Shown here one piece after another: positions 1-64,000 of a stretch of 64,000 bases of DNA (its first letter is position 1; the number at the start of each line of letters is the position of its first letter). Below the pieces are notes generated by a model that worked only from the letters and a program-made list of their open reading frames with translations, made no database searches and had not been told where the DNA came from. Both the position numbers and the translations under genes were made by a program. Where the stretch lies: contig CM000430.1 in assembly GCA_000165345.1 (NCBI GenBank), forward strand, positions 320,001 through 384,000, written 5' to 3'.

Positions 1-598
1 TAATCCCTCTTATAAATAAAAGTACCGGGCAGAATATTGTTAGAAATAGAACACGTTGAATAACGTTATACCTCAAAATAGTTCCACTTGCAGCGCGTCT
101 AGTTAAATGTGAAACAACTTTTATTCCATAATAGAGCATTGATATTGAGATTGAAATATATGAAATTGCAAGTAAAAACATTGAAATTGAAGCAAAGCTT
201 AAAATATTACTAAAGAGTGAAACTACCATTCCAATAATATATAGCCCATATATTATTGTATTTATTGCGACGAAAAACGAAACCATTTGAGGAGTGCTTA
301 TTAAAATAGAAGTATAGTATACATGGGCCCAAAAAAGTACAACCACTGAGTAAGACGATAAATATACAAGAGATGGCAGTGTTCTCAACAAATCAAGTGA
401 CCATTCTTCGATATTTGTTTCATTTTTTAATAATAATCTGTATTCGCTGACAATTGGCCATGTTAGATCCAAAATGATTATTGAAATTGTCCTTGTTATA
501 TTAGCTAATAAGCAAAGTAAAATGAAACACACCCTTGTACGATGTGATATAGATGACATGCTTGTAAATCTCATCTCTGAATAATATGTCGATTTCAT
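1..598 (-). CDS. Multi-pass membrane protein, partial. The start codon is inside the window and the 3' end lies beyond the window start.
   Basis: ATG at 598-596 on the minus strand, directly preceded in frame by TAA. About 199 codons remain open to position 1 (MKSTYYSEMRFTSMSSISHRTRVCFILLCLL...). There are several hydrophobic helices (LVYLSSYSVVVLFWAHVYY, IYGLYIIGMVVSLF, ISMFLLAISYISISISMLYY). It is absent from the ORF track because no stop codon falls inside the window. I did not recognise a family. Confidence 0.5.
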   Translation of the reverse strand, partial: MKSTYYSEMRFTSMSSISHRTRVCFILLCLLANITRTISIIILDLTWPIVSEYRLLLKNETNIEEWSLDLLRTLPSLVYLSSYSVVVLFWAHVYYTSILISTPQMVSFFVAINTIIYGLYIIGMVVSLFSNILSFASISMFLLAISYISISISMLYYGIKVVSHLTRRAASGTILRYNVIQRVLFLTIFCPVLLFIRGI

Positions 599-810
599 CT
601 TTAATGCTTGTTGTAATATTACTACATCAAGAGTAATAAATAAAATCAAATCTATTGTATAAAATAATATCATCTATATAATTAAGAACTATATGTTTTT
701 AGATAATGAGAATTTTCAAGCTCCCAGTTTTTCCTAATTTTTGTGTGAAAAATTAATCTTGCAATTAATGCAATTGCAGTGGGTACCGAACATACGTCTC
801 TAACCACCGC

Positions 811-825
811 AAAAAAAAAAAAAAA
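811..825. repeat. A15 homopolymer tract in the divergent promoter between the membrane-protein gene and eIF3e
   Basis: Run of 15 A read directly from the sequence. Confidence 0.9.
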
Positions 826-962
826 GACTTTTAGCCTAATAGAAAACACATAATACCAGGTTGGTTTGAATAACCCGTATGGGTGAGTGTACACTATCTT
901 TATGTACGTTTTGCACTAAGTTTTTATTCGTCAAGATTAAAGGTTAGTGATAGCGCAATTAC

Positions 963-970
963 TTGGCGCG
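963..970. promoter_or_regulatory. E2F-like GC-rich motif TTGGCGCG inside an otherwise AT-rich divergent promoter
   Basis: TTGGCGCG lies 59 bp upstream of the eIF3e ATG. Similar GGCGCC/GCGCGC cores sit upstream of Pus7 (2784-2790), the CorA-like gene (7105-7110), MCM3 (19322-19328) and the ING-like gene (29661-29671). E2F-like motifs of this kind have been described upstream of Cryptosporidium genes. Function here is untested. Confidence 0.3.
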
Positions 971-1028
971 TTGTCTCAATTTATTTTAGTAGGAATAACT
1001 TCTAAATAATAAAGAATTGTTCAAAAAA

Positions 1029-2651
1029 ATGAACACTACAAACAATAATGATATCATGAATGGTGACATCAACAACTTAGTTTCGCCCTATTTGGATTCT
1101 CAAATGTTACTCCATTTGATAAGATGGTTTAGGGAAATGAAGATTTATGATTTGGAATCTCTTAAGGCAGCTGAAATAGATGTTTTAAAAACTACGCATT
1201 TGTATGGTGATATGAATGAATTATATCCTCAGATTTTAGCAGGAGAGTTATCTAACAAGAATTGCACCTTAGAACAGCTAGAATCTATGTCAAAATCTTT
1301 GAGTTCGCTAATAGCCGCACTTAAAAAGTGGAAAGAAACCCATGATGAGTCTAGCAGAAGTTTAAAAAGAAAATCCTTAATTGAACTGCAACAGTGGTAT
1401 TTGGAAAATGATTTCTCGGCTAGCTCATCAAATACTTCAAATAATGATGTTGAAGATACAAACAATGAATCCCAATTATTTCCTTCTAATCCAGTCCAAA
1501 TGTTAATTCGTCTTTCACGCCTATTTTACTTTGCTGGAAAATATAGAGAATCACAAAATACACTGGATATTGTTCTTAAAATTATTCCAGATTGTACCAA
1601 TATTGAAGTTCCATTGATAATGAGGGTAGAGTGCTATTTTGGTTCTATTGCCAACGGTATTGTATCTAATTTGTCAAAATATTCAGATCCTATTGAACCA
1701 GCAGCATATCTTAATTATTTTCAACTAGTTGATGATACATTATCGAGAGAATTTCACAAAATTAATCCAATTCAGGTTTATCTATACAAAAGCTGGCTAG
1801 TGCATTGGTCCCTTTTTCCTCTATTTACTCAATATTTTCGGGAATCATGCTTTTCTACCAATAAATCTTTTACTAATTTAAACGGGCAAAATACTTCAAA
1901 CAATTCGCAAAACACCTCAAATTCAAGCAATAACAATTCTAATTGCTCAAACGTAAATGTTAATACCAATGTTTGGGCTCCATTCCTTGATTGGTTTGCC
2001 TCTGAAAAAAATTTTCAGGTTATTTTAACTGTGTGTCCCCATCTGATAAGATATCTAGCTTGTTTTGGAATAATAATGAGGCGAAATAAAGATATTTTGG
2101 ATAATATTGTAAACATCATTACATTGAATAGAGATAAATATAAAGATCTTTTTACAGAACTAATTTTCAATCTACTCGTAAACTTCGATTTTGAAGCTTC
2201 TCAGAAGATACTTAATAGCTTTAGTTCAGTGACTGAGAATGATTTCTTCTTAAACCCATTACAAAAATATATTGAGGAAAACGCAAGGCTGCTCATTTTT
2301 GAAATATATTGTAGAATACACAAATCAATTGACCTTAACGTAATATCTAATGAATTATCTATGACTAGCATTGAGGCTGAGCGCTGGATAGTAAATTTGA
2401 TTAGAAATGTTCATCTTGACGGAAAACTCGATTATGAGCATAATCGAGTTGAAATGATTGATAGGAGTAATAATCCGTCTCAATTAGTCTCAGATAAAAC
2501 AAGGAACATACTATTTAGAAGTAATCTACTAATCCAAAACTTAAGCAACAACCCTTCATTCAATTACAACAATTCTCAAAAAAATAAACAAAACTGGAGA
2601 GTACAATCTAATAAACAATCCAATAGATCAGAAAAAAAAGAGCAGATGTGA
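1029..2651 (+). CDS. EIF3E: Eukaryotic translation initiation factor 3 subunit e (eIF3e/Int-6), PCI domain
   Basis: Long collinear match to eIF3e: [88 protein letters not shown] (human: [66 protein letters not shown]). The ORF track starts at a TTG at 1017. The first ATG in frame is 1029. An Asn/Ser-rich insert lies mid-protein. Confidence 0.85.
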   Translation: [540 protein letters not shown]

Positions 2652-2830
2652 TTGATTATAAAATTCTTATTTATACAATCATAAACTCCACTGCTTGTAT
2701 AATTCCTTCTTTAGCTATTCTACCCAATTAATTCGTTTCTTATTTTTTATAATCGGAATACTGCTTTACTTTTCTTAACTTCTGCGCGCGAGATCACCGC
2801 GTTAAAAGATTAATTGTCATTTTATACAAA

Positions 2831-5248
2831 ATGAAACAATCAATCGATAATGAATATGGAATAGATGAATTTAATAGATCACTAGATATTAGATTGAGAG
2901 GAACTATAAAGAAGTATTTTGAGGACTTCCATGTGCGTGAAATACAAAAAAATGGTGATGTTTGCTGTATTTCTTCATTAAGAAATAAACATGAGATAAT
3001 TAAGGAAATTCAAGAAAGAAAAAAGATACTTTCTGGAGATAATATGTTAATCAGCAGTAATGTAACTATAATACCTGAATTAATCAACAATCTAGAGAGC
3101 CTAGGAATATCTCAGTATTGTATTAACAATCTATTAACATTTATTAGTATTTTAGGTGAGATAAAAAAACTCACAAATAACAGCTCATTAGGCAATAGAA
3201 TGTTCAAATTGGATAATAGGGGAAACTTAAAAAGTATTTTTGAATTAAATATCAAGTTATATGGTACCGGCACTAACAATATTAGACCTGAGAATAATTT
3301 ATTACTTAATAATATACATGAGTTTAAAGACAACAAAGATTCAGTAAATGCCCAAAAAGAAAAGAGAAAAAAATTTCATACGCTAATAAAGAAATTTGTA
3401 CCGTTTATTACATCTCGAACTGTTGAAAACTTGAAAAACAACAACATTTTGTATCAAGATAAATCATTTCACTATAAAGATATTTCTATTTCGAATGAAA
3501 TATTTAGTGAAATTTCAAAGTTCTTTAAAGTTGATGAAATAGAATCTGAATGCCTTAAAAGTTTTAACCGGCAAATATTATGTAATGATTGTGATGAGAA
3601 ACAATTTGATATAATTGTTTTGAGGCCATCAAATGACTATATTTACTCATTGCGGAATGTTAGACAAAACACATCTGCAAGTATAGATGAATGCAAAGGT
3701 AATTCAGAAGCAAATGAAATAACACCGGATACTGAACCAGCTTGCAAAAAAAAAAGAATAGAATGTGCTGAATCAAACCTAATTACAGAAAAAAAAGTGG
3801 ATTTATTATTGGGAAGCAACGAAAGGTGGGATCCAAACATTCCAGATTATATTCATTTCACTATTTACAAAGAAAATAGAGACACAGCAGATGCAATCAA
3901 TATGATCTCAAAGTGTTTAAAGAGGAACCATAAATCCTTTGGAATAGCAGGCTTAAAGGATAGGAGAGGCATTACAGTGCAAAGAGCTTCTGCTTACAGA
4001 GTTTTGGAAGATCAATTAATTTATTCTACAGCTTCCAAAAATTGGGATCGCAATATTAGGATTTCAGATTTTAAATATGGAAATGAGCAAATAAATATTG
4101 GTGACCTCAATGGTAACCTCTTTCATGTAATAATTAGAGATTTAGAAATTTTAGATACAAATATACAAAAAGAATCTGGAAATGAAAAGTTAACATTGAA
4201 GATGGTTGACAAATTAATTGGCGATGTTAAATCTTCAGGTTTTATTAATTACTTTGGATTACAAAGATTTGGAACCAGTGAAATTCCTACATATAAGATT
4301 GGGATTTCATTATTAAAGAAGGAATGGAAAAAAGCTTTCTATTTAATTCTTGGATTTGACGAAGAAAAAATGATTAGCTATTCGACAGAAAAAAGAAAAT
4401 TCTATGACCAAATAATAAACGAAGATTTTGAAGAATATCAAAAAAGTCTATCAAATCATTCATATCTAGAGAAATTATTATTAAATGGATTTATTAAAGA
4501 AAAAAAGAAAATTAAAAGCAGCACTAAATGCAAAGCAAAGGAAGATATATATAGAGAAAGTATTAATTTACTACCAAAAAACTCTTATTCCCTTTATATA
4601 CATTCACTACAGTCGCTTTTTTTCAATATAGTTGCAAGCGAGAGAATAAAAAAATTTGGAAGAAATCCAGTAATTGGCGATCTAGTAATAGTTCCAAATT
4701 TAAATAAATATTCTAACAAAAATGAAGATTCAGCATTTAGCGAGAAAAATGTAATCGTATTAGAGAGCCAACTAGAATTGGCAAAGTTCACAATCCAAGA
4801 TGTGGTACTTACTTTACCCGGAGATAATGTTGCTTACCCACCAATCATGAGGGAAAAATATGAAGAACTAATGATGGAATTTATGGGAACAAGTATTCAA
4901 GAGAACTGCATGGGAATAAATGGTACCTATAGGAAGATCTTAGTAGTCCCAGACTATATCAATTATGTGGGGCTTAATATTTCTGAAAAACGAAATGATA
5001 CGAACAAATTTCCAGATTCCAAGGTTATTTTAAGCGACCTTGATATATTAACTATTCATCCCGAACTAACGCAAGAATTGGGAACAAAAGAACCCATATT
5101 ATCACCTGAAGTAATGAGTTACAAATGTGATGATAAAGATGAGAATTCGCAGGTGAACACATTAGTATTTTCATGCATGCTACCAAAATCATCTTATGTA
5201 ACAATGGCGTTGAGAGAGTTTTTGGGAAACTCTCCTTCAGAAAAGTAA
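2831..5248 (+). CDS. PUS7: tRNA pseudouridine synthase, TruD/Pus7 family
   Basis: Contains the TruD-family motif GLKDRRGITVQRAS (catalytic Asp in G-x-KD-x-R) and NYFGLQRFG. The long N-terminal extension and inserts are typical of eukaryotic Pus7. Confidence 0.85.
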   Translation: MKQSIDNEYGIDEFNRSLDIRLRGTIKKYFEDFHVREIQKNGDVCCISSLRNKHEIIKEIQERKKILSGDNMLISSNVTIIPELINNLESLGISQYCINNLLTFISILGEIKKLTNNSSLGNRMFKLDNRGNLKSIFELNIKLYGTGTNNIRPENNLLLNNIHEFKDNKDSVNAQKEKRKKFHTLIKKFVPFITSRTVENLKNNNILYQDKSFHYKDISISNEIFSEISKFFKVDEIESECLKSFNRQILCNDCDEKQFDIIVLRPSNDYIYSLRNVRQNTSASIDECKGNSEANEITPDTEPACKKKRIECAESNLITEKKVDLLLGSNERWDPNIPDYIHFTIYKENRDTADAINMISKCLKRNHKSFGIAGLKDRRGITVQRASAYRVLEDQLIYSTASKNWDRNIRISDFKYGNEQINIGDLNGNLFHVIIRDLEILDTNIQKESGNEKLTLKMVDKLIGDVKSSGFINYFGLQRFGTSEIPTYKIGISLLKKEWKKAFYLILGFDEEKMISYSTEKRKFYDQIINEDFEEYQKSLSNHSYLEKLLLNGFIKEKKKIKSSTKCKAKEDIYRESINLLPKNSYSLYIHSLQSLFFNIVASERIKKFGRNPVIGDLVIVPNLNKYSNKNEDSAFSEKNVIVLESQLELAKFTIQDVVLTLPGDNVAYPPIMREKYEELMMEFMGTSIQENCMGINGTYRKILVVPDYINYVGLNISEKRNDTNKFPDSKVILSDLDILTIHPELTQELGTKEPILSPEVMSYKCDDKDENSQVNTLVFSCMLPKSSYVTMALREFLGNSPSEK

Positions 5249-5283
5249 TTATAATGTCTAATAATATTAATTAAACTTGATAA

Positions 5284-7062
5284 CTATAAATCTATTTTTC
5301 TAAAAGTTGTTAATACAACAATTGCTCCTGCAGCACATAACAAAATTAGTCCCCATGTAATAAACCAAAATAATGCTGGTCCAACTTCTTCAAGTCCATT
5401 TCTAAGGTTCATTCCGAAACAGTCAGCAAAAAAGCCGCAAAAGCCAACAATTGTTGCGATAATTGACAATCCTAAGTCAGCCTTCATAATTGAATTTCTT
5501 AATGAAGAAAGTTCTAGTGTTAATACTTCTAGAGCATCTTCTAAAGATTCCCCTATTGACTCTATTTGTTGCAACATCATTTCTACTTCTTGTGCATAAC
5601 ACTCAAGGACATTTTCTACTTCTTCATGATAAGGAGTGTTTTTTGGGTATTCCCACGCTTCCGGTCTATTCCAATAAAATGAAATCTCAAGTCTTTGCAT
5701 ATCTTCTTCATTACCGAGCATTTCGGTAATTGCCTTGAAAAGTCCTTGAGCAAGCTCTTCTATAGCGTTTAATCTCCTTCTAAGCTCTGAAACTGCGTCT
5801 AACAATCTCCTTGTTTCTCGATTCCTTCCTGGAAAGCTATCAAGTATAAACAATACAGAATCTCTTATTGGCCTGACTTGTCGATTAATAATATTGCATG
5901 ATTCTACTAGAATAGTTTCTAATACCAAATATTCAAATGGAGTTGAACTCTCAATGCCAGAAATATGTTCTAGCTTCCTTAATAATGGAAATCCTTCCTC
6001 AATCCCAGGAGGAATAAACTGACAGTTTTTTGAATATATCTGTTTATCAGATAAACCTTCAATTGGAGTATATTCAATTCCAGTTTTTGGAAAACTGCTA
6101 ACCTTACTTGAATCGAACTGCACTGTCATAGAGTTATCAAAATTTACTTCATTTATAACATCATTTTTACACTGATAATTGCTTGGGGAATTTGGAATAT
6201 CAATTGAAGATAAATAGGGAGCTGGAACTTCGAGTTGTACATCATTAAGCGAGAATGCATTCTTATTAACACAACTATTTTGTTCCTTGAAATCTTCTTT
6301 TTTTTCAGATTTATTATTATTACCACTAGAATAGTTATAGTTGATTCCACTACTTGGATAGTCAAGTGGAGATCTTGAATATCCTGATGCAATTAGCAAA
6401 ACTTTTTGATGAAGAATAATTGCTCTAAAATGCGGTACATTCACTAAAATACAGTTTCTTCTTACTTCAATTGAAGGCCTTTGGCTACTACCCATACTCA
6501 CAACTTGTCTCAAATCACGAAGTTTTAGAGCACCAGGTACAGTATCCTGCAACAAGCATTCTTTGTTGTATGAATGTACCAACCGTAGTAACTCGCCCGT
6601 TTGCAAAAGCAGACATCTTTTATATCCTCTACCAATTTCAAAAGTAATATATTTTCTAGTCTTAGCTTGAATTGCATCCAGAAATTCTCTGCTTCCACCT
6701 AGTTTTTGATCGTTATTATCCATTATTTTATGTCTTTTATTAATATTCATTATTTCTGTGTTTCTTGTCATATTATTTGAGAATAGAAGTGGATTCCCCT
6801 CATCCATTTCGTCATTTACTTTTCGAATGCTGGAAGTTCTTTCGTTTCCATAAAACTGATCAACTACTCTATCCAAAAAGTCAACATTTTCTAACATTTC
6901 TTTTGAAGAGTCCTCGTTTTTTTGCGTTTCTGAATCATAAATTCTATCATCAAATATTTCCATGCTCTCTTCAACAACTATTGAATCCAAATCCTTGCTT
7001 ACAAGGTATGAGGGAGGAGGTTGTTGAATCTCCCTGAAACTTTCGTTGACATTATTTGACAT
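5284..7062 (-). CDS. CorA/Mrs2/Alr1-family Mg2+ transporter
   Basis: C-terminal FGMN signature (FADCFGMNLRNG) is followed by two TM helices (FWFITWGLILLCAAGAIVVL). The large N-terminal soluble region is as in Mrs2/Alr proteins. ATG verified at 7062. Confidence 0.8.
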   Translation of the reverse strand: MSNNVNESFREIQQPPPSYLVSKDLDSIVVEESMEIFDDRIYDSETQKNEDSSKEMLENVDFLDRVVDQFYGNERTSSIRKVNDEMDEGNPLLFSNNMTRNTEIMNINKRHKIMDNNDQKLGGSREFLDAIQAKTRKYITFEIGRGYKRCLLLQTGELLRLVHSYNKECLLQDTVPGALKLRDLRQVVSMGSSQRPSIEVRRNCILVNVPHFRAIILHQKVLLIASGYSRSPLDYPSSGINYNYSSGNNNKSEKKEDFKEQNSCVNKNAFSLNDVQLEVPAPYLSSIDIPNSPSNYQCKNDVINEVNFDNSMTVQFDSSKVSSFPKTGIEYTPIEGLSDKQIYSKNCQFIPPGIEEGFPLLRKLEHISGIESSTPFEYLVLETILVESCNIINRQVRPIRDSVLFILDSFPGRNRETRRLLDAVSELRRRLNAIEELAQGLFKAITEMLGNEEDMQRLEISFYWNRPEAWEYPKNTPYHEEVENVLECYAQEVEMMLQQIESIGESLEDALEVLTLELSSLRNSIMKADLGLSIIATIVGFCGFFADCFGMNLRNGLEEVGPALFWFITWGLILLCAAGAIVVLTTFRKIDL

Positions 7063-7128
7063 GAGCGTTTAATCTTTAGAAATAATAATGTCAAATCTAA
7101 CTTAGGCGCCGTAAAAAAAGTTGATATA

Positions 7129-8340
7129 TTAAAGATACGCCCAATAAATGGACGATTTATCGAATACATTAGAAATAAATTTGATGATCTCTGACTTAGT
7201 ATTAAACCCTAATAAAATTTGTATATGGTCTAGTTTGCTATTCCCATTACAAAGTTGCAGTAATTCCTTTTCAATTCCTGAAAGTTCTTTAGTATCAGCA
7301 AAAATAATCGGAATTTCATGAAGTCTGGTGATTTTTTTGGAAACAACGCCTGCTGCAATGAACTTATAAATACTTTTAATTTTATGTTTTCTAAGCTCTT
7401 TGTGGTATTTTTTTGTGAATGACAACACGTTCCCTTCATTTATACATTCGTTGCACAACTTTCTGTATAAGCCATGTTTGTCCTCGCCACCAATAAATCT
7501 ATATTTGTTTTCTGAAGAAATCATATCAATCATACTTATGAGACCATATAAAACTAAATGTTCCAGACATACAATTACATCTTCAATAGGCAATGAACAA
7601 TACCTTGATATTTCAAAACTAGTATTAACTCCATTTATGTATGGTAGAATTTTAATAAGTGAAAAATCTAAACCTATATGTTTAATATCTGAAATCAATG
7701 TATTTTCGGAAGGGAAAGGAATATCTTCCGGATATATTATTATATTGGATGGAGGTCGTCTAATTCTAAAATTTAATATGCTAGCATCGCCAAACTCAAC
7801 AAACACTTGATGTCTCTTATTAAGTTGTGACCTTACATTCTCAATAACCTCCAGAATGTTCTTCGGAAAGGATGAAATCTCATTATTGTTCTTGGTTACC
7901 TTTTTTAACAAATTGGGAAGGTTCTCAGTATATGTACAATAGTAATAAAGTATTCCACAATCTTCTTCCAAAAGTTTGAATGCCGAACCAAGAGTTCGAG
8001 CAATATGCCTTGAATAGATCTCTTGATAAAAATTATAGGGCTTTTTTTCTACGATAATGCATACTGTGAACTGAAAGCTATTCCTTAAGTACTGACTACC
8101 TTCAATAAATATAGGGACTCCTATTGCTTTCCATCTATTTCCTATTACAAATGAAATCGTTTTCCCAGCAAAGTGAATATCCGGTAGTAGGTACTTTGTT
8201 ATAATTGAATATAGCTGAGATTTCTCAGATCCAAAAATATCTGAAGGGCTACTACAAAGCACAATCGGGCCAAGCTCTTCGTCAAATTTACAGAAAATAA
8301 TAGCCTCTATTTTTGGCCATAATGAAAAATGTGTATTCAT
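7129..8340 (-). CDS. NPRL2: Nitrogen permease regulator 2-like protein (NPRL2, GATOR1 subunit)
   Basis: N-terminus [23 protein letters not shown] matches NPRL2 [49 protein letters not shown] matches [41 protein letters not shown] matches ILPYIDGFRHIQKIS. Confidence 0.7.
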   Translation of the reverse strand: [403 protein letters not shown]

Positions 8341-8627
8341 AACTACTCTGTGTCATTCCGATTGAATAGAGTTATTTATGTTTTATTGCTGTAATACAAA
8401 TAAACTTTAATAGCACAAACTTTTCAGATAAAACCTAAGGCAGATTGAATTTCAAAGGTTGGAATAGAACCAAGCTATTTAACAATGCAAGAGAATAGAA
8501 AATCGTGTTAATAATTACTTTAAGATTGTCAATAATTTAATTTATTCCGCTATATTAAAATTTTGAAATTATAGCGGCAAATGTCAATTTCTGTTGTTTT
8601 AAGAGAATAATCTATCCAATAATAAGA

Positions 8628-9083
8628 ATGGTCTCGTTTGTTTGTGGAAATTGCCAAGATGTACTAAAAAAGAATAAAGTAGATTCTCATTGCGTTGGGA
8701 AATGCCGTGATGCCTGGGAATTCACATGTATTGATTGCAATTTTACTTTCGAGGGCTTCGACTATAAAAGTCATAATAGTTGTATAACAGAAAAAGAAAA
8801 ATACTGTGGTAAATTGGCAAATATTAAGAAACCTGTTCATTATCCAGGAAATAGTTTTGTAGATCGAAAGAAGGAGTTTCAGCTTATTATTGAGAAAATA
8901 CTAAAAAAAAATGGATCTATGAACTGGAAAAAACTAGTCAAAGAATCAATTAAAGAATATATGAATAGCGGAATTAATGATAATATTGAAGATAAAATTC
9001 TTAAATGGGAGTGCCTTGCTGCAATTCCTATTTCCTATACAACGAGTGAATCAAATATGGTTTCATTCAAACAGTCATTTTAG
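8628..9083 (+). CDS. LYAR: LYAR-type C2HC zinc-finger nucleolar protein
   Basis: MVSFVCGNCQDVLKKNKVDSH...CIDCNFTFEGFDYKSHNSCITEKEKYCG is collinear with human LYAR MVFFTCNACGESVKKIQVEKH...CIDCGKDFWGDDYKNHVKCISEDQKYGG. At 151 aa it is shorter than metazoan LYAR. Confidence 0.8.
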   Translation: MVSFVCGNCQDVLKKNKVDSHCVGKCRDAWEFTCIDCNFTFEGFDYKSHNSCITEKEKYCGKLANIKKPVHYPGNSFVDRKKEFQLIIEKILKKNGSMNWKKLVKESIKEYMNSGINDNIEDKILKWECLAAIPISYTTSESNMVSFKQSF

Positions 9084-10636
9084 GATGTTATTTTTTAACC
9101 AATATTGAAGAATAGTTGGAATGTTAAATTGCTGTATAGAGTCACTATATAATTTATGTTGCGTGAATTTTACTGGCGTTGTACTTAATGTACTATATAA
9201 AGCATTAGTTTTGATATTATATACAGGTTCTATTATTCCCATTTTCACCAACATTAGAAAAGATAATTGATATGATTCTTCTGCATGGTCGAGTCTAAGT
9301 CCAGATAAATTAGATTGAACGGAGATATAATTTTTCAGCGAATGTAATTCATTGATTATCTTTTTAAATGTTATATTTGTGACTCCTAATGTTATTAATT
9401 TAATTAATGCAACCAAAATTGTGTGTTGAATTATGCTGAGGGATTCAAATCTTTTCAACTTCAAGCATTCTTGTACCTTTATTCCCTGGTTAAGCAGTCC
9501 AAATTCATTCCTATTTTTTGAAAGTTTTTTTTTGTTGCTAGCTGAGAATATTTTCATAAACTCTTTTATATTACATTGAGGTGAAACTAGTAGAAACTTA
9601 TAAAGGAGATTGGATAAAACTTCGTCTTCCATTTCAAAATCGACTAAAAATTCCCACGACCTTATAACTTCTCTTGATTCCTTATTTTCATCCGCTAAAT
9701 AGGAAAATAAACTGTCTATGGAGTCGTTATATGAATCTATACTTAACTGGTCTATTTCAGAAACTAATCTTTTGTCGATCTTTAACACTTTTGCAGCTTT
9801 ATTTATAATACTTTTTACTCTATCTTGTTTTTTCGTATTTTGTAACTCCTCTAACAAGATTCTTCTTTGAGACATTCTGCTTTTTACTCTTTTTTCGAAG
9901 AAATCTGGTAAGTCAAACATTGATGTACTCAAAATAAGCACTAGGTTAATTTCGGATGAATGCATAATATCTACCAAAGTATATAACGCATACTGCCTAG
10001 AAGAAAACCCAGCCGTATTCGAATTAAAGTAAGAAATATTGGAAGCACCGATTATAATCGGTTCACAATTATCCAATGCGAACACTATTGTGTAGCCACA
10101 TTTTGAAAGCCCAGATAACTTTTCTTTTAAAATTGAAATCTTTTGATGGCCACTAAAAAGCCTCCTATGCATTGGAAAATATTCATTTATACGTTCTAGA
10201 AGAGCTGAGAGTAAAGTATTATCATCATAATTTAAACAATTAAGATGTATTATAATTAATTCGTTAGAAACATTTTCACTTTTCTTTTTATTAAAGTATG
10301 AAGAGAGCAACTTAGTTTTTCCTGCGCATGGTTTACCTATTAGAATGCATGACCTGCTCGTGCTGTTTATCATAATCTGATCAAAAATATTTTCTAGTTG
10401 GTTTGGGATTACTAAACTATTGTCACATCTCGATACTTGGTGTTCTTCCGTCAAGTTTTCGTGCAAATTTAATAAGTAAGTGCGAATTTGTCCTTGTAAA
10501 ACACTTAATAATTTATAAGAATAATTTTTTCCGCAAAACAAATGTTCATAAACCTTTAAAATTTAATTGATATCATTAATAATACAAATCTTAGTTAACT
10601 TACGTCGTTTATATACTTTTCAAGTTTCTTACTCAT
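9075..10636 (-). CDS. ORC4: Origin recognition complex subunit 4 (AAA+ ATPase). Two exons: complement(join(9075..10553,10604..10636)).
   Basis: Walker A GKPCAGKT. FEKRVKSRMSQRRILL matches human ORC4 LEKRVKSRFSHRQIHL. N-terminal LSVLQGQIRTYLL matches LSQVQRILRERF. The ORF-track start at 10541 is a TTG, and the conserved N-terminus has no in-frame ATG. An 11-codon first exon (ATGAGTAAGAAACTTGAAAAGTATATAAACGAC, MSKKLEKYIND) ends at a GTAAGT donor. A 50-nt intron (10554-10603) ends in AAAG and joins in phase 0 to VYEHLFCGKNYSY... Confidence 0.75.
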
Positions 10637-10671
10637 TTCAGCTTCAATTTAGAAATAATAGCCTGAGGAGA

Positions 10672-10681
10672 AGCGGGGGGG
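10672..10681. promoter_or_regulatory. G-rich GCGGGGGGG(A)n element about 40 bp upstream of the ORC4 start
   Basis: AGCGGGGGGGAAAAAAA on the plus strand, TTTTTTTCCCCCCCGCT in ORC4 sense. It resembles an extended E2F-type GCGGGAAA site. It is the only strong G-run in this intergenic region. Confidence 0.3.
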
Positions 10682-10721
10682 AAAAAAATTTTCGAACATG
10701 AACAAAAAAAAAGAATTACAT

Positions 10722-12320
10722 TTACCTAATATTAGTATACAAAGTAAGTGAGAACATAGGTATTGTTGCGTTGTCAATATAGTGAGAATATGCTTCTAGT
10801 AATGATGAAAAAAAGCTAATTATATATAATTTTGATAATGAATATTTACTTGAAGAAAAAAAGCAAGTTAGTTGCAGATACGAATATGTTGATATAAAAA
10901 ATGCAATCATTCCAATAAATGTTTTGTCTTTGTTCCCAGGTAAAGACATTTTCCCAAATAATATTCCAAAAATAGCGGAAAATGCATCTCCTACTCCTAC
11001 TGTTGCAATTCCTAAAGTTGCGGAAACGATGTCAAAATCTTGAATATCTTTTCTTAGTAGAAACTCCTTGAAAATTGGAATAGAAATCCCAACCAGCAAG
11101 CAAATATGGGTAATAATCAAATCGTTTATGCTATCTTTATTATCCAAAAAAGGTAACAATAATTTATTTATTAATTTTGTTAATTCTCTGTAACGGTATT
11201 TTCTCATAACCTCTAAATAAATGAAAATGCACGAGGCTAAATAGATGGAAATGACTGTGAATTCAATCGTTCCTTGAGACTCTTTAGTAGGCATTATATT
11301 AAATGATAATATTTGGGGAAAAAAGAGTGCGATTAAAAATAGATGAAAGATTTTCCGTGTAAATATTTTTTTTTTTTTTGAATCTGAGCTTAAGTTTACT
11401 ATTAGCTTAAACATAATTGGCAAGCAAAATATTACTAAAACCCAATAAATTATCAATGTTCTGATTTGAGAAGATTCAATAATCATCTTTAGAATGAAAG
11501 TAGAGACTTTATGGATATATTTGGCTGTATTATAGAGAGATAGGTATAATATACTCAATGCAGCAATTGTTAAATATTTAGAAAAACTTTTAATCTTAGA
11601 TTTGTCTTCTAATGGTATCTTTCTATAATTTAGCGTCATTTCAAATATGATGATGTTTACTGGAATCAGCAATATAGCAATGGCAGTTATACTATTAATG
11701 CATTGCTTCCATTCGAATATCGAATTTAAGATGTTTGCTTTAAAATTCGACAATGAAATTAAAAGCAGAAATGAAATTAATTGAGAAAAAATATTCAATT
11801 CACCAAATTGAGTACATTGGCCTCCTCCGCTTACAGAACTTAATGAAAGTTGTAATAAAGCCAGATGATATATAATTGCGCAAAATTCAATCCTAATAAT
11901 TTGATATTGATATTTATCTAAAACAATAAATAAGAAAAACAATGCAAATATTGTTATCTTAAAAAATAATGGCCACTTTTTTGAAAAAACAAAATTGTTT
12001 GCCTTATAAATAACCATACTTGATATTGAAATACAAATTGAAAATAAATTTACCGAATGATTTGAAATGGATTCGAAGCTCTTTTCACAATTCGCAATGG
12101 AAAGAAGGAGTAAAGGAAATGATAAGTTGTGAATAAAGTAAAAATGGGTATCATTTTTAATATTTACATTTAATTCCAGAAAAAGGCTCATAATACCTGT
12201 AATAAGCAATGTAAACAAGCTTAAAATAATGTTGTAATAGATTTTAGCTTCATTGAAATTAAGAGTTAAAACCAACGAGCTAAAAAGAATAATATCTATT
12301 AAGTGAAAAGTATTAACCAT
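10722..12320 (-). CDS. DOLK: Dolichol kinase (CTP-dependent, SEC59/DOLK family)
   Basis: Polytopic membrane protein. The C-terminal catalytic region VGVGDAFSAIFGILFGKMSLPGNKDKTFIGMIAFFIS...SSLLEAYSHYIDNATIPMF is collinear with human DOLK [35 protein letters not shown]...VSLLEAYTTQIDNLLLPLY. Confidence 0.75.
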   Translation of the reverse strand: MVNTFHLIDIILFSSLVLTLNFNEAKIYYNIILSLFTLLITGIMSLFLELNVNIKNDTHFYFIHNLSFPLLLLSIANCEKSFESISNHSVNLFSICISISSMVIYKANNFVFSKKWPLFFKITIFALFFLFIVLDKYQYQIIRIEFCAIIYHLALLQLSLSSVSGGGQCTQFGELNIFSQLISFLLLISLSNFKANILNSIFEWKQCINSITAIAILLIPVNIIIFEMTLNYRKIPLEDKSKIKSFSKYLTIAALSILYLSLYNTAKYIHKVSTFILKMIIESSQIRTLIIYWVLVIFCLPIMFKLIVNLSSDSKKKKIFTRKIFHLFLIALFFPQILSFNIMPTKESQGTIEFTVISIYLASCIFIYLEVMRKYRYRELTKLINKLLLPFLDNKDSINDLIITHICLLVGISIPIFKEFLLRKDIQDFDIVSATLGIATVGVGDAFSAIFGILFGKMSLPGNKDKTFIGMIAFFISTYSYLQLTCFFSSSKYSLSKLYIISFFSSLLEAYSHYIDNATIPMFSLTLYTNIR

Positions 12321-12575
12321 TTCGTATTAATTCCAACTTGAAAACATTGATTCATTGGTTTCTGTATTTTAAACTTGTTTTAGGGATATGTTCATCTTTA
12401 TATTTATGCAAAAAGAAAATGCCAATTTTAGCAATTTTAATATAATGGAATTAAACTGTTAACGCACAAATATTTGGCGCACTATATATTTTATTTTTGA
12501 ACTTGTAATGAGTAAACAGTATTAAGTTTAGAATAATTCATTTTTAAAATTTAGACCATAAAACTTAATTCCATA

Positions 12576-13496
12576 ATGCTTTCATTTCTTTCCAGTATTA
12601 ATGCGTGTAACTTGGAACTTTCAATTAATCAAGATGTGGGAAGAAAATCTGCGCCACTTAGTAAAAATAAAAAGGGTGAAAAAGGGTTAATTTTTAGTGA
12701 TGGTGAGGATATAAGTGGAGTTGCAATAGTAGCCATCAAACCGGGAAGGAAGTTGGATCATCAGGGTATCAGAGTTGAAGTAATTGGGCAAATTGATGTA
12801 ATTTATGACCAATCTTCTTCTTATGATTTTTTCTCTATCACTAAGGATTTGGAGCCTTCAGGGAGTTTATTTGAAACAAAACAATACAAATGGAAATTTA
12901 ATGCGGTCGATAAACCATACGAAACATACTATGGAACAAATATTCAATTGAGATATTTCGTAAGACTTACAGTTCTTAGAGCATACGCAAGCAATATTGT
13001 TAAGGAAGTCGACTTCGTTGTACAAAATTTAAGCAATGGCATCCCTAGTTCTATTTCTGAAAAAAACAAAATTCAAGACGGAATCAAAATGGAAGTTGGT
13101 GTAGAAGGGTGCTTACATATTGAACTTGAATACGATAAGTCTACTTATCATTTAAAAGATGTAGTTATTGGTAAAGTTTATTTCTCAATAGTACGGCTAA
13201 AAATAAAATATATGGAGATTGATATTATAAGACTTGAAACTTGCGGATCTGGACCAACAGCAATAACTGAAACTGAAGTACTTTCTAAATTTGAAATAAT
13301 GGATGGTGCGCCTGCGAAGCAGGAGACAATTCCTCTAAGAATGTACTTATGCGGTTGTGACCTGACACCTACATATAAGAATTTGCAAAATAAACTTTCG
13401 GTTAGATACTTTCTGAATTTAATTATTGTTGATGAAGAAGACAGGAGATACTTTAAAAGGCAAGAGATTACACTTTGGAGAAAAAAACTCGGATAA
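12576..13496 (+). CDS. VPS26: Vacuolar protein sorting 26 (retromer subunit)
   Basis: [38 protein letters not shown] matches Vps26 GETVSGKVNVTLKKPGKKLEHQGIKIEFIGQIELYYDRGN. The 306-aa size fits. Confidence 0.85.
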
Positions 13497-13960
13497 ACAT
13501 TTATTTTATACATTTTATATTATTAATCTTCTCAAAGATTATTTGAGTAATAAAAGCTAGCAAATAACCTGCATAATCAATTAATAAAGCTATTTTGGCA
13601 AATTAATTTAGGAGTAAAAACTGTTTTAACGTTCAAATTTGATTAATTTTAAACTTGTTAGATAAATTATCACTTTCATTAAATGAGATTCTGTTGGGCC
13701 AACTTAGATACCGCAAACTCTTTGAAGAGATGTACCACCTGATTATTGACTATAATTCTTTTTACATTGTGTTTATTTTCAAAGCCTAGTATAACTGTTA
13801 TTTTTTGACTTTATTTGTATAATATTTTCATCTGGAATTGAAAGATGTTAAATTTTATATGAAATTTAATTAAAACACTCAAACTTAGTGTTACGACTAA
13901 ATACTTTTATTGGCACATTGAGAAATTATATTGCTTTACTTTAGGCCTGAACTCGGAATT

Positions 13961-14326
13961 TTATTCTATTATTGTAATGTCAATAGTGTTTCGTCTTAGA
14001 GAATCCGGAAGATAATCAACTTTAGACTTATGGATCTGAAAGGATGGGGTTTGCCAATATCCGCAAGAGCACTTACCGCCAAACCAGCAATAATATCCCA
14101 ACTTTGAATCACAAGAACGATTTGGACAAGTTATCCTACCATTCTGCTCAGTATAGTCTTCCATCCATGAAGTATTTGAAATGAAGTATGATGTACATAA
14201 GTTATTTTCATCTTTAAGGTTGAATTCTTCGTTTCTTTCATTTAATTTGCCATGTTTAATAATATGATCTGTTGTAAATAACGTTGAACCACATTTCTTA
14301 CAGCGAAATACATACTTATTAGGCAT
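13961..14326 (-). CDS. Stand-alone zinc-ribbon protein resembling the C-terminal zinc-binding domain of YVH1/DUSP12 dual-specificity phosphatases
   Basis: YVFRCKKCGSTLF...CTSYFISNTSWME...ITCPNRSCDSKLGYYCWFGGKCSCGYWQTPSFQIHKSKVD matches the DUSP12 C-terminal domain as I recall it (LYRCRKCRRSLF...CTSYFIEPVQWME...CPKCSAKLGSFNWYGEQCSCGRWITPAFQIHKNRVD). No phosphatase domain is encoded within the 350 bp upstream. Confidence 0.55.
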   Translation of the reverse strand: MPNKYVFRCKKCGSTLFTTDHIIKHGKLNERNEEFNLKDENNLCTSYFISNTSWMEDYTEQNGRITCPNRSCDSKLGYYCWFGGKCSCGYWQTPSFQIHKSKVDYLPDSLRRNTIDITIIE

Positions 14327-14679
14327 GATATTATTTGCTATGATAACAACTAAATATATTAGATCAAAATAAAACGAAAATTATGATGGCTGTTCAAATA
14401 GATTAGATTTTAATTGTTGATTGCGCCAGGATTCAAAATGAAATTACACGCTTCAATCAGCATAATATTCTCATTTACCAACGTGTTATTAATAATTGCA
14501 TTAAAATTAAATTTACAAATTATTATATCTTTTTTTTCGCTTTTCCGAGATTATAAGGTATATTTTCCGCTGATTTTTTTTTTCGAAAGATAATAAAATT
14601 AGATTCAAAATAACTTAGTAGATTATAATACATAATAAATAAAAATAAATATTCAAGTCCCACTTAAATGTATTTGTGA

Positions 14680-16524
14680 ATGAATCTATATAATAACCCA
14701 CTTTTGGAGGTGCGCATTCCTCGTGTAGTAATAATTACTTTTGTTTTCATAATTTGGATTAGAAGAACAAATCAACAGGTAATTAATGCATGCACAATAG
14801 GAAATAATCCATGTACAGAAAATGCAGAATGCTATGTTGAGACTTTATTCATTGGCGCTCCCAAATGTAGATGCCCAAATGGTTTTCAGGGCGATGGATT
14901 AATAGGAGGCACTGGATGCCAGGATATTGATGAGTGCACAATGGGGATTCATACATGCGAGCCTAAAACTCAAAGGTGCATTAATACGATAGGGAGCTAT
15001 GAATGTGAGTGTCTGAGTGGTTTTAGAAAGCATGAACAACGTTTAAACGTGTGTGTTGATATTGATGAATGTATGGAATTAAGTGTTTGTCCTAGTTCCA
15101 CGTTGTGTATTAATACCGAAGGATCGTTTAAATGTGAATGTCTTGATAGAGAGCTAATATTTGATCAGGGAAGGTGCCGTCCCATCAATAAATGCACAGA
15201 TTTTAATGGAAGATTAAATGATTGTTCTCAAAATTGCGTTATGGGGAGTGACGGACGTGGAAAATGTGAATGTAACCCCGGATTTAAGTTGCATGAAGAT
15301 CGAAAAACATGTGTAGATATAAATGAATGCGAGGAAAATAACCCATGCGACCTTAGCATTTCGAGCTGTATAAATACCCCAGGTAGCTATATTTGTGACT
15401 GCTTTAAGTCTGCTGGGTATATGACATCCCCAATTAACAACAAAATATGCATTAATATAAATGAATGCGAGGAAGATCCAATGATATGTGGTGACCTAAA
15501 TATGTGTTGCAAAGATTTGGCTCCTCCAGACAAGTATGAATGCGTGTTTCCTAGTATTAATTCGGAAGTCATAAATAGAATCGACGTAAATAACCATTCA
15601 AAGGAGGGTATGAAAAATGTAGAAGGTGAACATAAAAATTTGGAAAACAACTCGAAATACATTCAAAATAATAAAATTTCAAGAAAATGGATTGAAACCA
15701 ATAAAGAATATGGTAATAATGCTGATTCGATTGAAAGTAATAATAATAGCGGTTGCTACGACTCAGATATTGAGTATCCAGGCTATACTATTCAAATTTT
15801 GCATTCATTAACAAGCGCATTTGATTGCCAATTACAATGCCAAGTAGACTTGGGATGTGACTTCTTCACCTATGATATGATGAATAGGGTATGTCTTTTT
15901 AAAGCAGCAAAGTCAGAACCAAAAGAATCTCCTGGGATGATTTCTGGTCCAAAGTATTGTAGTTATAAAAAGATAAACAAAAATAAGTTATTTCCGCTGG
16001 ATTCAGCTTCAAGCCAATCATCTCTTCTTCGTAGAATGTCTTCAAATAATAATTCAAATAAGTCAAATCAAATTTCTGACAACAAGTGTCCTCCTGGCTT
16101 TAACTTTGCATATGATATTTGGAGGAAACAAAAAAACAAAAAAACAATGGAAGTAATACAAAAACAATTTGGTACAAAACAGATGAATTCAATTAATCCC
16201 GTGGATATATCAGAAGGGTTGCAAAGCAATACTAATTTCATGGCAAACCAGATAAATCAATGGTATGATGTATTTTCAAACGTTCCAACCACATTTTCAA
16301 ACACAACAAAGCAGACAAATAAGCCTGTTCCCAAACTTGAATCATCCAACATTAATCCTGGATTTATTGCAGGAGGTATTCCTCCACCTCCAAGAGGTAC
16401 AAATTTTCCATACAATGAACATTACAAATTTAATCAATATCAAGACCAGAACAGTCAAATTCCTCATAAATATGGCCACAATACTCCCATATATGGAATG
16501 AAATCAGATAATTCAATTACGTGA
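14680..16524 (+). CDS. Secreted or type-I membrane protein with tandem calcium-binding EGF domains and a PAN/Apple domain
   Basis: N-terminal hydrophobic signal (VVIITFVFIIWI). At least 6 EGF repeats with DIDEC/DINEC Ca-binding starts. A PAN/Apple-like module follows (CYDSDIEYPGYTI...CQLQCQVDLGCDFFTYDMMNRVCLFK...YC). The C-terminal region is Asn/Gln/Pro-rich. Confidence 0.75.
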   Translation: MNLYNNPLLEVRIPRVVIITFVFIIWIRRTNQQVINACTIGNNPCTENAECYVETLFIGAPKCRCPNGFQGDGLIGGTGCQDIDECTMGIHTCEPKTQRCINTIGSYECECLSGFRKHEQRLNVCVDIDECMELSVCPSSTLCINTEGSFKCECLDRELIFDQGRCRPINKCTDFNGRLNDCSQNCVMGSDGRGKCECNPGFKLHEDRKTCVDINECEENNPCDLSISSCINTPGSYICDCFKSAGYMTSPINNKICININECEEDPMICGDLNMCCKDLAPPDKYECVFPSINSEVINRIDVNNHSKEGMKNVEGEHKNLENNSKYIQNNKISRKWIETNKEYGNNADSIESNNNSGCYDSDIEYPGYTIQILHSLTSAFDCQLQCQVDLGCDFFTYDMMNRVCLFKAAKSEPKESPGMISGPKYCSYKKINKNKLFPLDSASSQSSLLRRMSSNNNSNKSNQISDNKCPPGFNFAYDIWRKQKNKKTMEVIQKQFGTKQMNSINPVDISEGLQSNTNFMANQINQWYDVFSNVPTTFSNTTKQTNKPVPKLESSNINPGFIAGGIPPPPRGTNFPYNEHYKFNQYQDQNSQIPHKYGHNTPIYGMKSDNSIT

Positions 16525-16603
16525 TTCAAACACAAAATTTTACTAATAGATTTAAGATGGAAAAGCAGATTAAAGTCATAAAAAATTAATCGATTTAAAA
16601 AAT

Positions 16604-19192
16604 CTAAACAATCGAGTATATAGTATCTCCAGCAATCATAAGTCTATTTTCTTCTTCTAAGATCCGTAAAACTTCCTTTATATCCTTGTTAGTGATCATG
16701 AAATTATTCCCTTTCTCTTTTGATTTTGAGATAATATTTTTTAATAGTTCCTCCTCGAGCATCGCTTCAAGGCCTGATTCAGAAAATTGTTCTGCAATAC
16801 ATGAAGTAATGAATTTTTTCTTAAAATCAGCTAGCTCAAAATCTCCATGGTCAGTATTGCTTCCTTCTCTAAGAATATTTGCTGCAGCAAGAGCAACTTG
16901 GTGGCCACGAGCAGCAGACTCTTTACGGTTAATTTTTTCCCTACTGGGAGTGACAATTGAACTTGGAGGAGGAGCAATAATGCTATGTTCATTTTCTTCT
17001 AGAAAATTTAACTCGGGAGTTTTGCTTGGATGATTTGATCTTTGGTACTTTTTTTCTTCTCTCCTTTTATTCCTTGAATTATCTTCCTGTTGTAGTTCGT
17101 TTTCGATATCTTTCTCAAATACTACATTAAGCAGACTCTCTTTTTCAATAACTTCTCCAAACATTGCATAGCTGAGCAATTCAAATGCAATCAACACGTC
17201 TTCTGGGATTACAGAATCTCTCATCTTTAATTTTGAGTGTGCTGTCGCTAATCTAATTATCCCTTCAAGTGTACGAGTTGTGCAAGTGGTGCCACCCTTG
17301 CTTTGATTCATGCACTTAGCCCTTAATTCGGTAAAAATTCTCGCTACTAGCTCAGCTGCTTCATCGGTTAATTTTGGGGTATTTCTAACATATTTACAAT
17401 AATGAATATATTTCCTTAAAAATGACGTTGTTAATACTTTATCTTCAGATGAACCCTTTGAGTTATTTTGAGATCTCTTATCTGCTATTTTATTAGATAG
17501 AGGTTGCCAAATATCGTTCATCTCATTTTTCTCATTTGAATCATTATCTTTGTACTCAGGCTGTATAACAAAATTATTGTTTGCCTTATTTATTCTTGTA
17601 TCATTTATTGATGAATTCTTATTATATCTAACTTGTGCAAGAACTTGTGCAGCGATTTTTCGATCTTGCTGAGAGTTTCTAGAATCTTTTACAATAAATA
17701 TTAAATCAAACCTTGACAATAAAGAATCAGGAAAAGCAATTTGCCTGCTAAGTTCCATAAAGTCATCAAAATGGCCATATACTGGGTTTGCAGCTGCAAA
17801 AATAGAACATCTTGCATTCAGAGAAGCCTGTATTCCTGCCTTAGCAATAGTAACTCTCTGTTGTTCCATAACTTCGTGGATTGCAACCCTATCTGAAAAA
17901 CTCATTTTATCAAATTCATCAATACATACTATTCCTCTATCTGCTAATACTGTTGCTCCAGCTTCTAGTCTTCTTTCCTTTGTATCTGGATCATGAGTAA
18001 CTGCCGCAGTTAAGCCTACTCCTGAACAGCCCCTTCCTGTGGTACTAATTGCCAACGGAGCAATTGACATAACGAATCTTAACAATTGAGATTTACCACA
18101 AGAAGGTTCTCCTATTAACAATGTATGTATATCGCCCCTGATATGTGTTCCATTTTCAAGATTATGTTCTGCACCCCCTAATATCCCCAGCAATAAGCCT
18201 TTTTTAATGTATTCATGCCCACAAAGGGAGGATGCAAATGATCTTGACAAAATCTCAAAAGCGTCATCTCTATTTGAAATCTCTTTCATTATTCTTATTT
18301 CTTGAGGAGTTAATTCAGGAGAAGTAACATTTTTATTTAGTAATTGAATATTATTTGCAACAATTACAACCTTAAAAATTCCAGTTATTGCATTGTTTTC
18401 TCGTCTTGAAATTGGTTTGTAGACCCCCACAATCTTAACTCTATCCCCAGGCTTAATTGTCTCAACCAAATCATCTTCTGCTATTATTTCAATGCTCCTA
18501 GGTAGCTGCCCAGTAGGTATCATTTCAGGCAACTCCTGTAGTGTCATTTTTTGGGTATCTTTATATCTGCATAAGCCTATTTCCACCTCCATTTTGTTAC
18601 CTTGTCCATCTTCTGATGGAACGCCACTCTGAATATAACGATCTTTTATTAAGCAAGAAATATCGCGATGCCCTCTAACTTCGACAAAAGCCTGATTTGC
18701 TCCACCTGAAATATCATTTTGACCAATTAAATGGCCTTTGGAAATATGGACAGATTTAACTAATTTCGGTTTAACAATAGAGCATTGCGAAATTATACCT
18801 TCAACACAAACCATTTTGTTAATATTACTTGCAGTAAGGCCACGCGGCGTCAGATGATTACGTCCAAACCAACCACTGAACCCAACCCTCGCATTAAATT
18901 GTGAAGATTTTAATGGCGAATTTTTATCAATCTCTCTTTCTAGATCCACTAAATCTTTAATTACCTCTTCAAATGGGGATACATACAAGTAAGGCTCATT
19001 GATAATTTTCTGGGGAAGTTCATCACTTATCTTCCTTAAATCACCTAATTCTATAAGAATACGCCCTGACTCTATATTTTCAACTGCCATTTGCTTGATT
19101 TTGGACGAATATTCGTCATTACCTTGCAAAAAACTTTTATATACTTGAATAAGTTGCTCAGAGAGCTCGCTGTCTGAAAGACTACTAAGCAT
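16604..19192 (-). CDS. MCM3: DNA replication licensing factor MCM3
   Basis: MCM box [53 protein letters not shown]...[12 protein letters not shown] is collinear with human MCM3 [53 protein letters not shown]...[12 protein letters not shown]. Walker A [11 protein letters not shown]. Acidic Ser-rich C-terminus. Confidence 0.85.
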   Translation of the reverse strand: [862 protein letters not shown]

Positions 19193-19558
19193 CTTTAATA
19201 GATAATTCTATTCAGAATGTACGCACCTAGAACTGATTCTGAGTAGAATAACTTTTTTGCCACTTAAAATACTAGCTTGTTATAAATTAAAAAAAACATG
19301 AAGTGTGGGGAATCTTAAGTAGGCGCCCGATACAAAGTCAGAGTTGAAAACGAAGTGTAAAAAAAAAAAAAATCTATGAATACAACACATAATTTTGAAG
19401 GCTAACTCGCATAACACTTTATTAGACAAACGGTTTAACCCTATTCTATTTAAATACACAGTTTACATTATTTTATTATTAAGTAATGGCGATCTCTAAT
19501 GCTGTAAATCTGCAATTTTAGCCAAATTAGCAACATTTGGTCGTAAATTATCAATATT

Positions 19559-21109
19559 TTATGTATCCAATTCTTCTATATCTTCTATCTCTTTCATATG
19601 TTTGCTTATATCTTTTCTTTTGAACATCTCTTTTACATCTGTGTTACATAGAATTTGCTTATATATTGGTCCTATTGGATTATATTTAAAAGAATCAACC
19701 AGCCACGGATGTTTTAGTGCTTGCTGGCAAGATTGAATTCTTTTCTTTGGATCCCATTGTAAGAGCCTTATACATAGGTCTTGTGCTAAAGGAAAATCAG
19801 GTAAAGGCGGCGCGTCGAATTGAAATCCTCCTTGATCACTTATTACCTTTAGCACTTCCAAAGCTTTAGGGTAATCGCACATTAAGTCAATCCTAAGTGG
19901 AGGAATTCCTGTCATTAGTATATAGAGTATTATCCCTATACTCCATAGGTCTGAAGCTGCAGAATATTCACCTCCATTTAATACTTCGGGGGCAAGATAA
20001 CCGAATGTGCCAACTAGCCTCTTCTTCATCCTAATCATTTGTACGTGCGGTTTGCTATCCATTAGCTCGCAAGTGTCAAAATCAACCAGTACAACCTCAA
20101 AATACTCCTTAGAAGACTTTAATGAAAGGTGAGCAATACTTTCCTCTTTGCTTTTTATTTCTTGTCCTAATTTGTCATCGGTCCCTTCAAAAGTAGAAAA
20201 TGATGATGCTGACATTGGAGAATATGGTTTTTCCTCTCTTCTTTTGTATCTGAACATAATATTTTCAGGTTTTACATCACGATGAAGCATCTTTAAGCAA
20301 TGTAAATGGTTCACACTTTCTAATATTTGTCTAATAATATATTTACAAGTTTCTTCCGGAATAGCTTGCTCTGTAATTAAAAATTGAAAAAGTTCTCCGC
20401 CTTCCAAGCCTTCCATTACCAGATAAAAATTTTCCTCATCTTCAAGAACTTGGTAAATTTTCATTACATTAGGATGATATGGTAAATTTAATAATTTCAA
20501 ACATAGTTTTTTCCAAATTGAATAACTTCCGGGAAATGATGACATAATTCTAGTTTTTTTAACTACTTTTATAACAACTGGAAATCCTGTTGCAATATGC
20601 TTTGCCCAATAAAGTTTTGGACGATTATTATTCTCTCTTTCTGGGTTTCCATTCCCACTCACAGCGTTATCAGATTTATCTTGCGATCTTTTGTTGCTAT
20701 TAATTTTTGAAATTATTAAAAAATAGTCGTCTATTCTTACACCCAGTTTTGTTAAGTTAGCATAGCAGCCAAGGAGAGTATCAGGAGTAACATCAGAATA
20801 ATCTTTTTTATCAGAGCTTTTGATTGAGGAAATTTCATGTTCATGAATACGTTTAGTCTTTAGTCCCTTATTTATTATGGATTCATATTCATTTGATTCG
20901 ATTGACCTTTTTCGTGAAAAAGCTTTATCAGTATGAAACTTTTGATTTATACCATCTAGTAGCAATAAAAGTGGTTTCTCCTCACTTGTTACATATTTAT
21001 TGGATTCCTGGCAAGCACTAATGTTACTTCCGAAGTTATCATTAGTAAACAGGAATTTGTTATCTTTTAGTGCAAATGAGTTATTCCCCGAACCATTGCA
21101 TTTGGACAT
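19559..21109 (-). CDS. Ser/Thr protein kinase with a divergent N-lobe
   Basis: HRDVKPENIMF catalytic loop, VVIKVV (VAIK-like), GTFGYLAPEV activation segment, DLWSIGIILY. It has DFD where DFG is expected and no clear GxGxxG loop. About 190 aa of low-complexity N-terminal extension. Confidence 0.75.
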   Translation of the reverse strand: MSKCNGSGNNSFALKDNKFLFTNDNFGSNISACQESNKYVTSEEKPLLLLLDGINQKFHTDKAFSRKRSIESNEYESIINKGLKTKRIHEHEISSIKSSDKKDYSDVTPDTLLGCYANLTKLGVRIDDYFLIISKINSNKRSQDKSDNAVSGNGNPERENNNRPKLYWAKHIATGFPVVIKVVKKTRIMSSFPGSYSIWKKLCLKLLNLPYHPNVMKIYQVLEDEENFYLVMEGLEGGELFQFLITEQAIPEETCKYIIRQILESVNHLHCLKMLHRDVKPENIMFRYKRREEKPYSPMSASSFSTFEGTDDKLGQEIKSKEESIAHLSLKSSKEYFEVVLVDFDTCELMDSKPHVQMIRMKKRLVGTFGYLAPEVLNGGEYSAASDLWSIGIILYILMTGIPPLRIDLMCDYPKALEVLKVISDQGGFQFDAPPLPDFPLAQDLCIRLLQWDPKKRIQSCQQALKHPWLVDSFKYNPIGPIYKQILCNTDVKEMFKRKDISKHMKEIEDIEELDT

Positions 21110-21694
21110 TTTAATATGCTCAATTTTTCATATGCCCTTTGATTGCATACAGATGTTTGTTTCTTCCTTTACATAAATAAAAACAGTATTATTATGATTT
21201 GTCTGATTAAAATTGCATGTAGATCTTTTTAGCGCAAAGATCCCCTTATGCTCGGGTTGCAGCGTTTGACCACTTCTTTTCAATTAATAAAATTTTTGCA
21301 AATTAAATATTAAATTAAACTGTATTAATGCTATAAATGTAAGTACTAAATGTCAATATTTCGATATATTTACAATGAAAATACCACTAAAAAAATCGTA
21401 ATACATTTTCGTAATTTTAATGTTAATAATAAATAAATATTGCCTCTACTGGATATACTAGGGTTTCACAGTTATTAAAGATCAAATTAGTTATTATAGG
21501 TCAGCTTATTATATTTACCGACTAATTTTCAGAAACTATCCCTTTTACAAATCAAATAACAACTGCGGTTTATTCCAATGTTAGTAAAATTGCTAGAGGC
21601 GGGGCAATGCTGTTGCTAATTGATAAGGACAAGTACGAAGGTTCAAAATCAAGAGTTATTATGATCTTTGAATACGGTGATTATTATTCATATC

Positions 21695-22453
21695 ATGAAT
21701 ATTAATAAAAATGAGGTGAGTCTTTCACCTTTAAATAGTTTATCAACCCAGTTAGATTCTAATACTAATAAGGAAAACCACTTTGATGTAAAAAATCAGA
21801 AGCCACAGTGCATAAGTGATAATACTGAAGCAAACATAAAACACGAAGATTTTGAGAAGTCTAATATAAAGAAAAAATATAAAAAAAATCTTATTTGGGA
21901 TGGCCCAAGGTGGGATCTGGCACATTTTGATCCGACAATGAGTGCAAGAGAAAGGAAAAAACTTGTTTATTATGAGGCTCTGTTCAACAAACTTGAGAAT
22001 GATGTAGTGTTGAGATGCAACGAACACAATAATAAAAATGTGAAAAATCCAAACCAGAAGAGGAAAATGCGTAATAACACTTTAGACTCAAGTCCCAAAA
22101 CAGAATTGAGCGATTTGAAGGGAATGAAAGAACATAAAAGCGATATTGATTCAGGAGATAGTTCTAAATCAGATAACTATAGCAAGGCTAATCAAGAAAA
22201 GTTTGTAAATTCTCACAATTCTAATCAAATTGGTATTTTGTTAACTCCTGATAGAAGTTTTTCACGAAGTGAAAACATTATATCGCCAATTTTAGAGGAG
22301 CCTAGAAAGTGTAGTAGATCGAATGCAAATAGTCAAACGCCAGCAAATGAAAGGGAAAATAGTAGCATTCGAAGATCCAATGATTGGAGAGTAAAATTAT
22401 TGAATAAAAGATGTTCTCTCCAAGCTACACCTTATAGAGGAGCAACTCCATAA
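21695..22453 (+). CDS. Hypothetical low-complexity (Asn/Ser/Lys-rich) protein
   Basis: Open frame of 252 codons from the first ATG. The ORF-track start at 21668 is a TTG. No recognisable domain. Basic, probably nuclear. Confidence 0.35.
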   Translation: MNINKNEVSLSPLNSLSTQLDSNTNKENHFDVKNQKPQCISDNTEANIKHEDFEKSNIKKKYKKNLIWDGPRWDLAHFDPTMSARERKKLVYYEALFNKLENDVVLRCNEHNNKNVKNPNQKRKMRNNTLDSSPKTELSDLKGMKEHKSDIDSGDSSKSDNYSKANQEKFVNSHNSNQIGILLTPDRSFSRSENIISPILEEPRKCSRSNANSQTPANERENSSIRRSNDWRVKLLNKRCSLQATPYRGATP

Positions 22454-22958
22454 AAGCAATTTTTATCAATTGCATATTTGGCTCTCTTAGTTATAAGTGC
22501 ATTTATATCCTATATATAGCTTAATTTGTTTTAATATTTCATATGAAAATTAAAGTTGTATCTTTACCAAACAGTTGAAATTTTTAATAATTTCAATATC
22601 TACGGCTCATTATAATTTTCTTTAACCCGACTAAGATTACTTTAGGAAGTTCTTAGTTATTGTAAACGGTTTAGATCGGCCTCATTCACTAGATTTTAAA
22701 GAATGAAATGAACGCAACGAAAGTTGGGATTTTTGCTCTTGCATAAAATAAATGTTTAAAATAGAAATTTTTAATTTACATAATAAAGAAGAATCTTCAA
22801 AGTTAATGGATTTTTTATTTATTTAAATAAAATATATGCTTTATTTCAATTTAATATATTCAAAGAAGATTCGATTTTGTTCAAAATTCGTGACTCATTT
22901 CATACAAGGAATAGTAGCCATATTTTCGCGGTATAGATTTTAAACAAATAGATAAACA

Positions 22959-23718
22959 ATGTACTATAACAATGAAGAGTTAGAGATGTTTATGAAAAGA
23001 GCGATTGAACTAGTAGGTAAAGCTAATATCTTTGTAAAGCTGTAATAATTTATTATTTTTAGTCAGAATTTGCAGTAAAAAGTAACGAAGTCCCTGTTGG
23101 TTGCGTTATTGTAAATAGAACCACAAAGGAAATTGAATCTGAAGCTCACAACGAAACTAATATATCGAGAAACGTAAGCTATAGAAACTATAAATTAAGT
23201 AAATAAACATATATTACTCAGGGAACTAGACACTGTGAAATTGTTGCTTTAGAAAAATTAATAGTTAAGTTAAAGAGTACTAGTGGAAAAATAAATAATT
23301 CAACTCGACTGATTACTCAAAATCAAGATGAATACAGTAACACAAGATTTAGGATTAATCTAGGGGATATTTATGACTTATTCGTAACTGTGGAGCCTTG
23401 TATTATGTGTATTGGATTTATCGACCAGATGGGTAAGTTTCCATTTAAAGTGACTCCTTTTTTTTTTTAAATAATTTAGGAATACATAATATATTTTATG
23501 GATGTAAAAACTATCGCTTTGGTGGTTGCGGATCTGTATTGGACTACCATCATTTAAATAAAAGCTCCAAAATCATCTTAACTTCCGGAATCTGTGAAAA
23601 TGAATCAATTAAAATACTAAAAGAGTTTTATGAAATTGGGAACCCAAAAGCTCCAGAAAATAAGAGAAAAAGGCCACTAAAAGCATTAAATTGCACATTA
23701 CCATTGTACAAAAGTTAA
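22959..23718 (+). CDS. TAD2: tRNA-specific adenosine deaminase subunit TAD2/ADAT2 (CDA fold). Four exons: join(22959..23012,23063..23173,23222..23432,23480..23718).
   Basis: Not in the ORF track. Exon 2 SEFAVKSNEVPVGCVIVNRTTKEIESEAHNETNISRN. Exon 3 GTRHCEIVALEKL...DLFVTVEPCIMCIGFIDQMG (HAE-type and PCxxC zinc motifs). Exon 4 IHNIFYGCKNYRFGGCGSVLDYHHL... (human ADAT2: VVYGCQNERFGGCGSVL). Introns of 50, 48 and 47 nt with GTAGGT/GTAAGC/GTAAGT donors and TAG/CAG/TAG acceptors. Phases are consistent (0, 0, 1). An alternative exon-1 donor at 23034 would give a 29-nt intron. Confidence 0.7.
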
Positions 23719-23727
23719 TTATATTTT

Positions 23728-26094
23728 CTAAAATGCAGTTAGATTTACAGGTCTGCCATTAAGATTCATTATTCTTGCAGGTGTAATTGGCTTCTCGTCC
23801 GTATTCACAAGTCTAGTGCTGCTTTTTGGGCTTAGAGAATAATTGAATGTGCTACTACTATTCGGAGTTTTCATTGTTACCGAATTGAGTGCGTAGCTTT
23901 TTTTATTAGGTAATTCTCTAAACTGACAATTTTCACCTTTAGACTTTTCAAATTTGGTATTAAATTTGTCACTAAAGTTGTTTTGCTTTAATTCAGAATT
24001 AATCTGATCAAACCACCCGAAAGAATTATCTATGGTTTGATACTTAATTATTTGATTGTATTGGATCAATTGGTTGTCAAGGCATCTTGTAATAACTAAT
24101 ACAGCAGCATCATTGCAAAAATTGTTGCAAAAATTGGTTGCAGAATTTAAAGAGACAACTCTGCCATTTGCGTTATATCCATATCCTCTTTTGCAGTAGT
24201 CGTTTGTTTTTACTATTAGCTTTATTGAGTTTGTATTCATAAAGTCTTCAACGTCATAAGAATCATAGCAATACATATTTTTTTCAAAAATTTCGGCATC
24301 TCTTGTGTGTTCTACATCCGTCTCATTTATAAAATTATGAGAGTCATCAGAACTTGTTTGATCTATCATTTCTGACCAAAGACATTCAAACACGTATCTA
24401 TCACTCTCAGATAATCTATTATTACAATCACTTTTGTTTATTAATTCTGATTTTACGTGGATTGGCTTGGGGATACCTGATAAATTTTCAACACTTTTAA
24501 TACTTTTACCAATTCCTGAATGTAGACATAACACTTGATCATCAATCAACGCAGAAATCGAAAAAAATTCAAAGGCATCATTAATCCTTTCCCAAATAGC
24601 CTCACCATTTATTCCAAATTTCTGCTTACATTCAAAATGAAATCCATAAGTCAAGTTAACTGATGCATCTTCATGGTTGCCACGCAATAAAAATATCTTA
24701 TCAGGAAACATTATCTTTAGAGAAAAGAGTATAGAAATGACCTCTAACGAAAACTTTCCTCCATCAACATAGTCTCCCAAGAAAACATATTTCATCGATA
24801 ATATGTCCCCTCTATGGAAATGAGGCCATGAGAATTGTTCGAAAAAATACAATAGGTCAATTAGCTGCCCATGAATGCCTCCAAAAATTCTAACAGAGTT
24901 ATTTCCCTTTATTTTAATCAGACTATCCTCACCTCTGATAATTTGCACAGCTCGATCACACAAATCCATTATTTCTGAGCAATTTAATATGTTGTTTATA
25001 TACATTTTTTCTTCAAAATCAGATTTATTTTCAGAGTTTGTTAAAATATTCATATAGTATTCTATTACTCGCTGTTCCAAAGAACTAAATGCCTGATTTT
25101 GGAAATTGTAAGGGAATAAATCCAATATACCTTTAGAATTTAGTTTTATGTCATTTTGGACTTTACCAGCCTCAAAGGAAAGTTTATTGAGTCTGCTATT
25201 CATATTTGTTTGTTCTGCGAGTGCAGAAGTCAATTTTAACCCAGCTAACTCCGTATGCTGAACTTGCTCCAAATTTTGATCAAAGGTGCTTTTGAGGCAA
25301 TTTTTTGAAGAAAAATTTGATATAAATGACCCATGTTTATTAATATCATTATTTGAACTATATTCAGCATTAATATTGTCGTTGATAAAATCCACCAAAT
25401 CTAGATGAGTTCGCAATAGCCAGCCTGTTCCTTTTAAGATATTATTTTTCACAGAATTATAAAATGCATTAAAACCAAATACTCCATCGTAATGAGCAAT
25501 TAAATGAATAGCATATTCTCTTGCTTTAGACTCGCTCATTGATATTGTTTTTTTAGCTAATGATCTGATGGAAGAAATATGAATAATCATTCTTTTTAAT
25601 TCATTTAAGTTAAGGAGGCCATTCCTATCTGTGTCATAATAGAGGAAGATAAATTGTAATCTAAGCTGCCCAATACTAGTTTTAGGATCATTTTTCGCTA
25701 AAGGACTTAAACTTAACATTCCTGATGTAAATTCAACTTCACTAACAATACCATCTTGGTTTCGGTCCATGAGGTTATAAAATACAGTTCTATATTGCTC
25801 GTCTGTAATTGGGTTATCATTTAATATATTCAAAAACTCGTCCTGTGTTAAGTAGCCGTTTTTTCTTTTCCCGTATTTAGAAACAATGTCACGTAGTATT
25901 GAATATCTCTCTTGCCAGCCCATTTCTAATATAGCTTCATCCATAAGCCTGCTAAAACTTTTCCAGGGGTGCCACTGCTCTGGACGAATAACTTTGGAAG
26001 AGATTCTTTCAGCATTCTTAGCGCCTGCGTGAAAATCAGTGTTTGCAAATTTAGAGTTGAGAATATTAGGCCCATAAATTGAAGAGACTTCCAT
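23728..26094 (-). CDS. EF-hand-containing PPP-family Ser/Thr protein phosphatase (EFPP-like), with substitutions in catalytic motifs
   Basis: N-terminal EF-hand loops (DRNQDGIVSEVEF, DTDRNGLLNLNEL) precede a calcineurin-like phosphoesterase core FLGDYVDGGKFSLEVISILFSLKIMFPDKIFLLRGNHE. Motif 1 reads GGIHGQ where GDxHG is expected. Motif 2 reads GDYVDGG where GDxVDRG is expected. Both were checked at nucleotide level. Confidence 0.8.
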   Translation of the reverse strand: MEVSSIYGPNILNSKFANTDFHAGAKNAERISSKVIRPEQWHPWKSFSRLMDEAILEMGWQERYSILRDIVSKYGKRKNGYLTQDEFLNILNDNPITDEQYRTVFYNLMDRNQDGIVSEVEFTSGMLSLSPLAKNDPKTSIGQLRLQFIFLYYDTDRNGLLNLNELKRMIIHISSIRSLAKKTISMSESKAREYAIHLIAHYDGVFGFNAFYNSVKNNILKGTGWLLRTHLDLVDFINDNINAEYSSNNDINKHGSFISNFSSKNCLKSTFDQNLEQVQHTELAGLKLTSALAEQTNMNSRLNKLSFEAGKVQNDIKLNSKGILDLFPYNFQNQAFSSLEQRVIEYYMNILTNSENKSDFEEKMYINNILNCSEIMDLCDRAVQIIRGEDSLIKIKGNNSVRIFGGIHGQLIDLLYFFEQFSWPHFHRGDILSMKYVFLGDYVDGGKFSLEVISILFSLKIMFPDKIFLLRGNHEDASVNLTYGFHFECKQKFGINGEAIWERINDAFEFFSISALIDDQVLCLHSGIGKSIKSVENLSGIPKPIHVKSELINKSDCNNRLSESDRYVFECLWSEMIDQTSSDDSHNFINETDVEHTRDAEIFEKNMYCYDSYDVEDFMNTNSIKLIVKTNDYCKRGYGYNANGRVVSLNSATNFCNNFCNDAAVLVITRCLDNQLIQYNQIIKYQTIDNSFGWFDQINSELKQNNFSDKFNTKFEKSKGENCQFRELPNKKSYALNSVTMKTPNSSSTFNYSLSPKSSTRLVNTDEKPITPARIMNLNGRPVNLTAF

Positions 26095-26628
26095 TTTATA
26101 AGAAAATTAAGTGACTATACTAGCACTTAGAAGCGTGTAGAGTTTTATTTTAAAATGCCTGTTAAAAAAGCGAGGTTATCTCTTCATGAAGTCTTAGATC
26201 TTTCTTCGATTCTTAAGGAGTAAAGCCACGAAGATTCCCGCAATTTAAATTCCCCACTGAAATTAGTCTATTAATCAACTTAGTGGGGTACAGAACGGTT
26301 TGCATTCAGATTGAAGTGACTAGTAATACAAGTTTTGAAACGGTTGTTATTTAAACTAAGTAGAACATTAATATTCCAACTTTGGATATTTACACCACAA
26401 CACACTAGAAATAAATTTAAAGTTATTAGACTAGATTCTAACTAGGGATCTATTACCCGCATTAGATATTAATAGTTAATTTCCCCTAACAATACGATAT
26501 ATATATGAATTACTCTTTCAAATACCACGGTATTAATACCAATATTCAATGTGAACTTTCTGGATGTTTCGACCTTTAGTACCTACTCGCCTTATTGAGG
26601 ATTTGTTAAACCAATAATGCTGTATGAT

Positions 26629-26893
26629 TTAGTCAAGTAAAGTAGTAATAGCGATGAAAGTTACCAAAGAAAATATAAGTGTTGTGAATAGTATGGACAA
26701 ATATGAAGAGAGTCTAAGCGGAGACAAAAATACAGACTTCGAAAAAATGAGCAATCATCAAAATTTGTCTATATAAACTTACTGGTAACTCCAAGTAATT
26801 GTTAATGAATGGAATTCCAAAGAAAGTAAACGTAACATATAAAAAGATAGAAAATGTAATAAATGAAAGTATAATTCCGTTTAAGCGATCCAT
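26629..26893 (-). CDS. Small two-TM protein, tentatively DPM2-like (dolichol-phosphate-mannose synthase regulatory subunit). Two exons: complement(join(26629..26736,26783..26893)). An unspliced alternative is complement(26714..26893).
   Basis: Below the ORF-track threshold. Exon 1 MDRLNGIILSFITFSIFLYVTFTFFGIPFINNYLELP ends at CCA|GTAAGT. A 46-nt intron leads to SVFLSPLRLSSYLSILFTTLIFSLVTFIAITTLLD*. PFINN..YLELP resembles DPM2 PFIDSQHVIHKYFLP between two TM helices. Short and tentative. Confidence 0.35.
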
Positions 26894-26988
26894 ATCTTCC
26901 TATTACATTTTATTATTCTCAAAAAACAAATAAATAAATTTGCGCTTATGGGGTACTTGAATTCACATTTTTTTATTTTAGTATTTTC

Positions 26989-28395
26989 TCAAATACTGCT
27001 TTTTGTAATAAATAGTAATGTGAAATAACAGAAAGAAATAATAGTTAAAATAAATGCTGAGTAATATGGCATTGCAGAAATATTGAATCTTTCATTTTGA
27101 TCATGACGAAAATTGCGAACAGTTGTAATTGATTCATATGATATTGTATTATAACCAATTCTTTTATGATTAATTACAAATTTATAGACTCCCCAAACTT
27201 CAGGGATTTTAAATGTGCTGCTAAATGTTGATCTTCGAGACTCTTCTTCGCTTTGCTTCAAGTAAGTTCGTATATATGGATCTAGCATCGTAAATTCAAG
27301 TTGAATATCCTCTGAGTCGTAATTTTCCCATTTATCGTTAGAAAATTTATAAAATTCAGCGGAGAAACGAACTATATCTTCAACTGTATAATTCAATGTT
27401 TCATCGTAATTTTCAACAATCGTTTCAAAGCTGTCATTCAGCTTTCTGTGTGAAATTTCTGCAATTTTTATTAATCCTTTTTGTTGAAATGACCATAGAA
27501 AAATATCTTTGCAAAATTCAGAATTTTCACTATTACTTTTTATTGTTTCGTCGCTACACAATTTTCCGTCGCTAGTAAATGTTGCTCTTGCGCCGTTTCT
27601 ACCTTGAAGAGCCATTACTAACCCAATTTCTTCCCCAGTACTAGAACTAATGTAGTTTCCAAACAAACTAATAGATTTTGATTTTATGTCATTATTAACT
27701 GAAATACATGTATGGCAAGCTGTCAATATTGGAATTACAAGCTCGTTACTAGGAATAGAATTGGAAAAGCCTACGCCATGATATAAAATCCCTTTTTTCG
27801 TAAAATTTTCTGGAGAAAAAATTGCATCTGATTCAATAAAATTGTTTGAAAATATTTTTGATGATTTACCAACTCCATCTGTAGTAACATCAAATAAGCG
27901 AGTATTTTGAGGTAGAAATTCTATTCCTGCACACTCCTTTGCTAATCGAATTATTGCCTTATTTTCTCCAATATTTAAATTTGTGTCATCGATTGTATCA
28001 ACAAATATCATCAAATTTCCTCCTCTATCAATGAAATTTAAGATTTTTGGTACGTATGACATTGGAAAGGAAGGGTGCACATCTGAATTATCTATATCTA
28101 GAATAATAATGTTGTTATAGAGAAACTCATCATAAAGAAATAACTCTAGATCTTGCTCCTGGGAATAACGATTATAAGTTTTTATTGTGATTTCATGGCC
28201 GGCTGAGACGAGATTTGAAATGAATATTGAGTACTTTTGTTTGATGCTTTTTTCGTTGGAATTTGTCAAAATTAGTAATTCCAAGCTGGCTAGATCTGCA
28301 TTAAATATTTGTTTAGGAGCTTCACCAAGTGTACCAGAACCTGCTTCTATTAAATATATAAAAGAATAGATGAAAAGAATAAAAAGCTTGAGCAT
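26989..28395 (-). CDS. OST48: Oligosaccharyltransferase 48 kDa subunit (OST48/DDOST/WBP1)
   Basis: Signal peptide, luminal domain and C-terminal TM. HEITIKTYNRYSQ...DEFLYNNIIILD...ILNFIDRGGNLMIF...ECAGIEF matches human DDOST FELTFKTADDPSL...GEFLYDNLIIFS...ISAFIDGGGSVLVA...ECGIEFD. The C-terminus DSEDIQLEFTMLDPYIRTYL...IPEVWGVYKFVINHKRIGYN...ERFNISAMPYYSAFIL matches [20 protein letters not shown]...[20 protein letters not shown]...ERFIPSAYPYYASAF. Confidence 0.85.
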   Translation of the reverse strand: MLKLFILFIYSFIYLIEAGSGTLGEAPKQIFNADLASLELLILTNSNEKSIKQKYSIFISNLVSAGHEITIKTYNRYSQEQDLELFLYDEFLYNNIIILDIDNSDVHPSFPMSYVPKILNFIDRGGNLMIFVDTIDDTNLNIGENKAIIRLAKECAGIEFLPQNTRLFDVTTDGVGKSSKIFSNNFIESDAIFSPENFTKKGILYHGVGFSNSIPSNELVIPILTACHTCISVNNDIKSKSISLFGNYISSSTGEEIGLVMALQGRNGARATFTSDGKLCSDETIKSNSENSEFCKDIFLWSFQQKGLIKIAEISHRKLNDSFETIVENYDETLNYTVEDIVRFSAEFYKFSNDKWENYDSEDIQLEFTMLDPYIRTYLKQSEEESRRSTFSSTFKIPEVWGVYKFVINHKRIGYNTISYESITTVRNFRHDQNERFNISAMPYYSAFILTIISFCYFTLLFITKSSI

Positions 28396-28646
28396 TTTTT
28401 TTTTACTTGATTTTTTTTTTTGTTCAAGTCAAAACAGAGGGAAAAGAGGGGTAACTGTTAATATTGCCGTTATTTGTAATTGCAGTATTTATTGCAATAA
28501 TAAAGTAGATAAATCTTAATTCAAACCTCTATTCGAATAAATTAAAGCTATATATTATTGAACATTGTTAACAGGTTACTTATAAATTAATCGTTGCTTT
28601 TATTTAAAATATTCTTTTATTGCCATCCATTTTAGTGGATAAATAA

Positions 28647-29156
28647 ATGTCAGTTAGAATAATAACAAATTACGGAGACCTAAAATTTGAGCTATTCTGT
28701 TCTCAATGCCCAAAAGCCTGCAAAAATTTCCTTGCTCTTTCAGCAAGTGGCTACTATAAAAATACAATTTTTCACAAGAATATAAAGGGATTTATCATAC
28801 AAGGTGGTGACCCAACTGGCACAGGAAAGGGCGGAGAGAGTATCTATGGGAGATATTTTGATGATGAGATTTATCCAGAATTGAAGTATGATAGGAGAGG
28901 TATTCTTTCGATGGCAAGCAAAGGCGCTAGTAAAAAACCAAATACAAACGGTTCACAGTTTTTTATAACTTATTCAAGTTTACCGCAACTTAATGGAGAG
29001 TATGTTATTTTTGGTAAGCTGATAGATGGTTTTGAAACTCTAAATACGTTAGAAAACTGTCCATCTGACAAATCCCACAAACCAATTGACGAAATAATTA
29101 TTAAAGATATAGTTATTCATTCAAACCCTATTGCTGACCAAGAAATACTTGATTAA
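28647..29156 (+). CDS. PPIL3: Cyclophilin-type peptidyl-prolyl cis-trans isomerase, PPIL3-like
   Basis: MSVRIITNYGDLKFELFCSQCPKACKNFLALSASGYYKNTIFHKNIKGFIIQGGDPTGTGKGGESIYG is near-collinear with PPIL3 [68 protein letters not shown]. Confidence 0.9.
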   Translation: MSVRIITNYGDLKFELFCSQCPKACKNFLALSASGYYKNTIFHKNIKGFIIQGGDPTGTGKGGESIYGRYFDDEIYPELKYDRRGILSMASKGASKKPNTNGSQFFITYSSLPQLNGEYVIFGKLIDGFETLNTLENCPSDKSHKPIDEIIIKDIVIHSNPIADQEILD

Positions 29157-29212
29157 ACACAAATATTTACTTTTGTTTTGTACCGCTCAAATATTTACTT
29201 AATCACAACACA

Positions 29213-29566
29213 ATGGACCAAAAAGAATTAGACGAAGTAGCTGTCAGCCAACAAGAAAATGAGTTCGATGAGCTTTTGCCATATTCCAAGATAGCTAAAA
29301 TTTTAAAACTTGTAACTGATAAAAAATTTACAAAAACATCAGTTAAGCTAATACAATCTTCTACTACAAAGTTCATTAAGGAAATCTCAGAACTTTCGGA
29401 GAAACAATCAAGAATTCGCTCTAAAAAATTGGATAAGGATCAAGCTGTGATTATTCAAAAGGAAGATGTAATTTCAGCAATCCAAAAAGGTGGGAAAAAA
29501 TTTAGTTTTGCCAATTTTTCTACAGAATTTCTTGAAGACCGTTTCTGGAACATGGAAATAAGTTAA
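29213..29566 (+). CDS. Histone-fold protein (CBF/NF-Y, Dpb4, CHRAC or NC2 family)
   Basis: LPYSKIAKILKL...KFTKTSVKLIQSSTTKFIKEISELSEKQSRIRSKKLDKDQAVIIQKEDVISAIQ fits the CBFD_NFYB_HMF histone-fold pattern. The exact subfamily is not resolved. Confidence 0.55.
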   Translation: MDQKELDEVAVSQQENEFDELLPYSKIAKILKLVTDKKFTKTSVKLIQSSTTKFIKEISELSEKQSRIRSKKLDKDQAVIIQKEDVISAIQKGGKKFSFANFSTEFLEDRFWNMEIS

Positions 29567-29760
29567 AATTATTCTGAATATTCTGCTCATATGTTGTTTA
29601 GGAATATTAGTTTGCACGATCTCTTTATTCAAGAAATAGCAGAAATTTATGAGCTTTTTTTTTGCGCGCCCTTTAGGCTTGTTTAGATAAGCTGCAATAA
29701 ATAAATTACATAGTATAGGCGTTAATCAAACGAATTAATTATTGCTTCTTCATTATTACC

Positions 29761-30771
29761 ATGTCTGAGTCGCACGAAATATTTATGGAGGATATTTCTC
29801 TTCTTCCAGGATGGATATTACGTAACTTATCATTGATGCGTGAAATTGATAAAAAAAGCAATGATTTACAAATTACTCTTGAGGAAAAACGTGGCAAATA
29901 TTTGAAAGAGTTAAGCAAAGTAGCTAATTCTGACTCGCAAAATATTGACAAAAATGCCAGTATTTTTAAGATAGATGAGATCAACGAACTACAAAGGGAA
30001 CTAAAAGCGCTGTTAAAAGAGAAAATCGCAATATCAGACCAAAGCGTCCACTATATTAGATATGATGGTGAAATTTTAAAAAAACACTACGAACAGTTAA
30101 GAGAATCATTTACAGAAAACTTCATAAATAATAATGATTCTGGTTCATCAAATAGCTATTCAGGAAGAAATAGTCTTCAAGGTCAAATAAACTTTAAAAA
30201 CCCAGGTTCAAATAACACTATTAATAATATAGCAAATAACCTTAATGGCAATGAATTAAATACTTGCCGCAACTCAATTTCTGAAACATATAACTCTAAC
30301 GATAACTGGAATAATGAATCACATAATGGGGATAAAAATATTGAGTCTCACAATAAACCGTCATTTGCTCATGAAAGCATTAGCCGAGCATCAAAAAGGC
30401 GAAGATCATCTGCTGCAACTCATATTAAGGACACCTTCGATCAAATTTCAAAGAAACCAAATGCTTTTGTTGGCACATCAACTAGCCAAAAATCAGATCA
30501 GAATAATTTATCAAATGATAATCAAAATCAACTTTGTTCAATATGTGAGGGTATTGAATTGATTAATAATAAGTTTGTTAAGTGCGAATGTTGTTCAAAT
30601 AATATGCATGCTACATGCAGCTGGTCAAGCAATCCCTTTCTTTGTAGAAAATGCTGTAAAAAAAGTTCTATTCAACCCTCAATTACGTATGATATTGAGT
30701 ATTCTGCTTCACTAATAAATACTCCTAAATCAGATAACACTAAAATCTCAAAGGGCTCAAGAAAAAAGTAG
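29761..30771 (+). CDS. ING-family (inhibitor of growth) PHD-finger chromatin reader
   Basis: N-terminal ING domain IFMEDISLLPGWILRNLSLMREIDKKSNDLQ matches ING LEDYLEMIEQLPMDLRDRFTEMREMDLQ. C-terminal C4HC3 PHD finger CSICEGIELINNKFVKCECCSNNMHATCSWSSNPFLCRKCC. An Asn/Ser-rich linker lies between them. Confidence 0.65.
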   Translation: MSESHEIFMEDISLLPGWILRNLSLMREIDKKSNDLQITLEEKRGKYLKELSKVANSDSQNIDKNASIFKIDEINELQRELKALLKEKIAISDQSVHYIRYDGEILKKHYEQLRESFTENFINNNDSGSSNSYSGRNSLQGQINFKNPGSNNTINNIANNLNGNELNTCRNSISETYNSNDNWNNESHNGDKNIESHNKPSFAHESISRASKRRRSSAATHIKDTFDQISKKPNAFVGTSTSQKSDQNNLSNDNQNQLCSICEGIELINNKFVKCECCSNNMHATCSWSSNPFLCRKCCKKSSIQPSITYDIEYSASLINTPKSDNTKISKGSRKK

Positions 30772-30895
30772 AATCCTCACAGCTTGAATCCAGTTTTCCC
30801 CAAGCAACCTAACTATTGATAAGTTAATTAAAATGAGTAGGAACATATTAATTTAATATTTTTAATAAATTAGTTTTTCAATCTACGCTTGAGCG

Positions 30896-30914
30896 TTTTT
30901 TTTTTTTTTTTTTT
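30896..30914. repeat. T19 homopolymer tract in the intergenic region
   Basis: Read directly from the sequence. Confidence 0.9.
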
Positions 30915-31266
30915 ACAGTAACAATTTGAATAGTGGCAAAACAATTGGAAGAAAGATAAACAATAAAATTCTACAAACCTTCAAGATAGAGGTGAAGGAT
31001 TTGACACACCTAAGAAAAACAACGCCTGGATATATTCATTTAAATTTAATTATAAAGCTATTCTGCATCATATATAGAAGCTTCAATTTCAATAATTAAC
31101 TTGAAATATTTTGAGGTACAGTAAGCGATTAACTGTCTAATTATTTGCCGCACAATTAAAGCTCAAAGATCCCGTATGGTTTTAAATACTTGTAAACTAC
31201 TGTTTATTCACGCTATTATCCTAATAAAGAATATAATTTGAGTAATTGAAAGATTCCGCTTAAACA

Positions 31267-31566
31267 ATGTCTGTTGTATCTTATTCAAGATTTCTTGATA
31301 GTGCCATTATGGGAATATTTACTATTTGTTTGTCAGGTCTTACTCTTTATTTGTTTGGCGAATTTTGGGGACTGTGTCAGTCGCCACCTCTTTCTAAATG
31401 GAGCATTGGTAAAATCATGTCGACCTTATTTCCATTTAAAAGGACTTTTGATGTAAACCTGACTCACATATTACTCTTTTCAATTATTATTTGCTTATTA
31501 AGTTTAAGAAGTGATCAAGGTACAAACAGCTCAAAGTGTGGGCAAAAACAAAAAAGAAATGATTAG
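31267..31566 (+). CDS. Hypothetical small two-TM protein (99 aa)
   Basis: ATG verified. Two hydrophobic helices (IMGIFTICLSGLTLYLF, ILLFSIIICLLSL). No homologue recognised. It could be spurious. Confidence 0.3.
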   Translation: MSVVSYSRFLDSAIMGIFTICLSGLTLYLFGEFWGLCQSPPLSKWSIGKIMSTLFPFKRTFDVNLTHILLFSIIICLLSLRSDQGTNSSKCGQKQKRND

Positions 31567-32398
31567 CTATTATTACCCTCTTCTAAATGATTTAATATAT
31601 TTCCAGAGTTATATATTAACTACATATTTTGCTCATCATACAAGAATGTAGAACAAATCATTTTTTCAAGGCAACCCAATTATTTTATTTTAAGTGATTT
31701 AGATCATTATTTTTCACATTGCTTCCAAATTCAATTGTATAGTTGCAAAATTCTGATATTGAGTTGGCCCTGAACGTTTTGGCTTTATGCTCATCCATTA
31801 GTTGCGGTTCTTGCGACTATTGATCAATGCATCCATACATATTTATTTGTTTGCTGTTTTTGTCAACTAATCAAGGAAAAGAATGGGATATTTGATTTGT
31901 TCAGTTCGAGACGATCATACTGAAAGCAAATTAAGAAATAAATATCAAAGTATCAGTTAAATCTGATGTTTAACGATCATATAGATTACTATGGACTTGA
32001 AGTGCACTCTCACGAGCAGATAGCATTTCTAATTGTTTTTGTCATGCCTTCATTATTCGTTGAAATAACATAGAACAAATATTCAAAGCTAAGTTTAGGA
32101 TCTTTATTTTTTAACATTAAATTTAGTTGTAAAACAATATTTACAGAATTACTAGTATCCCTTAAGAATACCTCCCCAATATAGAAGGGATTAGACAGAG
32201 GAGAATAAAGCCATGTTAACATGAATTTTGGTATTGCCCTAATATTGTATTTTTTTTTTGTACTCACTAAAATTGTTTACCAATATAATTTCGGCATGCA
32301 CCGCCGGAACATGTCTTGTCGATTATTTACAAGTGGTAAACCGAATTTTTTGATTTGTTTTAATTAATTACAAAGTAGAATAAATCGAAATTTTGAAA

Positions 32399-32902
32399 AT
32401 GAACGAAAGTTCAACCCATATTCAGAGCAAAAAAATACCCCAAAATAGAATATCGGATATTCAAACAATTTTTCATTTATTTGATAAGGATAAAGATGGA
32501 AGCATTAGTGGGTCTGACTTATTTGAGACTTTCAAATCAATTGGGCTTGACATTCCTCCACAGCAAATAGATGTGCTTTTAAATGAAATAAAAGGGCGCG
32601 CAAGCACAGGTATGCAACAAGATCCAGCAATTTCTAGCTCTATTGATTGCGCAATGTTTTCTGGATTCATTAGTAGACAGCTTGACTCAGCACCTTTAAG
32701 TGAACAACTAAGGGAAACTTTTTCATTACTGGATATTAACGGAGATGGCTATATTACCCCAGAATGCTTAGCAGAAGTTTGCTCAAAGCTTGGCGTATCA
32801 CTTACTGATCAGGATGCAAGGCAATTAATGGTGCAATCAGATGGCCAAGCAAAAGCAGATTATAATAAATTTGTGAAGCTTATGCAACTTTCAAAGGGAT
32901 AA
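32399..32902 (+). CDS. EF-hand calcium-binding protein (calmodulin-like or myosin-light-chain-like)
   Basis: EF loops DKDKDGSISGSDL and DINGDGYITPECL. About 167 aa. The ORF-track start at 32393 is a TTG. The ATG is at 32399. Confidence 0.75.
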   Translation: MNESSTHIQSKKIPQNRISDIQTIFHLFDKDKDGSISGSDLFETFKSIGLDIPPQQIDVLLNEIKGRASTGMQQDPAISSSIDCAMFSGFISRQLDSAPLSEQLRETFSLLDINGDGYITPECLAEVCSKLGVSLTDQDARQLMVQSDGQAKADYNKFVKLMQLSKG

Positions 32903-33059
32903 CAAATTTAAATCAATATATTTTTACTTAGCATGTGTGGCATAAATTTGTTCCACACATCTAGTTAAAAACTAGCTTAATAATATTAATAATGTACTAT
33001 TTCATTGAAAAAATAACAAATTTTTTTATTTGGTACGAATATAAATATTTATTAAATGA

Positions 33060-36000
33060 ATGCTTAAGATGGATGGAACTGAAAAAATAATTAAAAAAAA
33101 CAATGCTTTGCTCATTTTATTCTTAATGATTTTTTTGATAATTGAAATTGGAATTGGAATCTATATAAAATTAGAAATGAGCAATGCACGACTTAACTAT
33201 AATATTTTGTTGAACTCTATATTGGAAAACTCTAGATCCCTTTATCTTGGTATTAATGATGGTATACTGCAACTCTATTCTTGTGAAGAAAATATTGAGC
33301 AAAAAATAAAAACTGAGATGACTAAATATTTGAATGCAATTCCAAATATTGCATATTCTTTTCCTTTTTCGTTTTGTTTAAGTAACTTTGATTTTAGAGA
33401 CATCACCAGCAATATTTATTATGATTATTTATCAATTGATGTGGATTTTTGGATAACTAATTCATTTTCAAATTTTTCTGGTATTCTTAAAAGCATTGAG
33501 AACTGTATGAATAACTCTCTATCATATGCGCTTTCACAAGAGTCTGCCTTCTTATTAGAACCTATTATAGTTTCAAAGAAACAAATGTGGGCAATTCATC
33601 AAAAAATGAGAAATTACTCAATTAATATGGCAAATGAAGAATTCAAATTCGGTCAAAACACTCTAATTTGTAATAATTCAATGATACATGATTTGGAGGG
33701 TAGTCCAAGGATCACAGGAGTTTTAATCAATGGAAGCGAATATCAGGCACCTCTATTTAAAATAGATACAAAATCTCTGGATAAAGATGTTATTAATTTT
33801 GCAATTAGCGGTGATATTAACAGCGAGGAAACTGGGATTAGTCTCGATAATATCATTGAAAATACCCGATTAGTACAAAGTAGTAAAATAAAACTAAATG
33901 GAATAAATCAAATTGTCCATGAGTCAGAAGATAATGAGTTTCCGAAACATTTAAGCGAAATTAAATTTTTAAATCAATTATTTGCTAGTCCGCAAGAAGA
34001 AAACATTTTTGTAAATATCTCGAATCCAAGAATACTAGACGTTAATGGTGTTATTAATTACAGTAATGGTTTTAAATCAGCATTTAATAGAACGATTTAC
34101 ATTCCAACTTCCTCTTTATTAAGCATTGTTGAAGTATTTTCTGAAGGTATGAAGGAGTTAGAGAGAAATATGGGCAATAATTTAGTGGGAAATATCATGC
34201 TAATCCGGGTTTTTTCGATAATAATAATTCTTATTTCTTTGGTTTTTACGGCGACTATTTTTATTCCATTGATATTGATTGAGAGTGAAAAAGGAAAGGA
34301 AATATTCTCAAATTATGGGTTTTTAATAGTAGAAAGATATAAGTATTTTTCTAGGAAATACTCCCGTGAAACTAATAGTTCTCTGGGAGAATTCTATTCA
34401 TTATTTGAGAAGCTTTTTAATGTTATTCATAAAGTTTTTGAGGGCAAAAAAAAAGAAAAAAATAAGATTACAAAAATAAATGAGACTCCAATTCTAGCTA
34501 TATCCAAAAATATTGAATTGAATATTGTCTACAAACAATTAATGGGGATATTCAGGTTTAAATTATGTTATGTTTGGAAGTTTTCTATTTTAAACTCATA
34601 CTGCCTAGCGATAATTAACAATCAACAAAGTGAATTTATTGTTATTGACAATATTAACACAAATATGAATTCAATATTGGAGAATGTCTCAAAATTGATA
34701 GATGGAGATTCATCAACGATCGAAGTAATAACTAAAATTAACAGCAAAAGTATTGATAATAATGATTACTTCAAATTATTTCTATATTACATCGTCATTT
34801 CTAATTTAGTTCACTCTATTAATTCAATAATAGACAAAAACGAAAAAATCAAACTCAAGTCTGAAAAAAGATCAATCATGTTATCAATCAATTCAGAACA
34901 AGATATATCTTCATTAAATAACTATTTAAATTTTGCAAATTTCATTAATTCATTTGACAGAAATTTCAAAGTAAGAGATTTTCGTGAATGCTTTGAGGAA
35001 TTTAATATAGATAATAATGTGCTTAGTATTCTAATTGAACGATTAAATCTAGAATTTTTGATTAAACCTAATTCTAATGAACTATTAATAGATATAACAA
35101 AAAAATATAAAAGCAATCAATTAATTAATAACTCTAGTAAAAACAATTATTTACAAAATGAAACATTGGGAAATGAATTGACATTTGTCTTGATACTGGA
35201 AAATTTTGCTCCATATCAAAATTATATTTTAGAATATGAATGCTCAAAAATGAACCTCAATTTTATCAGAACAAAATATTCAAACTTAAATCTGATTCCA
35301 TTCATTAACGTGGAAGTTCTAATTATTTTCGCCAACAAAGTATTGATCAAACAAGACGAAATAATTAGATTTGTTTCGAAAATTACTAATGAACAATCTA
35401 TTATTCGTGAAATAGTTATTTTTTGGTTGGAGAATGACGAAATTATTCTTCAAGATTTGAAGTGTCATAGTAATTCAGATAAAAAAGGCTTTGATAACTT
35501 TAAATTATCAAACTCGGTGGATAAGATGAGCTATTATATAGCCAAATCAAGTCAGAGTGCTCGCTATTTATTAGATAACAATAATTCCTTAAATACTGAG
35601 TATGTGAGCAATATTCAAAAGTTTATTAAAGCAAAAATTAGTCAACATTCATTAAAAGAACCACTTTCTCATTCAAGCATAAAAAAGTTGCTATCAAATT
35701 TTGTTCCCAAGAAAACTAGAGTAGATAGTCAGTTTTTACTATCAAATTCTCCTCTTCAAAATTTTATTGATATCATTGATAATAAAATTTATTTGCAATT
35801 ATCAAAGATTAACTTCTTTGCAAATAATTTTATTTTCGAATTAAATGATTTAAAGTCTAGTGAAAAAAACTTTGATTGCGATGAAAATAATTATTTATCA
35901 AATGAATATACAGAAATGAATAACAATGGAGTTCTAATTAAAGAATTGCAACTAAAAATATCAGTATTTTCGATGATTAGACCGTATAATTTGAAAAAAT

Positions 36001-36563
36001 ATTTCAATCGAAAATCAGAAAAATTAGATTTTGTAAATTTAGTATCATTAAATGGAGATTTGAATATCAAAGATTTAGCCAACGAACTTTTATCTATATC
36101 AGAATCTGAATTAACGTCTAGAATAAAAAATGGGATTCAAGATATTTTTCAATTGCTGTCAGTTGAGAAATTGCCAGAAAAAATCGACTTATTTATGGAT
36201 TTTTGGGAATTTATTAAGAGAAATGCTTTGATCAAAAATGGGAAATTTCTGCAGTATTATTGTCCTAAATTAGTCTTACATTGTATACTTGTATTAGAAT
36301 TTTTAATTAAAAACTCAATAGGTTTGATTGAAAATATTGTCTTTGATTCCAGCAACATATTGGCACTAATTATCAGCTTTATTTCAATTCCATTTATTAA
36401 ACCTGGAATTACATCTGACATTATATCACTTTCAAATGAGATTGTTCCAATTTATTCCAATAAACTTGCGCCTTTAGAAATCCAAATATGCAGTATTTTG
36501 GAAAAAATTTTATCCTTTACAAAGTTCTCTAATTTATTTGATGATTTGGAGGTAAGTTGGTAG
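33060..36563 (+). CDS. Large (1167 aa or more) Asn/Ile-rich membrane protein with receptor-like topology. A 3' spliced extension is possible.
   Basis: TM1 ALLILFLMIFLIIEIGIGIYI. About 340 aa of predicted extracellular domain. TM2 LVGNIMLIRVFSIIIILISLVFTATIFIPLIL. About 770 aa cytoplasmic with no motif I can name. The annotated stop TAG lies 6 nt after an in-frame GAG|GTAAGT donor at 36552. See findings. Confidence 0.55.
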   Translation: MLKMDGTEKIIKKNNALLILFLMIFLIIEIGIGIYIKLEMSNARLNYNILLNSILENSRSLYLGINDGILQLYSCEENIEQKIKTEMTKYLNAIPNIAYSFPFSFCLSNFDFRDITSNIYYDYLSIDVDFWITNSFSNFSGILKSIENCMNNSLSYALSQESAFLLEPIIVSKKQMWAIHQKMRNYSINMANEEFKFGQNTLICNNSMIHDLEGSPRITGVLINGSEYQAPLFKIDTKSLDKDVINFAISGDINSEETGISLDNIIENTRLVQSSKIKLNGINQIVHESEDNEFPKHLSEIKFLNQLFASPQEENIFVNISNPRILDVNGVINYSNGFKSAFNRTIYIPTSSLLSIVEVFSEGMKELERNMGNNLVGNIMLIRVFSIIIILISLVFTATIFIPLILIESEKGKEIFSNYGFLIVERYKYFSRKYSRETNSSLGEFYSLFEKLFNVIHKVFEGKKKEKNKITKINETPILAISKNIELNIVYKQLMGIFRFKLCYVWKFSILNSYCLAIINNQQSEFIVIDNINTNMNSILENVSKLIDGDSSTIEVITKINSKSIDNNDYFKLFLYYIVISNLVHSINSIIDKNEKIKLKSEKRSIMLSINSEQDISSLNNYLNFANFINSFDRNFKVRDFRECFEEFNIDNNVLSILIERLNLEFLIKPNSNELLIDITKKYKSNQLINNSSKNNYLQNETLGNELTFVLILENFAPYQNYILEYECSKMNLNFIRTKYSNLNLIPFINVEVLIIFANKVLIKQDEIIRFVSKITNEQSIIREIVIFWLENDEIILQDLKCHSNSDKKGFDNFKLSNSVDKMSYYIAKSSQSARYLLDNNNSLNTEYVSNIQKFIKAKISQHSLKEPLSHSSIKKLLSNFVPKKTRVDSQFLLSNSPLQNFIDIIDNKIYLQLSKINFFANNFIFELNDLKSSEKNFDCDENNYLSNEYTEMNNNGVLIKELQLKISVFSMIRPYNLKKYFNRKSEKLDFVNLVSLNGDLNIKDLANELLSISESELTSRIKNGIQDIFQLLSVEKLPEKIDLFMDFWEFIKRNALIKNGKFLQYYCPKLVLHCILVLEFLIKNSIGLIENIVFDSSNILALIISFISIPFIKPGITSDIISLSNEIVPIYSNKLAPLEIQICSILEKILSFTKFSNLFDDLEVSW

Positions 36564-37183
36564 CTTTCATAAAATTCCAAAATTAGTTATGTTCAGAAAT
36601 GTAAAATGTTAATTCTAGTAAATATTTTGTCTCTTAACGAAGAAATATCATTTGGAATTAAACATTGGTTAAACGAAAGTGTAAATAATCAGAATGGCAT
36701 GGGAGCATCTCTTATTTTTTGCGAACCAATTATCAATCATATAGTACGAGATAGTAACGTACTTTTTGTATCAATTCTTTTTAATACAAGTAAGTTAATA
36801 TTAGCTATTCCAATAATTAATTATGCTTCTAAGTTTTATTTAGCCAGACTTTGTTTCAGAAAGAATACTCTATGGCATGGGTAAAAAGGTGGATTACTCA
36901 AAAGTATTGGGAAGATCAATTTGAAGAAGCACTGAATAAACATTTTAACACAAAATTACCAATTAAAGTTAAACCATTTCCTAACGGGTCAGACCTATTC
37001 AATAACCTTACTATTCAATGGTTAAATGCTATATATCAATTTGATCAACTTTATTCTGAAAATGCATATGAAGGCAAATTCTTTGTTAAAGCGTTTACTA
37101 GAATTAGAAAAAACTTTCATGCTTGGAATGATGAATATAAAAAAAGTAAATGGGATATTTGAAATTTCGATGAATGGATGAAT

Positions 37184-38983
37184 TCAATTACTATATATTG
37201 AAGAGACTGAAAGAAGAATATATGGGATAATTTCAGTATTGTAAATTGAAGTAATCTTATCAATGTTAATCGCTAACCAACTTTCAATTTGAGGATTTGA
37301 GTTGGATATATGGAAATTCCTCAAGTCTTCAATTTCTATTAAAATTAATGATAAAAATTCATCTGTTAGGTCCAAAATAAAGGGCTCCAAAGATTTTAAT
37401 GGGCATTGCTTTATCTCATTTAAAATATTAGCAAACTCGTTTTTGAGAATCGAAAACGGTCTAATTTGATTAACTCTCATATTATTGGTTTGAATTTCAT
37501 CGCTCCAGTCAAATTCTCTTAACTCGAATGAAAAAATGCTCAGACAAAACTCGAGCATTTTTCTATAGTATTCGACCATATAATTTTCTAGAAAAGAAAT
37601 TGTTATTAACAAAATAGGTTTTGAAAATGAGAAAACATTGTAAATTTGCAAATATAAATCTTGACAAGATGAAAATGTAATTGGAACGTTATTTAAATCA
37701 AATTGAGCAACGTAGATTGTCTTTGTAGATAATGATTTTTGCGAAAAAGATTTAATTGAGCGATTACCTAGTGCCAAATTTTTATTTTCAAGATGCTTAT
37801 TATTTACCAAAGTTAGTGACTTTTTGCAAAAGCAAACAAACCAATTCATGTAGTAATTCAACCAAGAATTAGATAGCCAAGAAAAATCACATTCACTCGA
37901 AAATAGTGAATTGAATGTTGATATAACGTTTGGCAATAGCGAATTGAATAGTGTTATGGCACATTTCAAAGATGCGCAGCAATTCAATTTAGAAAGCATA
38001 TTTGATTTATTTCTATATTCAATATCAATGAATTCACTCCTAGACTTCAAAAAAATTTTTGCAAGCATAGAACTCATTATTAAATAATCAGACTCTGAGC
38101 TGATTTTGTTATACAGGCATATTTCTTCTAAAAACCCGTGTTTTGGTTTAGTTATTTCGCTATTTAGAGTTATTAATCTTCTAAGATGGCCAATAATTTC
38201 CACAGTGTTTAGCAGAGATTGTTGATCAAAATTTAGTCGAGACTTAATTGACGAGTAGAGTGAATCTTTTACCAACTCCATTTTATGTTTTGTTGTCTCA
38301 ATAAGTGTTGAAATGAAAGAGTTCTCTTCATTTTGCCAAACTTTGTTATATGAAATTGAAGCTTCTAGTAGCTTTATGGTTGATTCAAAATATTCAAGTG
38401 TGTCCAAAGCATCATCTGTCATATTTGCAGAAACAAAGCTTTCAATAAGTTTTGGTAATTCTATTAGTTCAACTATAAGTTTTAAAATATTTCTCAAAAT
38501 AGTTAGCTTCCTAAATTGAGATAGTTTTTGTAGTAATATCGATTGGCTTGAATTAGATTTCTGAGTAACTATTGAAAAAAAATGATTGATTGTTACGTTT
38601 GCTCTCTTTTCGAAACCGATGAATTTTTTTCTAATTTCTGTAACAACTTGTTTATTTCTTTTTATAAGTTTTGTTGAATTATACAATGTGGATCTTTGGA
38701 CAGAGCTTCTTAATTTTTGTAGCTCTAAATCTAGGGACCTATACTCTGATAGAAGTTTATTCGGGTATTCCGATGCCAATAATGGTAATAAGTAGCTTTG
38801 ATTGTTAGAGGTGATTTCATCTTGAAGAGCACAATTAATACTCGAATTTACTCCTTTATATGGAGAACTTTGTTTTAAATATTGAAATCTTACATCCTTC
38901 TTTGGTATTTTATCTTCATTAAAACCCCCACGCTTTAAGTTATTTTGTAATAGGGATATTAATTCAATATCATACTCATGCAT
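37184..38983 (-). CDS. Hypothetical 599-aa alpha-helical protein (possible vesicle-tethering or COG-like subunit, very tentative)
   Basis: ATG verified. N-terminal coiled-coil-like segment followed by a long helical region. No diagnostic motif. Confidence 0.45.
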   Translation of the reverse strand: MHEYDIELISLLQNNLKRGGFNEDKIPKKDVRFQYLKQSSPYKGVNSSINCALQDEITSNNQSYLLPLLASEYPNKLLSEYRSLDLELQKLRSSVQRSTLYNSTKLIKRNKQVVTEIRKKFIGFEKRANVTINHFFSIVTQKSNSSQSILLQKLSQFRKLTILRNILKLIVELIELPKLIESFVSANMTDDALDTLEYFESTIKLLEASISYNKVWQNEENSFISTLIETTKHKMELVKDSLYSSIKSRLNFDQQSLLNTVEIIGHLRRLITLNSEITKPKHGFLEEICLYNKISSESDYLIMSSMLAKIFLKSRSEFIDIEYRNKSNMLSKLNCCASLKCAITLFNSLLPNVISTFNSLFSSECDFSWLSNSWLNYYMNWFVCFCKKSLTLVNNKHLENKNLALGNRSIKSFSQKSLSTKTIYVAQFDLNNVPITFSSCQDLYLQIYNVFSFSKPILLITISFLENYMVEYYRKMLEFCLSIFSFELREFDWSDEIQTNNMRVNQIRPFSILKNEFANILNEIKQCPLKSLEPFILDLTDEFLSLILIEIEDLRNFHISNSNPQIESWLAINIDKITSIYNTEIIPYILLSVSSIYSN

Positions 38984-39061
38984 TGCTTTATTTGGGGAAA
39001 AAAAAAAAAACTGATTTATTCTACCGCTTTTCTGATAATACTTGAAAATTGGAACTTAAAT

Positions 39062-40204
39062 ATGTTTGAATTGGAAAAATTATTAGCAAGTTATAGCCAT
39101 CCAATTTTAAGAGAAAGGATAGAATATTTCGGAAGATTTCAACAGGATATTTTAGATAGTAATTACCCCAATATTGCATCATTCAACCTTTTAGAACAGG
39201 GAAATGAAACCATTTTTGACTACGATGGCTTCGTTTATAAATTATACCTTTCTTTTGCGAGTAATACAGAAGTAAACAAGAAAAACAATACATCAGAAAA
39301 CAAGGAAAATGATCTGAAGATTGTGCCATTAAAAGATATACGCAGAGAATCTTCTAAACATTTAAATTTAGTTATAGAGGTTTACAATACTCATATTAGG
39401 CAGCTTTGGAATGACGCAAAACAACTTATTGAACATTATAAGAGCATTATTAGTAATGCTATTGAAATTTATGAGTCTCACAACTTGGATAACTGTTTAA
39501 TTATTTATTTGCCGAACAATGCAATATCTGAAATATTTTCCGATTTAAATAATCGGAATGCGACAAAAAGCGCAGCTTTTGAAATGATTACCTCTTCAAT
39601 AAAAAGTTGTCTTTATTGCGGTAGCGTATTGAATACTATAAGATATATATCATTCTATTGTTTTTTGGATAACAAAACTATTTCAGAAGATATTGGTATT
39701 CAAGGTTTTTCCCTAATTTACATTACTTTACTTTCAAATAAGAAAATATATGCATTTTACCCCGATTCAAAAAATAAATATAAATTTGCAATACTAGCAA
39801 TCGAGTTTTTAGATAAATTAATTAAAAGTAATATATTAACTAGCAACTTTATTCAAGAATTATCAATTGCAATAAACCAAAGTGAGATTTCTATTTTTAA
39901 AAATATGCTTGATTCGAATGCAATATCAATATCATATTCAAGCTCGCTGCCAAAAAGTGCCAATGAAATTCTTTATAATCAAAAATCAGACAGTTCATCT
40001 GGTGAGAAATCGTTTATGATATTTTGCATCCCGATTTCTTGGTTAGACTCAACAGACGACTATATCAAATTATACTTCGCTGGGCTCATTACGTTGATAA
40101 ATAACATATTGCTGCAAATGATCCCACAGTGCAAAAGCACGATTAGATGTGGATTAAGGAAATTTGTGCTCGAATTAACTAGCCAGGAATGCGAGGGTTG
40201 CTAA
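39062..40204 (+). CDS. Hypothetical protein (about 380 aa)
   Basis: Open frame. An upstream in-frame ATG at 38978 would overlap the divergent gene start at 38983, so the ATG at 39062 is preferred. No family recognised. Confidence 0.4.
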   Translation: MFELEKLLASYSHPILRERIEYFGRFQQDILDSNYPNIASFNLLEQGNETIFDYDGFVYKLYLSFASNTEVNKKNNTSENKENDLKIVPLKDIRRESSKHLNLVIEVYNTHIRQLWNDAKQLIEHYKSIISNAIEIYESHNLDNCLIIYLPNNAISEIFSDLNNRNATKSAAFEMITSSIKSCLYCGSVLNTIRYISFYCFLDNKTISEDIGIQGFSLIYITLLSNKKIYAFYPDSKNKYKFAILAIEFLDKLIKSNILTSNFIQELSIAINQSEISIFKNMLDSNAISISYSSSLPKSANEILYNQKSDSSSGEKSFMIFCIPISWLDSTDDYIKLYFAGLITLINNILLQMIPQCKSTIRCGLRKFVLELTSQECEGC

Positions 40205-40386
40205 TACACTTTTGTACCAGTTTTAAGCTTTATTAATTTCGTAGCGCCTTAATTACCACATTATTAAGCGCCTACGAAGAATTTGTGCTGAAGCTATTTT
40301 ATGAGTACCTACTAAACAAAACTTTACGTAAACAGTAATTGTTATTCGTAACACTTGAAATCAAATAACAATATATACTCGGGACA

Positions 40387-42795
40387 ATGGGCGGATCAGA
40401 TTTCCCTATTGGGCCAAAACTTCGTATTAGACTGAAGGCAGAAAATTCTGAAACAGAAATTGGTCTTAAACACAAAAAAAGAAAAAAATATGTTTCATTT
40501 AATAACGGGGGCATTGAAGCTGCATCGGAAGATTCCAAAGTATCTCTTTTAATTGAGTGTAATCCGCCTTCTTTACGCAGAGTAGAATTCGCAGAAGTTT
40601 TGAACATTAAATTGAATCAGAACATTGATAATAAAGAAGATACAGTTGATCTAATGTCAGACGAATCGGTTGAAAATGAAGATACATTGGATTATCTTGA
40701 TAACCTTGAGATGGAGGCAAAACGAATAATTGAGAAAAACGGTTTGAAAAACAAATTTGATGGCCATATCTCAAAACAAACCGTAGAAAATAAAGACTTT
40801 AAAAATAATACCTTAAACTTATCTGATAACGATTTGCCTATTGTTGGCAATGTTGAATGCGATGAAGAAATCAAAACTAGCAATATCATTCAAGAAACTA
40901 GAAACCAAATAACTACAAATAACCGAGTTTCTTCCCCTATATATAGTAATTTATCACAAATAAACAACCAAAGTAGTCTTCCTCCACAGCCTATCCAGAT
41001 TGCCCCGAATGTTGTCCAGCAACCACTGAAAACATTTGCTAATTCTCTTTTACTTTCAAAAGAAAAATTTTCCACAAGGTCATTTACTCCATTGGATCCA
41101 AACTTGAACTCCAGGCTCCTATTAAAAGTTCAACTTCCAGAATCCATAAATCAACTATATTCTTTGGAAGGTATTACGCACGAAGACATAAAGCAAAACC
41201 CTGAAACCGATGAAACCGATGAAACTGACAAAAAAATACCAGTAGTGATTCCAACTTGTTCTGAGTGGTTTGATATGGATTCTGTACATCCTATTGAACT
41301 TGAGATGCTTTCTCCAATATTTAACAATGAGATGATTGATTTGAGGATCGATGAAAAACAGGATTACAAAGCAGAAATGAGTGGTAATGGTAATAGTAAC
41401 TTTTTAGAAGAAAAAGTGTCTTCACTAAATGATGAAAAAATTAATGAATATAAACTGATTCGGAATAAAATTATTGAAATATATAGGGAAACTCCTAGAC
41501 AATACCTCACTGTTACAGAATGTAGGAGACGTATTATATATACAGGAGATGTCTCCTTTTTACTTAAATTGCATGCTTATCTCGAATTTTGGGGTTTGAT
41601 AAATTTCCAAGCAGACATTAAGACGCTTCCCCCAAAATTAAGAAAACTTCGTGACTATAGACTTAATGATATAGATATCAAACGTTCTAACAATAAAAGC
41701 ACGCTAAACATTTCTCGTATAAATGATGAAGCAATAGATAACCCATTCATAAACTCAATGTTAGTGAATTGCGTTTCATGTGGAAAGTCGTGTATATATT
41801 CATATTATATTCTTAGAGCTGGTGTTGTTTGTGGAGTTTCAGTGGCAGTTTTAGATCGCTGTGTTTGGTGTATTAGGTGCTATTCAGAAGGGAGATATCC
41901 ACCTATTTTAAACTCTGGGCACTTTATTAAAGTGGATGCTCCTGTTGTATCATCACTGACCAATCCTGAAGAAATTCCCAGGATGGGAGCCTTAGGTATA
42001 GCCTCCTGGACTAAAGAGGAAGTGCAAAAGCTTATTGAAGGGATTGAATATTACGGTGATGATTGGGATGCCATATCTTACCATATTGGGAATGTTAAGA
42101 CGCCTCAAGAGTGTGTTGCGTACTTCATTCAACTGCCAATAGAGGAACCCTTCATGAGAAACATTAACCCATCAAAAAACACGAAGCCCTCATTTCCATT
42201 TATGGATGTGAGCAATCCTCTAATGACACAAATTGCATTAATAGCGTCAACAATAAACCCCGTGGTCGCTGCATCTGCCGCTAAATCTGCGTTAGATAGA
42301 ATATTAGAAATTGAGGGTTATAAAGAAATTTCTAAAGATGCTTCACTCATGCCCGATAAAGATGCTCATTTGGGAGACGAAGCTGCGGGAAGTTGTAATG
42401 CTAACGCCCATTTTGATTCTAAGGATGGCCAATATTTACCGCAATACATACCAAAAGTTTCTTCAGCGAAGTGGCCGAGCTCAGCACTACTGGGAGAAGA
42501 GGGAATTCAACAAGTTTGTTCAAAGGCACTAGAAAACGCTGCTCTTAGAGCAAAAGAACTTGCTGAATGGGAGAGAAATGAGGTTAAAAATATAATGCCC
42601 TACTTGATTGACAACACGATCAATCGATTAGAACTAAAACTGAGACAGTTTAGGCATTTGCAATCTATGATAGATGAAGAAAGAAATTTGTTGGAAGTAA
42701 GACTTGAAAAGATAAAGAAAGAGGACAATGAAATTAAATCTAAACTTAGTAATGCTAAGGGCCAAGTTATTTCGAAACAAACTTTAAGACTATAA
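40387..42795 (+). CDS. SWI3: SWI/SNF (RSC) complex subunit SWI3/SMARCC, with SWIRM and SANT domains and a coiled coil
   Basis: SWIRM: IPTCSEWFDMDSVHPIELEMLSPIFN...YLTVTECRRRIIYTGDVSFLLKLHAYLEFWGLINFQ. SANT: WTKEEVQKLIEGIEYYGDDWDAISYHIGNVKTPQECVAYFIQLPIEE. A Cys-rich ZZ-like segment lies between them. C-terminal leucine-zipper or coiled coil. Confidence 0.8.
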   Translation: MGGSDFPIGPKLRIRLKAENSETEIGLKHKKRKKYVSFNNGGIEAASEDSKVSLLIECNPPSLRRVEFAEVLNIKLNQNIDNKEDTVDLMSDESVENEDTLDYLDNLEMEAKRIIEKNGLKNKFDGHISKQTVENKDFKNNTLNLSDNDLPIVGNVECDEEIKTSNIIQETRNQITTNNRVSSPIYSNLSQINNQSSLPPQPIQIAPNVVQQPLKTFANSLLLSKEKFSTRSFTPLDPNLNSRLLLKVQLPESINQLYSLEGITHEDIKQNPETDETDETDKKIPVVIPTCSEWFDMDSVHPIELEMLSPIFNNEMIDLRIDEKQDYKAEMSGNGNSNFLEEKVSSLNDEKINEYKLIRNKIIEIYRETPRQYLTVTECRRRIIYTGDVSFLLKLHAYLEFWGLINFQADIKTLPPKLRKLRDYRLNDIDIKRSNNKSTLNISRINDEAIDNPFINSMLVNCVSCGKSCIYSYYILRAGVVCGVSVAVLDRCVWCIRCYSEGRYPPILNSGHFIKVDAPVVSSLTNPEEIPRMGALGIASWTKEEVQKLIEGIEYYGDDWDAISYHIGNVKTPQECVAYFIQLPIEEPFMRNINPSKNTKPSFPFMDVSNPLMTQIALIASTINPVVAASAAKSALDRILEIEGYKEISKDASLMPDKDAHLGDEAAGSCNANAHFDSKDGQYLPQYIPKVSSAKWPSSALLGEEGIQQVCSKALENAALRAKELAEWERNEVKNIMPYLIDNTINRLELKLRQFRHLQSMIDEERNLLEVRLEKIKKEDNEIKSKLSNAKGQVISKQTLRL

Positions 42796-42903
42796 AAATA
42801 AATTAATATAATACTCTTGTTCCCCACCGGATCTGTTTGTATTGGGTTTGATAGTTTCAGAATATTTGTATTTGACCATTGTTTGGTGGTCGGCCTCTGT
42901 GAA

Positions 42904-42988
42904 GCGTAGATGCCCGAGTCGGTCTAAGGGGCCAGACTTAAGATCTGGTGTACACATGTACTCCAGGGTTCGAATCCCTGTCTACGCA
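42904..42988 (+). tRNA. tRNA-Leu (anticodon UAA), with a long variable arm
   Basis: Acceptor stem GCGTAGA/TCTACGC plus discriminator A. D-arm CCCGAGTCGGTCTAAGGGG. Anticodon stem-loop CCAGA-CTTAAGA-TCTGG. Variable arm TGTACACATGTACT. T-arm CAGGG-TTCGAAT-CCCTG. No CCA encoded. No intron. Confidence 0.85.
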
Positions 42989-42994
42989 TTTTTT
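42989..42994 (+). terminator. Pol III T6 terminator immediately 3' of tRNA-Leu
   Basis: TTTTTT follows the discriminator base directly. Confidence 0.7.
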
Positions 42995-43058
42995 CGGAAA
43001 GCCTAATTTTACCTTTCCCGCATAGAATAGTTAAAGTTGTCTAAGGTGGATAAATGAT

Positions 43059-44507
43059 CTAAATAGCGTTTCTAAATGTTCTCGTTAAAGGAGAGTAAAA
43101 ATCCTTATTACTTTTGTAATGTGGGAGTTTTTGTGCATTTCCTTTATTAAATGCAGCATTGCCTATTTTATCCTTGCCTTTAAGATTCGAGTATTTTTCC
43201 AAAGTTGGAAAATCAGAATCTGTGGCTCTCGCTGAATTTTGACTGTTTTTCTCTATATTTGAACAGCTATTTGCATGATTCAAATTTATCATTTCATAAC
43301 CTGTTGAACTGTGGTTTATCTCGTCATAAAGCAAATTAATATAATTCATATCTTTGATTGTTTTTCTCTTATTTACTCTTTTTTCTAATTCAGCATTAAA
43401 TATTTCTTTTGTTTTCGTTGAAATATACGGTAATACATTTATGCCTACAATATAAACCTTAGATCCCATAGGAATATGACTCAAAAACTTATATTTTCTG
43501 ATATTTTGATGATTTATAATAAACTCTTTTATTGATGTAACTGAAACATTTAATAGTGCCTTAGGTAAATTTTCGATTGAACCAAATTCAGTCTGAAGCA
43601 CTTTAACATAAAACGGCTCCAAGTACACTAATTGGCCATCAAATGACTGGTAGAAATAAAATATATCTTTCATATTATATTGATTGCTATAATTAGCTGA
43701 AGAGTTAATGAATCTATATTCTAGTTCTTCTAAAAGTTCAGTTTCTCCGTAATGTGATAATAGCATATCAAAAGCATCGTTTGAAAATCTTTCGCATCTG
43801 GGAGTAACTCCTTTTAATTTAAATATATTTTCTATTATTGAGATACATTCTTCAATGTAGCCAATTTCTTCGTCTGAGCCGCTTCTCTCATTCTCTAGCT
43901 TTCTCATTCTTAGCATTTGAAGATCATGTAATAATATTTCATTTTGGTCGGAAATTAATCCGATTCTTTGGAACTGAGCACCCTTTTCGTTTTTTTCCAG
44001 CAAAACTTTCCCATCTGAACTTTTCATATTGAGTTCAAAATGAATAAGCGGACTTGAAACATTTCTGTAAAGAAGGCATAGATTAATTTCTGAGCCTATT
44101 TGGACTTTTTTAACTATTTGATATCTTAATGAAACAAGCTCATTTAGCAATACATTCGAGAAACATATTGGGCATTTAAATTTTTTCGCATATTCATCGT
44201 TTTCTAAAATAATATTCATAAGTTTTATTATGCAAGGCCAACAATATATGTGTCCACAATTTGATATTTTTGGAACCAGCAAGTCTGAATCAAGGCAGAT
44301 TGGGCATTTAATAAATTCGTCACTATCAAAGTATATTAATTCAATTAACCCTACATTTCTCCAATCAAATATCATTTTATCATGTGAGAACACTGAGGTA
44401 TTTCTATTTATATTGGAATCTTTCAACAAAAATATTCTGCAATTTTGCTGAACAAACTTGAATTTACTTGAAATGGAAAGTGGTCCCTTCTTAGAAATTA
44501 AACTCAT
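43059..44507 (-). CDS. RING-finger (C3HC4-type) protein, probable E3 ubiquitin ligase
   Basis: CPICLDSDLLVPKISNCGHIYCWPCIIKLM...KCPICFSNV. The ORF-track start at 44537 is a TTG. The first ATG is at 44507. Confidence 0.65.
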   Translation of the reverse strand: MSLISKKGPLSISSKFKFVQQNCRIFLLKDSNINRNTSVFSHDKMIFDWRNVGLIELIYFDSDEFIKCPICLDSDLLVPKISNCGHIYCWPCIIKLMNIILENDEYAKKFKCPICFSNVLLNELVSLRYQIVKKVQIGSEINLCLLYRNVSSPLIHFELNMKSSDGKVLLEKNEKGAQFQRIGLISDQNEILLHDLQMLRMRKLENERSGSDEEIGYIEECISIIENIFKLKGVTPRCERFSNDAFDMLLSHYGETELLEELEYRFINSSANYSNQYNMKDIFYFYQSFDGQLVYLEPFYVKVLQTEFGSIENLPKALLNVSVTSIKEFIINHQNIRKYKFLSHIPMGSKVYIVGINVLPYISTKTKEIFNAELEKRVNKRKTIKDMNYINLLYDEINHSSTGYEMINLNHANSCSNIEKNSQNSARATDSDFPTLEKYSNLKGKDKIGNAAFNKGNAQKLPHYKSNKDFYSPLTRTFRNAI

Positions 44508-44744
44508 ATTGTAAAAAAATATCTGTCTATTGATCAAAAAACCTCCTCATTCTTTATTTAAATACACGACTAAATTATTGTGATAATTAATTTCCTAAAC
44601 AAGTAATCTTTGATTTTCTTTTGTTTTGCATTGTTACTTTGGCGGTTTAGGAATATTACACCTTTTTTTCAATAAATCTTTATTTATACTCGAGAATCTG
44701 TACATATGTAAATTTGATAAATATAAAAGCATTGCCTTTCCAGA

Positions 44745-45752
44745 ATGATGAATACCAATGGGTTAAGACAAAATAGTCTTGTTCAAGGAAAAAAAGAGAA
44801 TCTATCTGATATATTGGGTTCTATTAATGGGAATAAAGTTTGTGCCGATTGCGGTGCTAAAACACCTAGATGGGCATCCATAAATCTTGGAATTCTAATA
44901 TGTATTGATTGTAGTGGGGTGCATCGTCATCTCGGTGTTCATATATCAAAGGTTAAGAGCATTTCTTTAGATAAGTGGAATAGTGATTGGATAAAAAGAT
45001 GTATGAAAATAGGCAACTATATTTCGAATAAGTACTATGAACATAAGCTTCCCACTGGGTTTCAACGCCCAAGCTGGAGTAGCCAGCAACACTCTATTGT
45101 GGAGCAATGGATTAGGGATAAATATGAATTTAAACTATATACCCCAGATAATATGATTCCGCCTTCATTACAAATTGATAGCATGGAAACTACAGTACCT
45201 AACGAAAAAACGGTATTGAAAAATTTTGAAGATTTTAATAAACCTCAAAAATATAATAATATGGTCTCCAGTAATTTGTTAGAAATCGAATTAGAAAGCA
45301 AAGAATCATCAAGCAAGGTTGAAAAAATTATTGATCTAAAGTCCAATCAATTGGGAAGCGAAACTGCAAACTCGAGTTTGAAAAACAAGCACAACCTTGA
45401 AAATCAAGCTGAGAGAGCGCTTGAAAGAGTTAGTTCATTTGAAAATTCTGAAGTAATAAAAATCAAAACTGTAAAAGAAGCTATTGAGAAGATGTATGAA
45501 AATAGCGTTGAATCGCCGCCTTCACTAAATAACTTTAATAAAGTATTAAATACAAGTATAGGAAGCATTGAGAAATCCACAAGTTCTGAAAAAATTAGAA
45601 AGATTGGTTTTGATCTAAGTGATAAATTGTCTAAAACTGAATTCAAAATTGAAGAAAATAAGAGTCAATGTATTGTTGAAAACTCTAAAAAGCCATGCCC
45701 CTTCAGTTCTATTGACGCATTTTCCATTATTAAAGAATCATTTTCTAGGTAA
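44745..45752 (+). CDS. ADP-ribosylation factor GTPase-activating protein (ArfGAP domain)
   Basis: [46 protein letters not shown] is the C4 ArfGAP zinc-finger signature with the catalytic Arg. The C-terminal half is low-complexity. Confidence 0.85.
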
Positions 45753-45894
45753 TTTAGTTATTAATTTTTGTTGATTTAATATTTACCTTTAAATTTGCTC
45801 CTAGTTAATGCGTTTTTTTATTGCTACTGAACCCCATATTTTTTCGCCGCTGAACTCGATTCAGTTTAAAATAAGTCGATATTTTCTGGAAGTT

Positions 45895-47085
45895 ATGAAA
45901 GCAATAATTTTGTCAGGTGGTTATGGCTCTAGGCTCCGTCCATTAACGCTTACAAAACCCAAATCAATTGTTGAGCTATGTAACATCCCAATCATAGAAT
46001 TCCAGATTGCACAATTTGCTAGTATTGGGATAACAGAAATAATTGTAGCACTTAATTACAAGGCCAATGAACTCATTCCCACACTAAAAATAATTGAAGA
46101 TAGATATGCTGTAAAAGTTCATTTGAGTATTGAGGAAAAGCCATTGGGTACTGCAGGACCAATTAAATTAGCACAAGACTTTCTAAAAGAAGACGAACCT
46201 TTTTTTGTTTGTAATTCAGATATAATATGTAATTTTCCATTAAGAGAAATGCTTGATCTTTATCACAAGAAAAACTCTGACTCGGAATGTAATGGCGTTA
46301 TTCTTATAAAGCAAGTCTCTGATCCTTCAAAATTTGGAGTAGTTTTGCATGATGAAAATACGCTCATCGTAGAAAAATTTATTGAAAAACCTAAGGATTT
46401 TGTTGGTGATTTCATTAATGCAGGAATTTATATTTTGTCAAAAAGAATACTTGATCTGATTAAACCTAATCAACAAGTTTCAATTGAAAAGGATGTATTC
46501 CCTATCATGGCATCATCAAATACACTTTATTGCAATAAGTTCTTCACAAACAATGACAATATATGGGCAGATATAGGAAATCCAAAAGACTTCTTATTAG
46601 GAAGTAAGTTATTTATGGAATTCCTTAAATCAAATTCAATAACAGGGCATTTGTGCAATGATAAGCATAGTTCTAAGACAGAATTGCTTAGAAAGCTCCT
46701 AAATGAAAATAAACTCGAATTATCTTTCGAAACACCAGAACTTAGAATAATAGGAAATGTGATTGTTCATCCCACATCCTCAATAGGAAAGGATTGTAGT
46801 ATTGGTCCTAATGTTGTTATCGGGAAAAATTGTAAAATTGGAGATGGAGTAAGGTTAAAGGATTGCGTGATATTTGACAATACAAATATTAACAGTTATT
46901 CAATTATTTCCGGCTCAATTATTGGGTGTTATTGCAATATTGGGAAGTGGACACGCATAGACGGATTGTCTGTATTTGGCGATGATGTAAATATTCAGGA
47001 CGAGTTGTTTATCAACTCATCGACGATATTGCCCAACAAAAGTGTGACTACATCTATTAATACTCCAAACACAATTTGTTTATGA
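45895..47085 (+). CDS. GMPP: Mannose-1-phosphate guanylyltransferase (GDP-mannose pyrophosphorylase)
   Basis: MKAIILSGGYGSRLRPLTLTKPKSIVELCNIPIIEFQI...EEKPLGTAGPIKLAQDFL...PFFVCNSDIICNFP...EKFIEKPKDFVGDFINAGIYIL...IGKDCSIGPNVVIGKNCKIGDGVRL is collinear with GMPPB including the C-terminal left-handed beta-helix. The homologous N-terminus begins at ATG 45895. The ORF track extends to an upstream ATG at 45808. Confidence 0.9.
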   Translation: MKAIILSGGYGSRLRPLTLTKPKSIVELCNIPIIEFQIAQFASIGITEIIVALNYKANELIPTLKIIEDRYAVKVHLSIEEKPLGTAGPIKLAQDFLKEDEPFFVCNSDIICNFPLREMLDLYHKKNSDSECNGVILIKQVSDPSKFGVVLHDENTLIVEKFIEKPKDFVGDFINAGIYILSKRILDLIKPNQQVSIEKDVFPIMASSNTLYCNKFFTNNDNIWADIGNPKDFLLGSKLFMEFLKSNSITGHLCNDKHSSKTELLRKLLNENKLELSFETPELRIIGNVIVHPTSSIGKDCSIGPNVVIGKNCKIGDGVRLKDCVIFDNTNINSYSIISGSIIGCYCNIGKWTRIDGLSVFGDDVNIQDELFINSSTILPNKSVTTSINTPNTICL

Positions 47086-47298
47086 TATGACATTTTTGCT
47101 ATTAGATTATTAATTTGCATAGTTGCGTATTAATTCATTATTGATGTATAACAATCCCCACATTAATTCTTTATTGTTTACATGGTACTTGTCTCAAATG
47201 CGGCAAGCATAGGATTTCATTTAATTGTTTATTTGAGGGACATTCTAGTTTACAACAAATACTTTTTTCGGATATATGAATAAAAAGACTGATGAAAC

Positions 47299-48615
47299 AT
47301 GATTTTGCTTTATGTTCTGTCTTTTTTGTTTTCTACGTTCGTTAGCTTTCCCTGTGCTTCATCGAAAGTCATACTGGATCCTTTGCAGCATGATGTCCAG
47401 ATACTAACAGCACCAAATTTCGAAAGCTTGTTGTCAAAGTACCGCAAAAGTGGTGTTACTTCTGTCTTCTTCTATAATGGTGATGATAAGGTAGCTGTGA
47501 GCGAGCTTCTAGGATGGTATAATGATGCAGCAAGAGAATTGAAGGGTATGGCTAAGGTTGCAGCAATTAATTGCAAAGAATTTAAACAATTTTGCAGCAA
47601 AATAGGTAATAGTGGTAAAATAATCATTTATCCAGTTATCCCCATTCCAACATTTGAATTTAATGGTGAAAAAAGCGTAAGGAACCTTAAGAACCAACTT
47701 TTGAGATACATTCCCAGAGATAACGTTTCAGTGATTGGAGTTCCAAATCAAGAAAGCTCTAAAGTTATCAAAATTGAGGACTTCCTCACAAGACACATTT
47801 CTGTTCCAAAAGTACTCGTTTTTAGCGAAAAGGAAATACCTCCAACAATTATTCACTCTCTTGCAAACGAGTTCAATAAAAAGCTTTTGTTCGGTTTCAT
47901 TCCAAACTGTAAGAAGAACGATGTCTCGATAGGAATTACAAAAAAATTTCAAATTTCGAGCTTCCCAACTATTATGGTATATAAAACAGCCTCGAAGCTA
48001 CCGGAATTCTATAAGGGCGAAATTAAATTCTTGCCACTGTTTGAATTCTTGAATGTATATGCAGAAACATTCGTAATGGGGGGAGGATTTTCAGATAACG
48101 AATCTCAAGATTCGGGTTCAAAACCATGGCTGTTGCAACGAATTCCTGAACTAACAGGACTTTCATATAATGATGTATGTGGAAAACACAAGAATTTATG
48201 TTTCATCTACTTAAAGAATGGCGAAATCTCTTTGGAGGAGCAGTCTATGCTGGAAGAACTCCAAGATTTGTTTACTCCTCATATTGCAGGTAGAGGTACC
48301 AATTTTAAATGGATGTGGATGGACATTTCAATGGAAGATGAATTCATGAAACTTTTTAATGATGATGGGAACAAAATTGCTCTTCCATCTGCTGTGGTTC
48401 TGGGCACTAGTAAAAGACTAAAATTCACAGTCCTCCCAAGAAATATCGAAGGAGAACTACAGACTGCAAATAAAGACACAATTAAAGACTTTCTAGATAA
48501 GGTGATCGGTGGTGATGCTAGATTTACCAATATTAAAGGGCAAAAACTACCTAAGTTTATCGAAAGGGTGCAGAATAAGAATACGAAATTGGAGAAAAGT
48601 AGAGACGAACTATAG
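47299..48615 (+). CDS. ER-resident thioredoxin-fold-like protein with C-terminal SRDEL retention signal (PDI-family-like, no CxxC active site)
   Basis: Cleavable signal peptide MILLYVLSFLFSTFVSFPCASS. C-terminal KSRDEL. Thioredoxin-like spacing of hydrophobic and aromatic blocks but no CGHC or CxxC motif. Confidence 0.55.
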   Translation: MILLYVLSFLFSTFVSFPCASSKVILDPLQHDVQILTAPNFESLLSKYRKSGVTSVFFYNGDDKVAVSELLGWYNDAARELKGMAKVAAINCKEFKQFCSKIGNSGKIIIYPVIPIPTFEFNGEKSVRNLKNQLLRYIPRDNVSVIGVPNQESSKVIKIEDFLTRHISVPKVLVFSEKEIPPTIIHSLANEFNKKLLFGFIPNCKKNDVSIGITKKFQISSFPTIMVYKTASKLPEFYKGEIKFLPLFEFLNVYAETFVMGGGFSDNESQDSGSKPWLLQRIPELTGLSYNDVCGKHKNLCFIYLKNGEISLEEQSMLEELQDLFTPHIAGRGTNFKWMWMDISMEDEFMKLFNDDGNKIALPSAVVLGTSKRLKFTVLPRNIEGELQTANKDTIKDFLDKVIGGDARFTNIKGQKLPKFIERVQNKNTKLEKSRDEL

Positions 48616-49448
48616 GTTTTATAGATTATTAATTTTAGTCTCAATTTTGATTTTTTTAATTTATTCATTCTTGAGCGAATTTGATTCAGAAGTCACTTGC
48701 ATTAGGGAATGAAACAATTAAATTATTTGTCACTTCTATTTCTCGCATAACGGTATATTTAGGTTTGAACGTCATTTTACATAATATTTCGATAAGCTCA
48801 ATTATTCTATTTTTTAAATTAATGATTTGCGTCGTAAATGAATTGAGTTTGAGAGCAAAGTATAATTGCCTCCAAAGCAATTTTGACGTATTTCATTAGT
48901 ATTTAAAAATATTTTTATGGAATAATGAAAAAAAATTACATTTCTTCTTTTTATAATCTAATATTTTGTTACTTTTACATAATTTTTGGCAGCAAGCGAT
49001 ACAATAGAAATATTGAATTGCTAGAGTTATTAACTGTCGATTTAATTACTTCAAATGAAGTAAAAATCATGAATTAAATATTTCTAAATTCTTAATATTG
49101 AATGATTGATTTTTTTACAATGTTTGAATACTTTTAGAAAATTAAATAGATGAATAGTTCATCATATTGCTCATTATTTAGATATATATTTCATCTATCT
49201 GATAATTTCTTTAAAAATAATTGATTAAAGTTGTGGTTCCTATATTTAACAATTAATTTTAAATTACAATATGAAGTTATTTCAATGTTAAGATTTATCT
49301 AATTTATAATAATCATCATTAATCAATAAATCAATTTCATATTAAATTTATTTGTAATTATTACATGTCCTATTTAATAAAGAGAAATAAAAAATCATGT
49401 TGATAATGCCAGTACAAGGCTGGGCAATCATGAAGTTAATATCAAAAA

Positions 49449-49464
49449 AAATATATATATATAG
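49449..49464. repeat. (TA)8 microsatellite in a long (about 950 bp) convergent 3' intergenic region
   Basis: atatatatatatatat read directly from the sequence. Confidence 0.9.
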
Positions 49465-49570
49465 CTTATCATTTAGAAGCATTTAGTAAGTAAATTATAA
49501 AAAGTTGCAATTAAAGGAAAGTATCTAAACTGTTCAAAAGATATATCAACGACAAAAACAAATGTAACAA

Positions 49571-52500
49571 TTAGTTTGTTGCAATAAAATTCTTGATTGC
49601 TTTGCAAATAAATATATAATCACTATTTTCAATTTTTTTGAAGAAATATTCAGTTTTTTCAATAATTTGATCGATGCCAACCCACTTAAATAAGTTACAG
49701 TAGTTAGCTGATAAAATCCACAAAATTGAAATGATTGAAAATTTAAGCAATCTTTCTAAACAATCATTTTTTAAACCTCGTTCATCAGTAATATATTCTT
49801 CAAAAATATACTCAACTATCGAATAAAGAAGTAATGTTTTACTCTTCTCAAGTTCTAGATTATTTTCTTTATAATTGAAGTATACATAAGCTTTCCAAAT
49901 ATGCAAAACCATCAAAATAGGGCATTTCAAAGTCTCTAATGGAATAATCTGTTCAATTTTGCAAACAGACAAATTTGATTTTTTTATTTTCGAAACAATT
50001 GTACAATAAATCAAACTAATATTGGGTTCTTCCAAATAAAAGTAATTCATTTCTAGCTTAGGTGTAAACGCTATGTAGTTGCATATCTGATTTTTTATAC
50101 ATTCAGGAAAACCATATAAAGCGTTTAAAGTAGAATTCATTTGAATTGGTACTGCAATTAGATGCATTTTAATTGTTTTAGAAATAACACAATTAAAAAA
50201 TAGCGAAATATTTGATAATTCAACTTCAGAGTTTGCAAATTGATTTAAATAATTAATTAAAGGTGTAAACCACATTTTTAAGAAAACTTGGTAGAAATAT
50301 TTTTCTTCTTTGTCTTTTGGAAAAAAAATGTATGATTTAGATAAATCAATGAAGCATTCAGAAAGTAAATTAAATAATTGGAATTTGGTAGATAGTTTAC
50401 AATTACAACTATTGATAATTGTTGCAATTATACTTATCTTATCCTCCAAAGATAAACTTGAATGATTAGGTTGAGTAATGAGAGTTTTAATTATAAAGAA
50501 GGAATAAAGCAAATTAGTTCCATTTTTCATGAAAATAAGTACTTGATCAATAATTGAAAACAAAAATTTCTTCGGTAAATAAGGCCAAAATGGCAATGTG
50601 GAAATAATTGATTTTTGATTATAAATTGGCAGAGTTGTTATTATACTTTGTATATTTGTTTGTTTCATATTTATAAAAAATGGCATAATACTCTTACAGA
50701 TGTTGGTTGATAGAGAATTATCCTCAAGTTGAGTTGGCATTCTATTCATTAAATAATCTTCTAATATTAATAATAAATTACATATTAAACTTGTGGGACA
50801 TTCTTTTTCTTCACCAACAGCATTATAATACAAAAAAAAGATAAGTTTTGGTATATTTGAAATCCAATACTTTGCTAATATTATGTCATTTTTTAACGGA
50901 TTAGTAATACTTTTTAAATTTAATCTTTCATTGGTAGAAACCAAAATATGTTCAATAGGGCTCCAAATTGAGAAATTTTGATCGAAGTAATATTTTTGTA
51001 TATATCCAATATTGCTCAAAATTAAAGGAAGAAACATTAATATTTTTAGTGCCATGATAGTCAGATTGCCATTTTCATTAACTATATTTGTCGTGCTATT
51101 TACTGTATGAATTAGCAATAAGTGGAATACTTCTTTGGCAGAAAGAAGGTCTTTGTTATTAAACTCAAAAAGAATATAACTAAGCTCTTGATCAAAAAAT
51201 TCGTTATATTTTATATTCTTAGTATCAAATTCATATGTATTAAGAAGACTTAATGAATCATTTAAATCAAGCAACATCGAGAGTGAGTAAAAGGTAACGT
51301 ATTTGTTGGGAGTTAACAATTTTCTTAATACGTTACGATTTAATGAGCTCACGTACATCATTTCCACTCCTTCTAAAAATATGAATTCGAAAAGTTCTGA
51401 ATGATTAATATCGAATAGAAGTTCGTTTTCATTCCTGCTTCGTGTTTTGAAATATTTTTGTATAAAAATATAATCTTGAATAATTTTGTTCATATCGTTT
51501 TTAGAGTTATCTCTCTGTATAAATTGTGGAAGGAAATAAATCCTTAATAATAATAATTTTTCGATGTGAAAAATTGATGAATTTGATTGATCTGAATGGC
51601 TGGAAGTTGAATCATCCTTTAATTCCAGTTGGATTTTTCGAACAGAATTGCAAATCTTATTCAATTCTTTATTCTGAATAATGAAGCCTTGCCCATATTT
51701 ATTTATATTATAAATTGTATCTAATATTAAAGATGTTAGAAAAGAAAGTATATATTCTCGATCATTTAAAACGAAGGTAGGAATATTAGGTATTAATGAT
51801 CTTTTTATTCGTATTGAAGAGTTGTTTTCATGTTTAAATTTTTTTTGGTTTTTAAACAAATTCATTCCACAAAGTGAAATTTGATCATTAAGTTTTTGTT
51901 CCCTTTTAGAGATTATTTCAAATGAAATGTGAATCAAAGAATCGTAAAGCTGCGATATTGAGCTTCTCAATTCAGAATTACTAACCCCGTTAAATTCGTA
52001 GTCATTTAATTTTTTCAACTTGATAAGAATTTGATTAATAATTTCTCGAATTGTAGCAGTTATTATGAACAAACTATCCAATGCATTATAAAAATTTGCC
52101 GACTGAGCTATCCTGCAGACTAACGGAGACCAACCAAGGAGATAATGTAAAGTAATAATTTTTTCCCTGTGTTTTCCAAATTCAATTAATAAATACTCAT
52201 TTAAAAAAGTTAATCCATCAATTCTAACTTCGTTCCTAATATGTGAGAGAGTATTTTTAATTTGCATAAAAATTATCTTTGAAAATGGTGTAATAACACC
52301 ATTACTTTTCGATTTGAGTAATTCCAATGTCATAGCATATATAGTTTTACGTACATGCATGTCACTATCAATCCAACAGCTTGAGGTTATATTCAAAACA
52401 CGGTCAATATTTTCATAAATAATTTTTGGATAATTCTTAGTAATTTCAAGCAAACTATCTGCTGATATTCTTCTAATGTTGTCATTTTGTTGGAAAATTG

Positions 52501-52690
52501 AGCTGAGTTTTTCGTTGAGCTTTACTGCATAGTTTAAATGAATATCCTCTAACCTTTGTTGAATACCTTTCTGAAACAAAATTTTTATTTTTTTGCTTTT
52601 AAAAGCTATTTCAGTTGAATTTGACCGTCTCTGCTTTTTTAGAGAGGTGTTTTTTTTTTCTGTTTTCAAAGTAAAAGGTTTCTTTTGCAT
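49571..52690 (-). CDS. Ipi1/TEX10-like protein (Rix1 pre-60S processing complex subunit)
   Basis: N-terminal block KKQRRSNSTEIAFKSKKIKIL...LSSIFQQNDNIRRISADSLLEITKNYPKIIYENIDRVLNITSSCWIDSDMHVRKTIYAMTLELL is collinear with TEX10 NATDTNFKSKTIHLP...[64 protein letters not shown]. The remainder is a long helical repeat. Confidence 0.6.
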   Translation of the reverse strand: MQKKPFTLKTEKKNTSLKKQRRSNSTEIAFKSKKIKILFQKGIQQRLEDIHLNYAVKLNEKLSSIFQQNDNIRRISADSLLEITKNYPKIIYENIDRVLNITSSCWIDSDMHVRKTIYAMTLELLKSKSNGVITPFSKIIFMQIKNTLSHIRNEVRIDGLTFLNEYLLIEFGKHREKIITLHYLLGWSPLVCRIAQSANFYNALDSLFIITATIREIINQILIKLKKLNDYEFNGVSNSELRSSISQLYDSLIHISFEIISKREQKLNDQISLCGMNLFKNQKKFKHENNSSIRIKRSLIPNIPTFVLNDREYILSFLTSLILDTIYNINKYGQGFIIQNKELNKICNSVRKIQLELKDDSTSSHSDQSNSSIFHIEKLLLLRIYFLPQFIQRDNSKNDMNKIIQDYIFIQKYFKTRSRNENELLFDINHSELFEFIFLEGVEMMYVSSLNRNVLRKLLTPNKYVTFYSLSMLLDLNDSLSLLNTYEFDTKNIKYNEFFDQELSYILFEFNNKDLLSAKEVFHLLLIHTVNSTTNIVNENGNLTIMALKILMFLPLILSNIGYIQKYYFDQNFSIWSPIEHILVSTNERLNLKSITNPLKNDIILAKYWISNIPKLIFFLYYNAVGEEKECPTSLICNLLLILEDYLMNRMPTQLEDNSLSTNICKSIMPFFINMKQTNIQSIITTLPIYNQKSIISTLPFWPYLPKKFLFSIIDQVLIFMKNGTNLLYSFFIIKTLITQPNHSSLSLEDKISIIATIINSCNCKLSTKFQLFNLLSECFIDLSKSYIFFPKDKEEKYFYQVFLKMWFTPLINYLNQFANSEVELSNISLFFNCVISKTIKMHLIAVPIQMNSTLNALYGFPECIKNQICNYIAFTPKLEMNYFYLEEPNISLIYCTIVSKIKKSNLSVCKIEQIIPLETLKCPILMVLHIWKAYVYFNYKENNLELEKSKTLLLYSIVEYIFEEYITDERGLKNDCLERLLKFSIISILWILSANYCNLFKWVGIDQIIEKTEYFFKKIENSDYIFICKAIKNFIATN

Positions 52691-52900
52691 TTCAACTAAT
52701 TAAATGACAATTGGTAAGATTTGACACAGGAGATTGACCGCCATTTATTGTACAGTTTAAAATGCCCGATTTTAACGGCAGAACGAACATAAATTTTGAG
52801 GATTTAAACTGTGACAGCATAACTTATTATATGGTTAATTAAATTATGGTTAACTAGATAAAGAGTATATTCAGACTACTTGATTTTTAAAAAATTATGG

Positions 52901-53946
<1,046 letters not shown>

Positions 53947-54241
53947 TTATTACTTCAATATGTTAAATTTAAAGATAAATTACAAAAAAGAAAAAAAATG
54001 TTGAGAAGTGGTTATTTTAAAATTGACTTTTCTCCCCATCAAAATTTTTAGACAATACCGGTAATTTGACTTAAATTAATTGTTTAATACGAAAAAACAA
54101 TTTAGGTTAACAATTAAATGATATACGTAGATATAGTATTTAACTCATTCTTTTCTATTATAGTGAATAAACTAAACTTTAATATTTTGGGCTATTATTT
54201 TACTGATTGTTTGCCCTGAAATGGCAAAATTTGATACTAAG

Positions 54242-55229
54242 CTAGTCTGATTTTGAGAGTATTCTATTCCTTAAAGTTTCTATAACTTTTTCATTTGCTG
54301 CAACAAAATATGGATTAATTAGAACTTCTTTATTGTAGGTAAGTGGTTCCCCTAGTTTGAACTGGGTTTCTGATCCAGAAAAAAATGTTTCAAGCTTGTA
54401 AATATCACCGCAAGTTTGCCGTATAATAATATGGCTCGCACAAGTGTCCCATTCCATACAGTCATGAAACCTTGGATAGATATCAGCACGACTTTCAATA
54501 AGTTCAATAAATTTAATCGATGATCCGAATGGAATTTTAATATTGTTTTGGAAGAATTTCTCTGAGAATAAGTCTAAAATGGGGCATTTATAATTATGAG
54601 ATTTTAGTATTCTAATCACTCCATTATTGGGAAATGGTTTATTTGATTTGGGGATAAATTCAAGTGAGGTTTTGCCACAAATTACGTTAGAAGAATTTAA
54701 TGTAGCAATTTTATAAGCTCCTCCTAAATTATTAAACGAAAAAAATGATATTCCAGTATTTGGAATCGATACAACTCCAAGGGTTGGTTTGCCATTTTCA
54801 CAAAGTCCAATATTCACAGTGAATTCACCGTTTCGCCTCAAAAATTCTTTTGTACCATCAAGAGGATCAATGAGCCAACAAATCCTGAAAAAAATTAAAT
54901 TTTTTAGTTTAGTTTACAATAACTTACTTATACTTTTGCCTATTTTCCCAAGTATCAGTTTCCGATTCTTCTGAAATTATTGGTATTTGCGGCCACTTTG
55001 AAGAGAGTTTAGCACAAATGATTTCATTCGCATTTAAATCTGCTGTTGTGACTGGAGAGTTATCTTTATCCTTGTAATTAATTCTTAGTTCCGCATCAAT
55101 ATTTTTGTAAATTTCCATAATAACTTTGCTAGCAAGAAACCCAATTTCGACAACCTCCCTAGCAGAAATGACCACTTTACTGTCTAAATTAGTTTCGTAA
55201 CACAATTTATTAAATTCATCTAAGCTCAT
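54242..55229 (-). CDS. 3'(2'),5'-bisphosphate nucleotidase / inositol monophosphatase family (HAL2/BPNT1-like). Two exons: complement(join(54242..54884,54928..55229)).
   Basis: Exon 1 ...INYKDKDNSPVTTADLNANEII... matches Hal2 ITKNDNSPVTTGDYAAQTII. Donor TATAA|GTAAGT, 43-nt intron, acceptor TTTCAG. Exon 2 starts (K)ICWLIDPLDGTKEFLRRNGEFTVNIGL (W-x-DPLDGTKEF metal-binding motif). C-terminal MEWDTCASHIII. The ORF track splits it into two ORFs, the second starting on a TTG. Confidence 0.8.
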
Positions 55230-55294
55230 TTTTAACTATTTAATAAAAGAAAGCGCGATTAAAGAATAATTATAATGAAAGTAAAATGAGTTAA

Positions 55295-56004
55295 TTATTC
55301 CAAAAATAACAAATAAATCATAATAACTATTCCAACAAAAAGTGAAAAGTTAGATATTAACTTATTTCTAAGTTCTTCATCTGAAGAAGCGTAATGATTA
55401 TAATGTATTTGAGTGAAAACTTACTGTTGTCTGATTGTCTGCTATTTGCAAATTCGGGAATGAAGTAACGATGGGTGTAACCCAAGCTCAAAAGAGCACC
55501 TAAAGGATTTGCGAACACCGTTATTAGTGGAGTATTATTAATTCCAAACCCAAAATCTGCATTGTGAAAATATCCATTATGCCCCCCAATATTTTGATTA
55601 CGTTGTCTAGCCTCCGGCCTTTCAGCCTTCGGTCTTGGCTTTGTTTTTTTTCTAGGATCAACATTTTCATTACCTCTACCGTATAATGGAATTACATTCT
55701 CTGAATTAACTCCAGCCTTGCAAACTGGGCAGTCTTCATAACCTCTATCTAGCCAGGAACAAATACAGCTCCAACAATACTGGAATGAGTTAGTTTACAA
55801 TGATGTATATAGTTAAGAACTTACTAGGTGACCACATCTTGTCACGATAGGCTCATATGCATTTTCAAAACAAATATTGCATTCAAAACTAGTATAGTTT
55901 TTTGACTTCTCTTCAGATCTATGATGGTGATCAGACTGTTCTCCGTTCAATCCGCTGCCTTTTGCGTCAATCTCACTATTTGAAATGTTATTTACCTCTC
56001 CCAT
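55295..56004 (-). CDS. RNF5: RNF5/RMA1-type membrane-anchored RING E3 ubiquitin ligase. Three exons: complement(join(55295..55380,55425..55779,55825..56004)).
   Basis: Exon 1 ends ...FECNICFENAYEPIVTRCGHL|GTAAGT. Exon 2 [36 protein letters not shown]... is collinear with RNF5 [38 protein letters not shown]. Exon 3 encodes the C-terminal TM anchor FSLFVGIVIMIYLLFLE*. Introns are 45 and 44 nt. Phases 0 and 1 are consistent. Confidence 0.8.
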
Positions 56005-56308
56005 AAAACCTACAAATTTGTAATAATTAATTGATTGAATTTTCTTACATATTTTCTAATATTAATCTATTAATAATTAAATAGAATGTTTGTGGCGGGT
56101 TGGTACTTGCTCTACTTTGTCACTAAATAAAATAATTCAAAATATAATCTGGTGCATACAGCTTAATAGAGTAAAACTCTCTAACCGATTAATTTTATGC
56201 ATAGTTTTCGTCACGTATATGAACATAGAATAATAATGTAGATGATTATTTAGAAGTTGAGTTCCCGCCCACACGTGTCAATTGTTTTGATTTGTTATAT
56301 ATGAAATA

Positions 56309-56356
56309 TTTAAATAAATAAATATAAATATAAATATAAGTATAAATATATATATT
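56309..56356. repeat. Imperfect (AAATA/TAAATA)n microsatellite in the divergent RNF5/NDR-kinase promoter
   Basis: taaataaataaatataaatataaatataagtataaatatatatat. Confidence 0.85.
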
Positions 56357-56706
56357 CGTTATTGAAGTTGAAATTAGCATTCTATATCCGCATTCCTTTG
56401 TTCAAGGCATGTATTTGTTACTGATGCTTGTATTTTAAATATTCTTTCCTCCATCTTTTCCTTTTTTGTTGAGCAGTATTAATTAAAATCTAATTCTTTA
56501 AAAGTATTAAACTTGTGCACTCGCGTTAAAATTAATTACATTGATAAATCCAATAATACTTTGTATTTATTTTATTGAAATTTTTAAAGATTCTTACATG
56601 TATTGTTTCCAAGTGGACGTACACTTATGTATGCATATTACATAAGCGATATAATATTTGAAGTAGTTTATTATATTGAGAGAAATTTCAAAGTTATACA
56701 ATAGTA

Positions 56707-58337
56707 ATGAACAATAATTCAAAAAGGTAGGTAAATAATTTGCTTAAATATAAAAGATACTTTAAAATAAACATAACAAATATTAATGTTTTTTTTTGGA
56801 TTTTTAACAGGGCTCTAAAGTTAAACCTTCTTGATAACATTGAAAATCTTAAACAAAGCGTGTTGCTGAATAAGGCATCAATAGAGACAAATTATTTGGA
56901 AAGATGCGAGAAAGCAACAAAACATTGCATTACTAAAAATAATCACAAAGATGAGAATGAGGATAACTTAAGGCTGTTGTAAGTTAGGAAGGAGCTTTTA
57001 AAATAAACTTTCATTCAATAATAGGAGAAAAAGAGTTTCAATTAAGGATTTTAAAATTCTAAGCCCAATTGGCGCGGGAGCATTTGGTATAATTAGACTT
57101 GCGGAATGCAGGAACACAGGCAGCATTTATGCGCTAAAGCAAATGAGAAAAAGTATTATCAGAACAAAAAATCAGCTTGAAAGGATATACAATGAGAGAG
57201 CACTCCTGGCTCAAAATGCATCCGACTTTGTTGTAAAGTTATTTTACACATTTCAAGATGATAAACACTTATACCAAGTAATGGAGTATTTGCCTGGAGG
57301 GGACTTGATGTCATATTTAATAAAATATGATAAATTTAGTGAAGAAGACACTAGATTCTACATGGCGCAATTGGTTCATGCCGTTGATTTAGTTCATCAG
57401 TTAGGGTTTGTACACAGAGATGTAAAACCAGATAACATTGTTCTTGATTCTAAGGGGCATCTCAAATTATTAGATTTTGGGCTTTGCAAGTTTTCTCCAC
57501 TAATTGAAGGAGACGAAAATAGAGAATACCAAACAGAAAATCATTTAAGATGTGTCAATTTAAACGCTAAATCACATAAAGATAGTAATAAAGCTTCTGA
57601 AATTTCCTTTAATGAGAACAACGAAAACAAAAGAATTAACAAAGAACTTTATCGAGGATCAAATTTACTAGAAGAAAAGAATTGCCAAAATGAAGATTTA
57701 AATACTTCTCTGAAGCATTTGGACAGAAAGACAATTCATTCTACTGTAGGAACCCCACAGTATATGGCACCAGAAATATTTCTCAGACAAGGGTATACAC
57801 ATCTTGTAGATTGGTGGAGCGTGGGAATACTGATGTATGAATGTCTTTATGGAGGAGTACCATTTAATGATGATACGCATAACCCAATTAAAGTCGCAAT
57901 AAAAGTAATGCAGTGGGAAAAGTTATTATTACTCCCACATCCATGTAGAAAAATTTCGCCCGAAGCACTAGATCTACTAAAAAATTTATTGTGCCATCCT
58001 TCAAAAAGGTTTGATGGTGAACAGATTAAAAAGCATCCTTTTTTCAATGGTAAGTTTATAAATTTCGGTTAGTTTATTGAATTTATAACTTATGATAGAA
58101 ATTGATTGGGATAAATTAAGACAATGCCCTGCTCCATTCAACAAACAGATTAATGAGAATATATATAAAAGCAATGTTACGGCAGCAGAACTAATTGATG
58201 AGTCTCCAAACAACACAAGATATGGTGTTCAGGGTTCTTCACTAGTTGATATAAATTTCTTGGATTATACTTATAGGAATAAAGATCGTAATAATGATCC
58301 TATATCAATAGGAGAGGCCATTAAAATGTGCGGATGA
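56707..58337 (+). CDS. NDR/LATS-family (AGC) Ser/Thr protein kinase. Four exons: join(56707..56726,56811..56978,57025..58049,58099..58337).
   Basis: Exon 1 is MNNNSK followed by GTAGGT. Exon 2 is ...LERCEKATKHCITK...EDNLRLL. Exon 3 is RKRVSIKDFKILSPIGAGAFGIIRLAECRNTGSIYALKQMRKS...HRDVKPDNIVLDSKGHLKLLDFGLC...TVGTPQYMAPE..., collinear with human NDR1 [47 protein letters not shown]...[25 protein letters not shown]...TVGTPDYIAPE. It has the NDR-type activation-segment insert. Exon 4 (E)IDWDKLRQCPAPF...FLDYTYRNKDR matches VDWEHIRERPAAI...FINYTYKRFEG. All junctions are phase-consistent and the RLL|RKR junction is supported by homology. Confidence 0.8.
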
Positions 58338-58391
58338 TTTTTAGAACATAGAAAGCTAAAGAAAAAGCAAGTAAATGAGAAAAACTATAAA

Positions 58392-59939
58392 TTAATTATT
58401 TCGTTCTAAATCTAATATAGAATCAGTCTCAAGTATTTCATTTACGCTTGCACCGTTTTGAAGTGTTTCCGAATTGGTTAATGCAATAATTGCTAACAAA
58501 TCAGAATCTGAAGAGGAAAAATCTGAATCAAAATCACTATTTATACCCTTTTCAATATTATTTTTAAAGCTTTTTTTTCTTTTACTTTCTCCTTTTGTTG
58601 GCGAGATTTTGTCTTTATTTTGCAGCGGACTTTGGTTGTAAATGTGTGGTTTGTAATCACCGTTTACCCAATATTCGGAATTATGAATAGGTAGGGGAAC
58701 AGTATAAAAGGGGGAAATCAAATCAGAAAATTGACTCAATGCTTTAGAATGGATATCCCTTGCAGATTCAAGAGTTAAAGGAATTCTTTTTTGCAGCCTA
58801 TACTTTCCCTTTGATATTCCGGATTTCTTTTTGGTACATATTATCCTGAAGCACGAATAGAATCCTAAACTCATCATGCTATCCAATATAAGTGGATCTG
58901 TAAAGCCCTTTCCTCTTAATTTATCTAAAAGCTTTTCTTTTAAAATTTCTAGTTTAATATTTTTCTTTTCTGGAGGTTTGCTACTGTTTTCAGAGTTATT
59001 TCCAGATAAACTATTATTAAAATCAGAATGCGAACACTCATTGGTGTCAGAATCCGACCCTCCCTCTGTTCTATTATCATCTTTTGATAAGTCTTTCCTG
59101 GATTCATGAAAAGTTTCTGAAAAAATATTTTTTACTGAAGCTCCGTTGATGCCAATTTTAAAGGACACATATTTTTTTAACAGTATTTCTAATGCCTTTT
59201 CCGGGTTTATCTTCATTTCCTTTTGATTAACAGCGATTGTTTTCGTAATTCGAATTGCGGACGGTCTCCCGTTTGCTATCGAATAACCAAGTCTTTTTAA
59301 ATTGGTTGGCATTCTACTTCCAATTTTACTTGATCTTGTGGGATCTAAGGGGAACTCCACATTTTCGAAGCAAAATGGGAATGTTGCTTCTGGCTTAGTT
59401 TCTATCATTGCAATAATATCCCAATTCCTGTAAACACCTATGTTGAATAAACTCCATTCAATTTCCGCGAGTCCATTTGAACACTGAGAAATATCTATGC
59501 CTTTCGTCTTCTTCCATTGAACTGCAACAGTAAACAAGCCATGGCTTTTTTCTCCCTTATTTGTATTTAATACGTTACTTTCCTTTGAAAGCCTGCTCAA
59601 TGTACTATTATGTGGAATAATAAGCTGAGACTTTCCATGAAATAAAGTTAATTGAGTATCAAAGTCACTATTTACAAATTCGTTCGAAAAAGCATAGGAA
59701 CAAACTGTGGAAGGATCATTTTTAATGATTGAACTGTAGTCGCATTTTTTACATGAGATAGATGAGCTACAATCCGGTTCCTTTGGTGGCAGGAACGGAG
59801 TAAATACCTGTCCACCTTTACAGAGATTTCTGCAAATTCCAGTACTTACAATATCTTTGCCTTCTCTTAAAAAGGGAGGAAATCCATGAACAATCGTATT
59901 GCTAATGGATAAAAACAAAACAATTAGGATCAATCTCAT
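58392..59939 (-). CDS. Secreted hypothetical protein (signal peptide, Cys-containing N-terminal region, acidic Ser/Asp-rich C-terminus)
   Basis: ATG at 59939 (the ORF-track TTG at 59945 lies upstream). MRLILIVLFLSISNTIVHG is a signal peptide. Cys pattern CRNLCKGG...CSSSISCKKCDY. C-terminal DFDSDFSSSDSD. No homologue recognised. Confidence 0.5.
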   Translation of the reverse strand: MRLILIVLFLSISNTIVHGFPPFLREGKDIVSTGICRNLCKGGQVFTPFLPPKEPDCSSSISCKKCDYSSIIKNDPSTVCSYAFSNEFVNSDFDTQLTLFHGKSQLIIPHNSTLSRLSKESNVLNTNKGEKSHGLFTVAVQWKKTKGIDISQCSNGLAEIEWSLFNIGVYRNWDIIAMIETKPEATFPFCFENVEFPLDPTRSSKIGSRMPTNLKRLGYSIANGRPSAIRITKTIAVNQKEMKINPEKALEILLKKYVSFKIGINGASVKNIFSETFHESRKDLSKDDNRTEGGSDSDTNECSHSDFNNSLSGNNSENSSKPPEKKNIKLEILKEKLLDKLRGKGFTDPLILDSMMSLGFYSCFRIICTKKKSGISKGKYRLQKRIPLTLESARDIHSKALSQFSDLISPFYTVPLPIHNSEYWVNGDYKPHIYNQSPLQNKDKISPTKGESKRKKSFKNNIEKGINSDFDSDFSSSDSDLLAIIALTNSETLQNGASVNEILETDSILDLERNN

Positions 59940-60098
59940 TCTCAATTTTGTGCATAAATTTCATGATTTAAAGTATGTTGATTATATTCGAAGTCCTGTA
60001 AAAGAAAGAAGATAGACTACCGACGCAATGAAAAATTGACAAGTGGCGCCACTGAAGCGCCAGTTATTTGAAGAGCCTAAAAACTAAATAATCGAAAA

Positions 60099-61079
60099 TC
60101 AGCCCATTCTTAAGATTCCCGCAGCCATCAATTTTTGAATTCCATTAGCAATTGTTGGATCCTGTATAACCTGTGTAAGAGTTGCAGGATTTTGTTTGAG
60201 CTGCTCTAGAACTAGTCTGAACTGAGGATCTGAAAGCAATGATTGTATTTCTGGATCCGCAAGCGCATGAGCTACCTGCTCCTCGTCGATTTGATCAGAT
60301 GAAGATACCTGCTGTATCTTTGCCATTGTGTTTTTTAGCCCTTCATTACACTCTTTATTATCAGGGTCGCATTTTAGCCCCTCTTGATATGCATGAAGCG
60401 CTTTATGATACTCTTTTAAAAAGTAATGAATATTTCCTTTCCTAGACCAAGCTTTAGTAAACTTTGGGTCTAAATCGAGGGCCTTCTGCACATCTATTAG
60501 GGCAGATGGGTACTCTAATAGTTGCATGTAGCACGCTGCTCTGTTGCTATATAATCTGGAGTCGCTTGGATTACGTTTAATGGCCTCGTCATATTCTTTC
60601 TTAGCGGCTGGGTAATTTTTTTGTTTAAATAAATCATTTCCTTCAATGCGATGTTTTTCTGCAAGTTCAGGATTAATGTATGCTTCCTTCTCTGCTTTCT
60701 CAATTAATCTCTCAAGTTCTTTAAGAGAAGTTCTTGTGTGCCTATTATTATCCTCTAACAGACTTTTCTCATACATTTCTTTTGCCTTCTGTAACTCGTT
60801 CATTTTAATGTAGCATGATGCCATCCTATTATATGCCTTAGCGACCTTTGTAAAGTCAGCTTTCACTTCGAATCGTTTTTCCAATGCCTGCATACAGACT
60901 TCTAGACATTTTTGGTATTCACCCATCTCTAGATAGACAGCACCTTTATTGGTTAAAAACGAAATATCGTTAGGATCTATTTCAATCGCCAGATCATATT
61001 GAACCAACGCTTCATCAAATTTCTTTTGCTTATAAAGTTCGTTACCTTTATTTTTGTAGAATTCAGCAGTTTTAGTCAT
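60099..61079 (-). CDS. STI1: Hsp70/Hsp90-organising protein (Hop/STI1), short form containing TPR2A, TPR2B and DP2 only
   Basis: Collinear with the human HOP TPR2A-TPR2B-DP2 region: [31 protein letters not shown] matches [58 protein letters not shown] matches [27 protein letters not shown]. Only 256 bp separate the ATG from the divergent downstream gene, so no room exists for TPR1-DP1. Confidence 0.85.
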   Translation of the reverse strand: [326 protein letters not shown]

Positions 61080-61335
61080 TTTTCAAAACAATTTCCTTCC
61101 GATTTGTTTCAACTTAGTAACGTGAAGACAGGGGTATTTGTATAAACCGCAAAAATCGAGAGGATTTAAGCATTCATAATTGTTGAGATATATTAATCGA
61201 TTTCGTGATTAGATATGGTTGAGTATTCGGTACATAAAATTTGCTTTACTTTATATCTAATTTCATTACAGACTTGCCCGGATTCAATGACTCTTGGATA
61301 TTAGACTATCTAAATTTGCAATTAATCATTCGATA

Positions 61336-64000
61336 ATGCATTTTGAAAGCTCAGACAATAAAATTAAAGAACAAATTACTTTTTTGCTTAATAATGAAAA
61401 CACAAATTTCGATTCTTCAAAAGCAGAATTAATAAAGAGCTTAATTTTTTCTTGGAAAATATTTTCAGAGCGTATGGATATAGAGAGTGCGGAACAATTT
61501 ACAAATAGATTTATTAGCCTAATTGGGGAACATGTTTTTTCACAGTATTATACTACAAATGGAAAAATTAAACGCTTCTACACTCATTACGAAAATCCAT
61601 TTATAGTTTACTTGCATGTTTTGTACTTAAAATTTAGTCTAGGGAACTTTTCTGGTCCAATTTCTTGCACAAGCCTATTAAATATCTTGTTTGGTGATTG
61701 CAATACAGAATTTTCAAGGATTTTATATAGAATTCACATTTTTAAGATTCAGAATATGCTTCTTTTGATATCCTCTTATTATTTAAATATTAATTGGGGA
61801 TATATTTACAAATTAATTCCAGGGATATCAAATTTTAACTGTTCTAATGATGCATACTACACTCGAAATATTAAGAATAGAGGCGATGACTCGGCCATAG
61901 GTTTTATCGATTCTAATTTGCCTAGATATAACATTCACTTAAGCTCGTTTTTGGTTTTAAGAGATTGTATTTATATTGTGTTTTCATTAATTTATTATTC
62001 AAAAAGCAGAGATCTTGATGACTTTATAATCGATAATTATTGCGGACTACTAAAGGACATGACTTATCAAAAAACTCTATTATTGACTGGCCCTAAAATT
62101 TCAAACACAAATAATAGACTTACAGGTTCATTTAAATTAAAGGAAAGGTCTTGTATCACCTCAGCAATACCCCTGTTATATGTTTTAATACAATTTATTT
62201 CTAACTCAAATGAAACGGAAACAGTTGTAAATGAAATCATGTCTAGGATAACTAACGAACATATAATTGATTCTGGGCAGTATTTGAAGGATAACAAATT
62301 TTGTAGCGGAAATAATTCAAGAATTGATATTTCAAGTCCACAATTTGTAATTTCTCTGAAACCTTCTTACAAGTTCCCCGATTATAATAAATGTATTGAT
62401 ATTTTACTTAAAGGAGGAGAATTTTTGTTTGTGTATCCAGCACCAAATTTTTTAAATCTTTTAATAAAGAGAATAAGAGGCAATTATACTTTTGATGTAG
62501 GAATAGGTGATTTCAGCAAAAAAAATATGAATGAAAGCAGATTAAGTGCACTATTAGAAGAATTTTTTCCGAAAGTAATGCTTAAACTATCTAAAGATTT
62601 GACACATTTGATCATTGAGGAAATATCAAATGAAACTAAGACTAGAGCTAGAGGCTTATCTACAATTAGTGTTGAGACTTATAAAGAGAAAGGGATTAGA
62701 TCTATCTTTAAAAGAAGACCCAAGAAAAAAAAAATCCCTATTGAAAATATTGTCGCTACAAGCATTGGTTATTCATCAAGGCCAGAATCTATTCCTATGC
62801 CGAGCCCTGGAATGAATATACCTTGTTTTTGCTGTATTCAAAGTGAGTTAGATGGCGCTTCATTATTTTATAGAACACTGAACATCCATACAAATAAAAG
62901 ATGTTTTAAATTACTTTCTGTTAAGACCCAAGATTTATGTGTTAAGCAATGGCATGCTATTATTAGGCAATTCATGGATTTAAAATTTCATCAAGTTCAA
63001 GCAAGTAATCCAATTTCAAAAAACTTAATTAAGATAACTAAAAGTAAGAAATACAATAAAATAGCAAATTGCTTACTTAATTCATGCAAAATAATTGATA
63101 AATGGTATGAAGAGGTTCTTCCAAAATGGGGAACACATTGGAATTGTAATTCAATGCCTGTTTCTATTCATAATTTATCTCTTAGCAGAAATCAAAATAT
63201 TAATAAGAATAGAAACGAATCTGAATATACAAAGCTTTATTTTGGAAAATATTTAAAGAATATTTCTCAGACATTTCAGCCGGATAGCTTCAATTTCTCG
63301 TTTTTTGGATCTCACTGGCTAAATCAAAATAATAGCATGCACATATTTGTGAATAGACCCAGATTAACCGTATTAAAATCATTTCAAAATTTAAAAGGAT
63401 ATTCAATGGAAAATGTTTGTTCTAGTGAGAATGGGAATAGCGTATCAAATTGGATTAATTTTTTGCAGTATAAATTACATAGTTCATATCCTTTGTACAC
63501 ATTTCCAATCATTGATAGAGGAGTAAGATTTGGAGCTCCCAATTCACAACTTTTGAGCGATCTATGGTCCATTGGAATTCCAAATGATATAAGGAATAAA
63601 ATTTGGAAAATAGCTTTGGGAAATGATTTGAAGGTATCAAATGAACTTTTTAATATTTTAAATTTACAAAGCAAATTAAATATAGATAAGAATGATGATA
63701 GTTCAACAAATTCTGTTATTTTTCGCTATGCTCTAGAAATACAGTACATTTTTTATAATAAAAAAAGGAATTCCAACATAGGCAAAAAGTTGTCACCTTA
63801 CATTGAAAGGAAAGTTGAAGTATTAAATTCCTCGGCATCATTTTACTATCCGTACTTTTTTTCACAGAAGTGCGGATTTGCAAGGGAATTTGATTACTCA
63901 ACTTTTAAATATGAAGAAGCCGATATTTCACTCCCGCTGATAAACACAGATGAGTATTTTATTGATATAAATAATGTTTATATTTCGAAAAGAATGATAA
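61336..64000 (+). CDS. Large hypothetical protein, N-terminal 888 aa, partial (continues past the window end). Possible RabGAP-TBC-like region near the window end.
   Basis: I translated codon by codon from ATG 61336 to 64000 and found no stop. It is absent from the ORF track because no stop falls in the window. Near the end, LWSIGIPNDIRNKIWKIALGN resembles the start of a TBC RabGAP domain (GIP..R..vW). The downstream IxxDxxR and YxQ motifs would lie beyond the window. Confidence 0.5.
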   Translation, partial: MHFESSDNKIKEQITFLLNNENTNFDSSKAELIKSLIFSWKIFSERMDIESAEQFTNRFISLIGEHVFSQYYTTNGKIKRFYTHYENPFIVYLHVLYLKFSLGNFSGPISCTSLLNILFGDCNTEFSRILYRIHIFKIQNMLLLISSYYLNINWGYIYKLIPGISNFNCSNDAYYTRNIKNRGDDSAIGFIDSNLPRYNIHLSSFLVLRDCIYIVFSLIYYSKSRDLDDFIIDNYCGLLKDMTYQKTLLLTGPKISNTNNRLTGSFKLKERSCITSAIPLLYVLIQFISNSNETETVVNEIMSRITNEHIIDSGQYLKDNKFCSGNNSRIDISSPQFVISLKPSYKFPDYNKCIDILLKGGEFLFVYPAPNFLNLLIKRIRGNYTFDVGIGDFSKKNMNESRLSALLEEFFPKVMLKLSKDLTHLIIEEISNETKTRARGLSTISVETYKEKGIRSIFKRRPKKKKIPIENIVATSIGYSSRPESIPMPSPGMNIPCFCCIQSELDGASLFYRTLNIHTNKRCFKLLSVKTQDLCVKQWHAIIRQFMDLKFHQVQASNPISKNLIKITKSKKYNKIANCLLNSCKIIDKWYEEVLPKWGTHWNCNSMPVSIHNLSLSRNQNINKNRNESEYTKLYFGKYLKNISQTFQPDSFNFSFFGSHWLNQNNSMHIFVNRPRLTVLKSFQNLKGYSMENVCSSENGNSVSNWINFLQYKLHSSYPLYTFPIIDRGVRFGAPNSQLLSDLWSIGIPNDIRNKIWKIALGNDLKVSNELFNILNLQSKLNIDKNDDSSTNSVIFRYALEIQYIFYNKKRNSNIGKKLSPYIERKVEVLNSSASFYYPYFFSQKCGFAREFDYSTFKYEEADISLPLINTDEYFIDINNVYISKRMI

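Follow-up and report, generated by a model that had tools for sequence, protein, structure and literature searches.

The gene at 60099..61079 of the window (the whole 64-kb stretch of DNA that was analysed) is very probably a true and complete Hop/STI1 orthologue of Cryptosporidium parvum that consists of TPR2A, TPR2B and DP2 only, the TPR1-DP1 module having been lost by deletion on the stem leading to this genus. Hop is the adaptor protein connecting the chaperones Hsp70 and Hsp90. It is the best-conserved co-chaperone of Hsp90, and opinions still differ on what its N-terminal TPR1-DP1 arm does. What is new here is the genus-wide short Hop of Cryptosporidium; already known are the same shortening in Caenorhabditis elegans and the fact that the core retains most of the activity of Hop. 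No published description of the Cryptosporidium short Hop was found in the literature on Cryptosporidium Hop, Sti1 or co-chaperones.

Domain layout of the C. parvum protein

The reading frame opens with an ATG (Table 1), and its product has exactly the sequence of C. parvum Iowa II EAZ51382.1, which is named ‘stress-induced protein sti1-like protein’. The best 120 database matches all carry TPR domains of the Hop type, and all except Porospora (P0056) have a precomputed STI1-HOP_DP domain. The named proteins among them are called Hop or STI1 or bear generic names. The apicomplexan matches share 52–62% identity with the query and cover 97–100% of it; the identity to human Hop over TPR2A-TPR2B-DP2 is 41%.

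Residues 8–324 of the short Hop align with residues 228–541 of human Hop (PDB 7KW7 chain E) without rearrangement (E = 5.6e-102), and the alignment places its start at human residue ~221. Eleven full-length apicomplexan Hops match, at 52–62% identity, over their last ~320 residues only, with the match running from residues 3–8 to residues 324–326 of the short protein. Pfam finds TPR repeats and one STI1-HOP_DP domain, which covers profile positions 1–55 of 55 in a single stretch (E = 2e-15; 56.9 bits, where the cut-off is 29.1). This domain aligns to DP2 of human Hop and reaches residue 541 of 543. A preliminary description of this DNA had the protein start at TPR2A and stop with DP2, which is borne out by the human and apicomplexan alignments and by Pfam; the alignment with full-length relatives that it proposed as a check gives the same answer. 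DP1 and the charged linker between DP1 and TPR2A are absent from the protein, as seen from the one DP stretch in Pfam and from an alignment gap that spans the whole region. TPR1 is absent from the protein alignment, from the frames of the upstream spacer and from the whole 64-kb window.

TPR2A aligns to the human structures 1ELR and 3ESK, yeast 3UQ3 and C. elegans 4GCN. In the HMMER alignment, its five clamp residues correspond, in the order of Table 1, to human K229, N233, N264, K301 and R305, and all five are identical. TPR2B aligns without gaps to TPR2B of C. elegans STI-1 (4GCO, E = 5.8e-31) and also to human 2LNI. Its clamp positions are conserved, and an arginine at the first of them occurs in other apicomplexans and Arabidopsis as well.

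An AlphaFold2 model of the short Hop has a mean pLDDT of 92.0, with seven helices in TPR2A (H5-17 to H113-134) and five short helices in DP2 (pLDDT 74–85). The closest solved structure is 7KW7 chain E (TM 0.74, with 324 aligned columns in a chain of 327 residues), which is the stretch of human Hop modelled in the Hsp90-Hsp70-Hop-GR loading complex. The second match is TPR2A-TPR2B of yeast Sti1 (3UQ3), with a TM of 0.85 on the target length and an rmsd of 3.1 Å over 253 columns. The fold of TPR2B superposes on 4GCO with a TM of 0.94 on the target length and an rmsd of 1.1 Å. The superposition of the model on 3UQ3, together with the clamp alignment, gives TPR2B an intact clamp and a rigid junction with TPR2A.

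Table 1. Positions in the window of the short Hop gene, its predicted domains and the flanking features.
Feature	Position	Strand	Details
Short Hop/STI1, complete CDS	60099..61079	-	single exon; 326 aa + stop; from the ORF listing
TPR2A, predicted Hsp90 MEEVD site	60684..61079	-	aa 1-132; clamp K9, N13, N44, K81, R85
TPR2B, predicted Hsp70 EEVD site	60324..60683	-	aa 133-252; clamp R144, N148, N179, K209, R213
DP2, sole DP domain of the protein	60123..60287	-	aa 265-319; Pfam PF17830 STI1-HOP_DP
Divergent intergenic spacer, non-coding, presumed shared promoter region	61080..61335		256 bp
Divergent neighbour, 5' part of a large ORF leaving the window	61336..64000	+	888 codons without a stop
Downstream neighbour, synteny anchor, not part of Hop	58392..59945	-	517-aa ORF

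The upstream region and conservation across Cryptosporidium

On the strand of Hop, all three frames of the upstream spacer contain stops, and a TGA lies in frame two codons before the ATG. The TPR1-DP1-linker module takes up ~220–245 residues in relatives. The earlier claim that the spacer is too small for TPR1-DP1 stands: its length was given exactly, and it is interrupted in every frame. On the other side, the divergent reading frame has an in-frame stop at 61288 and its first possible ATG at 61336, and it is open to the end of the window. Its in-window part has no Pfam match; the syntenic orthologues of C. muris, C. ryanae and C. felis have 1241–1433 aa and contain PF00566 (RabGAP-TBC), and the N-terminus is similar to that of the C. 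felis counterpart. The downstream neighbour has no Pfam family, and in the same three species a gene for 525–547 aa, also without Pfam matches, occupies the same position. 5' micro-exons occur nearby: in the DnaJ gene ~6 kb away, a GTAAGT...TAG intron comes after the initial ATGGGTAAG.

A TPR-coding upstream exon was sought by translating the spacer of four species in all frames, and none was found. A tblastn search of the whole 64 kb with 11 apicomplexan TPR1-DP1-linker modules gave nothing with E < 0.25 outside the Hop gene; inside it, the matches were paralogous only (TPR2B-DP2 and TPR2A). A hidden upstream exon was rejected on the basis of these two empty searches. The preliminary description had named two observations that would overturn it, a spliced upstream exon with a further TPR domain and a local mis-join, and neither was encountered: the spacer is closed in all frames with nothing like TPR1 or DP1 in 64 kb, and the length and surroundings of the gene recur in other species.

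An orthologue of 325–326 aa is present in at least 10 Cryptosporidium species or genotypes, including C. hominis, C. meleagridis, C. canis, C. felis, C. ubiquitum, chipmunk genotype I, C. muris, C. ryanae and C. xiaoi. The short form is common to every sequenced Cryptosporidium species examined. C. muris, C. ryanae and C. felis share the gene order around Hop with C. parvum and have equivalent spacers of 203, 180 and 287 bp, respectively, and the position of the Hop ATG is conserved in the alignment. A mis-join was rejected on account of this synteny in three other species and the constant protein length. Between Cryptosporidium species, the dN of Hop is 0.08–0.17, while the NG86 dS is undefined, as synonymous sites are saturated. 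The short Hop is under strong purifying selection; decay to a pseudogene was rejected in view of these values and the intact reading frames.

Origin of the loss and other TPR1-less Hops

The nearest relatives of the Cryptosporidium protein are full-length apicomplexan Hops (52–62% identity). Gregarines and all other apicomplexans found keep a Hop of 540–600 aa, and none of the five named gregarine sequences is shortened; among the matches listed, shorter apicomplexan entries are limited to an Eimeria maxima record marked as partial and a 468-aa Cystoisospora model. The TPR1-DP1-linker module was therefore probably lost on the Cryptosporidium stem, before the gastric and intestinal species split. 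The loss probably also followed the split from the sampled gregarines. This timing rests mainly on distribution, because the backbone of the Hop tree, which is a distance-based neighbour-joining (NJ) tree with bootstraps, is poorly supported: the sister group of the Cryptosporidium clade includes gregarines in 64% of the NJ bootstraps, and an exclusive clade of Cryptosporidium and the eugregarine group appears in 9%. Cryptosporidium has a 16-letter motif that is like NRAAA[YF][IM]QLLEYPSAL of eugregarines and unlike NRAAALTKL of coccidia, haemosporidia and piroplasms.

Three other accounts of the short protein were weighed against a deletion on the stem of the genus. It may be an artefact, either of a true gene with further 5' exons, for which the micro-exon of the DnaJ gene sets a precedent, or of a mis-assembled locus. 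This is scarcely credible, given a closed spacer flanked by a long divergent reading frame, no TPR1-like sequence found in 64 kb, the same length in independent assemblies of at least 10 species and the same synteny in four. Alternatively, the gene may have been split, with another locus of the Cryptosporidium genome coding for TPR1-DP1 as a partner protein; no observation speaks for this. A profile built from ten apicomplexan TPR1-DP1 modules gave no Cryptosporidium protein among the best 120 of 1965 matches (195–343 aa), and the TPR1-DP1 of the closest full-length relative, used as a single query, gave 14 matches, none from Cryptosporidium, although at least 10 Cryptosporidium species are represented in the searched database by named proteomes. 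These searches (query of 195 aa) returned only proteins of up to ~343 aa, and missed even the full-length proteins that had supplied the queries, so that the lack of a separate Cryptosporidium TPR1-DP1 protein among the database matches is suggestive rather than exhaustive; a split gene is nevertheless highly improbable. It is also very unlikely that Cryptosporidium kept an ancient short paralogue of alveolates, shared with Perkinsus and a related 337–338-aa group, and lost the full-length copy. Such a history would account for the short or TPR1-less Hops in several other alveolates (Perkinsus, the metagenomic group, Chromera and Vitrella) and for a Perkinsus-type start that lies within three residues of that of Cryptosporidium. 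However, TPR2A of the Perkinsus-type forms has a 6-residue insertion that also occurs in a full-length protein of 602 aa, with which these forms make up a clade in 92% of the NJ bootstraps, and Cryptosporidium is without the insertion. A clade of Cryptosporidium and Perkinsus that excludes full-length apicomplexan Hops appears in 0.5% of the bootstraps. In addition, the identity of the Cryptosporidium protein is 53–61% to full-length apicomplexan Hops versus 52% to the Perkinsus-type and 52% to the chromerid forms, and in no apicomplexan among the matches listed does a complete short form occur alongside a full-length one. A common origin of all short alveolate Hops is thus disfavoured by the insertion and by the bootstraps of this distance-based tree with its weak backbone.

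Deletion on the Cryptosporidium stem would then be one of several losses. Hops with a single Pfam DP domain and without TPR1 were found in Perkinsus spp. (334–335 aa), in the group related to Perkinsus that is known from metagenomes only (337–338 aa), in the chromerids Chromera (441 aa) and Vitrella (450 aa) and in the dust mite Dermatophagoides (325 and 333 aa); spider and insect Hops are full length among the matches listed. Gene-model completeness was partly checked in this set: neighbouring genes lie close upstream of the Perkinsus and 338-aa loci. Since the Perkinsus-type forms have the TPR2A insertion in common with their full-length relative, the sequences indicate a loss separate from that in Cryptosporidium. 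By eye, the alignment contains no obvious TPR2B substitution shared among the short forms. A more speculative and rather doubtful extension is that the arm has been lost recurrently and convergently (in Cryptosporidium, the Perkinsus lineage, dust mites and C. elegans, and as TPR1 only in chromerids), perhaps together with a mechanistically different transfer from Hsp70 to Hsp90. Lineages without TPR1-DP1 may transfer clients via the single Hsp70 docking site on TPR2B or via competitive binary complexes, and the loss in Cryptosporidium might be compensated on the side of Hsp70, for example by the unusually long tail of 11 GGMP repeats before EEVD. If this is true, Cryptosporidium would offer a natural setting in which to study the purpose of TPR1-DP1, with a Hop-chaperone interface unlike that of its host.

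Proposed function and comparison with known Hops

The preliminary description regarded TPR1 as the main Hsp70-binding site of canonical Hop. That premise is dated and the matter is not so simple, since yeast Sti1 interacts with Hsp70 at high affinity via TPR2B (PMC4403447). A TPR2A-TPR2B-DP2 fragment of Sti1 supports ~80% of wild-type glucocorticoid-receptor (GR) activation in yeast (PMC4403447), its affinity for Hsp70 is like that of the wild type (PMC4403447; PMC8629791), and it has been called the ‘minimal functional module’ of Sti1 (PMC8629791). It is therefore reasonable that TPR2B would provide the Hsp70 contact of the short Hop, and the loss of TPR1 is less dramatic than had been implied. 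By analogy with yeast, human and worm Hop, TPR2A would hold the C-terminal MEEVD tail of Hsp90, TPR2B would hold the EEVD tail of Hsp70, and DP2 would aid the hand-over of the client. The Cryptosporidium protein would act like the minimal module, as a rigid TPR2A-TPR2B-DP2 core; missing would be the flexible TPR1-DP1 arm, which canonical Hop uses to recruit the Hsp70-client complex first and later to help remove Hsp70. This mechanism is likely and rests entirely on homology. The tail motifs of the C. parvum partners were taken indirectly from the literature: its Hsp70, with an EEVD end and 11 GGMP repeats, is listed among the EEVD/GGMP-type Hsp70s (PMC7926355), and for an Hsp90 alignment that includes C. 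parvum, the only exceptions to MEEVD named in the text are those of Leishmania and T. cruzi (PMC3654555).

The short Hop could instead bind Hsp70 and Hsp90 one at a time and serve as a brake on the Hsp90 ATPase or as a holding factor rather than as a bridge, in which case client transfer would use direct contact between Hsp70 and Hsp90. Competitive binding of the two chaperones was reported for the C. elegans short form, whose architecture the Cryptosporidium protein has, and the same review says that the ability of TPR2A-TPR2B to sustain a ternary complex on its own ‘remains to be determined’ (PMC8629791). For this reason, bridging by a TPR1-less Hop is not established even for C. elegans. 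On the other hand, the yeast fragment activates GR and binds Hsp70 at TPR2B as described above, human Hop as modelled together with Hsp90, Hsp70 and GR in the loading complex (7KW7 chain E) spans the same region as the Cryptosporidium protein, and both clamps are conserved in the latter. Binary, competitive binding is accordingly an alternative to be taken seriously, albeit an unlikely one.

The finding is a modest one that would not surprise a chaperone specialist and by itself opens no long-standing question, because both the short architecture, in C. elegans, and the functional sufficiency of the core were already documented. Its value lies in natural evidence: a whole genus that lives without the arm, together with several further independent losses, marks TPR2A-TPR2B-DP2 as the indispensable core and supplies test cases besides C. 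elegans. The predicted Hsp70-Hop-Hsp90 interface of Cryptosporidium is also simplified and differs in architecture from that of the host, which bears on inhibitors of the Hsp90 pathway.

Among known systems, canonical Hop (human STIP1, yeast Sti1, PfHop and Toxoplasma Hop) is orthologous to the Cryptosporidium protein and shares with it both clamps and DP2. It also has TPR1, DP1 and a charged flexible linker, all three of which are missing in Cryptosporidium, where one predicted Hsp70 site replaces two and there is no flexible recruiting arm. The engineered TPR2A-TPR2B-DP2 fragment of Sti1 is a deletion construct made in the laboratory, whereas the Cryptosporidium protein is its natural equivalent, kept by purifying selection across the genus. 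The Perkinsus-type Hops are set apart by their TPR2A insertion, and the chromerid forms by a retained DP1-like stretch and linker. The closest parallel is the non-canonical C. elegans STI-1 (CeHop), to which the gene had been likened from the outset. The comparison holds, as 4GCN (TPR2A) and 4GCO (TPR2B) align to the Cryptosporidium protein over whole domains and the worm protein, which lacks TPR1, is described as fully functional (PMC8629791). Both have the TPR2A-TPR2B-DP2 architecture without TPR1 or DP1, and the Cryptosporidium protein has the hallmarks of a short Hop, with its start at TPR2A, a single DP domain and a length in the range of about 320–340 aa. The worm form is of animal origin and arose independently of the apicomplexan one.

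Domain content of the short Hop

The short Hop gene lies in an AT-rich window (~30% G+C) of densely packed genes, and its product is identical to EAZ51382.1, the "stress-induced protein sti1-like protein" of C. parvum Iowa II, which identifies the window as C. parvum DNA. Of the solved structures, human Hop gives the top sequence match (7KW7 chain E, E = 5.6e-102), with its residues 228-541 (of 543) aligning to residues 8-324 of the short protein. When compared with 11 full-length apicomplexan Hops, the protein is collinear with their last ~320 residues (52-62% identity), and its N-terminus coincides with the end of their charged linker. Pfam reports TPR repeats and a single DP domain. Each canonical feature was tested in the short Hop: TPR2A, TPR2B, DP2 and orthology to Hop are present, and TPR1 and DP1 are absent. 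From the alignments and Pfam, the protein is therefore TPR2A-TPR2B-DP2, just as the preliminary description had placed its start at TPR2A and its end at DP2. Overall, the short Hop is confirmed.

An AlphaFold2 model based on a 30-sequence alignment (mean pLDDT 92.0) gives either TPR domain seven helices and DP2 five short ones. Its best fold match to a solved structure was 7KW7 chain E (327 residues, 324 aligned columns, TM 0.74), which is human Hop as far as it is modelled in the Hsp90-Hsp70-Hop-GR client-loading complex; the human region ordered there thus has very nearly the same extent as the whole Cryptosporidium protein. The second match was yeast Sti1 TPR2A-TPR2B (3UQ3, TM 0.85 on target length). 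The carboxylate clamp of TPR2A, the predicted Hsp90 site (K9, N13, N44, K81, R85), is identical at every position to human K229, N233, N264, K301 and R305. The clamp positions of TPR2B, the predicted Hsp70 site, are R144, N148, N179, K209 and R213.

Features of the window and of loci compared with it
Feature	Location	Strand	Remarks
Short Hop gene	60099..61079	-	326 residues, ATG start
TPR2A	residues 1-132 of short Hop		
TPR2B	residues 133-252 of short Hop		
DP2	residues 265-319 of short Hop		Pfam STI1-HOP_DP
Divergent neighbour ORF	in-frame stop 61288, first ATG 61336	+	open 888 codons, up to window end
ORF of 517 aa	58392..59945	-	hydrophobic N-terminus, Ser/Asn-rich stretches, no Pfam match
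Protein-kinase ORF	57143..58072	+	begins at profile position 38 of 263
Inositol-monophosphatase ORF	54242..54841	-	begins at profile position 102 of 271
Sis1/DNAJB-like Hsp40	52901..53950	-	DnaJ and DnaJ_C domains; ~6.4 kb from Hop
tRNA-Leu (anticodon TAA)	42904..42988	+	sole tRNA found in window
Perkinsus marinus short Hop locus (L009)	GG673069.1, 5001..6575		proteins P0268, P0405
Metagenomic short Hop locus (L001)	ENA ERZ19570058 scaffold_14 (295 kb), 6001..7017		
Dermatophagoides farinae locus of P0317 (L007)	JAMLFS010000015.1, 8001..9002		no other gene called within 8 kb either side

Upstream sequence and conservation in Cryptosporidium

It had been claimed that the upstream spacer is too small for TPR1-DP1, and this holds. 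The stop and first ATG of the divergent neighbour leave a spacer of exactly 256 bp, all three Hop-strand frames of which contain stops; an in-frame TGA lies two codons 5' of the Hop ATG. TPR1-DP1-linker modules from 11 apicomplexan Hops were used as tblastn queries against the whole 64-kb window. Within the short Hop gene the matches were paralogous, with TPR1-DP1 falling on TPR2B-DP2 (E down to 1e-26) and TPR1 on TPR2A, and outside the gene no match had E < 0.25. A hidden upstream TPR exon is rejected on both counts: despite the micro-exons of this genome, a module of ~230 residues cannot fit in 256 closed bases.

One such 5' micro-exon in this intron-poor genome is found in the Hsp40 gene, where a 9-nt first exon, ATGGGTAAG ("MGK"), completes the J domain and is followed by a GTAAGT...TAG intron of ~70 nt. 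The inositol-monophosphatase and protein-kinase ORFs probably have more exons or upstream coding beyond the simple ORF call.

A local artefact or mis-join is ruled out by orthologues across the genus and by synteny in three species. Orthologues of 325-326 aa with 80-91% identity occur in C. hominis, C. meleagridis, C. canis, C. felis, C. ubiquitum, chipmunk genotype I, C. muris, C. ryanae and C. xiaoi. The locus has a common layout in C. muris, C. ryanae and C. felis, running from a divergent RabGAP-TBC gene through a spacer of 180-287 bp and the short Hop to a domain-less protein of 525-547 aa and a kinase. The domain-less gene, which lacks Pfam matches, takes the position of the 517-aa ORF. 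C. parvum, C. muris and C. felis have an in-frame stop 1-6 codons 5' of the Hop ATG; the C. ryanae frame is open for 51 codons, and in all four species the 400 bases 5' of Hop contain stops in all three frames. Between Cryptosporidium species dN is 0.08-0.17, and the NG86 dS is undefined, as synonymous sites are saturated, which indicates strong purifying selection on the short Hop. The C. tyzzeri entry (TRY53163.1) has only 75 aa and probably reflects a gene model broken up in that assembly.

A split gene was sought with a profile of ten TPR1-DP1 modules and with one single-sequence query. Both searches returned only proteins of up to ~343 aa (query 195 aa), a size range that fits the hunt for a stand-alone module. 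No Cryptosporidium protein was returned by the single-sequence search, and none was among the profile's best 120 matches of 1965, so Cryptosporidium may still have a divergent copy elsewhere.

Other Hops lacking TPR1

To survey the distribution, 1.84 billion cluster representatives were searched exhaustively with HMMER, and names were then looked up. The other apicomplexans recovered have Hops of ~535-600 aa, including five gregarines (Gregarina niphandrodes, Gregarina sp., Protomagalhaensia, Porospora and Lankesteria), barring a few shorter or partial gene models such as Eimeria maxima (371 aa, marked partial) and Cystoisospora (468 aa). Further TPR1-less Hops, each with one Pfam DP domain, were found in Perkinsus marinus, P. 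olseni and P. chesapeaki (334-335 aa), in a metagenomic group (proteins P0133, P0089, P0099 and P0112, 337-338 aa), in Chromera velia (P0276, 441 aa) and Vitrella brassicaformis (P0098, 450 aa), and in Dermatophagoides (two proteins, 325 and 333 aa). The chromerid proteins are intermediate in architecture, keeping a DP1-like stretch and the charged linker, with DP2 alone detected by Pfam; a 448-aa MMETSP transcript shares a 90% cluster with the Chromera Hop.

Some Perkinsus entries carry a wrong name: the 335-aa protein (TPR2A-TPR2B-DP2) is labelled "serine/threonine protein phosphatase PfPP5, putative" by GenBank and RefSeq alike, an error of annotation that stems from TPR similarity. The metagenomic group comes from a very compact eukaryotic genome (~49% G+C, intergenic gaps of ~40-170 bp). 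In the mites, an intronless 333-aa "hsp70-Hsp90 organising protein-like" gene (P0317) is annotated in two house-dust-mite species and joins the Gregarina niphandrodes Hop in a neighbour-joining (NJ) tree, not the arthropod Hop; contamination by a gregarine or horizontal transfer could account for it. The arthropod-type Hop that belongs to the mites themselves (P0369, 325 aa) is likewise TPR1-less.

The metagenomic proteins group with Perkinsus, and both have a six-residue TPR2A insertion. These Perkinsus-type Hops and a 602-aa full-length protein share the insertion and form a clade in 92% of NJ bootstraps; the insertion is not present in the Cryptosporidium Hop. A clade of Cryptosporidium and Perkinsus that excludes full-length apicomplexan Hops was seen in 0.5% of bootstraps, and gregarines fell within the sister group of the Cryptosporidium Hop in 64%. 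The insertion and the bootstraps indicate that TPR1-DP1 was lost independently in Cryptosporidium and in Perkinsus-type Hops; the tree is distance-based, with a weak backbone that does not fix the exact count of losses.

Chaperone partners and comparison with known Hops

No description of a short Cryptosporidium Hop was found in full-text literature searches; the 326-aa gene model has long been public. The result is a clean comparative one, unsurprising but of use to chaperone and Cryptosporidium researchers.

The partners of the protein appear canonical. C. parvum Hsp70 is described as ending in EEVD and carrying eleven GGMP repeats, the highest count among the Hsp70s compared, and in Plasmodium such repeats add to PfHop binding (PMC7926355). 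In an Hsp90 alignment that includes C. parvum, only Leishmania and T. cruzi are pointed out as deviating from MEEVD (PMC3654555).

The preliminary description took TPR1 for the main Hsp70 site. This premise is out of date, as TPR2B is already seen as the productive site. In yeast Sti1, TPR2B gives the high-affinity interaction, and fragments without TPR1 have an Hsp70 affinity close to that of wild type (PMC4403447). With TPR2A-TPR2B-DP2 alone, glucocorticoid-receptor activation reaches ~80% of the wild-type level; for TPR1-DP1, the proposed role is to bring in Hsp70-client and afterwards to aid Hsp70 removal (PMC4403447). With this caveat, the earlier interpretation is supported overall. By homology, TPR2A of the Cryptosporidium Hop most likely holds the tail of Hsp90 and TPR2B that of Hsp70, and DP2 would serve the client. 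In the main rival mechanism, the protein might bind the two chaperones only competitively, as reported for C. elegans Hop, for which a review leaves ternary-complex formation open (PMC8629791). The same review names TPR2A-TPR2B-DP2 the minimal functional module (PMC8629791).

The likeness to the short C. elegans Hop proposed at the outset was borne out. The TPR2B of worm STI-1 (4GCO) matches the model with TM 0.94 and an rmsd of 1.1 A, and the worm protein lacks TPR1 and is called fully functional (PMC8629791); the Cryptosporidium protein is filed with the C. elegans-type short Hops.
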